Below are positions 1-64,000 of a stretch of DNA of 64,000 nt, piece by piece. The position numbers were made by a program, and so were the translations under genes. The first letter of the stretch is position 1; each line of letters opens with the position of its first letter. The stretch lies in the NCBI GenBank assembly GCA_031260125.1, contig JAIRKM010000035.1:6130-70129 (forward strand), given 5' to 3'. The notes beneath the pieces were generated by a model. That model worked only from the letters and a program-made list of their open reading frames with translations, was not told where the DNA came from and searched no databases. Origin of the DNA: Helicobacteraceae bacterium (lineage in GTDB: Bacteria > Campylobacterota > Campylobacteria > Campylobacterales > SZUA-545).

Positions 1-347
1 GCTGTTCTGAGAGAGTTTTCAAATTGCAGACTGGGACCAAGCTGCATGGGGTTTCTTTTGGGTTTGACCGCCTCTACCTGCGGTTGTACCGGCACGGCGG
101 CAGTCTCCGCTTTTGGCGGCGCGATCGGCTCGGCTATAACAGGCGGCGGTGTCTCTTGTGCCGCCCTCGGCGCAGTCGGCGCAGTATTGACGATCGTCCG
201 CGCCTCATCTTCGGCAGGTTTGCTTAACAATATATAAGCGGTAACGGCGCCTAAAACCACCGCGGTGATCAGCGCCATAGAGCTTTTTATGTACTGTTTA
301 AGCTTGTAAAAAAACCAATCTCTTTCGAGCCGTTCTAGTCTATCCAT
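1..347 (-). CDS. CtsX/GspB-like single-pass membrane protein with Pro/Ala-rich periplasmic tail (partial, runs off window start)
   Basis: ATG at 347 (cat 345-347) overlaps the stop of the upstream AAA ATPase by 8 nt (ATGGATAG). Translation MDRLERLERDWFFYKLKQYIKSSMALITAVVLGAVTAYILL... then PAEDEARTIVNTAPTAPRAAQETPPPVIAEP, i.e. TM helix plus proline-rich region as in ExeB/GspB and CtsX partners of ExeA-type ATPases. No stop before position 1. Confidence 0.55.
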   Translation of the reverse strand, partial: MDRLERLERDWFFYKLKQYIKSSMALITAVVLGAVTAYILLSKPAEDEARTIVNTAPTAPRAAQETPPPVIAEPIAPPKAETAAVPVQPQVEAVKPKRNPMQLGPSLQFENSLRT

Positions 348-1143
348 CGATCATTCCTAACTCCAGCGCCGCCATCTCGACAAGGTACGGTTTATACCAT
401 GCGGGCAGTTTGTGCGGCTTTTGACTTTCTATATAGCTGAGCAAATCAAATATCCTATGCATCAGCCTATTGAGATCGCGAAGATTACCTTGCGTAAGCT
501 GATATATGCGCTCTAGCGCTTTTTTTTTAAAGCGATCGTAGTATTCCGGCATTTCGCCAAGCATCAATTTCGTCTCAATAAAGCGCCTGACCTCGTCCTG
601 ATCGATCGCCTTAAAATCCACCACCTCAAATGTGCGGGTTCTAAAGTGAGCTTTTGCCAGTATATCTTCCTCTCCCACGCGGTGTACCACAATCACAAAT
701 CGAAAAATCCCCTCGTTTGAGAGAACTCTAATCCACTCCATCTGATCTTCGCTGTAAAGCTGCGCCTCATCTAAAAGAATATATATGGGCGGCGGCTCTT
801 TGGCTCTGAACGCCGACAAAATCGTCTCCAAATCTTTGATGACGAGCTTTTCGCCGTACAGTTTTTCGTATATTGCGACAAGCCGCTCGACGCCGAACGT
901 GGCGCTGGGATATAAAAATATCGTATAAAGCTCGGCATGATCTTGGTAGAAGCGCCTCAGCACATAGCTTTTACCGGTGCCGGGCGCTCCCGTAAGAAGC
1001 AAAATTTTAAAGGGGTTGTTGAATGCGTTCTCAATCCGACTATAAGCTAGATTGGTACGCGAAAGTAAAACATAGTATGAATTACTTTCGCTGTCTTCAA
1101 AAAGCGTTTTTGCTTTCGCAAAAACCTTTTCGTCATTCATCAA
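340..1143 (-). CDS. ExeA/GspA-like AAA+ ATPase (CtsP-like) of a competence/T2SS-like system
   Basis: Walker A LLTGAPGTGKSYVL; size 267 aa; sits directly downstream of the secretin gene with an 11-nt overlap. Confidence 0.75.
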   Translation of the reverse strand: MMNDEKVFAKAKTLFEDSESNSYYVLLSRTNLAYSRIENAFNNPFKILLLTGAPGTGKSYVLRRFYQDHAELYTIFLYPSATFGVERLVAIYEKLYGEKLVIKDLETILSAFRAKEPPPIYILLDEAQLYSEDQMEWIRVLSNEGIFRFVIVVHRVGEEDILAKAHFRTRTFEVVDFKAIDQDEVRRFIETKLMLGEMPEYYDRFKKKALERIYQLTQGNLRDLNRLMHRIFDLLSYIESQKPHKLPAWYKPYLVEMAALELGMIDG

Positions 1144-2656
1144 AATCTTTCATCTTGGGCATATCGGAGGCGCTTGCTGGTATTAGCTGTTTTTTCACCT
1201 CTTCTCCATATCCAAGATCTTTAAGCGTCGGTCTCTTCGAATCGTCGTTCACTATGCGGGGAGAAAGCACAAACACAATTTCTTGCGTTTGATCGACGCT
1301 ACGTGTCGCGCCAAAGAGCTTGCCGAGGAACGGGATATCGCCCAACAGCGGAATCTTGCTTTCCGAAACCTGACTAAAGTTGCTGATCAACCCGCCAAGC
1401 ACAATCACCTCGCCATCGCGTACCCTTACTACTGAAGAGATGCTCCGCGTGACAGTGTCTGGCGCAACGTTTCTCGGCGCGGCTTGGTGGATTTTATCCT
1501 CCGCGTATTTAAGCTCGCTGATCGACGGATTCATTCGTAGCGTGATAAAGCCATCTTCGTCGATCTGCGGGGTGATGTCAAGAAGAACGCCCACAAATAT
1601 ACTCTGCTGCTCGGTGCTTTGCGTTGAGCTACCGCTAGAGGAGCCGGAAAGCGTCGTGCTTGAGGTTAGCAGATAGTTGATCGTATCGCCCACGCTGATC
1701 AAAGTGGGCTGATTGTTCATCGCCAGCACCTTAGGATTGGAGAGGGACCTTGTCTCGCCCTGCGTTTTCAAGAAGTTGATAAACGATCCCTTGAAGTTCA
1801 AGAGATTGGTGCCGCTTTCAGAAATAATAGCTCCAAACGCAAACGAGTGCGGAGGAGTGTCAACGCTATTCAAAATGTCGCGGTTATACTGATAGTCGCC
1901 GCTGTTTGCCTGAAACGGGAAAGCGCCCCAGTCAATACCGGTGTGTTTGTCGCCATCCAGCACAACGGAGATGATCTGAACGTCGATCAGCACCTGTTTC
2001 TTGAGCGATTTAAGCGTCTGATCGAGATAGTCGGCGACGCGATCGATCTGTTTACGGGTGCCGCTTACCGTAATAAGCCCACTGCTTGAATTGACCACAA
2101 CCGCGTTGCTACCGCCCGCTTTGTCTTCCGGACGGCTTACTATGGCAACAATTTCCTGCTCAATAGTGCCCCAAAGATCGAACTTCTCCTCCGTCTTTAT
2201 ACTGGTAGAGGTGTCGCCGGACGAGGTGTCCGAAGAGCCGCCGCTACTCGATCCCACGCCCGCCGCGCCGCCTATTTTGATGTCGGCGCTGCTGGTGCCC
2301 GATCGGCTGTTGCTGACAAAGTCGATCTTAAACACCCTCGTGTCAATGTACTTGATCGACAGCAAATCGCTCTCTAGCGTATAGTGCAGATTGGCGCGCT
2401 TCATTAGAAAGTCAATCGCCTCTTCCGCGTTCACGGCGCGTAGAGATATATATCCCACCATGGCGCTGTTGTATATCTCCGCTGTCGCGTCGCCATCAAG
2501 CGTCAAAGAGAGATCGCACTCGTCAATGATCGACAAAAGCGCGTCCTTCAGCCCAATCGGCTCTTTAACGGTTACATCAAACCTCTCGCCGGGACAAGCC
2601 GCGCTCAAGACCATAGCCGCCAATAATATAGTCGGTAACACCCTAACCAATTTCAT
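1133..2656 (-). CDS. Secretin (PilQ/GspD/CtsD family) outer-membrane channel
   Basis: Signal peptide, N-domains, and C-terminal secretin motif VIVLGGLISNFSQVSESKIPLLGDIPFLGKLFG; 507 aa. Confidence 0.88.
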   Translation of the reverse strand: MKLVRVLPTILLAAMVLSAACPGERFDVTVKEPIGLKDALLSIIDECDLSLTLDGDATAEIYNSAMVGYISLRAVNAEEAIDFLMKRANLHYTLESDLLSIKYIDTRVFKIDFVSNSRSGTSSADIKIGGAAGVGSSSGGSSDTSSGDTSTSIKTEEKFDLWGTIEQEIVAIVSRPEDKAGGSNAVVVNSSSGLITVSGTRKQIDRVADYLDQTLKSLKKQVLIDVQIISVVLDGDKHTGIDWGAFPFQANSGDYQYNRDILNSVDTPPHSFAFGAIISESGTNLLNFKGSFINFLKTQGETRSLSNPKVLAMNNQPTLISVGDTINYLLTSSTTLSGSSSGSSTQSTEQQSIFVGVLLDITPQIDEDGFITLRMNPSISELKYAEDKIHQAAPRNVAPDTVTRSISSVVRVRDGEVIVLGGLISNFSQVSESKIPLLGDIPFLGKLFGATRSVDQTQEIVFVLSPRIVNDDSKRPTLKDLGYGEEVKKQLIPASASDMPKMKDFDE

Positions 2657-3087
2657 TTTGCTCCCCCCACTTTAGTAAGAAATTTGTTCTCTACGCCGCT
2701 TGTCAGCAAAAGCGTTCGCGTTCTGCCGTCTTTCCTGAGAATGACCGAGTCGGTCATAATCGCCTCCACTCTCCAGCCGCTTATCGCCAGCTCGCCTTTC
2801 TTTTTCCACTCGCCGTTGATCATCGCCTTCTTGCCGATCACCGATTCGAGCTTAGGCTCAAGCGAAACGATCTGAACCGTCTGATTGTTTTCGTCCAATC
2901 GCGGCGGGTAATAGAAGGGGTTCTTAAACTGCGGCAATGGCGGATTCGCCACGCTTTTGATCTCTACTATTTTTTCGTCAATGTTTGCCTTCTCAGCCGG
3001 AATCGGTTGAACCGGATCGTCAGCAAACAGGAGCAAAAATGCCCCAGCGCACAACAGAAAGACTATTTTTCTCATTGTAACCCCCAA
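2653..3087 (-). CDS. PilP-like small periplasmic/lipoprotein component of the secretin assembly
   Basis: 144 aa, N-terminal signal peptide (FLLCAGAFLLLFA), position between the PilO-like gene and the secretin, 4-nt overlap with secretin start. Confidence 0.5.
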   Translation of the reverse strand: MGVTMRKIVFLLCAGAFLLLFADDPVQPIPAEKANIDEKIVEIKSVANPPLPQFKNPFYYPPRLDENNQTVQIVSLEPKLESVIGKKAMINGEWKKKGELAISGWRVEAIMTDSVILRKDGRTRTLLLTSGVENKFLTKVGGAK

Positions 3088-3719
3088 AGTTCAGTCGTAA
3101 CGTCAAAGGCTAGTCTGTGATCCTCGTCGATTGTGAGGTTGAGCTTACTAATCGGCGTTACCTTCTCTCTAGCTGTCTCCAGTCCGTACAGATACTGCAT
3201 CACGGCGTTGAATCCGCCCCTGCCTTGAAGATCGATCTCCATCACGGGCGCAAACCCTGTCTTGGTCGGCAATATCCTATTCTCCTGAACAACCAGCGCC
3301 AGACTGCGATCCGCCGCCAGCTTTGTAACAAAGTTCAACTGATCCGCCCACTCTTCCGTGCTGAAAAATAAATAGGACATTGCGCTAAGCTCGCGGAAGA
3401 GATAGTCTTTGGTAGTGTCAAACTCTATCGTTTCTATCTCAAGCTGGACGATCTCGTTGCGCAGGTCTTCAACCTCCGCTTTGAGGCTGCCGCCTTGATA
3501 CTGCGCGAGCTGACTTACGTTTTGATTGTAGGTCTTTACCGACTTAGTACTCATCGCCTCCACTTTGGGAATCGCAAAAAAGTAAACAAGCGCCAACAGA
3601 GCAACCGGAATTCCCAGAGCGAATAAACGGATTTCACTGCCTTTACGCTGCTCAATCCACGCGTCTAGCTTGTTGACAGCATCGTCAAACTTAACGGAAA
3701 GTTCCTGTAATTTGCTCAT
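3072..3719 (-). CDS. PilO/GspM-like bitopic inner-membrane protein
   Basis: 215 aa; short cytoplasmic N-terminus, one TM (LFALGIPVALLALVYFFAIP), coiled-coil then periplasmic domain; operon position. Confidence 0.5.
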   Translation of the reverse strand: MSKLQELSVKFDDAVNKLDAWIEQRKGSEIRLFALGIPVALLALVYFFAIPKVEAMSTKSVKTYNQNVSQLAQYQGGSLKAEVEDLRNEIVQLEIETIEFDTTKDYLFRELSAMSYLFFSTEEWADQLNFVTKLAADRSLALVVQENRILPTKTGFAPVMEIDLQGRGGFNAVMQYLYGLETAREKVTPISKLNLTIDEDHRLAFDVTTELWGLQ

Positions 3720-5236
3720 TTTATGCTCACTTTCAGCTCGGCGGAAAATTTACCATTTTCGAGCTTAATAATTTTTTGCAATGTCGGCTCATAAGCATTT
3801 CTGGCAAGCTGATCCAACAGCGCCGTTATCTGAGTGTCGCGGTAGGCATCCAGCGCCGCCGTTACCTGCCGTCCTTTGAGCGAGATGTTCGTTACTTTAA
3901 TACTGTGTGCGCTCAGAAGGTTGTACAGCGTCGCGAATTGCAGCGCGACCGGTTCCATACCCACTCTTTTTTCGTGAATCGTCGCAAGCAGATTGACGGA
4001 GTCTCTATAGGCGCTCTCCGCCCCGTTCCTCGCCGTCCGCTTACTATCGCGCTCCGAGATAAGCTGATTTTTCAGCGCGAGCAACATATCAAACTCGGCT
4101 TTGCTACTCTGCAATTTCGCATACTCCGCGTCCGATCTGTAATCGTAGTAGTAGCTCTTCGCTATGTAAAAGCCAGGCCACGCAATCGCCGCGATGACTG
4201 AAGCGGCTACTAGAAAGATCGCCTTTCCCGCCGGTCTGGAGATGAGCGAACCGGGACGCTTATGAGGCGTTACGTTGAGCGGGTTAGCGTTGAAGCCGTT
4301 GAAGATGTTCTCGCCCTCAAGTAGCGCCAAAAGCGCCATCTGATCCATATAGCGGTCATTTTGATTGAAGAACGAGGTGTAGAAGATGAACTCGTGCCCT
4401 TCTATGCCCAGTATCTCCTGCGCGATGTCTTCCAGCCCTGGAACGATACCTTCACAGGTGCCTATATACACCCGATCGGGCTCTGTAATGCCAGATACCC
4501 GCCCCGCGTATAGGAGGATGTTTTTCACGCTGTAAAGAGCGTTGCTAATCGCCTCTCTGATGTTGGTGAGAACTGTCGTCGCGAGTTCGTCCTGTACGTT
4601 GCTTGGATCGATGAGTATCTTAACGAACTCCTCGTATTCGATCCGTTCGCCGCTCAACTGCACGTAGCTTTCACGCAGTTTTTTCAGCCCGTAGTCCTGA
4701 TTCTTCCCATAAACGAATTCGCCGTTGTCAAAGATAGAAATGATCAGCGTGTCGCGCTGGAAATAAACGAATATGTCCTTTTTCGGCTCAATGACATTCG
4801 CGTTGTACAGCGCGTATGGCAGTGAACTCAGCGGAAGAAGCGTATCGACAAACGTAATTTTGGGGGCAAGAGGCGTAATGGCGTTTTCCAGCGCGCCCAT
4901 TGACACCGCGATCGCACTTATGGTAAGCATCCTCGCGTCCTGATAGCTGACGCGTTTTGAAAATGCCGTCTTGTACTCCAGCATCGGATTGAGACCGGCA
5001 TCCTGAAACATCCGTATCTCCACCGATTCTTGTAGCTGTTCGGACGTCAGGTCTTTTTGAATGTCGAACTGATAAAAGACGGTCTCGCGATCCGCGACAG
5101 TCGAAACGACATAACCGGGATTTATCACATCCGCAACAGCGGTTCTCCTTACGCTTCCACCGTCCAACTCCCAGCACTTATCGCCGGCTCCGGTAAAAGC
5201 AACGATGGTTCCTTGCGAAAGCTTATTCTTAGCCAA
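3716..5236 (-). CDS. PilM-PilN (GspL-like) fusion: cytoplasmic actin-like domain + TM + periplasmic domain
   Basis: 506 aa; roughly 320 aa cytoplasmic domain, one TM (AIFLVAASVIAAIAWPGFYIA), coiled-coil C-terminal part; 4-nt overlap with the PilO-like gene. Confidence 0.5.
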   Translation of the reverse strand: MAKNKLSQGTIVAFTGAGDKCWELDGGSVRRTAVADVINPGYVVSTVADRETVFYQFDIQKDLTSEQLQESVEIRMFQDAGLNPMLEYKTAFSKRVSYQDARMLTISAIAVSMGALENAITPLAPKITFVDTLLPLSSLPYALYNANVIEPKKDIFVYFQRDTLIISIFDNGEFVYGKNQDYGLKKLRESYVQLSGERIEYEEFVKILIDPSNVQDELATTVLTNIREAISNALYSVKNILLYAGRVSGITEPDRVYIGTCEGIVPGLEDIAQEILGIEGHEFIFYTSFFNQNDRYMDQMALLALLEGENIFNGFNANPLNVTPHKRPGSLISRPAGKAIFLVAASVIAAIAWPGFYIAKSYYYDYRSDAEYAKLQSSKAEFDMLLALKNQLISERDSKRTARNGAESAYRDSVNLLATIHEKRVGMEPVALQFATLYNLLSAHSIKVTNISLKGRQVTAALDAYRDTQITALLDQLARNAYEPTLQKIIKLENGKFSAELKVSIK

Positions 5237-5266
5237 CCCAACCTCCTTTTGCGTTTGTTCCTTCGC

Positions 5267-6256
5267 TCAATTCTCGGATACGATCAAGAAACGACCGTTT
5301 TCCTTGCGCAGATACAGCTCTTTCGTTTTGCTGGACTTGTGCTGTTCAGCCGTATAATCTTGCCATAATCTCGCTCGGTACATAATATCACCGAACGAAT
5401 TAGGATATGGCACGACTTCGAAATTAGAGAATAGTATCACCTTTTTGTATTTTTTTGCAAATATGGCTCTTTTCCCGCGCTCAAATTCAGCTCGCGAAAG
5501 CCCGTTGGAGCGCTTGAAATCCGCAGAATACAAGCTCAAGTAACTTTCAATGTTGCTCTCCTTCCAATCGTGCCGCCACTGGTAAAGCAGCGCCATTATC
5601 TCCGCTAGGTCGCCCTTTTCCGCCTCTACCACGCCGGATTCGTTGATCATTAAAACGATGTTTTCCGGCTTCGCCTCCGCCTGCAACCGCGTGATCAGGT
5701 CGTTGTCAACCGCGATGCAGCCCTTCGTATTTTCGTCGTCCCGCGCGCCGTTAAGCGGCATGCCGTGAAGCCAGATGCCGTGTCCCGTCTTGCCGAGTTT
5801 TCTGTCCAGATCGTTCGGATAATTTGTGGTGAAGGCGTATGGTCCGTAGTACGGGTCGAGTCCCTTCGACAGCAGAGAAAGGATGCGGTAACTTCCGACA
5901 GGGGTCTTCTTGTCCCCCTCGCGGAATTTGTCGCCTTTGGAATCGCCCATCACGACGCTGTATTCGCCATCAGGTATAACCGTGCCGCCCTCGTACTTAT
6001 ATATAGAAAGAGAGGCTTTTGACTTGTCAACGACAAAAAGAAACTTTCGCGAATCTTGAAAATAGCCAAATCTGGTATTGATCGGTTCCATTTTTTTGAG
6101 CCAGTAGTCTTTCTCCGTCAGCAACGTTCCAATGCGTTCTTCTACAGCACCAATGCCACTCTCCAGATAAAGATCAACCAGCTCGTTCGCGTTAAGCAAT
6201 GTTGAAAATAACGCGCATGCGCATAGCAACCGCTTCAATCTCGCCTCCAAATTCAA
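5267..6256 (-). CDS. csd6: L,D-carboxypeptidase / L,D-transpeptidase-fold cell-shape protein (Csd6/Pgp2-like)
   Basis: Signal peptide; YkuD catalytic motif HGIWLHGMPLNGARDDENTKGCIAVDND; 329 aa with C-terminal NTF2-like extension; located directly downstream of era as in H. pylori HP0517-HP0518. Confidence 0.75.
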   Translation of the reverse strand: MNLEARLKRLLCACALFSTLLNANELVDLYLESGIGAVEERIGTLLTEKDYWLKKMEPINTRFGYFQDSRKFLFVVDKSKASLSIYKYEGGTVIPDGEYSVVMGDSKGDKFREGDKKTPVGSYRILSLLSKGLDPYYGPYAFTTNYPNDLDRKLGKTGHGIWLHGMPLNGARDDENTKGCIAVDNDLITRLQAEAKPENIVLMINESGVVEAEKGDLAEIMALLYQWRHDWKESNIESYLSLYSADFKRSNGLSRAEFERGKRAIFAKKYKKVILFSNFEVVPYPNSFGDIMYRARLWQDYTAEQHKSSKTKELYLRKENGRFLIVSEN

Positions 6257-7140
6257 GAATCGTAGCCAAACTTTGCTAAATTTATCGTGCCGTTCCTCCA
6301 GTTTTCCATTATTTCTACCGAAAGGCTTAAAAAAACCTTTTTGCCTAAAAAACGCTCGATCATCTCTCGAGAACGCGATCCCACACGTTTTATGGCGCTT
6401 CCGCCGCTACCGATAACGATCGCCTTCTGCGATTCCTTCTCCACTACAACGCGGGCGTAAATCTTGTCAATCCGTTGCCCCTCGCTGAACGAATCGACGA
6501 TCACATCGGCGGAGTACGGCACCTCGTCGCTGAGCTTGTCAAAAAGCGCCTCTCGGATCATCTCTTTGCATATCTCTCTGACGCTTAGATCGGTAAGTTC
6601 GTCTGGATCGTAGTAAAACGGATGTTCGGGCAGGTGTTTCACCGTCTCCTCCAAAAGCGCCGCAAAATCGCCTCTTTTCGCGCTGATAGGCACAAGACCC
6701 AAAAACCTCGCGGAAAACGGCTGATAACGCGCTATGCGCCTTAGGCGCTCCTGCAAGGTGAAGTTGTCCATTTTGGTCAGCACTACGATGTGCGGGAGGC
6801 GGCAGACAGCCAGAAACCGCTCGTAGGCTGCGGTGTCATCCGCCATATCCGCGAGAAAATACACCAAATCCGCCTCTTGAAGCGATCTCATCATCTCCTT
6901 TTGCATAAACTCGTCGAGCTTGCGCCCTCTCTTTTCAATGCCGGGCGTGTCGATCAAAACGATCTGCGCGTCTTTGTAGGTAACGATCGCCTTTTGACGC
7001 TTGCGGGTTGCGCCCGCTTTGTGGCTTACAAGCGCGATCCGCTCTTTCAATATCGCGTTGATCAGCGTGCTTTTGCCGGCGTTCGTCCTGCCGATTACCG
7101 CTACAAAGCCCGCCTTAGAGGATGTAGCGCGCCGCATCAT
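6253..7140 (-). CDS. era: GTPase Era
   Basis: G1 motif GRTNAGKSTLIN, G domain plus C-terminal KH domain. The start is probably the internal Met (MRRATSSKAGFVAV...) rather than the track start at 7149; exact start uncertain. Confidence 0.9.
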   Translation of the reverse strand: MMRRATSSKAGFVAVIGRTNAGKSTLINAILKERIALVSHKAGATRKRQKAIVTYKDAQIVLIDTPGIEKRGRKLDEFMQKEMMRSLQEADLVYFLADMADDTAAYERFLAVCRLPHIVVLTKMDNFTLQERLRRIARYQPFSARFLGLVPISAKRGDFAALLEETVKHLPEHPFYYDPDELTDLSVREICKEMIREALFDKLSDEVPYSADVIVDSFSEGQRIDKIYARVVVEKESQKAIVIGSGGSAIKRVGSRSREMIERFLGKKVFLSLSVEIMENWRNGTINLAKFGYDS

Positions 7141-8446
7141 CGCTCTCAAAAATCCGATCTAGCTTTTCGTGAATCATATCGGCGGTGATCACTATGTCCT
7201 TGCCGCTGTTCTCGTCGGCCTCAAAGCTGATCTCTTCCAGCGCTTTTTCCATTACGGTGTGAAGCCTCCGTGCGCCTATGTCCTCCGTCTTTTCGTTCGC
7301 CTGCCTCGCTAAATTTGCCATCGCCCTAAGCGCGCTCTCCTCAAAAGAGAGATTTACCCCATCGACAGCCATCAGAGCGCTGTATTGCCTCACGATGGAG
7401 TTTTTAGGCGCGATGAGTATCTGATAGAGCGCCTCCTCGTCCAACGGATACATCTCTACTCGAATCGGAAAGCGCCCTTGCAGCTCGGCGATCAGATCGC
7501 TAGGCTTTGCCTGATGAAACGCGCCCGCGCCTATAAAAAGAATATGCTCGGTGTTTATGGCGCCGTATTTGGTGCTTACGCTGCTGCCCTCGACGATCGG
7601 CAGAAGATCGCGCTGCACCCCCTCCTTGCTAGGATCGCCCCGCGTCGCCGCGCCGCTTGGAAGCGCAATCTTGTCCATCTCGTCAATGAAGATGATACCG
7701 CCCTCCTCCGCGCGCGAGATCGCCTCCCTTCTGATCTTTTCCATATCGAGAAGCCGATCGTTCGCCTCCTGCTTGAGCAGCTCTTTTGCCTCTTTGACGC
7801 TTACCTCTTTTTTGATCGGCTGATTCATCTGCGAAAACATTCTCGACAGCGAATCTTGCACCTTTAGAAGCTCAGGCGGCAGACCATCCGCGCCGGCGAA
7901 CTCGACATGCGTTTTCGGCGACACCTCAACGGCGATCGTCAGGCTGTCCATCTCGCCACCTTGAACCTTCTGCTTCATAGCCTCGCGCTGCGCTCTGTGC
8001 TGTTCAAGGAGAGTCTGCGGCGATCCCTTAGGCAACGGCGGTAGCAACTCGTCGGCAATCTTTCCCAAAATGTAGCTGTCCAACTCTGGAGCTTGCTTTG
8101 CCATCTCCTCCTCGCGGACGATTTTCATAGCGTCCAGCGCCAGATCGCGCACCATCGATTCCACATCGCGCCCCACAAAGCCGACCTCCGTGTATTTTGT
8201 CGCCTCCACCTTGACAAACGGCAGTTTGAGGAGTTTTGCCATTCTGCGCGCGATCTCGGTCTTGCCAATGCCGGTTGAGCCGATCATCAGTATGTTTTTG
8301 GGTAGAACCTCATCTCTTATGTCGCCCTCTAGCCTCAGCCTGCGGTAACGGTTGCGAAGCGCGATCGCGATCGCCTTTTTCGCTTCGCCTTGACCGATAA
8401 TAAAATCGTCCAGATAGGCGACTATCTGCTTGGGAGTTAAGTCCAT
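7115..8446 (-). CDS. hslU: ATP-dependent protease ATPase subunit HslU
   Basis: N-terminus MDLTPKQIVAYLDDFIIGQGEAKKAIAIALRNRYRR, Walker A GSTGIGKTEIARR; 443 aa. Confidence 0.95.
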   Translation of the reverse strand: MDLTPKQIVAYLDDFIIGQGEAKKAIAIALRNRYRRLRLEGDIRDEVLPKNILMIGSTGIGKTEIARRMAKLLKLPFVKVEATKYTEVGFVGRDVESMVRDLALDAMKIVREEEMAKQAPELDSYILGKIADELLPPLPKGSPQTLLEQHRAQREAMKQKVQGGEMDSLTIAVEVSPKTHVEFAGADGLPPELLKVQDSLSRMFSQMNQPIKKEVSVKEAKELLKQEANDRLLDMEKIRREAISRAEEGGIIFIDEMDKIALPSGAATRGDPSKEGVQRDLLPIVEGSSVSTKYGAINTEHILFIGAGAFHQAKPSDLIAELQGRFPIRVEMYPLDEEALYQILIAPKNSIVRQYSALMAVDGVNLSFEESALRAMANLARQANEKTEDIGARRLHTVMEKALEEISFEADENSGKDIVITADMIHEKLDRIFESDDAARYIL

Positions 8447-8447
8447 T

Positions 8448-8984
8448 TTACGCTTTCAAAGTCAGTAGTTTGATATTTTGGTTGGTGTAGATACAGATTT
8501 CGCCCGCGATCCGCAGCGACTCCTCCACCAGCGCTTCAGCCGAAAGAGCGCTGTGCCTTTTAAGCGCCCTCGCGGCGCTGAGCGCATACATCCCGCCGCT
8601 GCCGATAGCGGCTAGAGCGGCATCCTCAGGCTCGACAACGTCGCCCGTTCCGCTCAGTATGTACAGATGCTTGGTATCCAGCACGAGCATCATCGCCTCC
8701 AAACGGCGCAACATCTTGTCCTGCCTCCACGTCTTGGCAAAGGCGATGACCGACTTATACAGATCGCCCCTTTGCGCTTCAAGCGTTTTCTCAAACATGT
8801 CGTTGAGCGTAAAGGCGTCGGCGGTGGAACCGGCAAAGCCTGAAAGCGCCGCGCCGCCCCTTAGCAGACGTATCTTCTCGGCGTTGTTTTTCAGCACCGT
8901 ACTGCCAAAGGTAACCTGTCCGTCCCCGCCGATCACCGCCATTTCGTCCGTGCGGTAAGCCAGTATTGTCGTCGCCTCAAACAT
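8448..8984 (-). CDS. hslV: ATP-dependent protease subunit HslV
   Basis: 178 aa Ntn-hydrolase; [10 protein letters not shown]... [23 protein letters not shown]. Confidence 0.93.
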
Positions 8985-9425
8985 CTATTCGCTTGCCACT
9001 TCGACCGTGAATTTCGGATGGAGTCCGAAGCCGATTTTCGCGCCGACTTCGTAGTTGCCTACTGCCTTGATCGTGTCCATTTCAATATCCCTCTTGTCGA
9101 TCTCAAAGCCATTCGCCTTGAGCGCCTCGGCGACATCCTCTTTTTTGAGCGCTCCAAACAGCGAGCCGTTCGCCCCCACCTTTTTGACGACTTTAAAGCT
9201 GAAACTCTCTAGTTTTTTGGCAAGTTCCTTAGCCTGTTTTATCTCCGCTTCCTGCGCTTCCAAACGCCTCTTTTCCTGCGTCTGAAACTGCCTTACAGAC
9301 GCGTCGTTTGCCGCTTTCGCAAAGCCTTTGCTGATCAAAAAATTCTGTCCGTAGCCATCTTTTACCTCTTTAATCTCACCCGTTCTGCCCAGATTTTTCA
9401 CGTCTTTGATCAATAGTACCTTCAA
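8985..9425 (-). CDS. rplI: 50S ribosomal protein L9
   Basis: Conserved L9 N-terminus LKVLLIKDVKNLGRTGEIKEVKDGYGQNFLI starts at a TTG (9425-9423) preceded by AAAAGGGGGAG. The track ORF start (ATG 9479) adds 18 non-conserved residues and has no SD. Confidence 0.85.
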   Translation of the reverse strand: MKVLLIKDVKNLGRTGEIKEVKDGYGQNFLISKGFAKAANDASVRQFQTQEKRRLEAQEAEIKQAKELAKKLESFSFKVVKKVGANGSLFGALKKEDVAEALKANGFEIDKRDIEMDTIKAVGNYEVGAKIGFGLHPKFTVEVASE

Positions 9426-9490
9426 AACTCCCCCTTTTACAGCTTGTGGTAAAATGGCTGATTTTAACACGAATGGCATAAGGGCGGGGA

Positions 9491-9659
9491 CGTGTCGGTT
9501 GTCAAGAAAATTGAGCTACTGGTTCAAGAGGTGAAAAGTCTGCGAAGCGAGAATGAGAAACTTAAAGAAAGAGCGAAGATCAAAGACGAAAAACTAGCGG
9601 CTATTGCCAAAGGGGTCGATTCCGCACTCAACGGCGCAGTTAAAAAGGAGAAGCGATGA
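9491..9659 (+). CDS. Small (55 aa) coiled-coil protein, ZapB-like in character; not in the ORF track (<60 aa)
   Basis: GTG at 9491 after GGGGA; translation VSVVKKIELLVQEVKSLRSENEKLKERAKIKDEKLAAIAKGVDSALNGAVKKEKR; stop TGA overlaps the ATG of the next gene (ATGA). Confidence 0.4.
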
Positions 9660-10885
9660 ACAGCGAACAGCAGTTGACGGTGATTAAGCAGCTTGGAGAG
9701 GCTCTTGCTAAAGAGCGCGATCTAGGTCAGTTCCTAAAGACGCTTTCCGAATGCGCGAATATGCTCGCAAGCGCGGATCGCTGTTCCATCTTTGTGGTTG
9801 ACGATACGACTAGCACGCTCTGGTCGCAGTTGGCGGAGGGGATGAACGACGATGTTATCTGCATCAATGTCGGGCAGGGGATCGTAGGGCTGTGCGCCGA
9901 GCAGAAACAACCGATTATCGTTGATGATGCCAGTACGGATTCCAGATTTTTCAGCGGCATCGACCGCGCCACAGGCTATAAAACCAAAACGATCCTCTCC
10001 GTACCAATGTTTGACGCCGAACAGAAGGTGATCGGCGTTTTTCAGCTCCTCAATAAAAAAAACGGGCAGTTTACCAGCGACGACGTTCAGATGGTCTCTA
10101 TGCTCGCCGTTTATGCGGGCATCATGCTGGATAACGCGCTTCTGCACAACGCGATGCAAAAACGTTTCGACAACAAAAGCGAGGCGCTGATCGAGCGCAA
10201 CCTCGATCTGGAACGCGCCAACGCGGAGATCGTATCGCTTATCAGGGAGAAAGACGAGCTGGTACAGGCGGCGGCTAAAATAACCCAGAGGCTTGCCAAC
10301 GTCATTCTTGGCGAGCTTGACTGCCTCTACGAAAGCGACGCAAAGGCGGCAAAAAATCATATAAGACGAATGCGCGTAACCGCCAATCTGATCGGCAAAA
10401 TGTTTAGCAGCTACACGTACAGCCGTTCAAATCTGCCGCCGCGTGAGCGTTTGAATATATCGGAGATTCTGCGTACCTACGTCGCCGAATTCAGCGATGT
10501 CGCCAGCTTCAGCGCGCAGGTGATCAAAAGTATGGTCGATTCCGACGTGTATGGAAAATACAGAATCTGCGATCTCGACATTATCTTTCACAACATCCTT
10601 TTGAACGCCATCAAGTACGGTCCGGAGGGCGGCGTGATCGATGTCAAGCTGGAAAAACACCCTACAACCGCCATCTTGTCCGTTGCCGATTCGGGGCCGG
10701 GCATAGCCAACAAAGAGCGGATTTTCAGGGAAAATCACCGCGAAATTAAAGATATCGCCGGCTTTGGAAAGGGGCTGCAAGTCGTAAAGCTGATCTGTGT
10801 TGAAGAGCATATCAAAATTTCCGTATCCGACAACAAGCCATCCGGCTCAATATTTACGCTGGAGTTTTTCATCGATCAAGGCTGA
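9656..10885 (+). CDS. GAF-domain sensor with C-terminal histidine-kinase-type ATPase domain
   Basis: N-terminal GAF (CSIFVVDD...GIVGLCAEQKQPIIVDD); C-terminal N-box HNILLNAIKYG and G1 DSGPGI. No canonical HisKA H-box; possible HisKA_2-like NHIRRMRV. Confidence 0.7.
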   Translation: MNSEQQLTVIKQLGEALAKERDLGQFLKTLSECANMLASADRCSIFVVDDTTSTLWSQLAEGMNDDVICINVGQGIVGLCAEQKQPIIVDDASTDSRFFSGIDRATGYKTKTILSVPMFDAEQKVIGVFQLLNKKNGQFTSDDVQMVSMLAVYAGIMLDNALLHNAMQKRFDNKSEALIERNLDLERANAEIVSLIREKDELVQAAAKITQRLANVILGELDCLYESDAKAAKNHIRRMRVTANLIGKMFSSYTYSRSNLPPRERLNISEILRTYVAEFSDVASFSAQVIKSMVDSDVYGKYRICDLDIIFHNILLNAIKYGPEGGVIDVKLEKHPTTAILSVADSGPGIANKERIFRENHREIKDIAGFGKGLQVVKLICVEEHIKISVSDNKPSGSIFTLEFFIDQG

Positions 10886-12692
10886 GCGCTATTGCCTTGA
10901 GCGTTTTGTGCATCTCGCAGACCATCTGCTCGTAGAGCGCGGATATGTCCGATCGCTTGAGCGCCATGAGCGACTTTAACATCGCGTGCAGAAGATGCCA
11001 GAAACTTCCGCGGAGGATCAACTCCTCCGCCGACAAGCAAGGCTTAGAGACAGCGGAGTTTACCGCCTCAAAAAGTTCGGCGCGCGTTGCTGGAGCGCGG
11101 TTTTTAAGCCTGCCGATCATCTCGTCCGCTTGCTCCTCAAGCTTCAGGGCGTTTTTGGTTACGAACTCTCCACGACAAAAAGCGGCTTTTATGCCATCAA
11201 TTGCGCTCTTTTTGTCCGCGCCGCCGATCGTTACGCGCCGATCGGCTCTAAGCGGCTTCGCCCCTCTTATAAACGCCCCGTCCGAAAGGTTGAAAACCTC
11301 GCCGCCATATCCCTCAAGCGCCATCTCCATAACACCCCTGCTATGCGCCAAAAGCGGAGTCGTCCATATATCCGCGCTGAAGTTTCCCCGCGCCGGCATG
11401 GCATAACCGTCTGAGTCGCTATAGTCGTCGTAAAGGGAGTTGTCCGCGTGGCGTTTGGCGTTCCTTCTGAAACCGACATCCAACCCGCAAAGATATATGC
11501 GGCTAGAAAACTTCAGCGCAAGAGAGAGCGCGGCATTACCGACGACAGGAGAGGAAAAGCGCGCAATCTCACACCCATGGATCAGCGCCGCCGCCGCGCT
11601 CGAATCGCGTGCGAACACGAAGGCGCTTTGCGCGCTTCGTATCGTCTCCGGACTGACCACACAAGCGGCGATCAGCGGTATATCGCCCAGCGGCGCATCC
11701 CTAAGAACCGCGGAGAGAAACTCCATACGCTCGATCTCAATTTGAAAATCGGGGCGGATGCCGGCGCTTAAAAGCGGCTTGAGCGCCGTACCGCAGCTAA
11801 AGATGATCAGTCTGCCGCTCTCTTCGCGCAGAAAATCAAACGACTCGTCCAGCGAAGGGCCGCTGCCTACCACCGCGATTGGGAAATCCTGTCGCTTGGA
11901 ACCGCAAAGAAAGGGAAGATCGCGGTTTTTCAGCGTGTTTCTTACGCCGACGATCTCGTCTTCCGCCGTTCCCCATCCCCGCAGAAGACGGCTGTGCGCC
12001 GCGCCGATCGCGAGCTTCGCGTCTCTAGTGAGGGGATCGTCCGACAGGGTAAGCTCAAGGCGCAAAAAGGAGTTGGCGATCATATTCGCGGCGAAAAACC
12101 GCACGATCTCTCTCTCGTCCACTCTGCCCGAAACGATCAGCACAGACCTCTTTAGCAGCCGCTCGTAGTCCAGAAAATAACAGGAGACGATAAACCACTC
12201 CGGATCGCTCTCGTAGAGGATCGCGCCATTTTTCAGCCGTTCTTGAAGCATCTCTATAAACAGCCCGTTTTGCACGCCGTAGAAAACGACGACAGGAAGC
12301 GGCGATGTCGTATCGAAATGAACGCTCTCTTCCGTAAAGTCCCGATCTCTTCTTGCCATCTGAGTGATGGCGGCGATCCCTTCCGTGGTGTATGGGCTGT
12401 TTGGGTTATCTGCCGCCTCAAGGTTTGCGATGCGTACCGCCTGAAAGCTCTTCAGCGGATCGCTAGAGAGTGCCTGCGCGTGGGCAAGAAGCGAATCGTA
12501 CAGCAGACGATCGCCCTCTTTTACGTTGATTCCCTCCCCGCCGATGCAGATCAAAAGCCGCTTGTTGGGCTGCGCGAAAAAGCGTTCAAGCGGACTGCCC
12601 GCAAAAAAGCGCCTGTTTTGGGCAAAACGCTCCAGCGTGATTTTAAGCGCTTCTCTCGGCGTAGCATTCCAAAGCCGTTCAAATATGCCCAT
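10869..12692 (-). CDS. Motility accessory factor (Maf) family protein, DUF115/MptE-like; putative flagellin glycosylation
   Basis: 607 aa; central VVGSGPSLDE...IFSCGTA (DUF115-like); size and adjacency to flgE typical of Campylobacter/Helicobacter maf genes. Confidence 0.6.
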   Translation of the reverse strand: MGIFERLWNATPREALKITLERFAQNRRFFAGSPLERFFAQPNKRLLICIGGEGINVKEGDRLLYDSLLAHAQALSSDPLKSFQAVRIANLEAADNPNSPYTTEGIAAITQMARRDRDFTEESVHFDTTSPLPVVVFYGVQNGLFIEMLQERLKNGAILYESDPEWFIVSCYFLDYERLLKRSVLIVSGRVDEREIVRFFAANMIANSFLRLELTLSDDPLTRDAKLAIGAAHSRLLRGWGTAEDEIVGVRNTLKNRDLPFLCGSKRQDFPIAVVGSGPSLDESFDFLREESGRLIIFSCGTALKPLLSAGIRPDFQIEIERMEFLSAVLRDAPLGDIPLIAACVVSPETIRSAQSAFVFARDSSAAAALIHGCEIARFSSPVVGNAALSLALKFSSRIYLCGLDVGFRRNAKRHADNSLYDDYSDSDGYAMPARGNFSADIWTTPLLAHSRGVMEMALEGYGGEVFNLSDGAFIRGAKPLRADRRVTIGGADKKSAIDGIKAAFCRGEFVTKNALKLEEQADEMIGRLKNRAPATRAELFEAVNSAVSKPCLSAEELILRGSFWHLLHAMLKSLMALKRSDISALYEQMVCEMHKTLKAIALSLDR

Positions 12693-12724
12693 CAGCGCCT
12701 CCCGCCTCCAAAAGGCGGGTCAAC

Positions 12725-15364
12725 CTACTGCTTGAGTTGAAGCAGCGTGTTGAGCAGTTGATCGCTGGTGGTGATCGTCTTGGAGCTTGCCTGATAACCG
12801 CGCTGAATAATGATCAGGTTGGTCAGCGCCTTCGAGAGATCGACATTGCTCATCTCAAGCGTCGATGGCGCGATCTCCCCTCTGTTTGCCGTACCTGCCA
12901 TGCCAATTGTGGCGCCGCCGGAGTTTGGCGCTTCCGAGTACAAATTGCCGCCTAGCGCCTTTAGCCCTTCATTATTGACAAACGTCGCGATTGCCACCTG
13001 ACCGAGATTGAATTGCTTGCCATTGCTAAACTCGCCGATAATCATGCCCGTCTGATCGACGCTCGTTTCCTGCAAAAACCCGCCTGCATAGCCGTCCGCG
13101 CCCGTGCCGTTGCGTACGGCGCTTGTCTCCGCAAAGCTAGTAAGTCCGGAGAACGATCCGCCAAGCCCAAAATCCAACCGCAAAATCTGTCCGCTTGCCG
13201 ATCCTGTGTTGGGATTGAAGACAACCGATGGAGGCGAAGAGGATTGAACGCTTCCGTCTAAATTGAAGCGTATCTCGCCGAAAGTGGGAAATTCAAATGT
13301 CGTCGGTTCCGCCGCGTCCACATACCACTGCCAAACAGTCGGATCGTTGTTGTTGTAGCTTGTGGAAGTCTTGCGGAAGTTAAACGTAAGCTGATGTTTC
13401 GCGCCGCTGCTGTCGTAGACCTCAACCCCCGCTCTGAAGGTAGCGGCGTTAAGCGTGCCGCTCATGCTGTTGCTCCCGGGCGATATGGGCGCGCCCATCG
13501 CCATCGCTTTGGTAAATAGAGTGTTGCCCGCGTTCATGCCGATCTGCTCCTCGCCCAGACTCGGAGAGGCGTTGTAGCCCGTAACGCTGAGATCAAACGA
13601 TTCGCCCTTGTTGTTTCTGATTTCGATCTGCCCGTACTCGTTCACAATCACCGTCGAATCGATCGGAATAATGAAATTCAGCGGATCGCCCGCGTCGTCA
13701 AGCGCGTCCTGATAGAGATTTACCAGCTCTTGCACGTTGGTAAAGTAGTAAACGTCATTTTTCTTAAACTGTCCGGAAGCGCTGGCCACGCCATCGGCTC
13801 CGCCTAGCGGCGTAAATATGTCCTGCAATCTCCCCTGCGAAGAGCCCGCCGCCGGAGTGCCGCCGCCAGCCAAACCAACCGCCGCCGAGCCAATGACGCC
13901 AAAGCTATCGCTGATCTGTCCGTTGTCCGCGTCCCATACGATCCGAGAGGTGCCGCCGTGTGTTTCGATCGTGTTGTTAACCTGCTCAATAAGCCCTTCG
14001 ATCGTCTGAAAGGTATTGACGCCCGTTTGCCCGTAGGTCAGCGTCAGCGGCGCGATCACAGAGCCGGTGGCGACTGGATTGAAGGTAAACGTAACCGTGT
14101 CGCCCACGTTGAGAAACGCCTGCTCTCCCGCGCTGTTGAGCGTCCAGTGCAGCCCCTGATCGCTGTCCGCCTTAGTAATGTCGAGCGTACTTTGGAAGTT
14201 GTTGTTTATATAGTCGTTGATACTCTCCTGACTTGAATCGCGGTAAACAAACTTTCTCGTTTCGCCCAGATTGCCGATCTCTATCGCCAAGCCTTCGCCC
14301 GCCTTCAGCAAAAACGCGTTGCCCTCGTCGTTGAACATCTCGCCCAAATCGTCCGCGCCTATAAAGGCATTTACGTTTGTCTTAAAGGTTTTGGACATAA
14401 ACGTGCCGTAGGTTACCGGCTCTAACAGCTCACAAAGAAGCGAGCTTGTACTCATGCTCTCATACACGGCGGTGATGTGCTGGGCGGCGGCGATTTGCCC
14501 GTCGCCTGTGAGAAGCACCTTGTTGTCATAGACGCCCGTAGAATCTTTGATACGGCTGTTGATCTCGTCGAGCAGGTCCTGCATCGTTATGAAATATCCG
14601 TCAGTTTTGGTAGAGCCAACGCCGTAGGTAAACGTATATGTGGCGGAGGACTGCGTCAGCGTGCCGCCCACGTCAAAAGTTCGTGTCAGTTCCAGCGTAA
14701 GGAGGTCGTTGTTCCTTTTCAGACCCAGCGGCTCGCCATCATAGCTGTAGAGTGATCCCACATCGTCGCTGAGGTTGATCGTGCTTTGTGAGGGAGAGCG
14801 CTCGGAGCTACCCAGTGTGCTGCCCGCATTCAGATTCGCGCACACCCTGATATTCGCCGATGGTTTAGCCGGAACGGTCATCGCCGGATCGATCAGGATA
14901 TTTTCGATGCCCATTGAGCTATCAACGTTAAACTGCTCGTCCGCGATCCAGCCTTGCACGATCAGGCCGTTTGGATTGACGAGGTTGCCGTTTGCGTCAA
15001 AGGTAAAGTTTCCAGCCCGCGTATAGCTGTAAGTTTTGCCGCCATCGGCGCTGACGATAAAAAATCCTTCGCCGTTGATCGCCATATCGGTGTTTTTGTC
15101 CGTCGCCTGCGTTGCGCCTTGTAAATGGATGCGCTGAACATTGGCGACGCCTACGCCGCTACCAATCTGAAGGGCGTTGCGCCCGCCCAACTGCCCCTGC
15201 GAAGCTGTCGATGGCTTCAGTGTCTGAAGCAGCGTATCCTGAAAGTTGGTGCGCGAATACTTAAACCCGTACGTATTCACGTTCGCAATGTTGTTGCCTT
15301 CAACGTCCATAGCGACCTGATGGGAGATCAGCCCGCTGACGCCGCTGAAAAGAGAACGCATCAT
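12725..15364 (-). CDS. flgE: Flagellar hook protein FlgE (large epsilonproteobacterial form)
   Basis: N-terminus MMRSLFSGVSGLISHQVAMDVEGNNIANVNTYGFK and C-terminus LTNLIIIQRGYQASSKTITTSDQLLNTLLQLKQ; 879 aa with large central insertion. Confidence 0.95.
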   Translation of the reverse strand: MMRSLFSGVSGLISHQVAMDVEGNNIANVNTYGFKYSRTNFQDTLLQTLKPSTASQGQLGGRNALQIGSGVGVANVQRIHLQGATQATDKNTDMAINGEGFFIVSADGGKTYSYTRAGNFTFDANGNLVNPNGLIVQGWIADEQFNVDSSMGIENILIDPAMTVPAKPSANIRVCANLNAGSTLGSSERSPSQSTINLSDDVGSLYSYDGEPLGLKRNNDLLTLELTRTFDVGGTLTQSSATYTFTYGVGSTKTDGYFITMQDLLDEINSRIKDSTGVYDNKVLLTGDGQIAAAQHITAVYESMSTSSLLCELLEPVTYGTFMSKTFKTNVNAFIGADDLGEMFNDEGNAFLLKAGEGLAIEIGNLGETRKFVYRDSSQESINDYINNNFQSTLDITKADSDQGLHWTLNSAGEQAFLNVGDTVTFTFNPVATGSVIAPLTLTYGQTGVNTFQTIEGLIEQVNNTIETHGGTSRIVWDADNGQISDSFGVIGSAAVGLAGGGTPAAGSSQGRLQDIFTPLGGADGVASASGQFKKNDVYYFTNVQELVNLYQDALDDAGDPLNFIIPIDSTVIVNEYGQIEIRNNKGESFDLSVTGYNASPSLGEEQIGMNAGNTLFTKAMAMGAPISPGSNSMSGTLNAATFRAGVEVYDSSGAKHQLTFNFRKTSTSYNNNDPTVWQWYVDAAEPTTFEFPTFGEIRFNLDGSVQSSSPPSVVFNPNTGSASGQILRLDFGLGGSFSGLTSFAETSAVRNGTGADGYAGGFLQETSVDQTGMIIGEFSNGKQFNLGQVAIATFVNNEGLKALGGNLYSEAPNSGGATIGMAGTANRGEIAPSTLEMSNVDLSKALTNLIIIQRGYQASSKTITTSDQLLNTLLQLKQ

Positions 15365-15400
15365 TTAGAGATCCTTAAATGGTTTTTGCTGCGCATTTAC

Positions 15401-15417
15401 AAGCAAGGATTATTCCG
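15401..15417 (-). promoter_or_regulatory. Sigma54 (RpoN) -24/-12 promoter for flgE
   Basis: Minus-strand reading CGGAATAATCCTTGCTT (GG-N10-GC; compare Campylobacter TTGGAAC-N5-TTGCTT), about 35 nt upstream of the flgE ATG, followed by SD AAGGAT. Confidence 0.6.
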
Positions 15418-15521
15418 AAACGGGCTGATTTTCACGTAATTTCGGGAGGTTTCCGCGAAATATGGCGGGAGCAATTAAAAAACCAGCGGGGCAGATCCAA
15501 TCTGAAGAAAAACCCGTCTAT

Positions 15522-16415
15522 TCAAGCGCCGCCGTTTGTCGTCTTCGGCTTGAAAAACAAAGCGCGGTTTAGTATATAAACGGAGGAGATCGCAAGCGCG
15601 ATTCCCGCTAATTCGGCAAAACTCAGCCGCTCTCCCAGCATTACCGAGCTTGAGACGACCGCGCTTGCGGGCGTTACAAACATAAAAACGCTCGCCTTTT
15701 CCGCGCCAAGGCGTTTAGAGCCCGCAAAAAACAGCGTGGAGGCAAACGCCGTGCTGACGACGCCGACAAAGACAGCCGCGCCCCAAAACCTAGCGTCGGT
15801 ACGGCTTAAATCAAACTCGCGAAAATCGACGAAAAACGCCGCGACGATCGAAGCGAAAAGATATAGATAAAATGAAAAGATCATCGTATTCACCCGCGAC
15901 AAAGCGCTTAAAATCGTAACGAGAGACCATAAAAGCGCGGCAGTGATAAATATGGCATTGTACTGTGAAAAAATCTCGTCCGCCTTAAACTCCAAGAGGT
16001 TTAGCATCATCATCGCGCCGCCAAAACCCAGCGCAAGCGCGGCGGCGTCAAGCGGCATGACCGCGCGCCGAAAAAGTGCAAAAGTCAAAATGAAGGTGAT
16101 GATCGGCGAAACCGCGTTGATAAACGCGCCGCCAAGCCCCGCCGCGCCAATTTCCACCCCCAAAAACACAAGGTAACCAAAGACGAGCGAGAGCAGCGCG
16201 GAGGCAAGCGCGATCAGCAGACTGAAGCGATCGATAACCGGCTTGCGCGCCGAAACGATCAAGATCGCGCCCATTGCGAGCGCTGTGAGCAGATAGCGCA
16301 CAAACACAAGCTCCGCCGCGCTCATATATTCGATCATCGTCTTATTGCAGGGCCACGACGCGCCCCAGGCGATCATCGCGGCGAAGATCGCAAGCATAAA
16401 CAGCCCCTTGTTCAA
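15522..16415 (-). CDS. DMT-superfamily (EamA-like) transporter
   Basis: 297 aa, about 10 predicted TM helices, two EamA-like halves. Confidence 0.75.
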   Translation of the reverse strand: MNKGLFMLAIFAAMIAWGASWPCNKTMIEYMSAAELVFVRYLLTALAMGAILIVSARKPVIDRFSLLIALASALLSLVFGYLVFLGVEIGAAGLGGAFINAVSPIITFILTFALFRRAVMPLDAAALALGFGGAMMMLNLLEFKADEIFSQYNAIFITAALLWSLVTILSALSRVNTMIFSFYLYLFASIVAAFFVDFREFDLSRTDARFWGAAVFVGVVSTAFASTLFFAGSKRLGAEKASVFMFVTPASAVVSSSVMLGERLSFAELAGIALAISSVYILNRALFFKPKTTNGGA

Positions 16416-16531
16416 ACTCTACCTTATTTATCGACAATATAAAGAATTATACGCGTGCGCCGCTTTCGCGCCTCATAGCAAGAGGTGTTGGCGCAAAGAG
16501 GGCGCGCCGCCCTTCCGATCGGCTGCTCCGG

Positions 16532-17158
16532 CTATTGATAGATATGCCCAAGTATCTCCCGCAGGTCTTTTTTCTCCACGATCACGTTAGCCTCGCGCCT
16601 GAGCGCCTCTTTCGCGCAAAACGCCACTCTAACAGCGGCATACCTGAACATCGATCGGTCGTTCGCCCCGTCTCCCACCGCGATCGTCTCTTCCTCAGAG
16701 ACGCCTAGAAGCCGCTGCAAACGCCCAAGCATATCCCCTTTGGAGTCGCCTTGCATCATCTCTCCCCCGACCAGACCGGTCAGGAATCCATCTTTGTGGT
16801 GCAGAAAGTTGGCAAACGCCGCATCCGTCCCCAGTCTCTCCGACGCAAAGTCAACCGCCTCTTTGAATCCGCCGGAGAAGATCACCACAATCACGCCGCG
16901 CCGCTTCATCTCGCCTACCGTTTCCGCCGCGCCGCTCATCAGCGGAAGACCTTCGCAAACCTCTTTCATCAGCGCGTAAGGCATGCCTTTAAGCAGCGCG
17001 GCGCGCCGATTTAACGCCTCAAAAAAATCAAGATTGCCGCTCATCGCCTCTTTTGTGATCGCCGACACCTCGCCCGCCTTGCCGTACGCCTCCGCCAAAA
17101 GGTCGATCGTCTCACCGTCCATCAGGGTTGAATCAAAGTCAAAAGCACACAGTTTCAT
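16532..17158 (-). CDS. serB: Phosphoserine phosphatase SerB (HAD family)
   Basis: MKLCAFDFDSTL (DxDST), conserved K and GDGANDRSMF motifs. Start set at the ATG at 17158 (SD AGGAG); the track ORF start at 17386 is a spurious 76-aa extension. Confidence 0.85.
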   Translation of the reverse strand: MKLCAFDFDSTLMDGETIDLLAEAYGKAGEVSAITKEAMSGNLDFFEALNRRAALLKGMPYALMKEVCEGLPLMSGAAETVGEMKRRGVIVVIFSGGFKEAVDFASERLGTDAAFANFLHHKDGFLTGLVGGEMMQGDSKGDMLGRLQRLLGVSEEETIAVGDGANDRSMFRYAAVRVAFCAKEALRREANVIVEKKDLREILGHIYQ

Positions 17159-17234
17159 AGCCGCTCCTAAATGCGCTATCCTACCAAAAAGCGATAGATA
17201 GTAAAATTTTCCGATACGTTTATGGGAGGGAGCA

Positions 17235-18173
17235 ATGACCAAAAAATACCGATTGATAACAAGAAGCGATTTTGACGGATTGGTATGCGCGATACTGCTA
17301 CGGGAACTCGATATTATTGATGAGATTAAATTTGTGCATCCTAAGGATATGCAAGACGGTTTGATCGAAATAACATCAAGCGACATTACTACAAACCTCC
17401 CTTATGTCGAGGGAGTTTATCTAGCCTTTGATCACCACGAAAGCGAAGCGCTACGCAATAAGGTGCGGGCAAAGAATCACATAAACGATCCGGGTGCTTT
17501 ATCGGCGGCGCACGTCGTGTATGAATACTACGGCGGCAGGACGAAATTCACCGGTATCAGCGAGGAGATGATGCGCGCCATCGATAAAGCGGACAGCGGG
17601 CACTTTTCGCTAGAAGAGATTCTGCGCCCGCAAGGATGGGTGCTGCTGAACTATCTGATGGACGCGCGGACGGGTCTTGGACGCTTCAAGGAGTTTAGAA
17701 TCTCCAATTATCAGCTTATGATGGATCTGATCGCGTACTGCCGCACGGAGACGATCGACAAAATTTTGGAACTGCCGGACGTGAAGGAGCGCAGCGCACT
17801 CTACTTTGCCCACGAGGAGCAGTTCAAGGAGCAGATCGGGCGGTGCAGCAAGGTCTATGGCAAACTGGTGGTTTTAGATCTGCGAAACGAAGAGACCATA
17901 TACGCGGGCAACCGCTTTATGATCTACGCGCTCTATCCGCAATGCAACATATCGATCCACGTCCTGTGGGGCTTTCAAAGAAAAAACATCGCCCTTGCTA
18001 CTGGCAAGTCGATCATCAACAGAACGAGCAAAATCAACATTGGCGAATTGATGCTTGACTTCGGTGGTGGCGGACATAACATGGCTGGCACCTGCCAAGT
18101 CCCCGTTGACGCGGCGGACGAGACACTCGCGAAACTGATCAAACAGATCAGCAAAGAGGCTGATTTTGTTTAG
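17235..18173 (+). CDS. DHH/DHHA1 phosphoesterase (NrnA-like nanoRNase/pAp phosphatase)
   Basis: DHH-family motifs DFDGLVCA and AFDHHE; DHHA1 GGGGH motif (DFGGGGHNMAG); 312 aa. Confidence 0.7.
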   Translation: MTKKYRLITRSDFDGLVCAILLRELDIIDEIKFVHPKDMQDGLIEITSSDITTNLPYVEGVYLAFDHHESEALRNKVRAKNHINDPGALSAAHVVYEYYGGRTKFTGISEEMMRAIDKADSGHFSLEEILRPQGWVLLNYLMDARTGLGRFKEFRISNYQLMMDLIAYCRTETIDKILELPDVKERSALYFAHEEQFKEQIGRCSKVYGKLVVLDLRNEETIYAGNRFMIYALYPQCNISIHVLWGFQRKNIALATGKSIINRTSKINIGELMLDFGGGGHNMAGTCQVPVDAADETLAKLIKQISKEADFV

Positions 18174-19080
18174 CGCTCTGATAGAGAATCTTCACAACGG
18201 CAGTTGGCTGACGCTGGAGGTTTCGCCAGAAAAAAGCGCCGCTTTTGAGACGGTGATACAACGGCTGAGATCGCTACGCCTGTGGGAGAAGGTCGATGGC
18301 TTTACCGTTACGGACAATCCGCTCGCAAAGCTGCGTTACGGTTCACTTTTTGCCGCGATCCGCCTGCAGGAGGCTTTTGGCAAACCGGTGCTGGCGACGA
18401 TCTCCATGCGAGATCGCAACCTGCTGGGCATACAATCAGACCTGCTTGGCTGCAACGAAGCGGGCATTCGCGCTATTTTGGCGGTAACGGGCGACCCGGC
18501 GCATCTCTCCGATCAACCGCGCGTAAAGGGAGTTTTTGACGCGAACAGCATGGAACTTCTAAAAATAACGCGCCACTTTAATAGGGGAATCGATTACGCG
18601 GGTAAGGAGATAGATCCGGCTCCGAAGCCAATTTTCCCCTTTGCCGTTACAAGCGCAAAAATTACGCAGAGCCTCAAGAGAAAGATGGCGGGAAAGATCG
18701 AAAACGGGGCGATCGGACTGATCAGCCAGCCCATCTTTTCGATCGAGGATGCGGATCGGCTTTTGGAGGTTTTTGACGAGGCGCAATCGGAGTTTTCCGA
18801 CGAACGCAGAGACGCGAGGCTGATCTTTGGCATATTTCCTCTGACTAGGCTCAAAACAGCGCAGTTTTTGCACGCTCACGTTCCGGGCATTACAATACCA
18901 GATCGATTTCTTTCGGCGCTTTACGAAGCAAATAAGGTCTCTGAAGAGAGAGAGTACGCGGTTGGCTTTGAGATGAGCTTTGAGATTTTCAAAATGCTTA
19001 GGCGGCGCAAGCTACCGATTCATATAATGAGCTCGAATCGATTTGAAACTGTGAACAAAATGATCTGCTCCAAGGAATAA
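18166..19080 (+). CDS. Methylenetetrahydrofolate reductase-like protein
   Basis: 304 aa; TIM-barrel MTHFR-like segments (LATISMRDRN...ILAVTGDP); 8-nt overlap with upstream gene. Confidence 0.6.
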   Translation: MFSALIENLHNGSWLTLEVSPEKSAAFETVIQRLRSLRLWEKVDGFTVTDNPLAKLRYGSLFAAIRLQEAFGKPVLATISMRDRNLLGIQSDLLGCNEAGIRAILAVTGDPAHLSDQPRVKGVFDANSMELLKITRHFNRGIDYAGKEIDPAPKPIFPFAVTSAKITQSLKRKMAGKIENGAIGLISQPIFSIEDADRLLEVFDEAQSEFSDERRDARLIFGIFPLTRLKTAQFLHAHVPGITIPDRFLSALYEANKVSEEREYAVGFEMSFEIFKMLRRRKLPIHIMSSNRFETVNKMICSKE

Positions 19081-19085
19081 AATAT

Positions 19086-19595
19086 ATGGCAAAAGTCGGG
19101 ATTTTTTACGGCAGTACGTCCGGTAATACGGCGAACATCGCGGAGGCGATCGGGACTCTTTTAAGCGCGAAACATGACGTTACGCTAAAAAACATCGCCT
19201 CTGCCGATCTGGAAGAGGTTATGAGCTTCAACAACCTTCTCTTCGGCTGTTCCACGTGGGGAGAAGGCGGTCTGCAAACCGCGTGGCGCGAGCCTTACTC
19301 CGAGATGCAAGGCGCCGATTTCACCGCTAAAACAGTCGCGCTTTTCGGCGCGGGGGACAGCCAGAAGCACAGCGAGAGCTTTGCCGGCGCGCTTGGAATC
19401 CTCTACGCTTTGGTCAGTAAAAACGGGGCGAAAGTCGTGGGATTTACCGACAGCGGCGACTATAACTTCACATCATCTCAAGCGGCGAAAAACGGCAAAT
19501 TTGTAGGACTCGCCTTGGACGAAACCAACGAAGCGCACAAGACAAAGGCGCGGATTGAGGCGTGGGTAAAGGCGATTGAGGGAAGCTTTACTTAG
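19086..19595 (+). CDS. fldA: Long-chain flavodoxin
   Basis: MAKVGIFYGSTSGNTANIAEAI FMN-binding N-terminus; 169 aa. Confidence 0.9.
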   Translation: MAKVGIFYGSTSGNTANIAEAIGTLLSAKHDVTLKNIASADLEEVMSFNNLLFGCSTWGEGGLQTAWREPYSEMQGADFTAKTVALFGAGDSQKHSESFAGALGILYALVSKNGAKVVGFTDSGDYNFTSSQAAKNGKFVGLALDETNEAHKTKARIEAWVKAIEGSFT

Positions 19596-21124
19596 CCTTC
19601 AAGCAGTTCTCGCGCGTGCCTGATGGCGGAATCAGTTATCTTATCGGCGCTGATGATCCGCGCAATCTCTTGCACTCTTCCCTCTTTGTCCAGAAGGGTA
19701 ACGGTGCTTACATTGTCGATCTTCATAACCAGATAGTGATGATCGGCTTTGCTCGTCAACTGCGACTGATGGCTGATCGCAAATATCTGATAAGCCCGTG
19801 AAAGCGTTTTTAATACCTTTGCGATGTTTGCGGCCTCTTCTCCGCTTACATTTGCGTCAATCTCATCCAAAAATAAAACCGCTTTCTCGCCGCTTTTTTG
19901 CATATCCTCACGTGAGGCGAGCAGGGCAAGTCGCAGTCTATTAAACTCTCCGGCGCTGATCTTCTCTGTAATCACGCCGTTTAATTTCAGTCGGCACTCT
20001 TGTCCAGCCATAGCAGTTAAGCGATCGGCGCTTGAGAGATCGATCGTTGCTTTTGGCAGAAAGAGCATTTTAAGATAGCCGTTGATCGACCGCTCTAAAT
20101 CTCCCTTTGCCCCATTTCTGTTTTCACGAATGATTGCCGCTTTGCGCTCTAGTTCTATTAAAAGCTGCTGCTGCTCTTTCTTTCTGTTTTTTATATCTTC
20201 CTCGATCGACTCGAATTGAGCCAGCTCGTCTTTTTTTGACCGGCAGTAGCTTAACGCTTCGCCGATGCCGCCAAAACGCCTAATCAGAGATGAAAGCCTC
20301 TCGATCCTGTCAAGCAGGGCTTCTGGATCGATCTCCTCCATCTTCTCCACCTCGCCTGCCGCCTTGTCGATCGCGCCCGCAAGATCGCCCATTGCGTCGC
20401 TCAAAAGCGTTTTGTCAATTCCAAGAAGATCGTAAAGCTCAAAAAGAGGCGAACTGTTTTCATATATCTCGCTTGCCGCGCGCGCAAGATCGCCGATCTT
20501 TTCCTTTTTTGAAAGCAGCTTTTTCAGATTTAGTAAATCCTCATATTCCCCTTCCTTTGGCGCGGTGTTTTCTATCTTTTCGATCTCAAATTTGGCGAAT
20601 TCAATCATCTCGTTCGCCTTTGCTTCCTTTTCCATCAGACTCTCAAGCTCTTGCTGCCGCCTGACGTACTGTTCAAATTCGGCGCTAAAGGCGTCGATCA
20701 GCTCGTTGTGACCGTTGTATTTGCCATTGGCGAAGATATCGAGAAGAAGGAGCAGGCTTTCGCTGTTAAAGTCGCTTATCTCCTTGTGATTTAGGTATCT
20801 AACCAAATTTGAAAAGCTATTTTTCAGCACGGCTTTTCCAACCTGAGAGTCGTTGACAAAAAAACGCACTCTGTCCTTTTTTACCTGACGGACGACTATC
20901 TCATCGCCGTCAAAATCCTCAAGCGCCGCGCCGCTTATAACAGCCTCCGCGAACGCCGCATCGCTCTCTTTTATCCCAAAAAGCGCCAATACAGCGGTAA
21001 AAAGCGCGGACTTCCCCGATCCGCTAGGTCCGGAAAATATATTCAGCCCGGCGGAAAGTTCCAGCGCGGCACTTTTGAAAGTCAACATATCCCTGATCGC
21101 AATCCGCTCAATCATAGCCGCCAT
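19592..21124 (-). CDS. recN: DNA repair protein RecN
   Basis: N-terminal Walker A FSGPSGSGKSALF, long coiled-coil, C-terminal signature/D-loop LFLDEIDANVSG; 510 aa. Confidence 0.88.
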   Translation of the reverse strand: MAAMIERIAIRDMLTFKSAALELSAGLNIFSGPSGSGKSALFTAVLALFGIKESDAAFAEAVISGAALEDFDGDEIVVRQVKKDRVRFFVNDSQVGKAVLKNSFSNLVRYLNHKEISDFNSESLLLLLDIFANGKYNGHNELIDAFSAEFEQYVRRQQELESLMEKEAKANEMIEFAKFEIEKIENTAPKEGEYEDLLNLKKLLSKKEKIGDLARAASEIYENSSPLFELYDLLGIDKTLLSDAMGDLAGAIDKAAGEVEKMEEIDPEALLDRIERLSSLIRRFGGIGEALSYCRSKKDELAQFESIEEDIKNRKKEQQQLLIELERKAAIIRENRNGAKGDLERSINGYLKMLFLPKATIDLSSADRLTAMAGQECRLKLNGVITEKISAGEFNRLRLALLASREDMQKSGEKAVLFLDEIDANVSGEEAANIAKVLKTLSRAYQIFAISHQSQLTSKADHHYLVMKIDNVSTVTLLDKEGRVQEIARIISADKITDSAIRHARELLEG

Positions 21125-21243
21125 TATACATTAGCAAAAAGCACCGGTTTTGCGTCGGCGCGCGAGAATGAAGAAGGTGAAGGGCGCTGGGGCGGCGTCA
21201 TATTTGGAAAATTGGCTAGAATTTTACATATGGTCAAAAAATT

Positions 21244-21732
21244 ATGGAGCATGGTATGAGAAATACAGATGAAAAATGGTTGAGAATAGCCGCCTGCGAA
21301 GGAAGGATAGGCGCGAGAAAAGGAGAAGGGGGGCCATTTGGCGCTTGTGTCGTCAAAAACGGCGTACTGATCGGGCGGGCGCACAGCGAAGTGATCAAGC
21401 GCAGCAACCCGTGCGCCCACGCGGAGATCAACGCGATACGCCTGGCTTGCCGAAAACTAAAAACCGTCGATCTAAGCGGCGCCACGCTTTATACAAGCTG
21501 CGAACCGTGTCCGATGTGCATGGGCGCCGCTTTGTGGGCGCGGCTATCGAGAGTTGTTTACGGCGTGAGCATAGAGAAGGCGACAGAGATCGGCTTTGAC
21601 CACTCTCTCTTTTATGACTATTTCAAAGATCGATCGATCGTTCGCTGGCTAGAAGTCAAAGAGGTCAAAAGCAAAGGTTGCACCGATCTTATGAATGCTT
21701 GGCTTTTGAATCCGCGCAGACAGCACTACTAG
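21244..21732 (+). CDS. CDA-fold nucleoside/tRNA adenosine deaminase (TadA/GuaD-like)
   Basis: Zinc-binding motifs HAEINAI and CEPCPMCMGA; 162 aa. Confidence 0.8.
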   Translation: MEHGMRNTDEKWLRIAACEGRIGARKGEGGPFGACVVKNGVLIGRAHSEVIKRSNPCAHAEINAIRLACRKLKTVDLSGATLYTSCEPCPMCMGAALWARLSRVVYGVSIEKATEIGFDHSLFYDYFKDRSIVRWLEVKEVKSKGCTDLMNAWLLNPRRQHY

Positions 21733-22841
21733 AGATCAAAAAAGCCGCGCATCATAGACAACAGCTTGTCTGTGTCAAGGGTCGGTTCGTAGTATATAAG
21801 CGTGTTGTTTAGCTGCGCTCGCAGAAGAGCGCCCTTTTCAAAATTCTTGTGTATTCTTTTGCCGCGCTTGATCGCTTCCTTTGATTCGGTGCTGGCGACA
21901 TTTATGATCATCACCTTACCGTCGTGATCCATTTGATCTAACAGCGCGTCATACTTATATATCAGATTTTCGCCATCGACTCGATCGCGGAATTTGCATT
22001 CGATTATATAGAGGTGGTTGTTTTTTATCATTAAAACATCAAACTCATTCTGCACAAGGACATTATCAACCGTGTGATAGCTCACTTTTACGCCAGAAAG
22101 TATATCGTCAAAATTCAACGAGGCTACAAGAAAATATATTATGTCTTCAAAGAGGCCGCCCAGTATATAATTCATATCAAGAATCTTGCCGTTGCGCGCT
22201 AAGACGCCCATTTTCAAAAGAGGCTCTATTACCGTTTCGTAGCGTTCCCGTTCAATATTTTTTTCAAGCATAATCCGTCTTCTGAAACGCTGAAACGTAT
22301 CAAAATTTTCCGTAATCTGCTCAATGTGCGCCTTACGGTTGTAAAGATCGTTTACATCTCTTGCCTCAATGAGCGTATAGCCTTTAGATATAATGTGGTC
22401 TTCGATTTTCATATTGTGTTTTATATTGTGCTTACGCATACCGTTTGAGGTAAGTTTTGTAATTGTATTTTCGTAGCGATCGTAAACCAATAGCTGCGCT
22501 CCGGCATCTAGCGCCTCTTTCGATAATACTATAACCAGACTCGCGCTTGCGTCGCTTGCGTTGATCATTAGTTGATCGGGCGGCGACATATTTATTATCT
22601 CGTTTATAAGAGCATAGATACTCTTTAGATCGTTAGCGTTGACCTGCGTCTCGCGCAGCGTACATTTCAAGCGGAATTTCGCGCGCACGGCGTTAAGCCC
22701 GCTGGTTATCCGAACGGCGGATTGCCTGCTGCGATCGTCTATGCCGTGAATCAGAAGGTGATGCGTTATTTCGTGCTTAAACTCAAAAAATACGGGAAGA
22801 ACAGAAGAGTCAAATTCGCCCAACAACGAAACGAGAATCAT
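21729..22841 (-). CDS. Card1/Can2-like CARF-domain nuclease (DUF1887): CARF + PD-(D/E)xK restriction-endonuclease-like domain
   Basis: 370 aa. N-terminus MILVSLLGEFDSSVLPVFFEF (CARF-type first beta strand). C-terminal nuclease motif FDVLMIKNNHLYIIECKF (D...E-C-K), very similar in pattern to the Card1 catalytic region. Strong SD AAAGGAG 7 nt before the ATG. Confidence 0.6.
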   Translation of the reverse strand: MILVSLLGEFDSSVLPVFFEFKHEITHHLLIHGIDDRSRQSAVRITSGLNAVRAKFRLKCTLRETQVNANDLKSIYALINEIINMSPPDQLMINASDASASLVIVLSKEALDAGAQLLVYDRYENTITKLTSNGMRKHNIKHNMKIEDHIISKGYTLIEARDVNDLYNRKAHIEQITENFDTFQRFRRRIMLEKNIERERYETVIEPLLKMGVLARNGKILDMNYILGGLFEDIIYFLVASLNFDDILSGVKVSYHTVDNVLVQNEFDVLMIKNNHLYIIECKFRDRVDGENLIYKYDALLDQMDHDGKVMIINVASTESKEAIKRGKRIHKNFEKGALLRAQLNNTLIYYEPTLDTDKLLSMMRGFFDL

Positions 22842-22910
22842 ATCCGCGCTCCTTTTTTGTCATAGTAGCATAACTAGACTCCAAGGGAGAGCGGATAAGC
22901 GCAGGGCGGG

Positions 22911-22945
22911 GTGAAAACAGAGGCGCGCCCCTGTTTTCACGGTTT

Positions 22946-22948
<3 letters not shown>
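22911..22948 (+). terminator. Intrinsic terminator hairpin (perfect 10-bp stem) with T-tract on the + strand; overlaps groEL stop
   Basis: GTGAAAACAG-aggcgcgccc-CTGTTTTCAC followed by GGTTTTTAG on the + strand; on the minus strand (groEL sense) it is preceded by an A-tract instead. Confidence 0.55.
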
Positions 22949-24580
<1,632 letters not shown>

Positions 24581-24594
24581 CTAATCCTTTTCTA

Positions 24595-24876
24595 TTATTT
24601 TCTGATGCCCAAGATGTCGTCGTTTTTTTCGCTGTTGTTCAGCACAACGAAGGTCTTGGCGTCAATCACGACTTCGGTTCCGGCGTATTTGCCGAACACC
24701 ACAATGTCGCCAACGGCGATTTCGCCCTTTTCCGCGACTGCCTTACTGACCGCGATGACCTTGCCGTCAAGCGGTTTTTCCTTCGCGTTGTCCGGAATGA
24801 TAATGCCTGAAGCTGTTGCGGTAGGCTCTTCGCTCCGTTCAACAAGAATGCGATAGCCAAGCGGCTGGAAACTCAT
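24595..24876 (-). CDS. groS: Co-chaperonin GroES
   Basis: [17 protein letters not shown]...; 93 aa. Confidence 0.95.
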
Positions 24877-24911
24877 TTGAACTCCTCCTTAATGGTTTTG
24901 GAAAATAAATC

Positions 24912-24938
24912 TTAGCACTCACTAGCTTAGAATGCTAA
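24912..24938 (-). promoter_or_regulatory. CIRCE operator (HrcA binding site) upstream of groES
   Basis: TTAGCACTC-N9-GAATGCTAA (consensus TTAGCACTC-N9-GAGTGCTAA; 1 mismatch), about 35 nt upstream of groES. Confidence 0.8.
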
Positions 24939-25058
24939 AAGCATTATACAACATTTAGTCTGTTCTTGTCAAGTATTGAAAATCCGACCCGCCAATTCGC
25001 GCCGTTAAACCCCGCTTGGCTATAATTTCCCTTTTTACCTATACTAAAGGGCTTTTCT

Positions 25059-26753
25059 ATGGAAGAGTTGAGCGGCTCTCAGATATTGATCGAAACGCTG
25101 CGTCTGGAAGGGGTCAAGACAGTTTTTGGCTACCCGGGCGGCGCCGTGTTGAACATCTACGATGAGCTATATAAACAAGACTATTTTGAACACGTTTTGA
25201 TGCGCCACGAGCAGGCGGCGGTTCACGCGGCGGACGGCTACGCGCGCGCCAGCGGAGGTGTTGGCGTAGCGATCGTAACGAGCGGTCCCGGATTTACCAA
25301 CGCGGTTACGGGCATCGCCACCGCGCACACCGATTCGATCCCGCTCGTGATTATCAGCGGGCAGGTCGCTACTGGGCTGATCGGCACCGACGCGTTTCAG
25401 GAGATAGACGCGGTGGGCATCAGCCGTCCCTGCACGAAGCACAACTTTCTCGTAAAATCGGTCGAGGAGCTTCCGATCATTCTGAAAAAGGCGTTTTATA
25501 TCGCCAGAAGCGGCAGGCCTGGTCCCGTGCATGTTGACATACCAAAAGATGTAACGGCGGCAAAAACGGCGTTCGCGTATCCCAAAGAGATCGCTATGAA
25601 AACCTACAAGCCGACCATAAAGGGAAATCCACGTCAGATACAAAAGGCGGTGGCGGCGATCAGGGAAGCGGCGCAGCCGATCTTTTACATAGGCGGCGGC
25701 GCGGTACTCTCCGGCGCCACAGAGATGATACGCAAGCTAGTGGAGTTCACCGGCATTCCCGTCGTAGAGACGATGATGGCTCGCGGGACGCTTCCATCGG
25801 GCGATCCGAATCTTCTGGGCATGGTAGGCATGCACGGCACATACGCGGCAAATATGGGTATCAGCGAAGCCGATCTACTTGTGGCGATGGGCGCGAGGTT
25901 TGACGACCGCGTTACCGGGCGTTTAAGCGAGTTTGCCAAGCACGCCAAAATTATCCATATTGACATCGACCCGTCCAGCATTGGCAAGATCGTCAGCGCG
26001 GATTATCCAATCGTCGGCGATCTGAAAAATGTCGTAGAGGAGCTGATCGGGCAGCTTAACGGCAACTTTGATTACACGCGGCTCGACACATGGCGCGCCA
26101 GACTGAAAAATTACGACGCGATACATCCGCTCTCCTATAGTCAAGACGGGGAGAAGATTAAGCCGCAGTGGGTCATTGAGCGAGTGGGAGAGTATTTCGG
26201 CGCAAACGCCGTGATCACTACGGACGTAGGGCAACACCAGATGTGGGCTGCGCAGTTTTACCCCTTTGACGGCGCGAACCGCTGGATCAGCAGTGGAGGG
26301 CTTGGAACAATGGGCTACGGCTTTCCGGCGGCGCTTGGGGCAAAAAAGGCGCGTCCCGATCTGCCGGTTATCAACTTTACGGGCGACGGTTCCATTATGA
26401 TGAACATTCAAGAGCTTATGACGGCAAGCGTCAATAATATAGCCGTGATCAACATTGTGCTGAACAACCGCTATTTGGGAATGGTTCGGCAGTGGCAGAC
26501 CTTTTTTTACGAAAACCGCGTGTCGCATACAGACCTTGCCGCTCAACCGGATTTTGTGAAACTTGCGGACGCGTTTAGTCTGCATGGCGTTCGCGTTACG
26601 CGGCGCGATGAGTTTCTCCCCGCTTTGAAAGCGGCGGTTGAAAGCGGCAAAACGGCGATCCTCGACGTGGAGATCGACCGCGAGGAAAACGTGCTGCCAA
26701 TGGTTCCAACCGGCGGCAGCCTTTACAATATGATTTTGGATTATAGGGGGTAG
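25059..26753 (+). CDS. ilvB: Acetolactate synthase large subunit (ThDP-dependent)
   Basis: 564 aa; ThDP-enzyme N-terminus GYPGGAVLNIYDEL and GDG...N motif GDGSIMMNIQEL. Confidence 0.9.
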   Translation: MEELSGSQILIETLRLEGVKTVFGYPGGAVLNIYDELYKQDYFEHVLMRHEQAAVHAADGYARASGGVGVAIVTSGPGFTNAVTGIATAHTDSIPLVIISGQVATGLIGTDAFQEIDAVGISRPCTKHNFLVKSVEELPIILKKAFYIARSGRPGPVHVDIPKDVTAAKTAFAYPKEIAMKTYKPTIKGNPRQIQKAVAAIREAAQPIFYIGGGAVLSGATEMIRKLVEFTGIPVVETMMARGTLPSGDPNLLGMVGMHGTYAANMGISEADLLVAMGARFDDRVTGRLSEFAKHAKIIHIDIDPSSIGKIVSADYPIVGDLKNVVEELIGQLNGNFDYTRLDTWRARLKNYDAIHPLSYSQDGEKIKPQWVIERVGEYFGANAVITTDVGQHQMWAAQFYPFDGANRWISSGGLGTMGYGFPAALGAKKARPDLPVINFTGDGSIMMNIQELMTASVNNIAVINIVLNNRYLGMVRQWQTFFYENRVSHTDLAAQPDFVKLADAFSLHGVRVTRRDEFLPALKAAVESGKTAILDVEIDREENVLPMVPTGGSLYNMILDYRG

Positions 26754-26757
26754 CCTG

Positions 26758-27234
26758 ATGCAAACAGAACGAAGGGTTATTTCCGTAGTGGTTTTGAACG
26801 AACACGGCGTGCTTTCGCGTATAAGCGGGCTGTTTGCCGGACGCGGCTACAACATTGAAAGCCTCACAGTCGCGTCTATTCCCGACAGCGAATACTCGCA
26901 TATCACGATCGTAACGATCGGCAGTCAACGGGTGCTAGAGCAGATCGTCAAGCAGCTGCACAAGCTTATTCCCGTGCTGAAGGTGATCGAGCATGAGCAG
27001 CAAAAAACAATTGAGAAGGAGCTTGCGCTTGTGAAATTCACAATCGCCGAATCGCTCAGCGACATTGACGCGCTTTGCCGTGCGTATAACGGCAAAATTG
27101 CCAACGTTGGCGAGGATTTTATCGTCGCGATGGTTGCCGATGAATCGAACAGAGTGAACAACTTTTTGAAGGCGGTAAAAAAATACAACCCCAAAGAGGT
27201 GATCAGAAGCGGCGTAGTCGCTATGGAACGCTGA
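26758..27234 (+). CDS. ilvH: Acetolactate synthase small (regulatory) subunit
   Basis: 158 aa ACT domain, VISVVVLNEHGVLSRISGLFAGRGYNIESL; immediately follows ilvB. Confidence 0.9.
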   Translation: MQTERRVISVVVLNEHGVLSRISGLFAGRGYNIESLTVASIPDSEYSHITIVTIGSQRVLEQIVKQLHKLIPVLKVIEHEQQKTIEKELALVKFTIAESLSDIDALCRAYNGKIANVGEDFIVAMVADESNRVNNFLKAVKKYNPKEVIRSGVVAMER

Positions 27235-27236
27235 TA

Positions 27237-28184
27237 GTGAAACTGCGTGATTTGGCGCTTGCGCTGGGTATGGAGGCGGACGACGATCGAGAGATAAAGG
27301 GGATAAACTCGCCCGAACTCGCCCAGGAGGACGAAATTGCGTTTCTGAGCGACGACAAATATATAGCCCCAGCCGCCGCCAGCCGTGCGGGAGCGTTTTT
27401 TATACGGCGGGAGTTTGCCGACTTGGTAAAAAAAGAGGCATTCAAGCTGATCACGGACGATCCGTATATGATGATGGCGAAGACAAGCGCTATCTTCGCC
27501 GAACCGCTGGTAAAAAGCGATGGCAAAGCCGCCGAAATCGGCGCGAATACGCAAGTGATGGAGCGTGTCCATATTGGCAGTGATACGGTGATAGGCAAAA
27601 ACTGCGTGATAATGAGCGGCGCGTATATCGGCGACGACGTAACAATAGGCGATGAGTGCGTCATCTATCCCAACGTTACGCTGTACAACAAAACGGTTCT
27701 GAAAAACCGCGTGCGCCTGCATAGCGGCACTGTGATTGGCAGCGACGGTTTCGGATATAGACATACCAAAACGGGCGAGTGCGTAAAGATATACCACTTT
27801 GGGCGCGTCGTGCTGGAAGATGACGTCGAAATCGGAGCAAACAGCGCAATCGATCGCGCCCTATTCGGCAAAACTATCATCGGGCGCGGCACAAAGATAG
27901 ACAACCTCGTGCATATTGCGCATAACTGCGTAGTGGGCGAACACTCTATTTTAGTCGCGCAGGGAGGCATAGCGGGCAGCACCACGCTTGGGCGCAACTT
28001 TGTGGCGGGTGGTCAGTTTGGCATTTCCGGACACCTTAAAATAGGCGATTTTGTTACGGTGGCGGCACGCTCAGGCGTCAGCAAAGACCTTCCCAGCGGA
28101 GGCAAATACGCCGGCTTCCCGCTGATGGAACACAAAAGGTGGTTGAGGCTTCAGGCAAAAATAGCGGGGCTATTAAAGAAATAA
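27237..28184 (+). CDS. lpxD: UDP-3-O-acylglucosamine N-acyltransferase LpxD
   Basis: GTG start 3 nt after ilvH stop; left-handed beta-helix hexapeptide repeats; 315 aa. Confidence 0.85.
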   Translation: MKLRDLALALGMEADDDREIKGINSPELAQEDEIAFLSDDKYIAPAAASRAGAFFIRREFADLVKKEAFKLITDDPYMMMAKTSAIFAEPLVKSDGKAAEIGANTQVMERVHIGSDTVIGKNCVIMSGAYIGDDVTIGDECVIYPNVTLYNKTVLKNRVRLHSGTVIGSDGFGYRHTKTGECVKIYHFGRVVLEDDVEIGANSAIDRALFGKTIIGRGTKIDNLVHIAHNCVVGEHSILVAQGGIAGSTTLGRNFVAGGQFGISGHLKIGDFVTVAARSGVSKDLPSGGKYAGFPLMEHKRWLRLQAKIAGLLKK

Positions 28185-28247
28185 TGCCCCTTTAACCGCC
28201 TCGTAGCGCTCAAGCGGTTTAACCCGCCTCAGCAAAAACGGACGCGG

Positions 28248-28739
28248 CTATTCGCTCCACGGTTCGATCTTATGCGCGATCAAACGGTAACTTGAAGCGC
28301 CCATACTGCCGGAATCGTGATCTTCGGCGATCAGTTTGCCATACACCCAGATCACGTCCATCGAGTGTATCTCTCTAAGCGGCTTATCGAGCTTAACGTA
28401 TATGATCTGATTGCGCGGCGGCGGCGGCACATGAATGCACGCGCCAAAATACGGCACCAGCAGAAACTCTTTGAGCGCCGAATTGTCCTCCCATTCAAGC
28501 GGCGCGACATAGCCGGGCAGCTTGATTGAAGCTCCTATAAAATCTCTGTTGATCGGAGCCTGCTCCCACTCTTTGATAAACCGCTGCCACACCTTTTCGG
28601 CGCGCGGATCGTCATCGGCGTAATTTTGCAGTTCCATCAGCATATCGCCGGGCTTCCACCACGCGGGGATCAGCTCCTCCCAGTCGATTGACCTATACTC
28701 CACCGCCGCGGCGGAGATCGCGATCGCTACAGCCAACAC
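28248..28739 (-). CDS. DUF3299-type periplasmic protein (ZrgD/PA4066-like) of a metal ABC uptake system
   Basis: 163 aa with signal peptide; last gene of the ABC operon. Family assignment rests on recalled operon architecture. Confidence 0.5.
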   Translation of the reverse strand: MLAVAIAISAAAVEYRSIDWEELIPAWWKPGDMLMELQNYADDDPRAEKVWQRFIKEWEQAPINRDFIGASIKLPGYVAPLEWEDNSALKEFLLVPYFGACIHVPPPPRNQIIYVKLDKPLREIHSMDVIWVYGKLIAEDHDSGSMGASSYRLIAHKIEPWSE

Positions 28740-28760
28740 AAAACGAAATATCTTAGCCTC

Positions 28761-30032
28761 CTATCGATCAACATTCAGTCCATCCGAAAGACTGATCCGG
28801 TATGCGCGTATCGCGGGTATCATCCCCGCCGCCACGCCCGCCGCCGCTACCGCCGCCATAATGATCCACTCTCCGGCGCGCGGCAGTCCAAGCTCGAACG
28901 CAATCCCGTAAGCATCTAAGATCGCCGGTCCCAGCAGAAGCGTGGCCACGTCAATCGCCGCTACCCCAGTTGCAATGCCAATCGTAACTAGTATCATACC
29001 TTCGCTTAGCAGCAGTATCGCAATGTCAAACGGCTTCGCGCCGCACGATCTCAAAACGGCCAGCTCGCGCCGCCGCTCATTCAGCCCCGCTGAAATCGTC
29101 GCGATCAGCCCCAGAAGCGTCGTTACCGTTACCAGAGAACCCACAAGCAGCAACACCCGCTCGCCCGTGCTGAGCGTCTGCCAAATCTGATCCATCGCCA
29201 CACCCGGCATTACGGCGGAAAGCGGCTCGTCTTTATACGCGCCGATCTCGCGCTGCAAAGAAAAGACCCGCGTTCGATCCTTGAGCCCCACCAGCAACGC
29301 CGTAATGCTTTTTGGCTCCAGATTGAACCGCCGCGCCTGCTCGGGCGCGACATCAAAACCTTTGATCGGCGCTCCGCCCCTCCAGTTTAAGTGGATCGCC
29401 TCCATCGCCTCAAGACTGATAAACAGCGAGCGATCGACCGGCGTGCCAGTGGGGGCGAGGATACCCGTTACCGTAAACGGCTTATCGCTGTGATCGGCGA
29501 GAACCGCCGCGCCCGATCCATGCCGCAGAACGACCGAATCGCCAAGCGCGTAGCCAAGCCTTCGCGCCGCTTCGGAACCGATCGTGATGTCGTAGAGATC
29601 GTCAAAAGGCTTGCCATTCGCGAAACGCAGCGTGTTGTCGCCGCGGAAACGGTAACGCTCAAACATCGCGCCGCTTGTCGCCACCACGGGATACCCCTTG
29701 TGCGAATCGCCCAACGAAACGGGTATTGTCCACGCAACATCCTCACGCGCCGCTATCGCCTTTGCGCTCTTGTAGCCCATGTTGTTTGTCGCGCCGCCAA
29801 GATGAAAGATCGCGTAAAAGATCAACTGAGCATCGCCGCCACGCGCGCCTACCACAAGATCGACGCCGTAAACCGCCTGCGTAAAGCTCTCCCGCGCCTG
29901 CGCTCTCGTCCGCTCAATGCCTATAAGAAGCGCGGTGGATATGGCAATTGAAAAGACCACCAACGCCAGCACGCCGCGCCGATTCCACGCGCTACGCCGC
30001 GCCAGATAGACAGAATAGATCAGGCGGCGCAC
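28761..30032 (-). CDS. ABC transporter permease, FtsX/MacB-like (ZrgC-like)
   Basis: 423 aa; TM1, large periplasmic domain, three C-terminal TMs. Confidence 0.8.
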   Translation of the reverse strand: MRRLIYSVYLARRSAWNRRGVLALVVFSIAISTALLIGIERTRAQARESFTQAVYGVDLVVGARGGDAQLIFYAIFHLGGATNNMGYKSAKAIAAREDVAWTIPVSLGDSHKGYPVVATSGAMFERYRFRGDNTLRFANGKPFDDLYDITIGSEAARRLGYALGDSVVLRHGSGAAVLADHSDKPFTVTGILAPTGTPVDRSLFISLEAMEAIHLNWRGGAPIKGFDVAPEQARRFNLEPKSITALLVGLKDRTRVFSLQREIGAYKDEPLSAVMPGVAMDQIWQTLSTGERVLLLVGSLVTVTTLLGLIATISAGLNERRRELAVLRSCGAKPFDIAILLLSEGMILVTIGIATGVAAIDVATLLLGPAILDAYGIAFELGLPRAGEWIIMAAVAAAGVAAGMIPAIRAYRISLSDGLNVDR

Positions 30033-30715
30033 GAACGATCCTCTCTAATCCGGCTGATCTCGCCAATCGCCGCCGTGCGATCAAACGCTCCAGCAAGAGA
30101 GAGATCGTGGCTTACAAAGATCAAGGAAGAAGAGGCGCGAAGAGAGAGTAGTAGCCGTAAAAATCCCTCCCGCCGATCGCTATCAAGCGCGGAAGTCGGC
30201 TCGTCGGCGATGATCAGATCGGGCGCGCCGATGAGCGCTCTCGCGGCGGCAACGCGCTGCTGCTCCCCAACGCTGAGCATAGCAGCCCGCCGATCCCACA
30301 GCGCGGGCGGCAGATCGAGGCGCGTCAAAAGATCGCGCGCTTTTTCAAGCGGAACGCCCGCTTCGGCGCGGCGTCTTCCCGAAAGCTCGCACGGGATCAG
30401 CACGTTATCGAAAGGCGTGAGATATGGGATCAGGTTAAATCGCTGGAAGATAAAACCGATCCGATCGGCGCGGAAAGCGTCGCGCGCGGAGCCGCTAAGG
30501 GCGTCTATGCGCGTGCCGCACACGACAACCGAGCCGCTTTGGGGTTGTAAAATACCCGCGATCAGACTGAGCAATACGCTCTTGCCGCTACCGCTGGGAC
30601 CGTGTATAAATACACTCTCCCCGCGCTTTACGGAAAAGTCGGGAATATCAAGAACCGCCGGCTCTGTCCTCTTCCATCCAAAACGCAGGTCTTTTAAATT
30701 GACGATCTCGCTCAT
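30020..30715 (-). CDS. ABC transporter ATP-binding protein (ZrgB-like)
   Basis: Walker A GPSGSGKS, signature LSVGEQQR, Walker B LIIADEPTSALD; 231 aa. Confidence 0.9.
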   Translation of the reverse strand: MSEIVNLKDLRFGWKRTEPAVLDIPDFSVKRGESVFIHGPSGSGKSVLLSLIAGILQPQSGSVVVCGTRIDALSGSARDAFRADRIGFIFQRFNLIPYLTPFDNVLIPCELSGRRRAEAGVPLEKARDLLTRLDLPPALWDRRAAMLSVGEQQRVAAARALIGAPDLIIADEPTSALDSDRREGFLRLLLSLRASSSLIFVSHDLSLAGAFDRTAAIGEISRIREDRSCAA

Positions 30716-31275
30716 CGCCCAATCTTGATCGTCTTCTCCTTAGGCGTCAGCTCAACGGCGCTTTGAGACTTTTGGGTAACCACCCGCGCTTCGATCTCCT
30801 CTATATTAGGAAAAAACTTGAAAAGCTCAACCCCGATCGTGCCGATCGCCGCCGTGTTTTGGCACTCAAAGTCAAAATCGCCGTCAAGATCAATATGTTC
30901 GGCGTGTTCAGCATGTTCAGCGTGTTCGTCATCATCTTCCTCATCTTCATCGTCGTCCAGATGCGCCATCGACAGCTCGACTTTTACCATTTTGCAGTTA
31001 GCCGACTTAGGAAAGATGAAGATCGCGTCGGCCTTTTTCAGCGTGTCCTCCATCGCGTTGGCTTCCTTCTTTTCAGCCTCGCTCTCGGGCGTATGCTCAA
31101 AAGAGAGCAGATTGGCCAGTGGGGATTCCAGCTCAATGCTCACCGCCTTTGCCCCGATCGATACGTTAAGGCGCGCTACGCCATGCTCGTGCGCCGCGTG
31201 TTCGTGCGCTCCCTGCGCGGCTGCCGCCATCAGCGCGATCGCCGCCGCCAACCGTCCAAATGTCAAACCATACAT
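30712..31275 (-). CDS. His-rich periplasmic metal-binding protein (ZrgA/DUF2796-like)
   Basis: Signal peptide; N-terminal AHEHAAHEHG and central acidic/His tract DDDEDEEDDDEHAEHAEHAEH; first gene of the ABC operon. Confidence 0.6.
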   Translation of the reverse strand: MYGLTFGRLAAAIALMAAAAQGAHEHAAHEHGVARLNVSIGAKAVSIELESPLANLLSFEHTPESEAEKKEANAMEDTLKKADAIFIFPKSANCKMVKVELSMAHLDDDEDEEDDDEHAEHAEHAEHIDLDGDFDFECQNTAAIGTIGVELFKFFPNIEEIEARVVTQKSQSAVELTPKEKTIKIGR

Positions 31276-31295
31276 TAGTACCCTCCATTTTGAAA

Positions 31296-31314
31296 ATTGA
31301 TAATGATAACTAAA
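31296..31314 (-). promoter_or_regulatory. Fur-family (Zur/Fur) box-like operator upstream of the His-rich protein / ABC operon
   Basis: TTGATAATGATAACTAAAA: GATAAT-GATAAC hexamer array matching the first 11/12 positions of the classical Fur box; lies about 20 nt upstream of the ATG. Confidence 0.45.
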
Positions 31315-31445
31315 AAATGCTTAAAGCGCCGCCATCTGAACTCCCGCTTGCGACGGTTTAATGGTGAAAGTGGTGATTAAAGCGGTGTTATAATACGGCG
31401 GAATTGTATCCGTGTAGCATCTTATCTTTCAAAAGGAGAAAACAG

Positions 31446-32555
31446 GTGGAAATCGTCTGGAAAGCGGCGGGAACGTTGATTGGCGTCCTGTTGTTGTTTT
31501 GGTTTGCAAGAGTCTTGATCCGCAATTTCATACGTTTTGCGAAATTTGCGCCAAATCGTTACGTCTTTCGTTATAAAGGCGAGAAGATCGCGGCGGAGGG
31601 AGCGGGGCTGTCCTTTTTCTACTTCGCTCCCTCTACGTCGCTCGTCGCCGTTCCTATCAGCAGCGAGGACGCCCCTTTTATGCTCTCGGAGACTTCCGCC
31701 GATTTTCAAGAACTCACGATACAGGGGCAGATCACCTACCGCATCTTCGATCCCGCGCAGGCGGCGAAGATGCTCAATTACGCTATCGATATTGAGCGAT
31801 CCGGCCTGACCTATCAATCGGAGGACCCGCAAAAACTGCCGGAGCGCATTATAAATCTAGCGTTGGTCGCTATAAAGGGAACGGTCAAAAATCTCACGCT
31901 TAAAGAGGCGATTATCGCTTCGGACGACATCGCGAGAAAAACGCATCTGTCGCTCTCTGGACATGAGATGATCAAGGCTCTAGGCGTGGAAATACTAGGG
32001 CTGTCCGTCGCCGCCGTCCGACCTGTCCCAGAAACTGCCAAGGCGCTGGAAGCCGAAACGCGCGAAAGCATTTTGCAAGAGTCCGATCAGGCCGTTTTTC
32101 AGCGGCGCAATTATGCCGTGGAACAAGAGCGCATTATCCGCGAGAGCGAACTAAATACCGAGATCGCCGTGGAAAAAAAGAATCGGGAGATTCAAGAAAG
32201 CAAGCTGGAAACCCAGCGTCTGGCGATGAAAAAAGAGTTGGAAATGCAAGAAGAGCGCCTTACCTTTCAGATCTCACAGGAAAAGAGGAATCAAGCGCTG
32301 ATCGATCTGAAAACGCGCAACGACAAGGCGGTCGCCGACGCTAAGGCTTACGCGCTCAAAGCGATTATCGCGGCTTACGAGAACACGAACCCGGCAGTTC
32401 TGAAAATATTGGCAAACGCCGGTCTGGATTCCGGGCGGCTGCTTGCGCAGGCTTTCCAAGGTATCGCCGATCAAGCGGAAAAAATCGGCAGTCTCAATAT
32501 CACGCCCGATCTTCTGCACGCGCTCGTAAAGAACGCGCCTTCTAAGTCTTCCTAA
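31446..32555 (+). CDS. SPFH/band-7 (flotillin-like) membrane protein
   Basis: GTG start after AAGGAG (track start at 31404 lacks an SD); N-terminal TM, SPFH domain, long Glu/Lys-rich coiled-coil (...EQERIIRESELNTEIAVEKKNREIQESKLE...). Confidence 0.75.
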   Translation: MEIVWKAAGTLIGVLLLFWFARVLIRNFIRFAKFAPNRYVFRYKGEKIAAEGAGLSFFYFAPSTSLVAVPISSEDAPFMLSETSADFQELTIQGQITYRIFDPAQAAKMLNYAIDIERSGLTYQSEDPQKLPERIINLALVAIKGTVKNLTLKEAIIASDDIARKTHLSLSGHEMIKALGVEILGLSVAAVRPVPETAKALEAETRESILQESDQAVFQRRNYAVEQERIIRESELNTEIAVEKKNREIQESKLETQRLAMKKELEMQEERLTFQISQEKRNQALIDLKTRNDKAVADAKAYALKAIIAAYENTNPAVLKILANAGLDSGRLLAQAFQGIADQAEKIGSLNITPDLLHALVKNAPSKSS

Positions 32556-32575
32556 ACGCGAACGGGCGGCGGTTT

Positions 32576-33625
32576 ATGAAAAAATACGATCGCCGCATCG
32601 TCGTCATTACGCGGGAGACGCGGCTAGAAAAGGTGTTGATAAGCCAGAATACCCGCTCTCAAGCGAAGTTTTACATCCATTCACTGGGCGGTGATTTTGA
32701 CGATTACGACATGGAAGATCGCCAATATCACGCTTCGGTGTTGGATACGCGCCAACGCTTGGAAGAGATAGGCGCTATTCAGGTATTAGATCGCAAATAC
32801 CTGCCCAATTTTATTTTCGCGCCGGAGGATATTGTGGTTGCGATCGGTCAAGATGGGCTGGTGGCAAACACGATCAAGTATCTAAACGATCAACCGATTA
32901 TAGGCGTCAATCCCGATCCCGATCGCTGGGACGGCGTACTCCTGCCCTTCACGCCGAAAGACGCGGCGAAAATCGCCGAGGACGTCATAACGCGGCGGCG
33001 AAAAACGCAAGAGGTGACTATGGCGAAGGCGCGTATTCAAAACGGACAGGAGTTGCTGGCGGTCAACGATTTCTTCATCGGGCAACGCACCCATGTCTCC
33101 GCTCGTTATATTATCAAGCACGGCGGGCTTAAAGAGCCGCAATCATCAAGCGGCGTTATCGTCTCCACGGGACTAGGCTCTACGGGCTGGATGAAAAGCA
33201 TCCTCGCCGGCGCCTCGCGCATATCCGCTTCTGTTATCGGACATCCTTACGGCGGACTACAGGAAAATGATCGTCTTGTAGAGGAGGAAAAAAATGTGTT
33301 TTTTAGCAGGTTAGATTATAAACCGCCATTAAAAGCGCGGCAAAAGAAACAAAGCTACGGCTTTTCAGAGCTATCGAGCGTCATTGGCAAATGGAAGAGC
33401 GAAGAGCTGATCTTCGCTGTGCGCGAACCATTTCCAAGCAAAACGACGGGCACTACGCTGGTTTTTGGAAAAGTTTCGGCAAAGGAGCCCTTGCGCATAG
33501 AATCTCTAATGGGTGAAAACGGCGTGATCTTCAGCGACGGCATAGAGGGCGATTTTCTCGCCTTCAATTCAGGCGCCGAAGCGCTAATCACCATCGCGGA
33601 TAAGCGTGGGCATATTGTTGTATAG
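32576..33625 (+). CDS. NAD-kinase-fold (PpnK/DAGK_cat-like) protein, atypical
   Basis: Degenerate NadK motifs: GQDGLV (for GGDG), NDFFIG (for NE[IV]), STGLGSTGWMKS (for DG..T.GSTAYS); 349 aa with unique N- and C-terminal regions; 20 nt downstream of the flotillin gene. Confidence 0.5.
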   Translation: MKKYDRRIVVITRETRLEKVLISQNTRSQAKFYIHSLGGDFDDYDMEDRQYHASVLDTRQRLEEIGAIQVLDRKYLPNFIFAPEDIVVAIGQDGLVANTIKYLNDQPIIGVNPDPDRWDGVLLPFTPKDAAKIAEDVITRRRKTQEVTMAKARIQNGQELLAVNDFFIGQRTHVSARYIIKHGGLKEPQSSSGVIVSTGLGSTGWMKSILAGASRISASVIGHPYGGLQENDRLVEEEKNVFFSRLDYKPPLKARQKKQSYGFSELSSVIGKWKSEELIFAVREPFPSKTTGTTLVFGKVSAKEPLRIESLMGENGVIFSDGIEGDFLAFNSGAEALITIADKRGHIVV

Positions 33626-33714
33626 CTTTTTTTCTTTTTTCGCGATGTCTTAGACGCTATCTTGCGATCGCATAACGATCGCATCGGGCAAAACTTATAG
33701 GCCGGCGCGCCTAC

Positions 33715-33743
33715 TTGACAATCTCTATCGACTATTGTAAGAT
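33715..33743 (+). promoter_or_regulatory. Sigma70-like promoter of the cysM operon
   Basis: TTGACA-17 nt-TAAGAT, about 50 nt upstream of the GTG start. Confidence 0.45.
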
Positions 33744-33793
33744 ACGCTATACTTAACTATGGTATATCTGATTATGCAAAGCGGAGAAAGACG

Positions 33794-34696
33794 GTGCATC
33801 TGCCCGATTTAATAGGTAATACGCCCCTGCTGGAGCTCTCAAACATAGCCTCCAAAAGGGCGGGAGTCTCCATTTACGCCAAAGCGGAATTCTGCAACCC
33901 GTCAGGTTCCGTCAAGGATCGAGCCGCCAAAGCCATGCTCCTTGATGGCATTGCAAAAGGGCTGCTGACAAAAGGCAAAACGATCATCGACGCCTCAAGC
34001 GGCAACACCGGCATCGCTTACGCTATGCTAGGCGCCGCGCTTGGGTATCCGGTGGTGATATATCTGCCTGCCAACGCCAGCGAAGAGAGAAAGAGCTTTC
34101 TGAAGCGCTATGGCGCGGCGATCGTAGAGACCGATCCGCTGGAAAGTTCCGATGGCGCGTTTCTGGCGGCGCGTAAAGAAGCGGCTGCCCACCCCGATAG
34201 ATATTTCTATCCCGATCAGTACAACAACGATGCCAATTGGAAGGCGCATTATCAGACGACCGCTCCAGAAATATGGAAGGCGACAGAGGGTAAGATAACG
34301 CACTTTATAGCCGGCACGGGGACTTCCGGCACGCTGATGGGAACTAGTAGGCGGCTCAAGGAGCTTAATCCCAATGTAAAGGCGATCGCCATTCAGCCCG
34401 ATTCGCCTTTTCACGGCATAGAAGGAACAAAACACATGGCTTCGACGATCAAACCCGGCTTCTATGACGAGAGGTTTGTGGACGGAATCGTTGAGGTAAG
34501 CACGGAGGAGGCGTACGCCGCGGCGCGGCTTCTGGTCAGAAAAGAGGGGGTATTTGCCGGCATCAGCGCCGGCGCCAACGTGCAAGGAGCGCTGAAACTT
34601 GCCGGCGATCTGCCCGATGGTTCGCTGATCGTTACGGTGCTGGGCGATAGCGGTTCTCGATATCTATCGGAAAAATTCTGGGAGGCGGATCTGTGA
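33794..34696 (+). CDS. cysM: PLP-dependent cysteine synthase, CysM-type (uses the CysO thiocarboxylate carrier)
   Basis: GTG start after GGAGAAAG; PLP-lysine motif SGSVKDRAA; 300 aa; operon context with ThiS-like carrier and JAMM protease. Confidence 0.85.
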   Translation: MHLPDLIGNTPLLELSNIASKRAGVSIYAKAEFCNPSGSVKDRAAKAMLLDGIAKGLLTKGKTIIDASSGNTGIAYAMLGAALGYPVVIYLPANASEERKSFLKRYGAAIVETDPLESSDGAFLAARKEAAAHPDRYFYPDQYNNDANWKAHYQTTAPEIWKATEGKITHFIAGTGTSGTLMGTSRRLKELNPNVKAIAIQPDSPFHGIEGTKHMASTIKPGFYDERFVDGIVEVSTEEAYAAARLLVRKEGVFAGISAGANVQGALKLAGDLPDGSLIVTVLGDSGSRYLSEKFWEADL

Positions 34697-35112
34697 TCGC
34701 CATTGACGCGCAGCAACTCAGCGCTATAAGAGGCGAAGGGGAAGCGGCGTATCCGCACGAGTGCTGCGGCGCGCTGCTAGGAAAGATCGATGGCGACACA
34801 AAACGAATCGCCGCCATCTTGCCAATCGCAAATGCCCGCGAAGAGGAGGAGCGCTATCATCGCTTCACCATCACGCCGGAGGATATGATGAGGGCGGAAC
34901 TAGAAGCGCGGAAGATGAAACTGGACGTGGTAGGCTTCTACCACTCCCATCCGGATCATCCGGCGACACCATCTGAGTACGACAGAGAGCATGCTCTGCC
35001 CTTCTACTCTTACGTGATCGTCGCGGTGGAGAAGGGACGATCGGCGCGGCTGACCAGTTGGGAGCTGACGGAGAACAGAGACAAATTTAAGGAGGAAACA
35101 ATATGGCAATAA
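34693..35112 (+). CDS. JAMM/MPN+ metalloprotease (Mec/QbsD-like) that trims the sulfur-carrier protein
   Basis: JAMM motif HSHPDHPATPSEYD (HxHx7Sx2D) and upstream E (AYPHECCG); 139 aa; 4-nt overlap with cysM. Confidence 0.85.
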   Translation: MIAIDAQQLSAIRGEGEAAYPHECCGALLGKIDGDTKRIAAILPIANAREEEERYHRFTITPEDMMRAELEARKMKLDVVGFYHSHPDHPATPSEYDREHALPFYSYVIVAVEKGRSARLTSWELTENRDKFKEETIWQ

Positions 35113-35393
35113 CGGTGCTTGTGCCTACGGCTCTAAGAGCCTTTACGGATCAGAAGTCTGAAGTGGCGGTAGAGGGCAACACCGTCGCAAGCGCAATAGC
35201 GGCGCTGGCGGAAGCCTACCCGGACATAAAACGCCACCTGTATCAGGACGAGGAAAATCTGCGTTCGTTCATCAACGTCTTCGTGGGAGATACAAACATA
35301 AAAAACCTCAACGGTCTCAACACCGCACTATCCGACGGATCAGAGATAATGCTTGTGCCAGCCATAGCCGGAGGATGCCGCACGTATGTCTGA
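35103..35393 (+). CDS. ThiS/MoaD-fold sulfur-carrier protein (CysO/QbsE-like) with C-terminal extension after the Gly-Gly
   Basis: 96 aa; ends ...LVPAIAGG-CRTYV, i.e. GG followed by Cys plus 4 residues (compare QbsE GG-CF); overlapped by both flanking genes. Confidence 0.75.
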   Translation: MAITVLVPTALRAFTDQKSEVAVEGNTVASAIAALAEAYPDIKRHLYQDEENLRSFINVFVGDTNIKNLNGLNTALSDGSEIMLVPAIAGGCRTYV

Positions 35394-36558
35394 AAGCGTT
35401 GTGCAAAATCGGGAACTTGCCGACCTCTCCAACGAGGAAATCTCCCGCTACAGCCGTCATCTGCTTCTGGCGGAAGTCGGACTTGAAGGGCAGCGGTGGC
35501 TTAAATCGGCGCGTGTATTGATCGTGGGAACAGGCGGGCTGGGCGCGCCCGTAGCCTTATATCTAGCCGCGGCGGGCGTGGGAACTCTGGGTATAGCGGA
35601 TTTTGACTTTGTGGAAGAATCCAACCTTCAGCGTCAGGTGATCCACTCCACGCGTGATATTGGAAGACCCAAGGTCGCCTCCGCTTTAGATCGCATACGC
35701 GGTATAAACCCAAGGATCAAGGTGAATATTTACAACACCGCCCTCAACAGCGGCAACGCGCTGGAGATCATCAAGGATTACGACGTAGTTGTGGACGGAA
35801 CGGATAACTATCAGACCAGATATCTGATAAACGACTCGTGCGTGCTTTTGGGCATTCCCAACGTTTACGGCTCCATATTTCAGTTTGAGGGGCAGGCCTC
35901 GGTGTTCTACGCAAAAGAGGGACCGTGCTACCGATGCCTCTACCCAGAGCCGCCGCCCGTCGGTTTAGTACCGTCCTGCGCCGAAGGAGGCGTGGTGGGT
36001 GCGCTCCCGGGCATTGTGGGCAGCATTCAAGCCAACGAGACGATCAAGCTGATCGTCGGCGGCGGCGCTCCTCTGATTGGGAGGCTTCTTCTTTTTGACG
36101 CATGGAGGGCGAAATTCAGAGAGCTTGCCATCGGCAAGGATATAAACTGCCCAATATGCGGAAAGGAGCCGTCGATTCACGAGCTTATCGATTACGAGCA
36201 GTTTTGCGGCTTGAAGAAAACGGAGGAAGACGATCCGATCGAAACGATCGGCGCGATAGAGCTTAAAGATCGCATCAATCGCGGCGAATCGCTTCAGATC
36301 GTCGATATCCGAGAGCCTCATGAACGGGCGATCGCCAAGTTTCCGCAGGCAAAAGCGATTCCGCTTGGGCAGATGGCTCGGCGCATAGACGAGTTTGATC
36401 CCGCGCTGGATACCGTGTTTGTTTGCAAAATAGGACAGCGCAGCGTTTTTGCGATCAGGGCTTTGCGGGAAGCAGGCTACAAGGGACGCCTGCTCAACCT
36501 AAGAGACGGGCTGAACGCCTGGGCAAAAGAGGTGGACAGTTCGCTGCCCATTCTTTAA
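35386..36558 (+). CDS. moeZ: E1-like adenylyl/sulfurtransferase MoeZ (ThiF/MoeB domain + C-terminal rhodanese)
   Basis: Nucleotide loop VGTGGLGAP, CxxC pairs (CYRC... CPIC), C-terminal rhodanese with active-site Cys (VFVCKIGQRS); 390 aa. Confidence 0.85.
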   Translation: MSESVVQNRELADLSNEEISRYSRHLLLAEVGLEGQRWLKSARVLIVGTGGLGAPVALYLAAAGVGTLGIADFDFVEESNLQRQVIHSTRDIGRPKVASALDRIRGINPRIKVNIYNTALNSGNALEIIKDYDVVVDGTDNYQTRYLINDSCVLLGIPNVYGSIFQFEGQASVFYAKEGPCYRCLYPEPPPVGLVPSCAEGGVVGALPGIVGSIQANETIKLIVGGGAPLIGRLLLFDAWRAKFRELAIGKDINCPICGKEPSIHELIDYEQFCGLKKTEEDDPIETIGAIELKDRINRGESLQIVDIREPHERAIAKFPQAKAIPLGQMARRIDEFDPALDTVFVCKIGQRSVFAIRALREAGYKGRLLNLRDGLNAWAKEVDSSLPIL

Positions 36559-36585
36559 TTTCAATTTAAAAGCAAGGAGTACATC

Positions 36586-37530
36586 ATGGCAGAAAAGGCG
36601 TTAAACGCATTGCGGCAGGAAGCCGCCTACCAACTCGCGGATATAACGAAAACCGCGCCTCAGTTCGGGTCTCTTACCCCGCGTTACCTGACCAGACTGC
36701 TGGAGTTCAAGGGGCTTGACGCGGGCATCTATCGGGTCAATCGGGTTGAGGAAGGAGAGACGCCTTTAGACGTGCTGTGCAGTCAGGATCCCAAAAAGGT
36801 CCAAATACCGCAGGGCTTCGTCGATTACGAAAAGAAACCCAGAGAGTATCGTCTCAACTCGATCAGCGTCATCATCAACGTAGATACGAAAGTCTCCGAC
36901 GTTTACAGCTCTCCGTTCGATCAGATCAAAGAGCAGCTTGGACTCGCCATTGAGAGTCTCAAAGAGCGGCAGGAGAGCCAGATTATCAACAGCGACGATT
37001 ACGGGCTTTTGAAAAACGCCGCCGATTCGCAGCGGATTCAGACCAGAGTCGGGCGTCCTATGCCGGACGACCTAGACGAGCTTATTACCAAAGTGTGGAA
37101 AGACCCGAGCTTCTTTCTCGCCCACCCGCGGGCGATAGCGGCTTTTGAGAGGGAATGCACCAGAAGGGGCGTACCGCCGGTTACGACGAATATCGCGGGC
37201 GGAACGTTTATCGCGTGGCGCGGCATCCCTATTATCCCAACCAACAAGCTTTTTGTGGATGGGTTGAAGGAGAGCAAGGCAAAAAGCGGCAAAACCAACA
37301 TTCTGCTGGTACGCACCGGCGAGGCAAAGCGCGGCGTGATCGGGCTTTTCCAAAACGGTCTTCCGAACGAGCAGTCGCGTGGGCTGTCGGTGCGCTTCCG
37401 CGGCATCGATGACAATGGGATCGCGTCTTATCTTCTCTCCCTTTACTGCTCGGCAGCGGTACTGGCCGACGACGCTCTGGCGGTATTGGAAGACGTAGAG
37501 GTCGGCGAATACTATGACTACCCTCTATAG
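36586..37530 (+). CDS. Putative Family 2A encapsulin shell protein (HK97-fold nanocompartment)
   Basis: Inferred from context: 314 aa soluble protein, no enzymatic motifs; directly upstream of, and 17-nt overlapping with, a cysteine desulfurase that carries a long disordered N-terminal extension. This is the defining arrangement of Family 2A encapsulin operons. Sequence-level family membership not verified. Confidence 0.45.
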   Translation: MAEKALNALRQEAAYQLADITKTAPQFGSLTPRYLTRLLEFKGLDAGIYRVNRVEEGETPLDVLCSQDPKKVQIPQGFVDYEKKPREYRLNSISVIINVDTKVSDVYSSPFDQIKEQLGLAIESLKERQESQIINSDDYGLLKNAADSQRIQTRVGRPMPDDLDELITKVWKDPSFFLAHPRAIAAFERECTRRGVPPVTTNIAGGTFIAWRGIPIIPTNKLFVDGLKESKAKSGKTNILLVRTGEAKRGVIGLFQNGLPNEQSRGLSVRFRGIDDNGIASYLLSLYCSAAVLADDALAVLEDVEVGEYYDYPL

Positions 37531-38995
37531 TGATTGGGAGCGCCCCGCCGGACTTCCCAGCGCGAGCGAGCTTGCCGCCCTTGCCGCCTCCTACTTTCCG
37601 GAGTTCTACAAGGCGGAAAACGACGCAAAAACGATAAAGAGCGCGTCGTTGCCGGCGTTTGACGCCCCGCTGGAAAAGGGTATCAGTCTGGGCGCATCTC
37701 CGGCTTACTCTCCGGCGGTTCTTCCAAAAGAGGGCGGCGTGGACGCAAAAAAAACCACCGCCTTTTCAACCCATCGCGTTGGGCGGCGGACTCTTGAGGC
37801 GATCCGCGCGGACTTTCCCATACTCTCCGAAAAGATAAACGGCAGAGAGCTGATCTGGTTTGACAACGGCGCCACCACGCAAAAGCCGTCGGCGGTTATT
37901 GATCGGCTCAAAACCTTCTACGAACACGAAAACTCCAACGTTCACCGCGGCGCTCACGAATTGGCAAGCAGAGCCACCGACGCCTACGAAGAGGCAAGAG
38001 CCGCCGCCGCGAAGTTTATCGGCGCGCCATCGCCCGATAACATCATCTTCGTCCGCGGGACGACCGAAGGGATCAATCTTGCGGCTCAAGCCTATGTCAA
38101 GCGGCTTCTTAAATCTGGAGACGAGATCGTTCTCACCCTTCTGGAACACCACGCGAATATCGTGCCGTGGCAGCTTGTCGCGGAAGAGACCGGCGCGCTT
38201 TTAAGGGTTGCGCCTGTGGACGACACCGGTCAGATCGTCCTCTCGGAGTACGCTCGTCTTTTCAACTCCCGTACCCGATTCGTAGCGGTGGCGCACGTGT
38301 CAAACGCGCTTGGCACGATCGCTCCCGTGGCGGAAATGATACAGATCGCCCACTCGCAGGGCGCGCGCGTCCTTGTTGACGGAGCGCAGTCAGTTCCCCA
38401 CATGCCGATCAACGTGAGCGATCTTGACGCGGACTTTTTCGTCTTTTCGGGACACAAAATCTTTGCGCCGACGGGAATTGGCGTTCTCTACGGAAAAAGC
38501 GAGGTGCTAGAGGCGGCGAAACCCTATCAGGGCGGCGGCAATATGATCGCCGATGTAACCTTTGAGCGCACCCTCTACCGCAAAGCGCCGGAAAAATTTG
38601 AGGCCGGCACGGGCAACATCGCCGACGCAGCGGCGTTAAGCGCGGCGCTGAACTACGTAAGCGAGATCGGCATAGAGAGTGTCGCCGCGTGGGAGCACGA
38701 GCTTCTCAACTATGGAACGAAAGAGCTTTCCAAAGTTCCGGGGCTTAAACTTATTGGAACGGCCTCGCAAAAAGCCGCGATCCTCTCGTTCGTGCTGGAG
38801 GGGCATAGCCTTGAAGAGGTTGGAAGTTATCTAAATAAAAAGGGCATCGCTGTCCGCACGGGACATCACTGCGCCCAGCCGATACACCGCCGTTTCAATC
38901 TTGAGGGAACGGTACGCTCCTCTTTGGCGTTTTACAACGCGCCGGAGGAGATAGAGGCTATGGCGCAAGCACTCCACGAGCTGGCGCGGCGTTAA
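37514..38995 (+). CDS. Cysteine desulfurase (SufS/CsdA class) with about 90-aa disordered A/P/S-rich N-terminal cargo-loading-type extension
   Basis: 493 aa vs about 405 for SufS; N-terminal MTTLYSDWERPAGLPSASELAALAAS...ASPAYSPAVLPKEGG is low-complexity; then canonical fold with PLP-lysine (SGHKIF) and active-site Cys (GHHCAQP). Confidence 0.85.
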   Translation: MTTLYSDWERPAGLPSASELAALAASYFPEFYKAENDAKTIKSASLPAFDAPLEKGISLGASPAYSPAVLPKEGGVDAKKTTAFSTHRVGRRTLEAIRADFPILSEKINGRELIWFDNGATTQKPSAVIDRLKTFYEHENSNVHRGAHELASRATDAYEEARAAAAKFIGAPSPDNIIFVRGTTEGINLAAQAYVKRLLKSGDEIVLTLLEHHANIVPWQLVAEETGALLRVAPVDDTGQIVLSEYARLFNSRTRFVAVAHVSNALGTIAPVAEMIQIAHSQGARVLVDGAQSVPHMPINVSDLDADFFVFSGHKIFAPTGIGVLYGKSEVLEAAKPYQGGGNMIADVTFERTLYRKAPEKFEAGTGNIADAAALSAALNYVSEIGIESVAAWEHELLNYGTKELSKVPGLKLIGTASQKAAILSFVLEGHSLEEVGSYLNKKGIAVRTGHHCAQPIHRRFNLEGTVRSSLAFYNAPEEIEAMAQALHELARR

Positions 38996-39367
38996 TCGGG
39001 CGGCGCTTCGCGCCCGCCTCGATCGAACGATCGTATATGCGCGTCAAACCGAGAAGCCCGATGTAAATTTCACATTAAATTTAAGGGACACAACTCAAAG
39101 CCAGCCGATTTCACTAAATTTGGATTTTTGCTGTATTTTAGATAATAATAAATAAAATTTAAGCGCCGCCGCATATTAGATCAAATCAAAATAACAAAAC
39201 TATTTTCAGTTTTATAATATATAAATTTTTGCTCTATAAAAGTTGAAATATAAAACTTCAAATCTGATCGTTAAGCGATTTTTCCGCGCCAATTCGAGGT
39301 TTGCGGGCGTTATCGGCGAAAATACGCGCATAATTAAAACCAAACTTTTTGCGATTATTAAACCTCA

Positions 39368-39396
39368 TTGACATATATTTACAAATCTGTTACTAT
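39368..39396 (+). promoter_or_regulatory. Sigma70-like promoter for the MCP gene
   Basis: TTGACA-17 nt-TACTAT within the AT-rich intergenic region, about 95 nt upstream of the ATG. Confidence 0.45.
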
Positions 39397-39488
39397 CTGT
39401 ACGCTGCGTAAAACTATGCGTGAATCTGACTATTTAATCAATTTTGGCTGGTTTTGCGTTTGTAAATATATGATGAGGGATATCTATT

Positions 39489-41159
39489 ATGACTATATCT
39501 GTCAAATCAAGACTTATGACGTTGGTGATCGTAGGTATTGCCGGCGTCTCTCTGACCGCCGCGATCGGTTATATTAACGCCGTACGCGACGAGGCGGCGA
39601 TGGACGATATGTACCACGATCGGCTTATGTCCGTTATGCAGATACTCCAGTTCAAATACGCCATTACCGAGGTGAACAAGCGCAGCTATCAGCTTGCCGC
39701 TTTCTCGCACCTTCTTCCGCCCGATCGGTACACGACGGAAGCGCGGCGCATGCTCGAACTCCATGAAACGGCGTTAAAGCTGGCGCAGGACAACGTTGAT
39801 GCCTTTGGGCGCTCGGCGATAGACGGCGAAAGCAGGAAGATGTGGGACAGCTTTGAAACGCAATGGAGGCGGTGGAAGGAAACCGAGAGTGAAGCGAAAC
39901 GGTTCGTTGAAGAGCGCATAACAGCCCCCTCAGCCGCTTCAATGAGCGAAATATCCCGCTACCTGACGGAAGAGAATTTCAAAAAAAGAGCGCTGACTCA
40001 AGAGCTAACGGCGATGGTTGATAAGTTCGGCGATCTCAAGCGGGATGGGGCTCGCCGAAGCTTTGACGAGGCGATCGGCGCGACACGCAATATGATCAAG
40101 GTAAACATTGGCGCGTTTGTTCTCGCTATCACGCTGATCGGACTCATCGCGTGGTCGATCTTCCGATCCGTTATCAAGCCGATCCGCTATACCCGCAATC
40201 TGGTGGTGCGAATAGCAAACGAGCAGAATCTCACGTTGCGCGTCGATCACAGCGCCGGCGATGAGATTGGCGAGATGGTCGCGGCGTTTAACCAGATGGT
40301 CGAGAAGATTCAACGTTCGGTGGTCGCGATTAACGATCGGGTGGAACTAGTCAACAAGGAGGTCGTCAGCTTCTCAAAGGAAGCGGAATCGGTCGCTCTG
40401 GAATCGCAGGCGCAAAGTACAGCCGCAAGCTCAATGGCGGCATCGGTGGAGGAGATGACGGTAAGTATCAGCTCCGTTTCCGACAACGCCTCCGACGCGC
40501 AGAAGGTGGCGCAAAACGCGGGCGAAATCAGCGGTCTTGGCAGTCAGATCATCGATAAAACGTCGCGCGAAATGGACGTGATGGTAGAGATCGTCTTGCA
40601 GACATCGCAGGTTATTCAGACTCTTGGCGAAGAATCGCATCAAATCAACAGCGTCGTGCAGGTGATTAAAGATGTCGCCGATCAGATAAACCTGCTGGCT
40701 CTCAACGCGGCGATAGAAGCGGCAAGGGCGGGCGATCAGGGCAGAGGTTTCGCGGTCGTTGCCGACGAGGTGCGCAAACTTGCCGAGTGTACGTCAAAGT
40801 CGATCGACGACATTACAGCGATGATCAATAAAATCCAAGCGAGCGCAAGCGAGGCGGTTGAAGCGATGGATAAGGTTGTCCATTGTGTGGAGCAGGAGCA
40901 GAAACTCGCGAAGGACGCCGGTGAAAAGATGCGCCATATCCACGATCAGACAAAAACCGTCTCCGGCGCGATTGACGAGATTTCCAACGCTCTTAAAGAG
41001 CAGAGCCTCGCCAGTCAGGATATTGCCAAAAACATCGAAAAGGTGTCGCAGATGACCTGCAAAAACAGCGAATCGGCAGACGCCGCCGCCGCAAACGCCA
41101 AACAACTAGGGCTGCTCGCGCGCGAGGTAAAAGAGACGCTTTCGCGTTTTAAGGCGTGA
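39489..41159 (+). CDS. Methyl-accepting chemotaxis protein (4HB-type periplasmic sensor, HAMP, MA domain)
   Basis: Two TMs flanking a helical periplasmic domain; signalling-domain core [32 protein letters not shown]; 556 aa. Confidence 0.92.
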
Positions 41160-41181
41160 TGGACGATCGGACGATGGACGC

Positions 41182-42768
41182 TCAACCGCCCTGCGCATCA
41201 AGCAGATTCCCCGCGTCCGCCGCCGGCGCGGCTTTTAGCGGCTCCAAACCGGCGACGTATGTCGGATAGGCGATTTTAATATGCTCCGCATTGTTAAACG
41301 CCTCGATCACCTCTTGACTGATCGCGCTTCTTAACGCCAGCGTAGAGTATGAGTTGGTCAGATACCAGATGCTGACTTTCATGCCGTATATGTGGGCAAA
41401 TGTAAACACGCGCGGCTCAACGTTTACGGTGCGCATATTAAACCTCGCGCGCAGATTGCCGTAATGTTTGCGCGCCAGATCGGTATAGCCCGCGGCATGC
41501 TTCGCAGCGATCTCTTTTGCGATCTTCAGCGCCTTTTTATGGTTGCTGTCAAACGAGATCACAATATCAATGCCGTCCCAGACAGTTTGCATCTCATTAT
41601 ATGTGTAGTTCTGAATAATATGCGTGAAGATGTAGTTATTCGGTATGTGAATAATCCGTCCCGCCCGCCTATTGTGCGTAAAAGTCGTAAGCGTTATATC
41701 CTCAAAAAGCATGATGCGCGTAAGCCCTATCTCCAAGACGTCGCCGACAACCTGTTCGCCATCAAGAACCACTCGAACGCGATCTCCTATATGGATAGAA
41801 CCGCCGAAGACGATCGCGCCCCAGCCTAAAAGCGACATAAACCAATCTTTCATCGCAATCGCTATGCCGGCGGAGATGAACCCCAGCAGAGTAATGAAGT
41901 ATGTGATGTTATTGATGTAGTTAAAAAGCAGAATCAAAACGATGACGCAGAAGGTGATGATATTAACTCCGCGTCTGATTCCAAACATACGGCTGGCATC
42001 CTTAACAGCTCTGGAGGCGACGCCCTTGCTGGCGAAAGAAAGCGCAAGGATCACGGCGATAATGATCAGTATTGTAATAAGATTTACAATCTCCGACTCG
42101 ATCTGTTCTTCAAGCTGTATCTTATAATTGATAAAGCGATTGTCTTGTACGCTTAAAGCCGTAGAAAATACCTCTTCGATATTGCCAAGCGCCGTCAAAA
42201 GCTGTGTCGTCTCCATTAACGCTTTTTTGGCGGCGTTGGTGTCGTTTTTGTCCGCCTTTAGAAGCTCCATTTGCCTCTCTGTGAGCCTCTGAAGTTCCTG
42301 CTCAATTTTGATGGTCTCCCGCAAATCATCAAGCCGCGATCTTTGCTCCTTTAGTGCGCGCGTCGAGTCGCGCATATAACCAAACGCCGCAATGATCGCC
42401 AGCGGCTGCTTAATGGCTGGAGGCTCGCCGATTGCCTCCACTCTCGATAAACTTTCAAGCGAGAGCGATCCCGTTTCGCTTAGAAGATCGATCCTAGCTT
42501 GTAATATCTGCCTTCTTTCTTCCAGTTGCGCGACTTGCGCCCTCGCTGTTTTATCCTGTCTGTTCGCAAGTTTTTTTATCTCAATTTGTAACTGAACATT
42601 CTCGCTTTGTAGAGTCTGATAGTCTCTTTGGTCTTGATAGCGCTTAATCCATGCGTTTGAGGCAAGCATTCGTTCATTTATCTGCTTTATCTGTTCCTCT
42701 ATCTGCTCCACGCTTTCTTGGGCAAATGCCGCAAAATAGATAAAGAAAACTGTAAATAAAGCTCTCAT
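41182..42768 (-). CDS. Mechanosensitive channel, MscS family, with N-terminal periplasmic coiled-coil domain (MscK/KefA-like, short)
   Basis: Signal peptide, long coiled-coil, TM bundle and MscS beta-domain (VVGDVLEIGLTRIMLFEDITLTTFTHNRRAGRIIHIPNNYIF); 528 aa. Confidence 0.8.
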   Translation of the reverse strand: MRALFTVFFIYFAAFAQESVEQIEEQIKQINERMLASNAWIKRYQDQRDYQTLQSENVQLQIEIKKLANRQDKTARAQVAQLEERRQILQARIDLLSETGSLSLESLSRVEAIGEPPAIKQPLAIIAAFGYMRDSTRALKEQRSRLDDLRETIKIEQELQRLTERQMELLKADKNDTNAAKKALMETTQLLTALGNIEEVFSTALSVQDNRFINYKIQLEEQIESEIVNLITILIIIAVILALSFASKGVASRAVKDASRMFGIRRGVNIITFCVIVLILLFNYINNITYFITLLGFISAGIAIAMKDWFMSLLGWGAIVFGGSIHIGDRVRVVLDGEQVVGDVLEIGLTRIMLFEDITLTTFTHNRRAGRIIHIPNNYIFTHIIQNYTYNEMQTVWDGIDIVISFDSNHKKALKIAKEIAAKHAAGYTDLARKHYGNLRARFNMRTVNVEPRVFTFAHIYGMKVSIWYLTNSYSTLALRSAISQEVIEAFNNAEHIKIAYPTYVAGLEPLKAAPAADAGNLLDAQGG

Positions 42769-43805
42769 TCAATATCCTTGATTGCTTCTAGCACAAGTCT
42801 CCTATCCGCGTCATTAACAAATATATAATCCCCGATCCCGCGTGGAAGTATGAATGTTATTTTTCCGCTTTTGCTTTTTTTGTCCAGAAAAAAACTTTCG
42901 TAAAACGAATCGGCATCTTCAGTCCTATATGTAGTTGGAAGGTTATATTTTTCTAATAGTTTTTTTATTCGTAAGCCATCTTTTTGCGTTAAGTAACCCA
43001 GCCGCTCGGAGAGTTTATTCGCCATCACTATACCTATTGCCACACCCTCGCCATGAAGATACTTTGTATAGCCCGATTCACGCTCAATGGCGTGTCCGAA
43101 TGTATGTCCGTAATTTAACACCTGCCGCAGCTCATATTCCTTCTCGTCCTGCGTAACAATATTAGCCTTAATCTCCACGCTTCTTTTAATCGCCTCCAAT
43201 AAATTTTCCCCTTCTAAATCGCCGGTTTCCAGCCACTCAAAAAACTCGCTGTCCAGCGTAGCCGCCATTTTAATTATCTCCGCGGCGCCCGCGTTAAATT
43301 CCCTTTCGGGCAAAGTAGAGAGCCAGAAGGGATCGATATATACCGCCTTTGGTTGATGAAACGCCCCTATGAGATTTTTGCCGAAACTGTTGTTTACGCC
43401 CGTTTTGCCGCCTACGGAGGCATCGACCATAGCAAGCAGCGTTGTCGGTATCTGCACAAAATCTATGCCGCGCTGATAGATGGAAGCGGCGAAACCGGAC
43501 ACATCTCCCACGATCCCGCCTCCAAAGGCGATCAGGGTCGATCGGCGATCGATGCGGTTTTCAAAGAGTCCGTTTAGCACCGTCTGAAGCGTCGTAATAT
43601 TTTTAAACTCCTCTCCGTCGGGAATTTTGATCACGGCTACCTTAGGCGCGGTTATCAGATTCAACAGCCGATCGAGATGAAGCGCCGCGACGGTTTCATT
43701 GGTAACGATCGCGGTACTTTGGGTGTATTTAAGCGGCGCAAGCGAGCCAAGAGTAATTCTATAGCTGTTGTCAACATGTTTTTTAAGGTTTATAAGCACT
43801 TCCAT
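42765..43805 (-). CDS. aroB: 3-dehydroquinate synthase
   Basis: NAD-binding GGGIVGDVSGFAAS, metal site NYGHTFGHAIE; 346 aa. Confidence 0.9.
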   Translation of the reverse strand: MEVLINLKKHVDNSYRITLGSLAPLKYTQSTAIVTNETVAALHLDRLLNLITAPKVAVIKIPDGEEFKNITTLQTVLNGLFENRIDRRSTLIAFGGGIVGDVSGFAASIYQRGIDFVQIPTTLLAMVDASVGGKTGVNNSFGKNLIGAFHQPKAVYIDPFWLSTLPEREFNAGAAEIIKMAATLDSEFFEWLETGDLEGENLLEAIKRSVEIKANIVTQDEKEYELRQVLNYGHTFGHAIERESGYTKYLHGEGVAIGIVMANKLSERLGYLTQKDGLRIKKLLEKYNLPTTYRTEDADSFYESFFLDKKSKSGKITFILPRGIGDYIFVNDADRRLVLEAIKDIE

Positions 43806-43817
43806 AACATTCTCCTT

Positions 43818-45227
43818 TTAGTAAACCGGAATAAAAATCTGATGATTTGATTTTAATACCGCGTTCAATCGTTCGATTCTCTTAGGATTAAATAAGTCTA
43901 GCACAGTTCGGCTGATCATATTCTTTTCATAAGGGAAGAAGAGCAGTATGTTGTCTTCATTTCTCAAATGAAGTATAGGATTTTCTTCATTTTCATAAAC
44001 AAATATCGCGCGGCTGTGAAGGCGCGCAAGACTATCGAAATGTCTGATAATTACGCCCTCCCCTTCACTATCTACATTTGCCGGATATATAAATATATTT
44101 AGGCTAAGCTGGGCTGAAAGATCAAATATGGTGGAGCTGATCTGTTCGTAATTCGGATTGGACGATATAGGCACCGCCGCTTTATTGATCCGCGCAGCAT
44201 TTTCGTAGCCAAGTTTCAGAACGGGACGCTTGATCTTTTGGAAAAGCACGCGGTTTTTCCTCTTTTCAAACATTTCTGGGTTGACAATCAAAAGCCCTAC
44301 GTTCAATCTGCCTAGCTCTTGTTTAAGCTCTTCATATATATCAAATTTTCTATAGGCGATGTCAATAACTATATCCGCTTTATTCAACTCGCGGACTCTT
44401 GAAAGCAGATCGAGGCTGTCGGGGTTAATCACTTTGATGAATAAGATTTTATTTTTGATCTGATCGTGAATGCTCAACGCGGAGTTCAATTCAAGTTCCG
44501 CTTTAGCGCTCCTGCCGTTTGCCATATCCAAAAGCATGTAGGCGTTGCGTCCGAATGGAGCGGGAAACTGACCGCTTTCAAGTTTAATAGCCCTGTGAAC
44601 GTTTTTCAATATGTTCGGCTGTCCGATTAGAAGCAAATTATCACCCGGCAGAATCATCGTCGCGGGCGTGGGCAATATCAGCTCGTTGGCTCTGTATATC
44701 GCCCCTACCCGCCACTCTCTTTGCTCAACATTCCCAATATGACGATATGCGAAACTGCTACCAAACGGCACCATAACCTCAATAATATCGCCGCTGCGAA
44801 GCCCCACAAACTGCGCGCTGACTGGTATGTTTGGAACCGCCGCCATAAAACGGTTTGCCGTAATGTCAACCAGTTTTATAATGCGGGTGTTCTCCCCGTC
44901 GTCAATGGCTTTAAGATTGCCGTTGTCTAAAAGGTAGATCATAATGTCTTTGCTGAGTGTTCGCAGATTTTTATAGACCGCCATAGCTTCGTTTGGATCG
45001 TCCATAACGATATATGCGGTTATATGCTCTCTAGTAAATATAGCTTCGAGCTTTGAAAAGCTCGTCGGATCGAATTTATGGAATGTGCAATTTATAACGT
45101 CGTCCTCAATGATATTGCCCCTGTAGTAAACGATATCAAGGACATTCACGTCCGAATAGGTTGAAGTAACTCTTTTTATAAATTCTTCCGCAATCATTCC
45201 GTCTGCAATAATAAGTAACTTTTTCAC
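43818..45227 (-). CDS. TrkA-N/RCK-C domain protein of unknown function (COG3400-like)
   Basis: N-terminal Rossmann-like KLLIIADGMIAEEF; central RCK_C/TrkA_C signature (GLRSGDIIEVMV... ILPGDNLLLIGQP); 469 aa. Confidence 0.5.
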   Translation of the reverse strand: MKKLLIIADGMIAEEFIKRVTSTYSDVNVLDIVYYRGNIIEDDVINCTFHKFDPTSFSKLEAIFTREHITAYIVMDDPNEAMAVYKNLRTLSKDIMIYLLDNGNLKAIDDGENTRIIKLVDITANRFMAAVPNIPVSAQFVGLRSGDIIEVMVPFGSSFAYRHIGNVEQREWRVGAIYRANELILPTPATMILPGDNLLLIGQPNILKNVHRAIKLESGQFPAPFGRNAYMLLDMANGRSAKAELELNSALSIHDQIKNKILFIKVINPDSLDLLSRVRELNKADIVIDIAYRKFDIYEELKQELGRLNVGLLIVNPEMFEKRKNRVLFQKIKRPVLKLGYENAARINKAAVPISSNPNYEQISSTIFDLSAQLSLNIFIYPANVDSEGEGVIIRHFDSLARLHSRAIFVYENEENPILHLRNEDNILLFFPYEKNMISRTVLDLFNPKRIERLNAVLKSNHQIFIPVY

Positions 45228-46324
45228 TCTTCTAGTTCACTTTCAGTATCTGTAAGCTCATCGTGAATCAGCTCCTCTATAAACGAGGTTGCGTAGCTGC
45301 CTTTCGGCAAAAAGAAGCTGATCTCGTAATGCGCCTCGCTTTCTTTATATCCGCTGCTGTAAACATCCGGAAAAACCCATGCGTAACGGCGATCCCCGCT
45401 TGCGGGGATGTCTTCAAAAAATTCACTCTCAATGCCAAGCGCGTAACCGGCGGCGCTCATCGCCCTATAGCCGCTTAAAAGACCCGTAGGAGCCGTCTCC
45501 CGCCTTTCAAAACGCGCCGACTCCAGCGCCGTATCCTCCGCGTAGTATAACCTCCCATGCGGATAATGGCACATAAGATCGCCGCTGAAGATTCTGAAGA
45601 AGTGCGGCTGTACTTTAAGTTCATAGGCAATTTTGCTATCGATGCCAAGCTCTCCGGCGATCTCTTTAGGCTCAAACTCATCGATCAAGCGCGCAATCGC
45701 CAGCCGTCTGGTCAGCCACGCGTTGAAGCGCTCGCTCTGTAAGGCGTTGATCAAAAACGTCTGCATCCTTTTGCCGCGCACCTTCACCGCGCCATCGAGA
45801 AACGCCCGCGCCGTCTTATAGTTGCCGCCATCTCTTCCAAAGCGCTGAAACCCGAAAAAGTTAGGCATTCCGCGTAGCCGCAGCTGCTCTACGGCGGCGT
45901 TCAGCTTGATGGCATCGACACCGCCAACCTTTTTGAGCCGTACGAAAAAGCGGTTGCCTTTGAGGTGCCCTATCTTCAGCTTGTTGACGTGACGCGCCGT
46001 ATCCAGAATTTTCACGCCCGGATGGTCGAACCCTTTGATCCGATCTTCAAATTTCGCCGGCAAAGAGATCGTCTGAACGCTCATTGCCTGCTTATCTTTA
46101 AGCCCCGCATAGCCCACTTCGCGCGCTTTAACTCCGACACGCTCGCACAGCGCCGAGATCGCCTCCCATGTGGAAATCCCCTTTTTTCGGATGCGGACAA
46201 AGAGATGATTGCCGCTGCCGCAAGGCTCGTAAAGAGGCACTTCCTCTACCACGAAATCCTTGCTGCCGCGCGCAAAACGCGCCCGAATGGGCGAATGAGT
46301 GAGAAAAAATCCTCTTTTTTCCAT
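45224..46324 (-). CDS. truD: tRNA pseudouridine(13) synthase TruD
   Basis: N-terminal motifs [26 protein letters not shown] and [12 protein letters not shown]; 366 aa. Confidence 0.88.
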
Positions 46325-46412
46325 AACGTTTTTCTATCCTTGTAGTTGTAGTTTAATAAAAATATCCCTACACTTACATTTTGATCTAAATATTAACGCA
46401 AAGGATTTGACG

Positions 46413-47996
46413 ATGAGCTTGAGAGACTGGGCAAAAGAACTCTCGCTGGAGAGTATCGGCAAGGTTTTTTACAACCTTTCGTATGAAGAGATTTTTGAGC
46501 ACGAGCTGCGAAACGGAGAAGTTACAGTTACAAAAAGCGGCGCGGTGTCCGTCGATACGGGCAAATTCACGGGCAGAAGCCCAAAAGACAAGTACTTCGT
46601 GAAAGCCGATCCAAGCCAGAAGTATATCGCGTGGGGCAAGGTCAATCAGCCGACGACAAAAGAGGCGTTTGACGAGCTGTTCGCGCTTGCGCGCAAGCAA
46701 CTCGCGGGCAAAAACCTCTACGTGTTCGATGGCTACACCGGCGCCAACACAAAGACGCGCAAAAAGGTGCGTTTTGTCTCCGAGTTAGCGTGGCAGCATC
46801 ACTTCGTTACCAACATGTTTATCCGCCCCGAAAAGAAAGAGTTGGAGGGCTACATTCCGGACTTTACCCTCTTTAACGCCTGCAAAGCGGTGGATGGCGA
46901 TCCGCAGAAGCATGGACACAATTCGGAAGTGTTTGTGATTTTCAACATTGAAGAGAATATCGCCATTATCGGCGGCACTTACTACGGCGGCGAGATGAAA
47001 AAGGGCATCTTTACGATGATGAACTATTGGCTGCCTCTTCAGGGCATTCTCTCCATGCACTGCTCGGCAAACGTCGGCAAAAACGGCGATACGGCGCTGT
47101 TCTTCGGACTCAGCGGCACGGGCAAAACGACGCTTTCGACCGATCCCGATCGTAAACTCATTGGCGACGACGAGCATGGCTGGGACGACGATGGCATATT
47201 TAACTTTGAGGGCGGTTGCTACGCCAAGACGATTCACCTCGATCCAAAGAGCGAACCGGAGATTTACGCCGCGATCAGAAGGGACGCGCTTTTGGAAAAT
47301 GTGGTCGTTAGAGCGGACAAAACGGTCGACTACGACAGCGACGCGAAAACGGAAAACACCCGCGTCAGCTACCCTATTTTCCACATCCAAAACTACGAAA
47401 AGAGCCTCAAGGGGGGGCATCCCAACAACATCATCTTCCTTTCGTACGACGCCTTTGGCATTCTGCCGCCTGTCGCCAAGCTGACCAAAGAACAGGCGAT
47501 GTACTACTTTCTCAGCGGCTACACGGCAAAGGTCGCCGGTACGGAAAGAGGCGTTACAGAGCCGACCGCCACTTTCAGCGCCTGCTTCGGGGAGGTGTTT
47601 ATGACGCTTCATCCGACTGAGTATGCTAAACTTCTGGGCAAGAAAATAGACGCGCATCGCGCAAACGTCTACCTGGTCAATACGGGGCTTAGCGGTGGAG
47701 CGTATGGGACGGGCAAACGTATGAGCATCAAAACTACACGCGGTTGCATCAACGCAATCTTAAACGGCGCGATCGAAAAGAGCGGGTTTAGAGAAATGCC
47801 GATCTTCGGTATTCTGGTACCGGAAACGCTGGAGGGAGTAGACAGCGCCATACTGGATCCCAAATCGACATGGAGCGATAAAGCGGCTTATGAAGCGACC
47901 GCGAGAAAACTTGCTTCGCTTTTCATTGAGAATTTCAAGCGCTACCAAGGAGGCGGCAATGAATTTGATTTTACAAAAGCGGGACCGCAGCTCTAA
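46413..47996 (+). CDS. pckA: Phosphoenolpyruvate carboxykinase (ATP)
   Basis: Start at in-frame ATG 46413 ([32 protein letters not shown]...); the track start at 46299 overlaps truD and is spurious. Kinase motifs [18 protein letters not shown]; 527 aa. Confidence 0.92.
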
Positions 47997-47998
47997 CG

Positions 47999-48637
47999 AT
48001 GTTTAAGCCGCTGTTTGTTACGGGGACGGGTACGGGTGTAGGCAAAACTCACACCGTGTGCGGGCTGATCGACATCATCGCGCGCAGAGGATTTAAGGTC
48101 GCCGGTTTCAAACCGATTGAAACAGGCGTCAAAGCCGAGCCGGAGGATGGGTTGCTGCTAAGGGCGGCTATGGGCAAATTTGTTCATAACCCCGTACTTT
48201 TGCTGGATACGATTTGCCCCGTGCGCTACGAGCTTGCCGCCGCTCCGGATGTGGCGAGAGTAACGCAAGCTGTCGATTGGGGAGCGATCGACGCCGCCTT
48301 CAAGGTGTGTCAGGAGGCATCGGACATCGTGATTATTGAGGGGGCTGGCGGCGCTTTGACGCCGGTGGAAAACGAACGTTACTCTTATGACATCGCCAAG
48401 CGCTACAACGCGCGGCTTTTGGTGATCACCGACGATACTCTAGGAATGATCCACAACCTGCTCTGTACGATAGAAACGCTCTCGTTCAAAGGCTTTATCA
48501 ACCCTATGTGGGCGGTGAGCATAAAGAACAAAGCGGCGTTTGCAAAGATATCTGAACCATTTTTAACGAAAAAGTTCGGTAATTTTATGAGGCTGCCGGG
48601 CGATCTCTTCAGTATTGCCGATAAAGTCTGCCATTGA
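47999..48637 (+). CDS. bioD: Dethiobiotin synthetase
   Basis: MFKPLFVTGTGTGVGKTHTV P-loop, EGAGG motif; 212 aa. Confidence 0.88.
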   Translation: MFKPLFVTGTGTGVGKTHTVCGLIDIIARRGFKVAGFKPIETGVKAEPEDGLLLRAAMGKFVHNPVLLLDTICPVRYELAAAPDVARVTQAVDWGAIDAAFKVCQEASDIVIIEGAGGALTPVENERYSYDIAKRYNARLLVITDDTLGMIHNLLCTIETLSFKGFINPMWAVSIKNKAAFAKISEPFLTKKFGNFMRLPGDLFSIADKVCH

Positions 48638-49086
48638 AAAAAGCGCTTTTATCGCTTCTGTGCGCCGTTATGTTCGGCGAGGCGGGGGAGGCGGCGCTCA
48701 AATACGCGCTCAGCGATAGCGAACTGGCAAAAAAGGCGGAAAAAGCCGCTGAAATTCTGCGCGAAAACGGCGTACATCTGGGCGCGATCGTCGACTCCGA
48801 AATGTTCGCGGGTGAAGGCGGGCTGGCGGCGCTTAAAATGGGATACATCGATCTGTACGCCGCTAACGCCTCCGATCTGCAATACGCGATCGGCTCGCTC
48901 TGGACAAAGCTGGAAACGGCGAAAAAGGGCGATTTGGGGGAGATTAGAAAATCTTTGCACCATCTGGGATTTGAACTGATAGCGGTTCATTTTTTCAGTA
49001 AAAAAACGGTGGTGATTCTCGCCAATAAAAATTCATTCGACAAACTTGACGCCGCGGTTCAACGGATACTTCTCGAATCGCTCTGA
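48634..49086 (+). CDS. Hypothetical secreted protein
   Basis: 150 aa with signal peptide; 4-nt overlap with bioD; no recognisable domain. Confidence 0.4.
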   Translation: MKKALLSLLCAVMFGEAGEAALKYALSDSELAKKAEKAAEILRENGVHLGAIVDSEMFAGEGGLAALKMGYIDLYAANASDLQYAIGSLWTKLETAKKGDLGEIRKSLHHLGFELIAVHFFSKKTVVILANKNSFDKLDAAVQRILLESL

Positions 49087-49140
49087 CGCGCAAACAGGAA
49101 CTGTTATTGCTTCTAAACGGGAAACTGTGCAGGAAGTTCA

Positions 49141-49749
49141 ATGCGCGCGCTATCTCTCGTCGCGGTCTTCGCGTCTCTGCTTTTTGCGGAGGAATATGTC
49201 CGTCCCAATCTTTCGCTCAAGCCGTTTAACGCGGTCATAAAAAACACGGCGGCGTCCGCTCTGCCAGCCGCGTCTTTAGCCAAAACAAACACGATCGAAC
49301 AATTCGCCAAGGTTTACGCCGCCAGCGAGGTGGAGTTTGAAAACCTCAAAGCGGTAACGCTGGCGATGATGCTGCTTGAAAGCGGGCGCGGCACATCCGA
49401 TCTGGCAAAAAAATACAACAACTTCGGAGGCTTAAAATATCGTCCGGAGATGGCGGCGATGGCAAAAAAGATTCGCTATTACGCAAGCGACGGATACGAT
49501 TATTACTGTCACTTCGCCTCGTTTGAATCGTTTATCGCGGGCTTTTGGACTTTTTTGGATCGTAAGCCCTACGAGGGGTGGCGGACGAAGGCGCTTGATG
49601 AAAGGAAATTTCTGGAATTTATCGCGCCAATATACTGCCCATACAACAGCGATTACGCAAACAGCGTGATGAAGCTGCTGCCGGAGGCGCGGGCGTTACT
49701 TGCGAAGCATGTCGGCGGCGGCTACCGCGTGGCGGCGATCAAAGAGTAG
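49141..49749 (+). CDS. Glucosaminidase-domain peptidoglycan hydrolase (FlgJ C-domain-like)
   Basis: Signal peptide; motif DLAKKYNNFGGLKY resembling the PF01832 region; 202 aa. Confidence 0.55.
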   Translation: MRALSLVAVFASLLFAEEYVRPNLSLKPFNAVIKNTAASALPAASLAKTNTIEQFAKVYAASEVEFENLKAVTLAMMLLESGRGTSDLAKKYNNFGGLKYRPEMAAMAKKIRYYASDGYDYYCHFASFESFIAGFWTFLDRKPYEGWRTKALDERKFLEFIAPIYCPYNSDYANSVMKLLPEARALLAKHVGGGYRVAAIKE

Positions 49750-49763
49750 CAAAGGGCAGGTAT

Positions 49764-50087
49764 ATGAAAGTATTGGGCGTTATCTTGTTTCTGCTCTGCT
49801 CTCTTGCGGCACAGAGCTTTATCACGCCAAAGGAGCGCGGCGAAATGCTCTACCGGATGGCGGAAAGCACCGCGTGCGCCGCATGCCACGGCGATGCGGC
49901 AGAGGGTAAGCCGCTCGGCAGTTACGATACCAGGAGAGGCAAAAAAACCATTGTCGCGCCCGCTCTGATCAACATGAGCGGCGAAGCGATCAAAAGCGGA
50001 TTGAAAAACCATAACTTCGGACCGCCTTTTTACCTGAGCGATGAAGAAATTGCGGCGCTCTCCGCGTGGCTGAACCGGAATGATTGA
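49764..50087 (+). CDS. Mono-haem class I cytochrome c (c553-like)
   Basis: Signal peptide; single CxxCH (ACAACHG) and distal Met; 107 aa. Confidence 0.75.
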   Translation: MKVLGVILFLLCSLAAQSFITPKERGEMLYRMAESTACAACHGDAAEGKPLGSYDTRRGKKTIVAPALINMSGEAIKSGLKNHNFGPPFYLSDEEIAALSAWLNRND

Positions 50088-50155
50088 TCGGGCGGGCAGC
50101 TTGGATTTTGGCGGGACTATACTACAATAACCGCTGATTTTCTCAAAGGATTGTT

Positions 50156-51208
50156 ATGACGGTTGTAACCGCTATTATCGTTTTATCGCTGCTTGTTTTT
50201 TTTCACGAATTTGGGCATTTTCTAGCAGCGCGTGCGCTGGGCGTAACCGTTGAAGTATTTTCTATTGGATTTGGCAAAAAACTTTTATCCATAACCGTCG
50301 GCAAAACCGAGTACCGCGTCAGCGCCATTCTGCTGGGCGGATACGTAAGAATGAAAGGGCAGGATGACGCCAATCCACTTACAAAAAGCGGCGATCCGGA
50401 TGCGTATGACGCAAAAAAACCGTGGCAAAGGATACTGATCTCGCTTGCCGGACCGCTTGCCAACATCGCGCTGGCTTTTTCCCTATTCACCGCTGTCGCT
50501 ATGGTGGGGATGAACGCCTACGCGCCCACGATCGGCGGCGTGATCGAAGGCTCCCCCGCGCAAAAAGCGGGTCTGAGGACGGGCGATACAATCATAGCAA
50601 TCGGCGATACTAAGGTGAGGCACTGGAATCATATAAGCGCCCTTATCGGCGAAAGCGAGGGCGAGATTAGGCTGACGGTAGAGAGAAACGCAAGCGTCAT
50701 CTCTCTTGTTATGCTTCCGGAGATTGCCGACGCGAAAAATATCTTCGGCGAGGCGGAGAAGCGTAAGATGATCGGCGTCAGCCAAAGCGGGGAGGTGATC
50801 ACTCTGCGGTACGGCGTTCTTGAATCGATCGCGGAGGGGTGGCGCAGAACGGTGGAAGCCTCCACGCTCATATTTCAAAGCATCGTTAAGCTGATCACGG
50901 GGGTGCTTGGGCTGGAAAACGTCGCCTCCATCATTACGATCGTCGATCTCACGGCTAAGGCAAGCGAGATGGGAATTGCGGCGCTTTTAACGCTTACGGC
51001 GATCATATCGGTTAATCTCGGCATATTGAACCTGCTGCCTATTCCCGCGCTCGATGGCGGACACATCATGTTCAACGCGTACGAGCAAACCGTCGGGAGA
51101 GCGCCAAGCGAAGGCGCGCTGTACAAGATGACGATAGCCGGCTGGGGCGTGCTAGGGGCGCTGACGCTATTGGGCGTCTATAACGACATTGTAAGGCTGA
51201 TAGGTTGA
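50156..51208 (+). CDS. rseP: RIP zinc metalloprotease RseP (site-2 protease)
   Basis: HEFGHFLAA zincin motif in TM1, PDZ domain, C-terminal LDGG motif; 350 aa. Confidence 0.9.
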   Translation: MTVVTAIIVLSLLVFFHEFGHFLAARALGVTVEVFSIGFGKKLLSITVGKTEYRVSAILLGGYVRMKGQDDANPLTKSGDPDAYDAKKPWQRILISLAGPLANIALAFSLFTAVAMVGMNAYAPTIGGVIEGSPAQKAGLRTGDTIIAIGDTKVRHWNHISALIGESEGEIRLTVERNASVISLVMLPEIADAKNIFGEAEKRKMIGVSQSGEVITLRYGVLESIAEGWRRTVEASTLIFQSIVKLITGVLGLENVASIITIVDLTAKASEMGIAALLTLTAIISVNLGILNLLPIPALDGGHIMFNAYEQTVGRAPSEGALYKMTIAGWGVLGALTLLGVYNDIVRLIG

Positions 51209-51861
51209 CACCGCTTGAAAAGACGATAGAACAAATTGAGAAGGCCCGCATCTCTTACGATCGCAAGCATATCGTGCGGATCGTAGCCGTAAGCAAGTAC
51301 GCGCAAACCGCTCAGATAGAGAGCCTCGTTTCAGAGGGACAGCGGGCATTTGGCGAAAACAGGGTGCAGGATTTGGAGAAAAAAAGCGCCGCGCTACTAA
51401 CGCTGCCGATCGAGTGGCACTTTGTGGGCGCAATCCAGTCTAACAAGATAAACAAACTGCTCTCTATAAACCCTGCGATCATACATTCGATCGATTCGCT
51501 CAAACTGGCAAAAACCATAAACGATCGGCTATCAGGCAGAGTGCAGCGCGCCCTGCTTCAGATCAACAGCGCCAAGGAAGCGGCAAAAAATGGGGTGCCG
51601 CCTGAAGAAGCCGTTGACACATATCAGGAGATAACGGCTTGCTGTCCGCTGATAAAACTTGAAGGCGTGATGACGATAGGCGCGCATACAGACGATCAAA
51701 AAAAGATTGAGAAAAGTTTTGCCGTTACATATAAAATTTTCGACAAGCTGAAAAATAACGGGGCAGAAATTCTCAGCATGGGAATGAGCGGAGATTTTGA
51801 GCTGGCAATCGCAAACGGCGCAAATCTGCTTAGACTTGGAAGCGTCCTTTTTGGCAGATAA
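51205..51861 (+). CDS. yggS: YggS-family PLP homeostasis protein
   Basis: 218 aa alanine-racemase N-domain fold; PLP-lysine (VAVSKYA), C-terminal MGMSGDF. Confidence 0.85.
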   Translation: MTPLEKTIEQIEKARISYDRKHIVRIVAVSKYAQTAQIESLVSEGQRAFGENRVQDLEKKSAALLTLPIEWHFVGAIQSNKINKLLSINPAIIHSIDSLKLAKTINDRLSGRVQRALLQINSAKEAAKNGVPPEEAVDTYQEITACCPLIKLEGVMTIGAHTDDQKKIEKSFAVTYKIFDKLKNNGAEILSMGMSGDFELAIANGANLLRLGSVLFGR

Positions 51862-52405
51862 CGCAACTGTTCTGACCGGCTCTGTCGCCACAGGGAAAAG
51901 TACGGTGGCGGGCATGTTGAAAGAGGCTGGATACAATGTGATTGACGCCGATCGGATTTCGCGCGAAGTTTTTAAAATTAAAGAGGACGAGATAGCTCGA
52001 TTTTTCGATACAACAAATCGACAACAGATCGCTGCCATAATTTTTACCGATCCACGCAAAAAAAAGAAACTAGAGGAAATTATGCATCCAACGATAAACA
52101 GTATAATTATAGAAGAAGCAAAGAAGCTGGAACTGTTAAATAAGAGATATTTTATAGAGATTCCGCTATTTTTTGAAAACTACGGCAGCTATCCGTTCAA
52201 AAAGAGCGTGGTGGTCTATGCCCCGCGTGAGCTTCAATTTAAGCGTCTTACAAAAAAACGCGGTTTGGGCGCCGATATGGCAAACGCGATGATAAACGCG
52301 CAAATATCGATCGAGGAGAAAAAGAAACGATCCGCATGGATCGACAACAGCGGTGATATTGATCGGTTACAAAAAAATGTGGAACATTTCATAAGGAACG
52401 CATAA
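51851..52405 (+). CDS. coaE: Dephospho-CoA kinase
   Basis: P-loop LTGSVATGKST. Start ambiguous: TTG 51851 (11-nt overlap with yggS) is preferred over ATG 51797 (65-nt overlap). Confidence 0.8.
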   Translation: MADNATVLTGSVATGKSTVAGMLKEAGYNVIDADRISREVFKIKEDEIARFFDTTNRQQIAAIIFTDPRKKKKLEEIMHPTINSIIIEEAKKLELLNKRYFIEIPLFFENYGSYPFKKSVVVYAPRELQFKRLTKKRGLGADMANAMINAQISIEEKKKRSAWIDNSGDIDRLQKNVEHFIRNA

Positions 52406-53151
52406 TGACACTCACAAAGTACAACGCCAACGGCAACGATTTTCTGATCACGCACTCTTTCAAAAAAGAAGATAGATCGGCGCTCGCCAAAAGGGTATGC
52501 GACAGAGTTAGCGGGATAGGAGCAGATGGTTTTGTCGTGCTGCTGCCAAGCGACAAGCACGACTTTGAATGGAATTTTTACAACTGCGACGGATCGATCG
52601 CCGCTATGTGCGGAAACGCTGCAAGAGCCGCCGCGCTGTACGCTTATAAAAACTCTCTAGCCGATAGAAAAATACAATTCTTAACGGGCGCGGGTGTGAT
52701 AACCGCGATCGTAACGGAAAATACGGTAGAAGTACAATTAACAGAACACAAAATTATCAGAAAAGACATCTGGGAAAACGATCTAAACTGGTTTTTGATC
52801 GATACCGGTGTCCCACATATAACGGCAAATGCGGAACTGGAAGTATTTGATGCGGTTCCTCTTGCGAATCTGCGCAAAAAATATGATGCGAACGCAACTA
52901 TTTTCTCGGTGAAAGACGCTTCGCTTTTCGTGCGCACATTTGAGCGAGGCGTAGAGGGAGAAACGCTTGCCTGCGGGACAGGAATGGCGGCTGCCTTTGT
53001 CCGTGCGGCGTATGAAAATCTGGTACAAAACAGCGCGAAAATATATCCGAAAAGCGGTGATGAGCTTTTTATGAAACTCGAAAATAACCGCCTCTTTTTC
53101 AAGGGAGCGGTCAGCGAGGTTTTCACAACCACAATACAGCCGCTTGGCTAA
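52405..53151 (+). CDS. dapF: Diaminopimelate epimerase
   Basis: N-terminus KYNANGNDFLI, active-site Cys motifs MCGNAARA and ACGTGMAA; 248 aa. Confidence 0.9.
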   Translation: MTLTKYNANGNDFLITHSFKKEDRSALAKRVCDRVSGIGADGFVVLLPSDKHDFEWNFYNCDGSIAAMCGNAARAAALYAYKNSLADRKIQFLTGAGVITAIVTENTVEVQLTEHKIIRKDIWENDLNWFLIDTGVPHITANAELEVFDAVPLANLRKKYDANATIFSVKDASLFVRTFERGVEGETLACGTGMAAAFVRAAYENLVQNSAKIYPKSGDELFMKLENNRLFFKGAVSEVFTTTIQPLG

Positions 53152-53271
53152 CGCGGCAAAGCGGTGGTTTGTGAAACGGCGCGTCAAAAGCGAAAATCCT
53201 ACGTCTGCTTCTATTCCGCGATCGGCGTTTTAACGCTGACGATCAGGTGCGCAACCGCTCTGCCTATACCG

Positions 53272-53292
53272 CTAAAACGCGGGCACGTCGCT
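53272..53292 (-). terminator. Probable intrinsic terminator of cysG
   Basis: GCGGGCA-cgtcgct-TGCCCGC hairpin; on the minus strand it is followed by GTTTTAGCGG. Confidence 0.4.
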
Positions 53293-53300
53293 TGCCCGCG

Positions 53301-54479
53301 CTAACGCCGCTTATACGACAGCGCCGCGCACTCTCCTATGATCAGCGCCGCGGGTTTCATGATGCGCGCCGCCATAGCCTCCAGATCGCCCAAAACGCCG
53401 AAGACGACAGCTTCATCGGCGGAGTCGATCTGTGAGGCAAACGCGCACGGGGTTCGCGGACTAATGGCGCGCCGCTTTACGGATTTGACTATTTCGGCGC
53501 TGAAGCTGTGCGCCATTAAAACGATGATCGTGTAGGGCGTTTTTCCAATCAGATCAACCCAATCGTCATTGAACCGCGCTCCCTTGAGGTGCGCCGAAAC
53601 GATCAGCGCCCCGCTGGAAACGCCGCGAAGCGTAGGCGCCACGCCCGCCGCACGGCACGCCGCGAAGGCGGAGCTTACGCCGCTTATCACCAGCGGGGCA
53701 AATCCGCTCTCGGCGGCAAACGCCGCCTCTTCGTAAAGCCTTCCGAAGATCGACGGATCGCCGCTTTTCAGCCTGCCTACAATCCTGCCCATCTTGGCGT
53801 GCTTAACGATCAAGTCGTTGATCTCATCCTGCGCGATCGAGTGGCTGTTTTTGCGTTTACCCGCGTCGATCGCTAGACATTTTTTGGGCAGCAGGCTTCT
53901 GATTTCGGCGCTTATGAGATTGTCGATCAGCGCCACGTCGAGCTTTTTGATTGCCTTGAACGCGCCGATCGTAAGGTTGTCGATTCCGCCCGTTCCACAT
54001 CCGATCAGGTATATTTCGCCATTTCGCCCGTTTGGGGGCTTAGGGCAGAAGCCATCCTCGATCACTCCCGCGATCAGATCGCGCGTACTCTGCGCCAGCG
54101 AGGCAGACGCGCCGCCAGTGCTTACGGACACGCACAGATCGCCTCTGCGCATATTCGCCGTAAAGTAAAAATCACAAAACTTGGGCTGATCGACGCAATT
54201 TAACAGATAGCCGCGGGCGCGGCGATTTTCCCATAGCGTTTTGGACAGCGCCGCATCGCCCGTAGCGTTGATCAGCGCGTCAAAACCCCGCGCGTCGTCA
54301 AGCTCAAACGGCTTGATCGTTACGGCGCGATTGGAGAAAAAATCGTCGGCGACCGCATGTGCGATCACGCTTAATTCGCAGTCGCTCTCAAGAACGCTCC
54401 GCGCTTTAAGGGCGGCGGCTCTGCCCGCGCCGATCAGCAGGATTTTCTTGGGCGTGAGCGCGACGGGCAGAATCTTCAT
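53301..54479 (-). CDS. cysG: Siroheme synthase (precorrin-2 dehydrogenase/ferrochelatase N-domain + uroporphyrinogen-III C-methyltransferase)
   Basis: Start set at ATG 54479 (MKILPVALTPKKILLIGAGRAAALKA, the canonical N-terminus). C-terminal SUMT motifs IYLIGCGTGG and GDPSIFGR. Track TTG start at 54551 lacks an SD. Confidence 0.85.
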   Translation of the reverse strand: MKILPVALTPKKILLIGAGRAAALKARSVLESDCELSVIAHAVADDFFSNRAVTIKPFELDDARGFDALINATGDAALSKTLWENRRARGYLLNCVDQPKFCDFYFTANMRRGDLCVSVSTGGASASLAQSTRDLIAGVIEDGFCPKPPNGRNGEIYLIGCGTGGIDNLTIGAFKAIKKLDVALIDNLISAEIRSLLPKKCLAIDAGKRKNSHSIAQDEINDLIVKHAKMGRIVGRLKSGDPSIFGRLYEEAAFAAESGFAPLVISGVSSAFAACRAAGVAPTLRGVSSGALIVSAHLKGARFNDDWVDLIGKTPYTIIVLMAHSFSAEIVKSVKRRAISPRTPCAFASQIDSADEAVVFGVLGDLEAMAARIMKPAALIIGECAALSYKRR

Positions 54480-54508
54480 CTTTGACTGATCGCTATTTTG
54501 GACTTCAT
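54476..54508 (-). CDS. 10-codon upstream ORF (MKSKIAISQR) translationally coupled to cysG
   Basis: Strong SD AAGGAGGTGG 4 nt before its ATG; its TGA stop overlaps the cysG ATG (AGATGAAG), whereas cysG has no SD of its own. Confidence 0.4.
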   Translation of the reverse strand: MKSKIAISQR

Positions 54509-54608
54509 TATCCACCTCCTTAAACCGACGGTAAGCCGCACGGCGGCGCAAATGGAGCGGACGCGGGCGCTTACGGCATTTTTAAGCGCGCTCGCTCAAT
54601 GCCCGCCC

Positions 54609-56021
54609 TTATGGGCGTCCGGCCGGCTGCGGCGATTTTACGAGATGGACGCTTTTGATCCAGCCCTCAATAAACGAGAGTTGATCTAAAACCGCGCTTT
54701 TTGCCGTCCCTCCCGCGCTGACGCGGGCGTTCATCGAGGCTTCAAGGCTCAAAGCGTCGGTAAGCCCCTCCAGACGCGGATCGATCAAGGCGAGATCTTC
54801 CGCCTTCAGCATGCTTAGATCGATCCCCTTTTGATCCGCTAGCGAAGCCGCCCTTCGGGCAAGGTGGTGCGCCTCGCGGAAGGGAACGCCCTTTTGCGCG
54901 GCGGCATCGGCGAGATCGGTCGCGCTAAGATGACCGCGCGCGCAGGCTGCTCTCATCACTTCGCGGTCAAACACGGTTCCTTCGTCTTGCAGCATGGCGG
55001 TTAAAATTGTCAGAGAATCACTCAGCGTTTTTACCGCGTCAAAGACCCCTTCCTTGTCTTCCTGCATATCCTTATTGTACGCGAGCGGCGTCCCCTTCAT
55101 CACCGTCAAAAGCCCCATCAGACTGCCATATACGCGCCCCGTTTTACCGCGTATCAACTCGGCGGCGTCAGGGTTGCGCTTTTGGGGCATGATCGAACTG
55201 CCCGTCGTGAAGCGATCCGCGATTCTTACAAAGCGAAACTCCGCGGACGACCATAGCACCAGCTCCTCGCAGAAGCGGCTCAAGTGCATCATCGCCGCCG
55301 CCGCGTTAAAGAGCAGCTCCAGCGCAAAATCCCGATCGCTCACGCTGTCAAGCCCGTTTAGGGTTACGCCGTCAAAGCCAAGTTCGGCGGCGACAAAGGC
55401 GCGATCGATCGGGTGCGGAGTTCCGGCGAGAGCCGCACTGCCTAGCGGCGAAAGATTGGCGCGCTTGGCGCTTCCCATCAGGCGATCGTGGTCGCGCACA
55501 AGCATGGACATATATGCCAGTAGGTAGTACGCGAGGCTGATCGGCTGTGCATGCTGCAAGTGCGTCATGCCGGGCATCAGCGTTTCGGTGTGCTTGAGGG
55601 CGGTTTCGTGCAGCGCGGACACAAGTCCGGCGACTAGATCGGCAAGATGGCGACCCTGACGAACGCACCAGAGGCGAAAATCCAACGCCACTTGATCGTT
55701 GCGGCTTCGCGCCGTGTGAAGCCGTTTGCCTGCTTCGCCGATCAACGCCGTCAACCGCCGCTCAACCGCCATATGAATATCTTCATCTTCCGCGGCAAAA
55801 ACAAACTCTCCCCGCTCAATCTCGCCCTCGATCCGCCGCAGTCCGCTCTCGATCGCCGCCGCGTCCTCCTTACCGATAATCCCCTGTTTGGCCAGCATTC
55901 TGGCATGCGCGATCGATCCGGCGATATCTTCGCGGAAGAGAACGCGATCAAATCCGATCGACGCGTTAAACTCGTCCAGAAGCGCTTCGCCGGTTTCGCT
56001 ACCGTCGCCCCAAAGTTTCAC
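54609..56021 (-). CDS. argH: Argininosuccinate lyase
   Basis: MKLWGDGSE..., fumarase/aspartase-family signature GSSIMPQKRNPD; 470 aa. Confidence 0.93.
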   Translation of the reverse strand: MKLWGDGSETGEALLDEFNASIGFDRVLFREDIAGSIAHARMLAKQGIIGKEDAAAIESGLRRIEGEIERGEFVFAAEDEDIHMAVERRLTALIGEAGKRLHTARSRNDQVALDFRLWCVRQGRHLADLVAGLVSALHETALKHTETLMPGMTHLQHAQPISLAYYLLAYMSMLVRDHDRLMGSAKRANLSPLGSAALAGTPHPIDRAFVAAELGFDGVTLNGLDSVSDRDFALELLFNAAAAMMHLSRFCEELVLWSSAEFRFVRIADRFTTGSSIMPQKRNPDAAELIRGKTGRVYGSLMGLLTVMKGTPLAYNKDMQEDKEGVFDAVKTLSDSLTILTAMLQDEGTVFDREVMRAACARGHLSATDLADAAAQKGVPFREAHHLARRAASLADQKGIDLSMLKAEDLALIDPRLEGLTDALSLEASMNARVSAGGTAKSAVLDQLSFIEGWIKSVHLVKSPQPAGRP

Positions 56022-57553
56022 TTGGCGTATTCCACCGCTCTCATTTCGCGGATCACGTTTACTTTGACTTCACCGGGATACTGCACCTTTTGCTCGATCT
56101 CCGTAGCGATATTTTTGGAGAGAAGCACAGTCTCCTGATCGCCGATTTTGCTGGCATCCACGATCACCCTCAGCTCCCTGCCGGCAGAGATGGCGTACGC
56201 TTGAACGACGCCATTTTTGGACGCGGCGATCGCCTCCACCTCCTGCACCCGTTTTAAGAAACTTTCAAGAACCTCGCGTCTCGCGCCCGGCCTCGCGGCG
56301 CTGAGCGCGTCCGCCGTGCAAACCGCCGCCGCTTCGACCGAAAGCGGGTCTTCATGTCCGTGATGCGCGCAGATCGCGTTCAGCACGATATCGTTTTCGC
56401 CAAAACGACGGCATATATCGGCTCCAAGCTGTACGTGGTTGCCATTATGCTCCTGCGTGAGGGCCTTGCCGATGTCGTGCAGCAGTCCGGCGCGTCTGGC
56501 AAGTTTGTCGTTGCCATCTAGTTCGGCGGCGATAACGCTGGAAAGATGCGCCACCTCCAGACTGTGCGCCAATGCATTCTGCCCGTAACTGGCGCGGTAT
56601 TTGAGCCTCCCTAGCAGCTTGGTCAGCTCGGGGTGCAGTTCGCCAATGCCCAGATCAAAGACAACATTCTGCCCGTCGTCGATCAGATTCTCCTCAAACT
56701 GCCGTTTTACGCTCGCATAGATCTCTTCAATACGGCTGGGCTGAATGCGCCCGTCTTCCAACAGCATCTCGATCGTTTTCACGGCGATTGCGCGGCGGTA
56801 TAGATTAAAACTGCTGATCACGATCGCGCCGGGCGTCTCGTCGATGATGATATCAACGCCCAGCAGATTCTCCAGCGTTTTGATGTTGCGCCCCTCCTTG
56901 CCGATGATGCGCCCCTTGTACTCGTCGTTTGAAATCGCGATCGTGTTGATCAACCGCTCGCCTGCGAATTCGCCCGCATAACGCGTCGTGGCCTGCGATA
57001 TGATGTAGTTCGCCTTGCGTCTGGACTCCGTGCGCGCCTCTATCTCCGCTTTGCGAATTATGTTTGCGGCGTCGATGCGGCAACGATCCTCTACCTGTTC
57101 AAGCAAGACCGCCTTTGCCTCTTCCGCGGTCATTCCGGCGGCTTTCTCGATCACCATCTGCGCCTCAAAAAGCTTCTGCTCGTTGCGCAGTTTTTGCTGT
57201 TCGTTCTCCTTTTGCAGGGTAACGCTCTCTTTGTGAATGCGATCGATCTGACGCAGTTTCTCCTCGATCGCCTCCTCTTTCTGCGAGATGATCCGCGCCT
57301 TATGCTCCTGCTCTTTGCGTACGTGGGCAAATTCGGCGTCAAGCCTCTGCCTGACCTCCAATTCCTTTGTAGATATCTCTACCTTTGACCGCTCCAGCAA
57401 CATCTTCGCTTCATGCTCGATCGCCTTTGCTTTTGCTTTTGCCTGTTCAACTCTCGCGCCATGTTTCGCAAGCGCGATCTTGTGGGTGATAAACCATGCC
57501 AAAAACGCGCTGATTACGGCCGCGGCAACACCTGTTACGACGCTCTCTATCAT
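56018..57553 (-). CDS. rny: Ribonuclease Y
   Basis: N-terminal TM anchor, coiled-coil, KH (GRIIGKEGRNIKTLE) and HD (HSLEVAHL...HDIGK) domains; 511 aa. Confidence 0.92.
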   Translation of the reverse strand: MIESVVTGVAAAVISAFLAWFITHKIALAKHGARVEQAKAKAKAIEHEAKMLLERSKVEISTKELEVRQRLDAEFAHVRKEQEHKARIISQKEEAIEEKLRQIDRIHKESVTLQKENEQQKLRNEQKLFEAQMVIEKAAGMTAEEAKAVLLEQVEDRCRIDAANIIRKAEIEARTESRRKANYIISQATTRYAGEFAGERLINTIAISNDEYKGRIIGKEGRNIKTLENLLGVDIIIDETPGAIVISSFNLYRRAIAVKTIEMLLEDGRIQPSRIEEIYASVKRQFEENLIDDGQNVVFDLGIGELHPELTKLLGRLKYRASYGQNALAHSLEVAHLSSVIAAELDGNDKLARRAGLLHDIGKALTQEHNGNHVQLGADICRRFGENDIVLNAICAHHGHEDPLSVEAAAVCTADALSAARPGARREVLESFLKRVQEVEAIAASKNGVVQAYAISAGRELRVIVDASKIGDQETVLLSKNIATEIEQKVQYPGEVKVNVIREMRAVEYAK

Positions 57554-58100
57554 TGAGGTTCCTCAAATTGTGGATCGCCCCGCCCGCGCTTACAAGAAAA
57601 TCTCCGCAAATATCCCAATTGTCTGTAATAACCCGCGTCAAACGCAGGAAAAATGGCTGTACAAAAATCACTATTGGTTTATTTCGTAAAGTGCAGACGA
57701 AACGATCGTACATTCCCTTCCCGAATCCGACCCGTCTAAAAGCCGCGTCAACACACAAACATGGAACGATCATTACCTCTACCTTTTCTATTTTTCTACC
57801 GCCTCTCCGCGGCGCGGAAACGCTTTGGCGCTCTAAGGGCAATCCGTACTCTACCATTTTAAAACTAATTTTTTCTACAGAGGGGAGATAAAGTTTCTTA
57901 TTTCTTCTAAGCGCTGGAAATAATCCCCTCAGATCCGCCTCAAACGGCAGCGGCAGATAGACGAGAACGCTTTTGGGCTTTAGCGCCCTAAGCACCTTTT
58001 TGAGGTGTCCGCGTGTCTTTGCGCTGTTTGCGAGTCTGGTGCCTATAGGCGCGGATTTTAGTCGATTTAGCGCCTCTTCGCGCACGCGCTGTTTGTCCAT
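57447..58100 (-). CDS. 5-formyltetrahydrofolate cyclo-ligase (MTHFS) with C-terminal tail overlapping rny
   Basis: Conserved GFGKGMYDRF motif; 217 aa (about 30 aa longer than typical); last 107 nt overlap the 5' end of rny in another frame. Confidence 0.75.
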   Translation of the reverse strand: MDKQRVREEALNRLKSAPIGTRLANSAKTRGHLKKVLRALKPKSVLVYLPLPFEADLRGLFPALRRNKKLYLPSVEKISFKMVEYGLPLERQSVSAPRRGGRKIEKVEVMIVPCLCVDAAFRRVGFGKGMYDRFVCTLRNKPIVIFVQPFFLRLTRVITDNWDICGDFLVSAGGAIHNLRNLNDRERRNRCCRGRNQRVFGMVYHPQDRACETWRES

Positions 58101-58126
58101 AGCGTTTCCTGATTATAATTGCTCTC

Positions 58127-58678
58127 ATGAAATCAATATTGAAAATTCGCCATTTTATACCAATTCTGTCGATCGCGCTTTTTTTCGCAGCTTGCGGCGA
58201 ACAAGGGCGAATGGACGTAACATCGAGAAACGGCTTTGAGATTAAGACGCTTGAGGGTGAAACAAAACTTGCCAGAGTAGAGGCGAGCGAGGCACGCTAC
58301 AACAACCTGATTCTTGAGGATAACGGCGGCAAACCGACGCTCTATGTCTTTTTCCTCACCGACTGCCCAGAGTGCAAAAAGGAATTTCCTCATCTGATCG
58401 ATATGTATAACCGCTACCGCGGCAAAATCGAAATTCTCGGCGTTCTGGTTGAAAGCAAATCCTCCGAAGACGCGGCGGATTTTGCGGCATCCCACCAAAT
58501 CAACTTTCCCATCGTGTTGGGCGCGGGCGCGTACCGTCTAGCAGACGCTGTGGGCGGGGTGAAATACGTCCCCGCTATTCACATCTACGACGGCGCTGGC
58601 AGATACGTTTCGCATTTTGTCGGAGCCGCACCGCAGGAGATGCTCGAATCACGCATAGATGGCATCTTAGCAGAGTAA
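58127..58678 (+). CDS. Thioredoxin-fold lipoprotein (TlpA/ResA-like thiol:disulfide oxidoreductase)
   Basis: Lipobox LFFAAC; CxxC FFLTDCPECKKEF; 183 aa. Confidence 0.75.
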   Translation: MKSILKIRHFIPILSIALFFAACGEQGRMDVTSRNGFEIKTLEGETKLARVEASEARYNNLILEDNGGKPTLYVFFLTDCPECKKEFPHLIDMYNRYRGKIEILGVLVESKSSEDAADFAASHQINFPIVLGAGAYRLADAVGGVKYVPAIHIYDGAGRYVSHFVGAAPQEMLESRIDGILAE

Positions 58679-58681
58679 TCA

Positions 58682-59542
58682 ATGCTAAGCCTCGTAAGAA
58701 AAACGCTAGGCCGTACCGCCGAAGCGATCAGGAGCGTTATCCCCAGAACGGAGTCGATTTCCGCCAATCTTCTCGAAGAGGCGCTGCTCGGCGCGGATAT
58801 GGATATTGACGAGGTGGAGCGCCTAATCGATCGTCTGGTTGAGCCGATCACAAGGGATCGGCTGGAGTTCGGACTGCTGGAACTGCTACCCGCGTTTGAG
58901 CCGCGTGAGATCAGCCAAAAGCCGTTTGTCGAGCTGGTTTTCGGCGTAAACGGCGCAGGCAAAACGACGACAATCGCGAAACTGGCGCGCCGCTCTAAAG
59001 ACGCGGGCAAAAGCGTGATAATGGGCGCGGGCGATACCTTCCGCGCGGCGGCTGTGGAGCAGCTTTCCATCTGGGCAAAGCGGCTTGGCGTACCGATCGT
59101 ATCCGCAAAAACGGGCGGCGATCCATCCGGCGTGGCGTTTGATACGATCGCCTCAGCGCTCGCTAGAGGGAGCGATCACGCGCTGATCGACACAGCCGGC
59201 AGACTGCACACGCACAAGAATCTATCGGAAGAGCTTAAAAAGATCGTCCGCGTATGCGGCAAAGCGCTTGAGGGCGCGCCGCACCGCAAGCTGCTGGTGC
59301 TAGACGGCACGCAGGGACGCAGCGCGATCAATCAGGCGCGGGAGTTCCACGCGATAATCGGCATTGACGCGATCGCCGTCACAAAGCTTGATGGCACGGC
59401 AAAAGGCGGCGCGATCTACTCCATCTCCCGCGCTCTGGAAATACCCATTCTATTTATCGGTTCGGGAGAGGGAGCGGAGGATCTCATCGACTTTGACGCG
59501 CGGGAGTTTACCGCCGGCTTTGTCGATAGCTTCTTCGAATAG
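58682..59542 (+). CDS. ftsY: Signal recognition particle receptor FtsY (short, NG-domain-only form)
   Basis: GTPase motifs GVNGAGKTTT, DTAGR, TKLDG; 286 aa. Confidence 0.9.
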   Translation: MLSLVRKTLGRTAEAIRSVIPRTESISANLLEEALLGADMDIDEVERLIDRLVEPITRDRLEFGLLELLPAFEPREISQKPFVELVFGVNGAGKTTTIAKLARRSKDAGKSVIMGAGDTFRAAAVEQLSIWAKRLGVPIVSAKTGGDPSGVAFDTIASALARGSDHALIDTAGRLHTHKNLSEELKKIVRVCGKALEGAPHRKLLVLDGTQGRSAINQAREFHAIIGIDAIAVTKLDGTAKGGAIYSISRALEIPILFIGSGEGAEDLIDFDAREFTAGFVDSFFE

Positions 59543-59583
59543 CTCCAAACCCTCCGCGCCGGAGAGCTTGGAGCGCGGCGCTG

Positions 59584-60135
59584 TTAGAGCGTATCAACAA
59601 ACCGCGCAAGCGCGTCAATTTCGTTGTCGTTTAAGGAGATCGCTCTGCCTTTCATAGCGTTTGCGGTTGAGCCATGCGCGTAAACGCCGCTTTGATAGTT
59701 GCGTAAAACGCGGATAAGCTCCGGTTCCGTTAGGTTTGAGACCTTGCCGCTCTTGCCAAAAGCGCTTTTACTGGCATCTTTACCGTGGCATCCGGAGCAG
59801 CGCAGCGCGAATACCTCCGAACCCTGTTTTATTTTCATACTAGCGATATAAGTCGCAAGCGCGGCGATCTTCTGCTGATCCAACAGCGACGCCTGCGCGT
59901 TCATAGCTCCTTCGCTTTTGCCCAAAGCATAGTCGCGCAAGATGTTCGATATGTCCTTTTCCGGAAGACGCGAAATATCCCGCTTGCCCATCGGCTGTTT
60001 GTTGCCGTACTGCCCGTGACAGGGTATGCAGCGCCTAAACAGCTCTTCTCCCTCTTCAAATCTCTTTTGATCGTAAGCAAAAGCACAAGTGCAAAGTAAA
60101 AAAAATGCGAATATCATACACCCTTTTGACATCAT
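59584..60135 (-). CDS. Di-haem cytochrome c (c4-like)
   Basis: Signal peptide; two CxxCH motifs (CIPCHG, CSGCHG); 183 aa. Confidence 0.8.
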   Translation of the reverse strand: MMSKGCMIFAFFLLCTCAFAYDQKRFEEGEELFRRCIPCHGQYGNKQPMGKRDISRLPEKDISNILRDYALGKSEGAMNAQASLLDQQKIAALATYIASMKIKQGSEVFALRCSGCHGKDASKSAFGKSGKVSNLTEPELIRVLRNYQSGVYAHGSTANAMKGRAISLNDNEIDALARFVDTL

Positions 60136-60172
60136 ATTCCCTCCATCAAAAATTGGTTCAATTGTACAACTT

Positions 60173-61309
60173 TTACCTTAATGAAATCGCCAGATTTTTC
60201 AGCACGTGCGATGGTACGATCTTGACGCTCTCCGCACGCTCCATAAACTGAGCAAAAAGCGCGTCAAAATTCGCCGCGCTCAGTTCAATTCCCATCTCTT
60301 TAAGGGCGTTACGAACGGCGTTTGTCCCCGAATGGCGCGTCAAAACGATACGTTGCACGCTTCTGCCCACCTCGTTTGGCGGGAAAATTTCGTAAGTTCC
60401 GGCGTGCTTCATCATTCCGTCTTGATGAATCCCGCTGCCGTGGCTAAACGCGTTTTCGCCGACAATTGCCTTGTTGGGCGCCTTGGGAATCGCGGCTATC
60501 CTGCTGACCTCGTCGCTGACGATGGAAAGCAGTTTCGTGTGAATGCCAGTATGGAATCGACCGGCAAATTTGGCGGCGATAATCATGGCGATCTCTTCTA
60601 ACGCGGCGTTTCCAGCCCGTTCGCCGATGCCGTTTATCGTGGCCTCAAACTGCGCCGCTCCCGCTTCGATCGCGCAGATCGCGTTAGCCGTCGCCAATCC
60701 CAGATCGTTGTGCGTATGCGTCGAAACGACCGCTTTCCCCTCCGCGGCATCGACGACAGCGCCGAAAAACGCCACCGTCTCTTCCGGCAACAAAAAACCC
60801 ACCGTGTCCGGCGCATTTATCGTAAGCGCGCCCGCGCCGATTACCGCGCGGATCATTTGGCGCAGAAACTCAGGATCGCTTCTTGTGGCGTCCTCAAAGC
60901 TAAACTGCACGTCGCTTGTGAATTTTTTGGCGAATCTTACCGCCTTGATCGCCCTCTCGATCGCCTCGCCGCGTGTGATGCGAAGTTTGTGCGTTAGGTG
61001 CAGATCGCTCGTCGCCAAAAAGATATGTATGCGGGGATTTTGAGCGTTTTTAAGAGCCTGAGCCGCTTTTACGATATCGGCCTCCTTCGCCCTCGCAAGC
61101 GCGCACACGACGCAGGACGCACCGGCGGCGATCTGACTAACCGCCTGAAAGTCAACTTTGGAGGCGATCGGAAAGCCCGCCTCGATCACGTCAACTCCCA
61201 ACCTCTCAAGCGATCGGGCAATCGTTACTTTTTCGTGTATGTTCATAGCCGCGCCGATCTCCTGTTCGCCATCGCGCAGCGTCGTATCAAAAACAGTGAT
61301 GCGTTTCAT
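60173..61309 (-). CDS. Homocitrate/citramalate/2-isopropylmalate synthase family, catalytic TIM-barrel only (NifV/CimA-like)
   Basis: MKRITVFDTTLRDGEQ and HTHNDLG motifs; 378 aa, lacks the LeuA regulatory domain. Confidence 0.75.
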   Translation of the reverse strand: MKRITVFDTTLRDGEQEIGAAMNIHEKVTIARSLERLGVDVIEAGFPIASKVDFQAVSQIAAGASCVVCALARAKEADIVKAAQALKNAQNPRIHIFLATSDLHLTHKLRITRGEAIERAIKAVRFAKKFTSDVQFSFEDATRSDPEFLRQMIRAVIGAGALTINAPDTVGFLLPEETVAFFGAVVDAAEGKAVVSTHTHNDLGLATANAICAIEAGAAQFEATINGIGERAGNAALEEIAMIIAAKFAGRFHTGIHTKLLSIVSDEVSRIAAIPKAPNKAIVGENAFSHGSGIHQDGMMKHAGTYEIFPPNEVGRSVQRIVLTRHSGTNAVRNALKEMGIELSAANFDALFAQFMERAESVKIVPSHVLKNLAISLR

Positions 61310-61551
61310 AGTTATATCCTTAAAATAAACTTAATGCAAAAAAGCAAATGTTGGGCAAAAGACCCAAAGATCAGGGCAATAAGAGCAAATGAAAAGTTAT
61401 AGGGATAGTAGTAGCGGCAGGAGAAGAGAAGCGAAGGCAAAAGCCTGTCGATCGATGCGCGTTATCATAAAACACCTCCATTGATGTGAAATAACGGCGA
61501 ATCCTACATCAGCCAAGCTTAAAGAAAACTTAGCTGTATAATGCCTTCACC

Positions 61552-62574
61552 ATGAGAGAGGCTTACATCGATTCCGTCGAAGCGCTGATCCACAGCGTGA
61601 AGCAGCTAGGTTGCGGTTTTGGCGAAGGGGCGCGTATTGCGGTCATAAACGCGGCGGCGCATAGCTTTTTCAAAACCTTCAACGCCGTCATGATCCACAG
61701 TTTTTTTCCGCGTTACACCGATCTTAAAAAGAGCGGTTTTAACGCTGCCGCTTCCATAGAGGGACAGGGGGAATTTGATGGCGGCGTTATCTTTGCCGGC
61801 AAAGATCAGAAGCGCAATTTATATGATCTTTTTTTGCTTATTTCATCGGTAAAAGACAGAGGGGAGATCGCGCTGGTTTCTCCCAACGGGCTTGGCGGAA
61901 AAACGTTTATGAAAAATGCGCGTCCGGTTTTGGGCGGCGCGGAGGAGTTTTTTAAGAAAAAACATAGAGTCCTTATAGCAAAAAACGACAAAGGCTTTCT
62001 AGCCGACGATCTCTGCGATCAATATCGATCGTTCGGCGATCTTAAAGAGTTGGAGGATTCTCTGTTTACGAGAGCAGGAATCTTCAGCTCAAAAAAGATT
62101 GACGACGGCTCAAAGCTGTTGATTGAAACGATGCGGCACGAACCGTGCCGCGGCGCTGCCGCCGACTTTGGATCGGGTAATGGATATCTATCGTTCGAAC
62201 TTTTGAAAAGATTTGGCGATATTGAATCGATCTCTCTTTTTGAGGCGGATTACAATGCTCTTGCGGTTTCCAAAATAAACATAAAAGACAATAGAGCAAA
62301 CTTTATATGGAGCGATATAACGACGCTTGAACGAGATGAAAAATTTGACATAATTGTCTCAAATCCTCCATTTCACAGCGGCGCTCAAACGGATATATCA
62401 CTTGGCAAACAATTTATCCATTCGGCATATAATTCTTTGAAAAGAAACGGCGTTTTTTATGTAGTAGCAAACGTGAAACTACCCTATGAAAAAATCGTGC
62501 AATCTCTTTTTGACCGATGGATCGCAATGGCGGAAAAAGATGGCTACAAAGTACTCAAGGCTACTCGATCATAA
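61552..62574 (+). CDS. rsmC: rRNA (guanine-N2)-methyltransferase, RsmC/RlmG-like
   Basis: SAM motif I DFGSGNGYLS and motif IV IVSNPPFH; 340 aa. Confidence 0.7.
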   Translation: MREAYIDSVEALIHSVKQLGCGFGEGARIAVINAAAHSFFKTFNAVMIHSFFPRYTDLKKSGFNAAASIEGQGEFDGGVIFAGKDQKRNLYDLFLLISSVKDRGEIALVSPNGLGGKTFMKNARPVLGGAEEFFKKKHRVLIAKNDKGFLADDLCDQYRSFGDLKELEDSLFTRAGIFSSKKIDDGSKLLIETMRHEPCRGAAADFGSGNGYLSFELLKRFGDIESISLFEADYNALAVSKINIKDNRANFIWSDITTLERDEKFDIIVSNPPFHSGAQTDISLGKQFIHSAYNSLKRNGVFYVVANVKLPYEKIVQSLFDRWIAMAEKDGYKVLKATRS

Positions 62575-63580
62575 GATTGAAATCGCCGTCAATATCAATC
62601 TTTCTGACCGCTTCTTTTGTAAATTGCAGTCCTTCTGCCACCGCCCTCGCAGTCAATCGCTCATCAAGCGTAAGGTAGATATTCCGCGCATTCAACGTGA
62701 TGCGCCCGTCGCCTCTGATGGCGATCTTTGTACCGCTTGGAGCGCTGAGCGCAAGATGGCGCTTCTCGTCGTCAAATATCTCCAGCGCCACGCCGTCTTC
62801 GTGAAAATTATCCGCTTTATAGTATCTGCCGCCAATCTTGCCCATAAAACTATCTCGTTTTTGATCTCCCACTATAAGTTCTGTTGAATCTTTGATGATT
62901 CTAATCGGCATAACGATCGGCTCTCGATCCAGCACAAGCACGAGCTTATCTAAACCATCTTCACCGCCGTCCGCCGTAAATAAGATGGAGTTTTGATCGA
63001 TCTCAGCCGTTCCCAATAGAGGCTCAACGATAATTTCTGGAATCGTTTTATACGTCGCGTAAAAAATTACGCGCCTGCTTGTGCCTTTTTTTACTACAAT
63101 CTCTCTATCTATCACCGCCAGCCCCTTTGACGAGACAAATACGTTTTTGTGAAACTTCCTGCCGCTGTTCGTCGTATAGCTGATAGTAAACGATCCGCTT
63201 AACTCGCCGTTGTAATAGATATTGTTACCGTCGATTTTAACGCTTGCGTTACTCTCTTCTGCTGTTATGCGCGTCCCTTTTTTCACATCTTTCAGCGACA
63301 CCATAAAGCGGTTTGTCTCATGCGGGATATGAAAGGTAATATATCGGATATCTTCGCTTTCTATATCGGTAACCTCCACCACCCCGTCGCCGCTTCTATT
63401 TTTCGCGCGAACGATCATAGAGGACTGCCTCACGGATACATCCAATATCTCTTCCGTCATATTATAAACCGCCGACTTCGGCGCGATCTCAATCTCAATC
63501 GCGCCCCTTTTTGGCAGTTCGTAATGATCCGCTCCAGAGAGCGCGGCAGCAAAAAACAAAAAAGAGGGAATCAGCCGCAT
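62561..63580 (-). CDS. Hypothetical secreted/periplasmic protein
   Basis: 339 aa, signal peptide MRLIPSFLFFAAALSGA, beta-rich; no confident family. Confidence 0.4.
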   Translation of the reverse strand: MRLIPSFLFFAAALSGADHYELPKRGAIEIEIAPKSAVYNMTEEILDVSVRQSSMIVRAKNRSGDGVVEVTDIESEDIRYITFHIPHETNRFMVSLKDVKKGTRITAEESNASVKIDGNNIYYNGELSGSFTISYTTNSGRKFHKNVFVSSKGLAVIDREIVVKKGTSRRVIFYATYKTIPEIIVEPLLGTAEIDQNSILFTADGGEDGLDKLVLVLDREPIVMPIRIIKDSTELIVGDQKRDSFMGKIGGRYYKADNFHEDGVALEIFDDEKRHLALSAPSGTKIAIRGDGRITLNARNIYLTLDERLTARAVAEGLQFTKEAVRKIDIDGDFNLMIE

Positions 63581-63771
63581 ATTTCCTCCTTTTTATACTC
63601 TTTCCAGTTCGTTTTTGTAGGATACGGCGCGGCGCTCAATGCCGCCATAAACCGCCTCAAAGAAGGGGCGGCGCTTAAAAACCAGTCTGTCGGAACATAG
63701 CAAAACAAGCAAAAACCAATCCAACATAATGTTTCTGTCGCTACAATTTTAACGCTAAATTGAGGAGTTTT

Positions 63772-64000
63772 ATGCGTATCGATTCGTTTCTAAACGCCGT
63801 TAATCTCGTAAAGCGCCGCGCAACCGCGCAAGACATGATAGCCCACAAGGCGGTCTTGATCAACGGCGGGGTTGTCAAAGCCAGCCGCGAGGTGCGCGTG
63901 GGAGACGTGATAGAGATGAAGTTTCTGACGCACAATAAGCGCTACGAAGCGCTTGCGCTGCCAACTGCGCGCAACATTCCCAAAGCGGCGCAAAAAGATT
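63772..64000 (+). CDS. S4-domain RNA-binding protein (Hsp15/YlmH-like), partial at window end
   Basis: MRIDSFLNAVNLVKRRATAQDMIAHKAVLINGGVVKASREVRVGDVIE is an S4 alpha-L motif; ORF continues past position 64000. Confidence 0.65.
   Translation, partial: MRIDSFLNAVNLVKRRATAQDMIAHKAVLINGGVVKASREVRVGDVIEMKFLTHNKRYEALALPTARNIPKAAQKD

Follow-up and report, generated by a model that had tools for sequence, protein, structure and literature searches.

Encapsulins that carry a cysteine desulfurase store sulfane sulfur, the oxidation state that rhodaneses carry (PMC10836720), and a gene cluster in a Helicobacteraceae MAG raises the question of how such sulfur might leave its shell. Within the window, the whole 64,000-nucleotide stretch of DNA that was analysed, six co-directional open reading frames on the + strand (33794-38995) encode a CysM-like cysteine synthase, a Mec-like protease, a CysO-like sulfur carrier, a MoeZ-like E1 enzyme with a rhodanese domain, a Family 2A encapsulin shell and a CyD desulfurase. 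The initial annotation, made from the sequence alone, had placed six genes at exactly these coordinates and read them as a cysteine-synthesis module joined to an encapsulin/desulfurase pair; the locus is confirmed, and profile matches bear out all six identities. The pairing occurs in at least 50 gut-anaerobe species of about ten phyla, and offers a way, open to test, for stored sulfur to leave the shell. We put at about one in two the probability that the module recovers the sulfane sulfur which encapsulated CyD produces, the whole being a compact sulfur unit transferred among phyla.

Organization of the cluster

Four of the junctions, read from the DNA, are overlaps of the 4 to 17 nt originally described: 4 nt between cysM and mec (GTGA), 10 nt between mec and cysO, 8 nt between cysO and moeZ (ATGTCTGA) and 17 nt between the shell and CyD genes. 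The description fails at the moeZ/shell junction, the sole non-overlapping one, which is a 27-nt gap (36559..36585, + strand) with an AAGGAG ribosome-binding site 7 nt before the shell ATG. The single sigma70-like promoter proposed earlier corresponds to a TTGACA-17 nt-TAAGAT site (33715..33743, + strand; 10/12 matches), 50 nt upstream of the cysM GTG and the only promoter-like site on the + strand from the upstream gene to the cluster end, but the scan as a whole returned 7 sites against 4.5 +/- 2.1 expected, which is not above chance. Terminator-like sites are likewise at chance level (10 against 8.6 +/- 3.4 expected), and just one, a weak site of 5 pairs at 36531-36548, is close to a junction. 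A GC-rich hairpin without a U tract directly follows the CyD stop codon (38998..39018, + strand) and is separated from the next gene by an AT-rich spacer of 490 bp; its stability is indistinguishable from that of shuffled sequences (z = 0.08), and it is a possible transcript end. No SAM riboswitch, T-box or other Rfam element was found as a regulatory signal for the cluster. It is plausible that the six genes form a single operon, and their arrangement is far beyond chance, because it recurs in dozens of unrelated genomes.

The cysteine-synthesis module

The cysM gene (33794..34696, + strand; 300 aa) has a GTG start and a GGAG ribosome-binding site, and its product contains a PALP domain (PF00291, E = 5e-75) in which the motif of the PLP lysine, SVKDR, and a TSGNTG loop are both present; among NCBIfam models the highest score is that of TIGR01138 cysM, although its 334 bits fall short of the cutoff of 394. 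The mec gene (34693..35112, + strand; 139 aa) encodes a JAMM/MPN+ metalloprotease (PF14464, Prok-JAB, E = 1e-25) with an intact JAMM motif, HSHPDHPATPSEYD, whose best solved relative is 2KCQ (E = 3e-29), a protein of Salinibacter ruber, one of the species with the type 4c operon discussed below. The product of cysO (35103..35393, + strand; 96 aa) is a ThiS/MoaD sulfur carrier precursor (PF02597, ThiS family) ending, as read from the sequence, in AIAGG and a five-residue tail, CRTYV. Among solved structures it is closest to the CysO of 4N6E_B and to Mycobacterium tuberculosis (Mtb) CysO, 3DWG_C (E about 1e-13), in alignments that reach the GG at residues 90-91. Throughout the cluster family CysO always has residues after the GG or forms an in-frame fusion with MoeZ (33/53 loci), which accounts for the constant presence of a JAMM protease and for the tie between CysO and MoeZ. 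MoeZ itself (35386..36558, + strand; 390 aa) combines an E1 adenylyltransferase (PF00899, ThiF) with a C-terminal rhodanese domain (PF00581), is a near full-length match to model NF005902 at 450 bits, below the cutoff of 647, and has MoeB (1JW9) and Uba4 (6YUB) as solved relatives. Its motifs GTGGLG, CYRC, SCAEGG and CPIC are conserved among 51 shell-adjacent homologues, as is the rhodanese loop CKIGQRS, and all 51 shell-adjacent E1s have the active-site loop C-K-x-G-x-R-S.

The same four protein types make up the Mtb pathway (CysM Rv1336, CysO Rv1335, Mec Rv1334, MoeZR Rv3206c), with which the locus was originally equated, and MoeZR, like MoeZ, is an E1 with a rhodanese domain and catalytic cysteine. 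The equation holds for the types of protein but not for CysM, which is only 38.7% identical to Mtb CysM, with Lys at the position of Mtb Arg220 and no counterpart of the Mtb C-terminal tail. Among its solved relatives the cysteine synthases of E. coli and Thermus rank above Mtb CysM. It therefore cannot be assumed to use O-phosphoserine, and the serine acetyltransferase usually encoded in related clusters suggests O-acetylserine as the probable substrate. The carrier, too, differs, ending in GG in Mtb and in GG plus five residues here. Unlike in Mtb, the four genes are contiguous in the window, as the initial annotation had stressed, but this is not new: they are identical to operon type 4c of Iyer, Burroughs and Aravind, composed of ThiS/MoaD, E1-rhodanese, JAB and cysteine synthase genes (Iyer et al. 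2006; PMC1779556). The type 4c neighbourhood, in contrast to the window, is without encapsulin or desulfurase.

The encapsulin shell and its cargo

The shell gene (36586..37530, + strand; 314 aa) encodes a Family 2A, SrpI-like encapsulin without a cNMP-binding domain (PF19307, E = 1e-95), scoring 485.8 bits with the Family 2A shell model NF041162, above its cutoff of 380, and matching the solved shells of the Acinetobacter baumannii desulfurase-encapsulin (8T6R, E = 2e-116) and of SrpI (6X8M, E = 1e-109). CyD (37514..38995, + strand; 493 aa) is a SufS-type (class II) cysteine desulfurase of the encapsulin cargo type (Aminotran_5, PF00266, E = 3e-140), with the SGHK motif of the PLP lysine and the RTGHHCAQP motif of the catalytic cysteine. 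It scores above the cutoff of the SufS subfamily model (537 bits against 475) and below that of the Family 2A cargo desulfurase model NF041166 (773 bits against 800), and its best solved relative is 8KG1, at 564 bits, whereas ordinary SufS proteins reach no more than 447 bits. The desulfurase domain starts at about residue 94; outside it lies a low-complexity cargo-loading region of ~93 aa (37514..37792, + strand) with the motifs GLPSASELAALAASYFPEF, which corresponds to the published 'LARLANEFFS' motif (PMC8049743), and AYSPAVLP, both conserved in the CyD N-termini of relatives.

Known Family 2A desulfurase encapsulins (SrpI/CyD of S. elongatus, the rhodanese-SAT-shell-CD operon of A. baumannii 118362 and mycobacterial Mmp1/Enc-CD) share with the window a shell of the same family, a cargo-type SufS desulfurase with an N-terminal LARLANEFF-like loading motif, a shell gene directly before the cargo gene and overlapping it, and a rhodanese-containing gene upstream of the shell. 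The rhodanese of the published operons stands alone, whereas here it forms the C-terminal part of an E1 and is accompanied by a sulfur carrier, a JAMM protease and a cysteine synthase; the loading region measures ~93 rather than about 225 aa, and the hosts of the cluster, unlike those of known systems, are strict gut anaerobes. Because published desulfurase-encapsulin types list only rhodanese and serine acetyltransferase, the encapsulin pairing is a new operon variant.

Distribution of the pairing

The survey comprised 80 species-representative genomes, one per species, with 54 evaluable shells at least 70% identical to that of the window. The E1-rhodanese gene is in the locus for 50 of these 54, in 49 cases directly upstream of the shell gene, as compared to 1 of 20 loci with shells below 70% identity. 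The closest shells (80-86% identity) belong to Treponema, Synergistaceae and Desulfovibrio genomes, and E1-bearing loci form one crown clade of the shell tree. All four neighbourhoods examined directly (Leadbettera, two Synergistales and one Treponema) contain the set; in Leadbettera azotonutricia two genes, of which one is read from the opposite strand, lie between its halves. Linkage is kept in L037 and L061, which are reordered to shell-CyD-...-CysM-Mec-CysO, and in L002 despite a two-gene insertion. The two main variants carry CysM, as in the window, or, in rumen taxa (for example L031 and L039), MetY, a homocysteine enzyme, and one of these sulfhydrylase genes is always present. Of 57 close loci, 34 have a serine acetyltransferase gene after CyD, which makes a cysteine-synthesis set complete there; none is present in the window. 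Four close shells (L011, L017, L018 and L046) are without the cysteine module, and L063-L086 are desulfurase encapsulins without E1. Flanking genes are unlike even between two Helicobacteraceae MAGs.

Conservation strongly upholds the joining of the module with the encapsulin/desulfurase pair, and by this distribution the cluster is a cross-phylum unit of gut anaerobes, not a Campylobacterota trait, which makes the Campylobacterota-wide comparison suggested at first the wrong test.

The MetY variant has the same enzyme set as the protein-thiocarboxylate homocysteine pathway (HcyS/HcyD/HcyF/MetY) of Wolinella succinogenes, reportedly described by Krishnamoorthy and Begley in 2011 (cited in PMC5764234). 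That pathway and the cluster family share a carrier with extra C-terminal residue(s) cut by a JAMM protease and a sulfhydrylase that consumes the thiocarboxylate; the window differs in having CysM. Type 4e E1s are without a rhodanese domain and obtain their sulfur from sulfite reductase (PMC1779556), whereas the E1 of the cluster family always has a rhodanese domain and lies beside an encapsulin.

A possible exit route for stored sulfur

For retrieval of stored sulfur, the N-terminal motifs of CyD would direct it into the shell, where, as shown for the A. baumannii homologue, it would convert cysteine to alanine and deposit zero-valent sulfur. The JAMM protease would trim the five residues after the CysO Gly-Gly, as the universal tail or fusion suggests, and the E1 domain of MoeZ would adenylate the exposed C-terminus. 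The rhodanese cysteine persulfide would then convert the adenylate to CysO-thiocarboxylate, chemistry established for MoeZR, MOCS3 and Uba4, with the encapsulin pool as the proposed source of the sulfane sulfur. CysM would add the thiocarboxylate to aminoacrylate from O-acetyl- or O-phosphoserine, and the protease would free cysteine and regenerate CysO. The result would be a closed loop between cysteine and stored sulfur with the E1-rhodanese module as the exit route of the compartment; in the rumen subclade the same exit would feed MetY and yield homocysteine.

Retrieval is favoured by gene identities and catalytic motifs, which are intact, by linkage that is conserved across genomes, gene orders, insertion and exchange of CysM for MetY, and by analogy with A. 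baumannii, where a stand-alone rhodanese gene also lies upstream of the shell gene and remobilising stored sulfur is its proposed role. Against it, the path from cysteine to S0 and back is futile with CysM unless sulfur is stored and retrieved at different times, and the encapsulin-associated rhodanese of A. baumannii, missing from the matches at E <= 0.1, is not close kin of the MoeZ rhodanese domain. Nor is the coupling obligatory, since four close shells are without the module and the Leadbettera halves are split, and common regulation could by itself keep such genes together. The shell also blocks protein contact between CyD and MoeZ, and the direct persulfide hand-over envisaged in the initial annotation is hard to reconcile with a CyD locked inside. 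An indirect route is more likely, most probably through a putative small persulfide or polysulfide carrier or a putative docking site on the shell. The initial interpretation is partly supported, sound on gene identities, packing and pairing and amended on overlap, novelty, CysM type, carrier terminus, taxonomic scope and persulfide hand-over.

Alternative explanations

The initial annotation favoured the opposite direction, from the cysteine-making module to the compartment. MoeZ and CysO would make cysteine from environmental sulfide or thiosulfate as feedstock for CyD, and the unit would turn incoming reduced sulfur into an inert store, for sulfide detoxification or storage. Gut habitats contain sulfide, the gene order places cysteine synthesis first and consumption last, and the serine acetyltransferase of relatives would raise cysteine supply. 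MoeZR-type rhodanese domains, moreover, use thiosulfate in vitro (PMC3227635). We nevertheless regard this direction as unlikely: an ordinary CysK with free sulfide would suffice without an ATP-consuming carrier system, published desulfurase-encapsulin systems are induced by sulfur starvation rather than excess, and neither the MetY variant, homocysteine not being a CyD substrate, nor the persistence of a rhodanese-bearing gene beside the shell gene is explained.

Comparably doubtful is co-regulation alone, in which two independent modules for sulfur stress are transmitted and expressed jointly as a 'sulfur island' and exchange no sulfur. This explanation fits the existence of each module on its own, the first in type 4c operons that have no encapsulin (PMC1779556) and the second in desulfurase encapsulins lacking E1, and also the two-gene separation in Leadbettera and the four close shells without the module, but it sits poorly with so specific an adjacency of E1-rhodanese and shell genes, kept over about ten phyla through differing flanks, PLP-enzyme swaps and reorderings.

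Far less probable is a relay without storage, a form of the persulfide transfer to MoeZ put forward in the initial annotation, in which non-encapsulated or pre-loading CyD hands persulfide directly to the MoeZ rhodanese domain, and CysO-thiocarboxylate is used by CysM and MetY and perhaps in further thio-cofactor pathways. Transfer from a cysteine desulfurase to a rhodanese-E1 is established for human Nfs1-MOCS3 and proposed for MoeZR (PMC3227635), but the conserved loading motifs and the 17-nt overlap with the shell gene lead one to expect an encapsulated CyD, and for the CysM variant the relay would be a pure futile cycle.

Least credible of all is that CysO, MoeZ and the JAMM protease form a SAMP-like modifier system reversibly tagging shell, cargo or CysM, for although CysO narrowly passes the SAMP1 cutoff (61 bits against 60) and the protease and E1 match the desampylase and UbaA models, both below cutoff, the partner gene is always a sulfhydrylase, the carrier's closest solved relatives are CysO proteins and the rhodanese catalytic cysteine is universally retained.

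Layout of the cluster

Six genes occupy exactly positions 33794-38995 of the forward strand of the window, as the initial annotation had claimed, and run in the order cysM, mec (encoding a JAMM protease), cysO, moeZ (an E1 enzyme with a rhodanese domain), the shell gene of a Family 2A encapsulin and the gene for its cysteine desulfurase cargo, CyD. The same annotation described the genes as packed by overlaps, which holds for four junctions (4, 10, 8 and 17 nt, read from the DNA), each with a Shine-Dalgarno-like sequence upstream of the start, whereas moeZ and the shell gene are separated by a 27-nt spacer with AAGGAG placed 7 nt ahead of the ATG. A promoter-like scan returned a TTGACA-17-TAAGAT site 50 nt 5' of the first start codon and no further forward-strand site within the cluster, and the hairpin 3' of the last stop codon is unexceptional. 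Shuffled sequence yields about as many promoter-like and terminator-like sites as this region does, so that the scans count neither for nor against a single transcript. A riboswitch and leader search of the window and 18 related loci with Rfam at gathering thresholds gave two tRNA hits only, and no SAM, T-box or other sulfur-responsive element. One related locus (L036, 6681-6750) has a weak tRNA-model match of 34.7 bits (gathering score 29) about 30 nt upstream of its cluster-opening gene for MetY, an O-acetylhomoserine sulfhydrylase. Base composition was uninformative as a signature of a horizontally acquired island, the cluster having 55-56% GC as against 51-54% in the adjoining stretches.

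An encapsulin shell and its cargo desulfurase

The 314-aa shell protein scores 485.8 bits against NF041162, above the cutoff of 380, and has PF19307 as its sole Pfam match, identifying it as an SrpI-like HK97-type shell of the Family 2A desulfurase type, without a cyclic-nucleotide-binding domain; its closest solved relative is the desulfurase-encapsulin shell of A. baumannii (8T6R, E = 2e-116). The adjoining gene, which overlaps that of the shell by 17 nt, encodes a SufS-type desulfurase with an N-terminal cargo-loading region. Its best profile is that of the Family 2A cargo desulfurase, NF041166, where its 773 bits fall just below the cutoff of 800 because the loading domain is short, and it scores 564 bits against 8KG1, as compared to at most 447 bits for ordinary SufS proteins. 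Both catalytic motifs are there, SGHK around the lysine and RTGHHCAQP around the cysteine. The extension lying outside the enzyme domain is about 93 residues long, as against roughly 225 in model desulfurase-encapsulin systems, and bears an ELAALAASYFPEF motif common to relatives; it contains GLPSASELAALAASYFPEF and AYSPAVLP, both of which are kept in the N-termini of relatives, and GLPSASELAALAASYFPEF corresponds to the 'LARLANEFFS' cargo-loading motif of Nichols et al. (PMC8049743). A lysine-rich loop insertion at shell residues 223-236 was considered as a marker of shells accompanied by an E1 gene, and was rejected when it was also found in shells without the module.

The thiocarboxylate module

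CysO is a ThiS/MoaD-type carrier (PF02597, ThiS family) that aligns end to end with the CysO of 4N6E and with that of Mycobacterium tuberculosis (3DWG chain C) as far as the Gly-Gly at residues 90-91, beyond which the window protein continues past the end of the M. tuberculosis alignment with five residues, CRTYV. Such tails are general among relatives: wherever the carrier has its own gene (20 related loci), more residues invariably come after the conserved AIAGG, typically 1-18 of them, and 33 of 53 related loci encode the carrier as an in-frame fusion, by a short linker, to the N-terminus of E1, giving a protein of about 485 aa (...AIAGG-APxESV...-E1). Fusions of this kind are found at L012 8492-9949 and in L014-L016, L019, L022, L025, L028-L034, L036, L038-L043, L045, L047-L049, L051, L052, L055, L057, L058, L062, L067 and L071, and the separate cysO of the window, with its 8-nt overlap and CRTYV tail, looks like a split form of the CysO-E1 fusion. 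With either a tail after the Gly-Gly or a fusion to E1, a protease that cuts after the Gly-Gly is required before the carrier can be activated, which would explain the constant presence of a JAMM gene. The mec product matches the prokaryotic JAB/JAMM protease profile, and its H-x-H-x7-S-x2-D zinc motif is intact (HSHPDHPATPSEYD). An apparent triple fusion of CysO, E1 and shell in a single frame (L027, 8507-10936) is broken by a stop inside the frame and has its E1 end out of frame, and is most likely an error of metagenome assembly.

MoeZ combines a ThiF-family E1 domain (PF00899) with a C-terminal rhodanese domain (PF00581) and matches the MoeZ model over nearly its full length. The nucleotide-binding glycines (GTGGLG), two CxxC motifs, the loop cysteine of SCAEGG and the six-residue rhodanese active-site loop CKIGQRS with its cysteine C347 are intact, and the E1 and rhodanese motifs are kept in all 51 shell-adjacent homologues. 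The rhodanese domain finds no match at E <= 0.1 to the encapsulin-associated rhodanese of A. baumannii, and its best matches are the rhodanese domains of CoA-persulfide reductase and persulfide dioxygenase fusions.

The cysM product is a PLP-dependent cysteine synthase in which the PLP lysine and the TSGNTG loop are preserved; of the profiles it fits cysM best, with 334 bits, short of the curated cutoff of 394. The initial annotation likened the first four genes to the cysteine pathway of M. tuberculosis, an analogy that is sound for the four protein types and weaker for CysM itself. The window enzyme is 38.7% identical to M. tuberculosis CysM (Rv1336; the reference used is identical to 3DWG chain A), the cluster CysM lacks the C-terminal tail of the mycobacterial type, and among solved structures the Thermus O-acetylserine sulfhydrylase (212.4 bits), E. 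coli CysM (206.5 bits) and the Salmonella cysteine synthase all score above the M. tuberculosis enzyme (176.7 bits). The column of M. tuberculosis Arg220, which we take to be the determinant of O-phosphoserine use, holds a conserved Lys in cluster CysMs and Arg in two relatives. The frequency of serine O-acetyltransferase (SAT) genes in related clusters favours O-acetylserine as the acceptor. No SAT is encoded anywhere in the 64-kb window.

Relation to known systems

Each half of the cluster has precedents. The accessory genes reported for desulfurase encapsulins are a rhodanese and a serine acetyltransferase (Nichols 2021, Andreas & Giessen 2021, Benisch 2024), and Benisch 2024 distinguished four operon types: shell plus desulfurase, the same with rhodanese, with SAT, or with both. 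The window cluster falls outside these types, with four additional genes and with its rhodanese present solely as the C-terminal domain of E1 rather than as a stand-alone protein. The neighbourhood table of Nichols, restricted to Pfams whose co-occurrence exceeds about 20%, includes none of ThiF, ThiS and JAB, and Pfam-based counts in published surveys could have booked an E1-rhodanese as 'rhodanese'. The initial annotation pointed out that all four module genes, moeZ included, lie together here; this linkage was already described in 2006 as neighbourhood type 4c, consisting of ThiS/MoaD, E1-rhodanese, JAB and cysteine synthase (Iyer, Burroughs and Aravind; PMC1779556). The same paper described type 4e, found in Wolinella and elsewhere, which includes an O-acetylhomoserine sulfhydrylase and a sulfite reductase. 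The Wolinella-type thiocarboxylate route to homocysteine uses MetY as the recipient of the thiocarboxylate, and no MetY is encoded in the window. What is new is therefore that the two systems are joined; neither half is new. A search of literature full text found no paper linking encapsulins to thiocarboxylate, MoeZ, ThiF, MoeB, JAMM or a sulfur carrier protein, and a single, unrelated co-mention of encapsulin and CysO, so that, as far as we have searched, the pairing is undescribed.

Conservation of the linkage

One database protein, from a Helicobacteraceae MAG, is 100% identical to the shell. The next 119 database clusters, at 81-97% identity, are in their great majority metagenome proteins, with named relatives in Treponema, Spirochaetia and Synergistaceae MAGs and in Leadbettera azotonutricia. 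All four neighbourhoods looked up by exact protein contain both the four-gene module and the shell-CyD pair. The six-gene order is identical in two Synergistales genomes, each of which has an extra hexapeptide acetyltransferase after CyD, and in a Treponema MAG, while in L. azotonutricia the four-gene module is followed by two inserted genes, one on the opposite strand, and then by shell-CyD-...-acetyltransferase. Shell identity is 80-86% across Campylobacterota, Spirochaetota and Synergistota, from which it follows that the gene has moved between phyla, and for the remaining five proteins these comparisons give 54-80%, from which it follows that the whole block is shared.

A broader view came from a scan of one genome per species (GTDB representatives) with a 10-sequence shell alignment, which gave at least 594 shell relatives; the best 80 of them (60-85% identity) were taken together with their 10-kb flanks. 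In these loci tblastn served to locate counterparts of the six window proteins and of three proteins often encoded nearby, which Pfam and NCBIfam identified as MetY-family O-acetylhomoserine sulfhydrylase, SAT and a small sulfite-reductase-like protein. Among these best 80, 57 shells are at least 70% identical and 54 have enough flank to judge; 50 of the 54 are accompanied by an E1-rhodanese gene, in 49 cases immediately upstream of the shell. Below 70% identity, where the shells come from Acidobacteriota, Leptospira, some Oscillospiraceae and Planctomycetota, the gene accompanies 1 of 20 evaluable shells, and beside another of these shells (L061) CysM-Mec-CysO stands where the contig ends. 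Neighbour joining of the shells places the E1-bearing loci in a single crown clade, with four losses inside it. Thus the pairing of cysteine module and encapsulin noticed in the window is confirmed as real and strongly conserved, although its framing as a feature of Campylobacterota is not borne out, as the hosts span about ten phyla: Spirochaetota, Synergistota, Campylobacterota, Desulfovibrio, Fibrobacter, Succinivibrionaceae, Planctomycetota, Lentisphaeria/Victivallales, many Bacillota (Ruminococcus, Lachnospiraceae, Selenomonas, Oscillospiraceae), a Propionibacterium and a 'Bacteroides' MAG.

Three arrangements recur around this core. The window type (18 loci) is CysM-JAMM-CysO-E1/rhodanese-shell-CyD, often followed by an acetyltransferase. 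In 15 loci, from rumen Lachnospiraceae, Fibrobacter and Succinivibrionaceae, MetY (PF01053, TIGR01326) takes the place of CysM, the acetyltransferase follows CyD, and another pair, an E1 without rhodanese and a JAB protein, usually comes next. A third arrangement is acetyltransferase-CysO-E1/rhodanese-shell-CyD, and in L037 and L061 the order is inverted, with shell and CyD first. The flanking genes of the window are common to no related locus, and no shared synteny was found with a second Helicobacteraceae MAG (L044). A linkage that survives reordering, insertion, new genomic context and exchange of the sulfhydrylase is the pattern expected for functional coupling, and would be hard to explain by inertia alone. 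The second E1 (270 aa) and JAB (149 aa) lie downstream of the acetyltransferase at L039 13791-15066 and similarly in L014, L016, L025, L028, L029, L031, L033, L034, L036 and L040, such that two E1/JAB pairs flank one encapsulin. Some MetY-type clusters also encode a small sulfite-reductase-like protein (NIR_SIR plus 4Fe-4S) beside MetY (L019 5024-5884; also L027, L033 and L051), recalling the Wolinella-type sulfur-assimilation neighbourhood.

Isolate names indicate that most host genomes are from termite gut or rumen, those of the close shell relatives and of L. azotonutricia ZAS-9, a cultured host of the set, presumably denoting termite-gut material. That an entire organelle-plus-pathway unit has passed between termite-gut and rumen bacteria of about ten phyla suggests selection on sulfur economy in such environments, and the distribution extends amino-acid synthesis by protein thiocarboxylates well beyond actinobacteria and Wolinella.

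A possible route for stored sulfur

Storage of elemental sulfur by desulfurase encapsulins was shown in 2024. In systems studied elsewhere, which are induced by sulfur starvation, encapsulated CyD converts cysteine to alanine and elemental sulfur builds up in the shell, and the operon rhodanese is the suspected mediator of the sulfur's way out. In MoeZR-type enzymes the rhodanese cysteine is converted to a persulfide, after which the carrier is thiocarboxylated, and a cysteine desulfurase has been proposed as the primary sulfur donor of the mycobacterial enzyme (PMC3227635). In the clade described here, the rhodanese accompanying the shell would be the sulfur-accepting domain of E1, and CysO would take up the sulfane sulfur that the compartment produces and deliver it to CysM, yielding cysteine, or to MetY, yielding homocysteine, with the JAMM protease acting both before and after sulfur delivery. 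We put the probability that the module returns the compartment's sulfane sulfur to amino-acid synthesis at about one half. For the MetY variant this is a productive transfer of sulfur from cysteine to homocysteine, whereas for the CysM variant the passage from cysteine to S0 and back to cysteine is sensible only as storage and retrieval separated in time.

The same gene set could operate in the opposite direction, with the module feeding the sulfur store. We consider this unlikely, and the fact that rhodaneses carry zero-valent sulfur, the stored state, fits retrieval. Equally improbable in our estimate is co-regulation of the two halves with no transfer of sulfur between them; the persistence of the linkage through rearrangement points to coupling. 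The initial annotation suggested that the rhodanese domain of MoeZ could accept persulfide from the desulfurase. Although a desulfurase donor would accord with the mycobacterial proposal, CyD is expected inside the shell, making direct contact unlikely, such that transfer would call either for docking at the shell or for a small molecule carrying persulfide or polysulfide; a relay by free CyD is accordingly a minor alternative. A SAMP-like conjugation role is another minor alternative. Taken as a whole, the interpretation first offered is partly supported.

In this cluster type the shell-adjoining rhodanese belongs to a well-understood sulfur-activating enzyme, with carrier, protease and final sulfhydrylase alongside, which makes for a concrete exit-path hypothesis with every component named and turns retrieval into a defined experiment. 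A stronger form, in which the E1-rhodanese/carrier module is the encapsulin's dedicated retrieval machinery and MoeZ, alone or fused to CysO, delivers shell S0 as thiocarboxylate to CysM or MetY, is a tentative and somewhat doubtful extension. Were it true, the six genes would be a complete store-and-release cycle for sulfur in a protein organelle, spreading horizontally among gut anaerobes, and would explain by analogy the stand-alone rhodanese and acetyltransferase in the other half of all desulfurase-encapsulin operons. A stand-alone rhodanese of 152 aa is encoded directly upstream of the shell in an Acidobacteriota locus without the E1 module (Terracidiphilus; L086 2952-3407), in the position held by E1-rhodanese in the gut clade; it is the sole find of a home-made HMM, a weak one built on two sequences, which found no such protein beside E1-bearing shells.

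Genes around the cluster

Directly upstream on the forward strand (31404-33625) lie genes for an SPFH/Band-7 protein of 383 aa and a 349-aa protein with no Pfam match and only faint similarity to NAD kinase (E ~ 1e-4); neither occurs beside the cluster in any related locus, and they are thus not part of it. Downstream, a 490-bp AT-rich spacer (38996-39488) with two forward-strand promoter-like sites (39191 and 39368) precedes the next gene, encoding a methyl-accepting chemotaxis protein (39489-41159). Farther upstream on the reverse strand (28761-31275) are an ABC transporter pair, assigned by eye as a 423-aa permease-like membrane protein and a 231-aa protein with ATPase motifs, and then a 187-aa protein with His-rich and Asp/Glu-rich runs (HEHAAHEHG...DDDEDEEDDDEHAEHAEHAEH), which together may constitute a metal-binding or uptake system.

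Follow-up and report, generated by a model that had tools for sequence, protein, structure and literature searches.

The 314-aa protein encoded at 36586-37530 of the window (the whole 64,000-nucleotide stretch of Helicobacteraceae DNA that was analysed) is, by all its sequence matches, a Family 2A encapsulin shell protein, and the product of the overlapping gene at 37514-38995 is a SufS-type cysteine desulfurase that is probably packaged by it. These two genes close an operon whose first four genes seem to cover every step of a cysteine pathway through a protein thiocarboxylate, as with CysO of Mycobacterium tuberculosis, and the reading that we consider probable is that a Family 2A sulfur-storage encapsulin and an upstream CysO-type thiocarboxylate module, acting as its withdrawal route, are combined in one operon. 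The identities of the genes, their intact catalytic motifs, their packing and their linkage across phyla are direct observations. The Family 2A encapsulin is already known, and RefSeq names close relatives, including a plasmid copy in Aliarcobacter (Campylobacterota); as the family is curated and that copy annotated, the novelty is less than the original prediction implied. The new point is the complete sulfur-carrier-protein route to cysteine within a shell/desulfurase operon, unmentioned in published descriptions of Family 2A shells, for which the published operon types contain only a free rhodanese and/or a serine acetyltransferase. The features of the operon are as follows.

33715-33743, + strand: promoter-like site TTGACA-17-TAAGAT, candidate operon promoter (consensus match only)
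33794-34696, + strand: cysM-like PLP-dependent cysteine synthase, 300 aa (Pfam PALP, 5e-75)
34693-35112, + strand: JAMM/MPN+ metalloprotease, Mec+-like, 139 aa (Pfam Prok-JAB PF14464, 1.2e-25)
35103-35393, + strand: ThiS/MoaD/CysO-like sulfur-carrier protein, 96 aa (Pfam ThiS PF02597, 1e-11)
35386-36558, + strand: MoeZ-like E1 with ThiF domain and C-terminal rhodanese, 390 aa (Pfam ThiF 1.4e-78, Rhodanese 1.2e-10)
36586-37530, + strand: Family 2A encapsulin shell protein, 314 aa (NF041162, PF19307, alignments to solved shells)
37514-38995, + strand: cargo cysteine desulfurase, 493 aa (TIGR01979, Pfam Aminotran_5, 8KG1)
37514-37792, + strand: aa 1-93 of the desulfurase, the N-terminal extension for cargo loading (without Pfam or PDB domain, indel-rich, low pLDDT)
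37550-37606, + strand: loading motif 1, GLPSASELAALAASYFPEF, aa 13-31, with a predicted helix at 17-26 (near-invariance, profile match)
37703-37729, + strand: conserved island 2, AYSPAVLPK, aa 64-72 (P67 invariant, surrounding block conserved)

The genes for the cysM-like enzyme, the JAMM protease, the ThiS/CysO-like carrier, the ThiF-rhodanese (MoeZ-like) protein, the shell and the desulfurase follow one another in this order on the same strand, with spacings of -4, -10, -8, +27 and -17 nt, and the four genes directly upstream of the shell gene bear out the cysteine-metabolism operon that had been proposed from the DNA. The assignment to a Campylobacterota genome likewise agrees with an epsilon-type FlgE encoded elsewhere on this contig, which scores 523.6 bits with TIGR02489 (cutoff 412.85). 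Within the operon, a promoter-like site occurs only in the 168-nt gap 5' of the cysM-like gene; the evidence for a promoter is weak, since the site is a consensus match only and the scanned region holds 10 such sites against 6.0 +/- 2.3 in shuffled sequences.

The coordinates predicted for the shell and desulfurase ORFs, including the 17-nt overlap (37514-37530), are confirmed, and the shell ORF begins with ATG, 7 nt 3' of AAGGAG, a strong ribosome-binding site. The shell protein passes the NCBIfam Family 2A shell equivalog NF041162 over its full length (9-312; 485.8 bits, cutoff 380) and matches the SrpI-like family PF19307 at 1.3e-95. The solved shells 8T6R, 6X8M, 9KSL and 8WOL match it at E=1e-99 to 1e-116; the comparison with the Acinetobacter and SrpI shells, which had been suggested as a check, gives E=2.4e-116 for the Acinetobacter cryo-EM shell 8T6R (residues 3-314) and E=1.3e-109 for SrpI 6X8M, both end to end, and the cryo-EM shell of Mmp1 aligns end to end as well. 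These alignments are gap-poor and include the N-arm region from residue 3, and relative to the solved shells the protein carries an 8-aa Lys-rich insertion, LKESKAKS (aa 227-234). The predicted choice of Family 2A holds against Family 2B: the cNMP-binding insertion that is the Family 2B hallmark is absent from the 314-aa protein, the Family 2B model NF041163 is missed (378.8 bits, cutoff 400) with a match to profile positions 207-449 only, the C-terminal half, and the alignment of Family 2B structures (9BJE and others) begins only at residue ~56-71. No homology of the 314-aa protein to enzyme families was found, consistent with the lack of enzymatic character that had been noted. Because the AlphaFold2 model of the shell is unusable (mean pLDDT 33.7, pTM 0.23, from an alignment of 21 sequences that are 80-97% identical), the HK97 fold is predicted from homology to solved structures alone.

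The desulfurase scores 536.7 bits with TIGR01979 (SufS; cutoff 475), as the original prediction of a SufS-type enzyme would have it; Pfam Aminotran_5 spans residues 114-482, and the SufS-type catalytic domain comprises aa 94-493. The PLP lysine K315 (SGHK) and the catalytic Cys453 (GHHC) are both present and invariant in 35 relatives, and the overlap of its gene with that of the shell recurs in virtually all relatives. The top match of the enzyme among solved structures is 8KG1, the encapsulin cargo Enc-CD of M. smegmatis (PMC11659603; E=2e-168). In the AlphaFold model the catalytic domain has pLDDT mostly of 80-97, with a dip to ~40 at residues 341-364. The NCBIfam cargo model NF041166 is matched below its cutoff (773.3 bits, cutoff 800) and in profile positions 217-623 only, the catalytic part, since the N-terminal part of the model, ~216 positions, is without counterpart in this desulfurase; RefSeq gives the cargo name only to relatives with a long N-terminal domain.

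The additional N-terminal segment of about 90 residues is real, since homology to every solved SufS or CsdA begins at residue 87-98. Its description as an Ala/Pro/Ser-rich, low-complexity segment stands in the first part, with these residues making up 36.6% of residues 1-93 against 23.8% of the catalytic domain, but the enrichment is moderate and the complexity not extremely low. The extension is non-globular and not a folded domain, of the SufE-like type or otherwise: residues 1-95 give no Pfam domain even at E<=10 and no meaningful match in the PDB; the length of the extension varies from ~65 to 275 aa among close relatives (median 140), with indel-rich linkers and only three short conserved islands; and AlphaFold gives a single short helix (17-26) and low-confidence linkers, with pLDDT of ~40-52 for residues 31-60. 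Cargo loading through a disordered N-terminus has been described in two systems (PMC8049743, PMC11659603), and the published loading motifs are LARLANEFFS and AASPYYFLDG (Nichols 2021; PMC8049743). Loading motif 1 is nearly invariant in 35 aligned relatives, and its form in the desulfurase, ELAALAASYFPEF, is the counterpart of LARLANEFFS, which in Acinetobacter takes the form ARLANEFFS. A profile of the motif-1 block selects PDESTIARLANEFF in the Acinetobacter cargo and DERSLAQLAQA in the SrpI cargo, with scores that are reached by 1 and 0 of 500 shuffles, respectively, and that amount to only 3-6 bits. The second published motif, AASPYYFLDG, was not detected in the extension; in its stead the clade shares an island of its own, AYSPxVLPK, with no detectable counterpart in the Acinetobacter or SrpI cargo. 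This island 2 is specific to the clade and may be a second contact motif for the shell. At 93 aa the extension is much shorter than any characterised loading domain (about 155-225 aa), and in M. smegmatis single motifs are insufficient for loading while sub-regions of the disordered N-terminus suffice (PMC11659603), so that a 93-aa tether might load poorly.

All components of the operon keep their active-site motifs. The cysM-like protein has the PLP lysine motif SVKDR at aa 39-43; it falls under the cysM equivalog cutoff (TIGR01138, 334 bits against 394) and under that of cysK, in the PDB it is most similar to generic O-acetylserine sulfhydrylases and to CysM (177 bits for M. tuberculosis CysM, 3DWG), and the O-phosphoserine enzyme of M. 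tuberculosis is not its closest relative, so that membership can be given at family level only and substrate and product are putative. In the metalloprotease the JAMM motif HSHPDHPATPSEYD (HxHx7Sx2D) is intact. The carrier passes the SAMP1 model NF041918 narrowly (61.0 bits, cutoff 60) and ends in AIAGG (aa 87-91; GG at 90-91) followed by a five-residue tail, CRTYV, which implies a processing step; in the carriers of relatives the tails after GG range from 0 to ~20 aa. The MoeZ-like protein has GTGGLG (GxGGxG) and the zinc motifs CYRC and CPIC in its ThiF domain and an intact six-residue active-site loop, CKIGQRS (aa 347-353), in its rhodanese domain; it aligns over its full length to the MoeB/MoeZ models PRK07411 and PRK07878 at 450-476 bits, below the equivalog cutoffs of 633-647, and its PDB matches include MoeB (1JW9) and Uba4 (6YUB). 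The E1 and the protease also match the SAMP-activating enzyme and desampylase models, both below cutoffs.

The association of these genes with the shell gene extends far beyond the window. In 68 of the 74 related genome loci that include 1.4 kb or more of upstream sequence, the ThiF-rhodanese gene immediately precedes the shell gene, and among the 50 loci in which the upstream sequence reaches 4.5 kb or more, 29 have all four upstream genes in the same order. These loci come from gut anaerobes of at least seven phyla (Spirochaetota, Synergistota, Fibrobacterota, Bacillota, Desulfovibrio, Pseudomonadota and Campylobacterota), and lateral spread is evident. The same gene order is found in Aliarcobacter plasmid pACIB and in the complete genome of Leadbettera azotonutricia, where two unrelated genes lie between the MoeZ-like and shell genes. 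Module genes are located downstream of the desulfurase gene in two loci (L028 and L064), all four of them in L064, and some Firmicutes relatives have in-frame carrier-E1 fusions. A Ruminococcus subgroup keeps ThiS, MoeZ, shell and desulfurase genes with no adjacent cysM or JAB gene upstream, and the full pathway is therefore not universal; the module is absent in a few relatives (L025, L032, L072 and L076).

We infer from these data that the shell assembles, loads its cargo and stores sulfur; the hand-over of sulfur from the shell to the rhodanese is the most inferential step. By homology to the shells of Acinetobacter, Synechococcus and Mycobacterium, 60 copies of the 314-aa protein, with its predicted HK97 fold, would form a ~24-nm T=1 shell, within which the co-translated desulfurase would be tethered by the short linear motifs of its flexible 93-residue N-terminus. 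The encapsulated enzyme would convert L-cysteine to L-alanine and lay down the sulfur as a pool of S(0) or polysulfide, as in the Acinetobacter system, for which S(0) storage by a desulfurase encapsulin has been reported and the operon rhodanese proposed for remobilisation (PMC10836720). For withdrawal, the JAMM protease would cut the CRTYV tail off the carrier after GG, the C-terminal glycine of the carrier would be adenylated by the MoeZ-like enzyme, and the fused rhodanese would take sulfane sulfur from the encapsulin or the desulfurase, turning the carrier into a thiocarboxylate, from which the CysM-like enzyme may form carrier-bound cysteine to be freed by the JAMM protease. The shell would in this way be a sulfur buffer and the upstream module its dedicated withdrawal route. 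The chemistry of CysO, CysM, Mec+ and MoeZR has been described, with the remark that the sulfur source of MoeZR "remains unknown" (PMC3227635). Making cysteine from cysteine-derived sulfur would amount to futile cycling if storage and withdrawal were not kept apart, either temporally or through regulation, and linkage of the genes is no proof of a physical hand-over of sulfur. Extended to a large and laterally spread Family 2A clade of gut anaerobes, a two-part sulfur bank, in which the desulfurase deposits and the E1-rhodanese, CysO, CysM and JAMM proteins provide a specific route from S(0) to cysteine, is a tentative proposal that we hold to be possible rather than probable.

The linkage could also be one of regulation, with an ordinary stand-alone Family 2A storage encapsulin and, beside it, an assimilation pathway belonging to the same sulfur-starvation regulon, between which no sulfur is directly handed over. 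The frequent clustering of cysK, cysE and sulfate ABC transporters with Family 2A loci, for which no physical link has been proposed, is in keeping with this, as are the two genes that part the MoeZ-like from the shell gene in L. azotonutricia and the four loci in which the module is missing. We nevertheless regard it as rather unlikely, given that the MoeZ-like gene abuts the shell gene across so many loci and phyla despite lateral spread, that the gap between the two in the window is 27 nt inside a chain of overlapping genes, and that the E1-fused rhodanese occupies the very slot of the free rhodanese in classical operons.

The JAMM, ThiS and ThiF proteins might instead form a SAMP-like, ubiquitin-like conjugation system for tagging proteins, with the shell or its cargo as possible targets, and not serve as a sulfur carrier for cysteine. 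To this point the SAMP1 score of the carrier, which barely passes, the sub-cutoff matches of the E1 and protease, and the tail after GG together with the Firmicutes carrier-E1 fusions, which recall the processing of ubiquitin precursors; but the cysM-like gene stands first in the operon, the sulfurtransferase loop of the E1 rhodanese is intact, the gene set and order are those of characterised CysO/HcyS-type sulfur-carrier clusters (PMC3227635), and the Cys directly after the carrier GG mimics the CysO-Cys adduct, all of which make exclusive tagging very improbable. Since archaeal SAMPs combine the functions of carrier and tag, one role need not preclude the other. The idea of a prophage remnant, in which the 314-aa protein would be an HK97 capsid and the desulfurase a housekeeping SufS for Fe-S assembly that lies beside it by chance, draws on the HK97 fold common to encapsulins and phage capsids and on the uninformative structure prediction of the shell; its probability is negligible, and the curated shell match, the conserved loading motif and the lack of phage or suf neighbours effectively refute it. 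Specifically, no phage genes, integrase or tRNA were found near the shell/desulfurase pair and no sufBCD, sufE or sufU beside the desulfurase gene, and the end-to-end alignment to solved encapsulin shells and the overlap of the two genes, shared by virtually all relatives, argue in the same direction.

For the withdrawal of sulfur from desulfurase encapsulins, only the free rhodanese of about half of the operons has been pointed to (PMC10836720). In the window operon and at least 68 related ones this free rhodanese is replaced by a fusion with a carrier-activating enzyme, accompanied by a carrier, a protease and a cysteine synthase, and the six-gene operon thus offers a full route, open to testing, by which stored sulfur could become cysteine. 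If true, the two-part sulfur bank would be the missing remobilisation mechanism of desulfurase encapsulins, the physiological sulfur donor of a MoeZR-type enzyme would be identified, and the short tether of two to three motifs would represent a minimal loading signal. Such a natural minimal tether (93 aa, and ~65 aa in some relatives) could serve the engineering of cargo loading. The NCBI cargo model misses desulfurases with short tethers, and these systems are therefore under-annotated in gut metagenomes.

The differences from characterised systems lie mainly in the operon partners and the tether. The shell of Acinetobacter baumannii 118362 (8T6R; Benisch et al. 2024, PMC10836720) is ~59% identical to that of the window (tblastn), and both systems have a SufS-type cargo with an N-terminal ARLANEFFS-type motif and overlapping shell and cargo genes; the Acinetobacter operon, however, consists of rhodanese, serine acetyltransferase, shell and desulfurase, whereas the window has the cysM-like, JAMM, ThiS and ThiF-rhodanese genes and no acetyltransferase, the Acinetobacter loading domain has ~225 aa and five motifs against 93 aa and two or three conserved islands, and its shell lacks the 8-aa Lys-rich insertion. 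SrpI of Synechococcus elongatus PCC 7942 (6X8M/6X8T; Nichols et al. 2021, PMC8049743) belongs to the same shell family (55% identity) and resembles the window in its cargo loading by a disordered N-terminus and its cysteine/sulfur gene context, but its genes are arranged on plasmid pANL as cysK, SAT, srpI, cyd and free rhodanese, with no carrier protein, E1 or JAMM protease, and the cargo N-terminal domain has ~225-234 aa against 93. In M. smegmatis (Mmp1/Enc-CD; 8WOL, 8WON, 8KG1; Tang et al. 2024, PMC11659603), no solved structure is closer to the catalytic domain in the window than Enc-CD, whose disordered N-terminus, of 155 aa against 93, contains several short motifs, whereas the Mmp1 shell is more distant (E=5e-99), and a linkage to CysO genes is unreported in that paper (MoeZ: 0 occurrences). 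The CysO, CysM, Mec+ and MoeZR proteins of M. tuberculosis (Burns 2005; Voss 2011, PMC3227635) are of the same four types as those of the window, where the motifs are intact; the M. tuberculosis system has an unlinked moeZR, a carrier with no residues after GG and no encapsulin, whereas the window has GG-CRTYV and a single operon with an encapsulated desulfurase.

The nearest annotated copy in Campylobacterota is that of Aliarcobacter cibarius pACIB (NZ_CP043858.1), with a shell of 73% identity and the order cysteine synthase, M67/JAMM, MoaD/ThiS, (MoeZ), shell and desulfurase, followed by cysE, a small hypothetical gene, cysK and an MCP gene, of which cysE and cysK are extra relative to the window. 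An IS5 insertion divides its MoeZ-like gene in two and IS110 breaks up the cluster, whereas the window copy is intact and, in contrast to the plasmid-borne one, chromosomal in appearance. The window copy is nearer to termite-gut Treponema sequences (85-89%) than to Aliarcobacter pACIB.

The shell and desulfurase genes stand at the end of a six-gene block on the + strand, with successive spacings of -4, -10, -8, +27 and -17 nt; both ORFs appear in the ORF list at the positions that give the 17-nt overlap originally described, and the four genes preceding them in the block bear out the cysteine-metabolism context that had been proposed. The sole promoter-like site before the block (in itself weak evidence) lies upstream of the first gene, and a terminator scan downstream of the desulfurase gene returned nothing convincing. 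An AAGGAG ribosome-binding site precedes the start of the shell gene by 7 nt, and a GAGG lies within the shell gene, 12 nt ahead of the desulfurase start.

Genes of the operon
Upstream gene 1, + strand: cysM-like PLP enzyme
Upstream gene 2, + strand: JAMM/MPN+ protease, HxHx7Sx2D site intact
Upstream gene 3, + strand: ThiS/CysO-like carrier, C-terminus AIAGG-CRTYV
Upstream gene 4, + strand: ThiF adenylyltransferase-rhodanese fusion, rhodanese active-site loop CKIGQRS
36586-37530, + strand: shell gene, 314 aa, ATG start
37514-38995, + strand: desulfurase gene, 493 aa, ATG start

The original prediction had read the 314-aa protein as a Family 2A encapsulin, and by sequence comparison it is a shell protein of that family: it passes the NCBI curated equivalog model NF041162 (485.8 bits vs a cutoff of 380; residues 9-312 of 314 aligned), matches Pfam PF19307 'SrpI-like' at 1.3e-95, and, in the comparison suggested as a check, aligns near end-to-end with the Acinetobacter (8T6R, E=2.4e-116) and SrpI (6X8M, E=1.3e-109) shells, as it does with the mycobacterial Mmp1 shells (E about 1e-99, PDB sequences). 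An AlphaFold2 shell model, obtained from 21 homologues 80-97% identical to the query, reached a pLDDT of 33.7, too low for a meaningful fold comparison with the PDB; since the protein is about 55-59% identical to solved shells, this low confidence leaves the Family 2A call unweakened. A Family 2B reading was discarded, the cNMP-binding insertion being absent and the 2B model being matched in the C-terminal half only and below cutoff, and a prophage capsid reading was likewise rejected. Among Family 2A encapsulins the locus is an ordinary one, the family being curated and recognised both in close relatives and in Campylobacterota; NCBI lists the identical shell protein as 'hypothetical protein'. 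Compared with the solved shells (Acinetobacter, SrpI, Mmp1), the window shell carries an 8-residue Lys-rich insertion, LKESKAKS, at residues 227-234 (window 37264-37287), which is kept in the clade consensus.

The neighboring enzyme proved to be a SufS-type (class II) desulfurase, as had been stated (TIGR01979, 536.7 bits vs a cutoff of 475; Aminotran_5 at residues 114-482). Its roughly 93-residue N-terminal extension is genuine, because all solved SufS/CsdA proteins align only from residue 87-98 on; the Ala/Pro/Ser richness ascribed to it is only moderate, at 36.6% vs 23.8% in the catalytic domain. The extension gave no Pfam match at E<=10 and a single PDB match attributable to chance (E=0.034), and is thus neither the SufE-like domain that would have counted against the prediction nor another known domain. 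Its length in 72 complete relatives spans about 65-275 aa (median 140), and an alignment of 35 relatives reveals three short conserved islands split by indel-rich linkers.

Conserved islands of the desulfurase extension
Island 1, window protein residues 13-31: GLPSxxE[IL]AALAAxYFPEF
Island 2, window protein residues 64-72: AYSPxVLPK
Island 3, junction with the catalytic domain: VGxRSLxxIRADFPIL

AlphaFold modeling of the whole desulfurase gave a mean pLDDT of 79.9, with a mostly confident catalytic domain (residues 341-364 form a low-confidence stretch) and an extension in which only a short helix, 17-26, is predicted and pLDDT falls to about 40-52 at residues 31-60. The extension matches the pattern of the characterized cargos, in which short motifs are linked by flexible linkers (PMC10836720, PMC8049743, PMC11659603). 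Island 1 appears to correspond to the published 'LARLANEFFS' motif: its profile selects exactly 'PDESTIARLANEFF' from the Acinetobacter cargo, a score equaled by 1/500 shuffles, and 'DERSLAQLAQA' from the SrpI cargo, equaled by 0/500. The published motif 2, 'AASPYYFLDG', was sought in the window cargo and not found, and the island 2 profile performed no better on the Acinetobacter and SrpI cargos than on shuffles. The evidence that the desulfurase is an encapsulin cargo is good, though indirect.

Against the NCBI cargo model NF041166 the window desulfurase scores 773 bits, under the 800-bit cutoff, because the N-terminal part of the model, about 216 positions, has no counterpart in this protein. 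As short tethers miss the cutoff, the RefSeq 'cargo protein' label goes to long-tether relatives only: Treponema primitia proteins of 613-617 aa are named encapsulin cargo, whereas a 491-aa Leadbettera protein is only 'cysteine desulfurase'. The escape of short-tether cargos from NF041166 is a systematic annotation gap, on which the window protein (37514-38995) and the proteins P0126, P0144 and P0169 bear, and no report of a much shortened loading tether escaping this model was found in the literature searched.

The nearest relatives of the window shell (81-89% identity) belong mostly to Treponema, other Spirochaetia and Synergistaceae, and their source names suggest termite-gut samples. In a scan of one genome per species, the best 80 loci (shell identity 76-87%) came from Spirochaetota, Synergistota, Fibrobacterota, Bacillota (rumen Ruminococcus, Oscillospiraceae, Lachnospiraceae), Desulfovibrio, Bacteroides, Brenneria and a second Helicobacteraceae MAG. 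By tblastn of the window operon proteins on these 80 loci, the ThiF+rhodanese gene lies directly 5' of the shell gene in 68 of the 74 with at least 1.4 kb upstream, and all four upstream genes occur in window order in 29 of the 50 with 4.5 kb or more; this gene order recurs in the complete Leadbettera azotonutricia genome and on plasmid pACIB of Aliarcobacter cibarius. Two more loci, L028 and L064, carry module genes downstream of the desulfurase, all four in L064, the contig of L028 stopping after cysM and JAB. The Ruminococcus group keeps ThiS-MoeZ-shell-CyD with the carrier and E1 fused in frame, and usually has a second ThiF gene downstream, frequently with a JAB gene after it.

Together, the four upstream genes encode the set of components known from the protein-thiocarboxylate route to cysteine of Mycobacterium tuberculosis, CysO/CysM/Mec+/MoeZR (PMC3227635). 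In the window carrier (C-terminus at 35370-35390) a Cys directly follows the Gly-Gly, GG-CRTYV; this GG-Cys mimics, in genetically encoded form, the CysO-cysteine adduct cleaved by Mec+-type JAMM proteases. The carriers of relatives have tails of 0 to about 20 residues past the GG. In four related loci from Ruminococcus and Oscillospiraceae (L033, L044, L047, L075; e.g., L044:8492-9940) the carrier is fused to ThiF+rhodanese (…IPAIAGG-APTESVLGD…EEILRYSRHLLL…), so that the Gly-Gly is internal and proteolysis is needed to free it, as in a ubiquitin precursor.

In homologues, a T=1 shell assembles and is loaded by way of the cargo's disordered N-terminus, and cysteine is converted to alanine and S(0) stored inside (PMC10836720, PMC8049743, PMC11659603), and the chemistry of the CysO pathway is likewise established in homologues (PMC3227635). 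With the genes identified, their active sites intact, the operon tightly packed and the linkage strong across phyla, we propose that the shell acts as a sulfur buffer and the upstream module as its withdrawal route: the carrier's tail would be trimmed by the JAMM protease and the carrier adenylated by the MoeZ-like enzyme, whose rhodanese domain would pass sulfane sulfur from the encapsulated desulfurase or the S(0) deposit to form the thiocarboxylate, and cysteine would then be made through the CysM-like enzyme, on putative substrates, and the protease. Such a cycle of storage and withdrawal is futile unless its two phases are separated in time. Physical hand-over from shell to rhodanese is more than gene linkage can prove, and the main rival is that two sulfur systems are simply co-regulated, without direct hand-over. 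A minor rival makes the carrier a SAMP-like protein tag, in favor of which it passes the SAMP1 model, if barely (61.0 bits vs 60). The value of the locus is that it makes the remobilization of sulfur stored in encapsulins accessible to a concrete reconstitution experiment.

In the published operon types, the shell and desulfurase may be joined by a free rhodanese and a serine acetyltransferase (PMC10836720 section 6; PMC8346489; PMC8049743 supplement 2). Five more distant loci (pANL, Acinetobacter, Azospirillum, Variovorax and Methylosinus), whose shells reach at most 59% identity and whose cargos measure about 620-730 aa, fit these types, and none has the cysM-like, JAMM, carrier or ThiF+rhodanese genes. 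The MoeZ rhodanese domain was rejected as a specific orthologue of the free pANL operon rhodanese, the match being generic (29% identity over 77 aa). The literature searched contained no link of encapsulins to CysO, thiocarboxylate, MoeZ/MoeB/ThiF or sulfur-carrier proteins; the conserved carrier-module/encapsulin architecture may nonetheless already be listed, without comment, among the supplementary operon tables that accompany the main survey papers.

The genes flanking the operon are ordinary chromosomal ones (SPFH, an NAD-kinase-like ORF, MCP, MscS-like channel, aroB, truD, pckA, lpxD, groEL), with no mobile-element genes or tRNAs around it, and both operon junctions are reproduced in an independent Logan assembly. 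Rfam and tRNA scans of the window gave no matches, hence the locus involves neither an RNA element nor a tRNA-linked island. The 349-aa ORF just upstream (32576-33625), which has no Pfam domain and whose only matches are weak, NAD-kinase-like ones (E about 1e-4), was dismissed as a system member, being absent from all related loci. The presumed Campylobacterota origin agrees with the attribution of the contig to a Helicobacteraceae MAG and with its epsilon-type FlgE, a taxonomic marker for the contig (879 aa, 12725-15364, - strand, TIGR02489 above cutoff), whose gene adjoins a PseD-like flagellin-modification gene. For every operon protein, Treponema copies resemble the window copy more closely than do those of the two other Campylobacterota loci (shell, 85-89% vs 73-76%; MoeZ-like protein, 76-80% vs 69%), a pattern that fits lateral spread within gut communities.

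On pACIB (L083, NZ_CP043858.1:59670-78605), a mobilizable 237-kb plasmid whose shell/cargo pair RefSeq already annotates as Family 2A shell and cargo, the operon is decaying: an IS110 element lies between the JAMM and ThiS genes, and an IS5 element splits the MoeZ-like gene, leaving an annotated 'rhodanese-like' fragment. Downstream of the encapsulin operon there is an MCP gene in the window (39489-41159) as well as on pACIB (L083:13831-15231), on the plasmid past cysE, a small hypothetical gene and cysK; the two MCPs share only about 30% identity, in the signaling domain, and their common position may be a coincidence.
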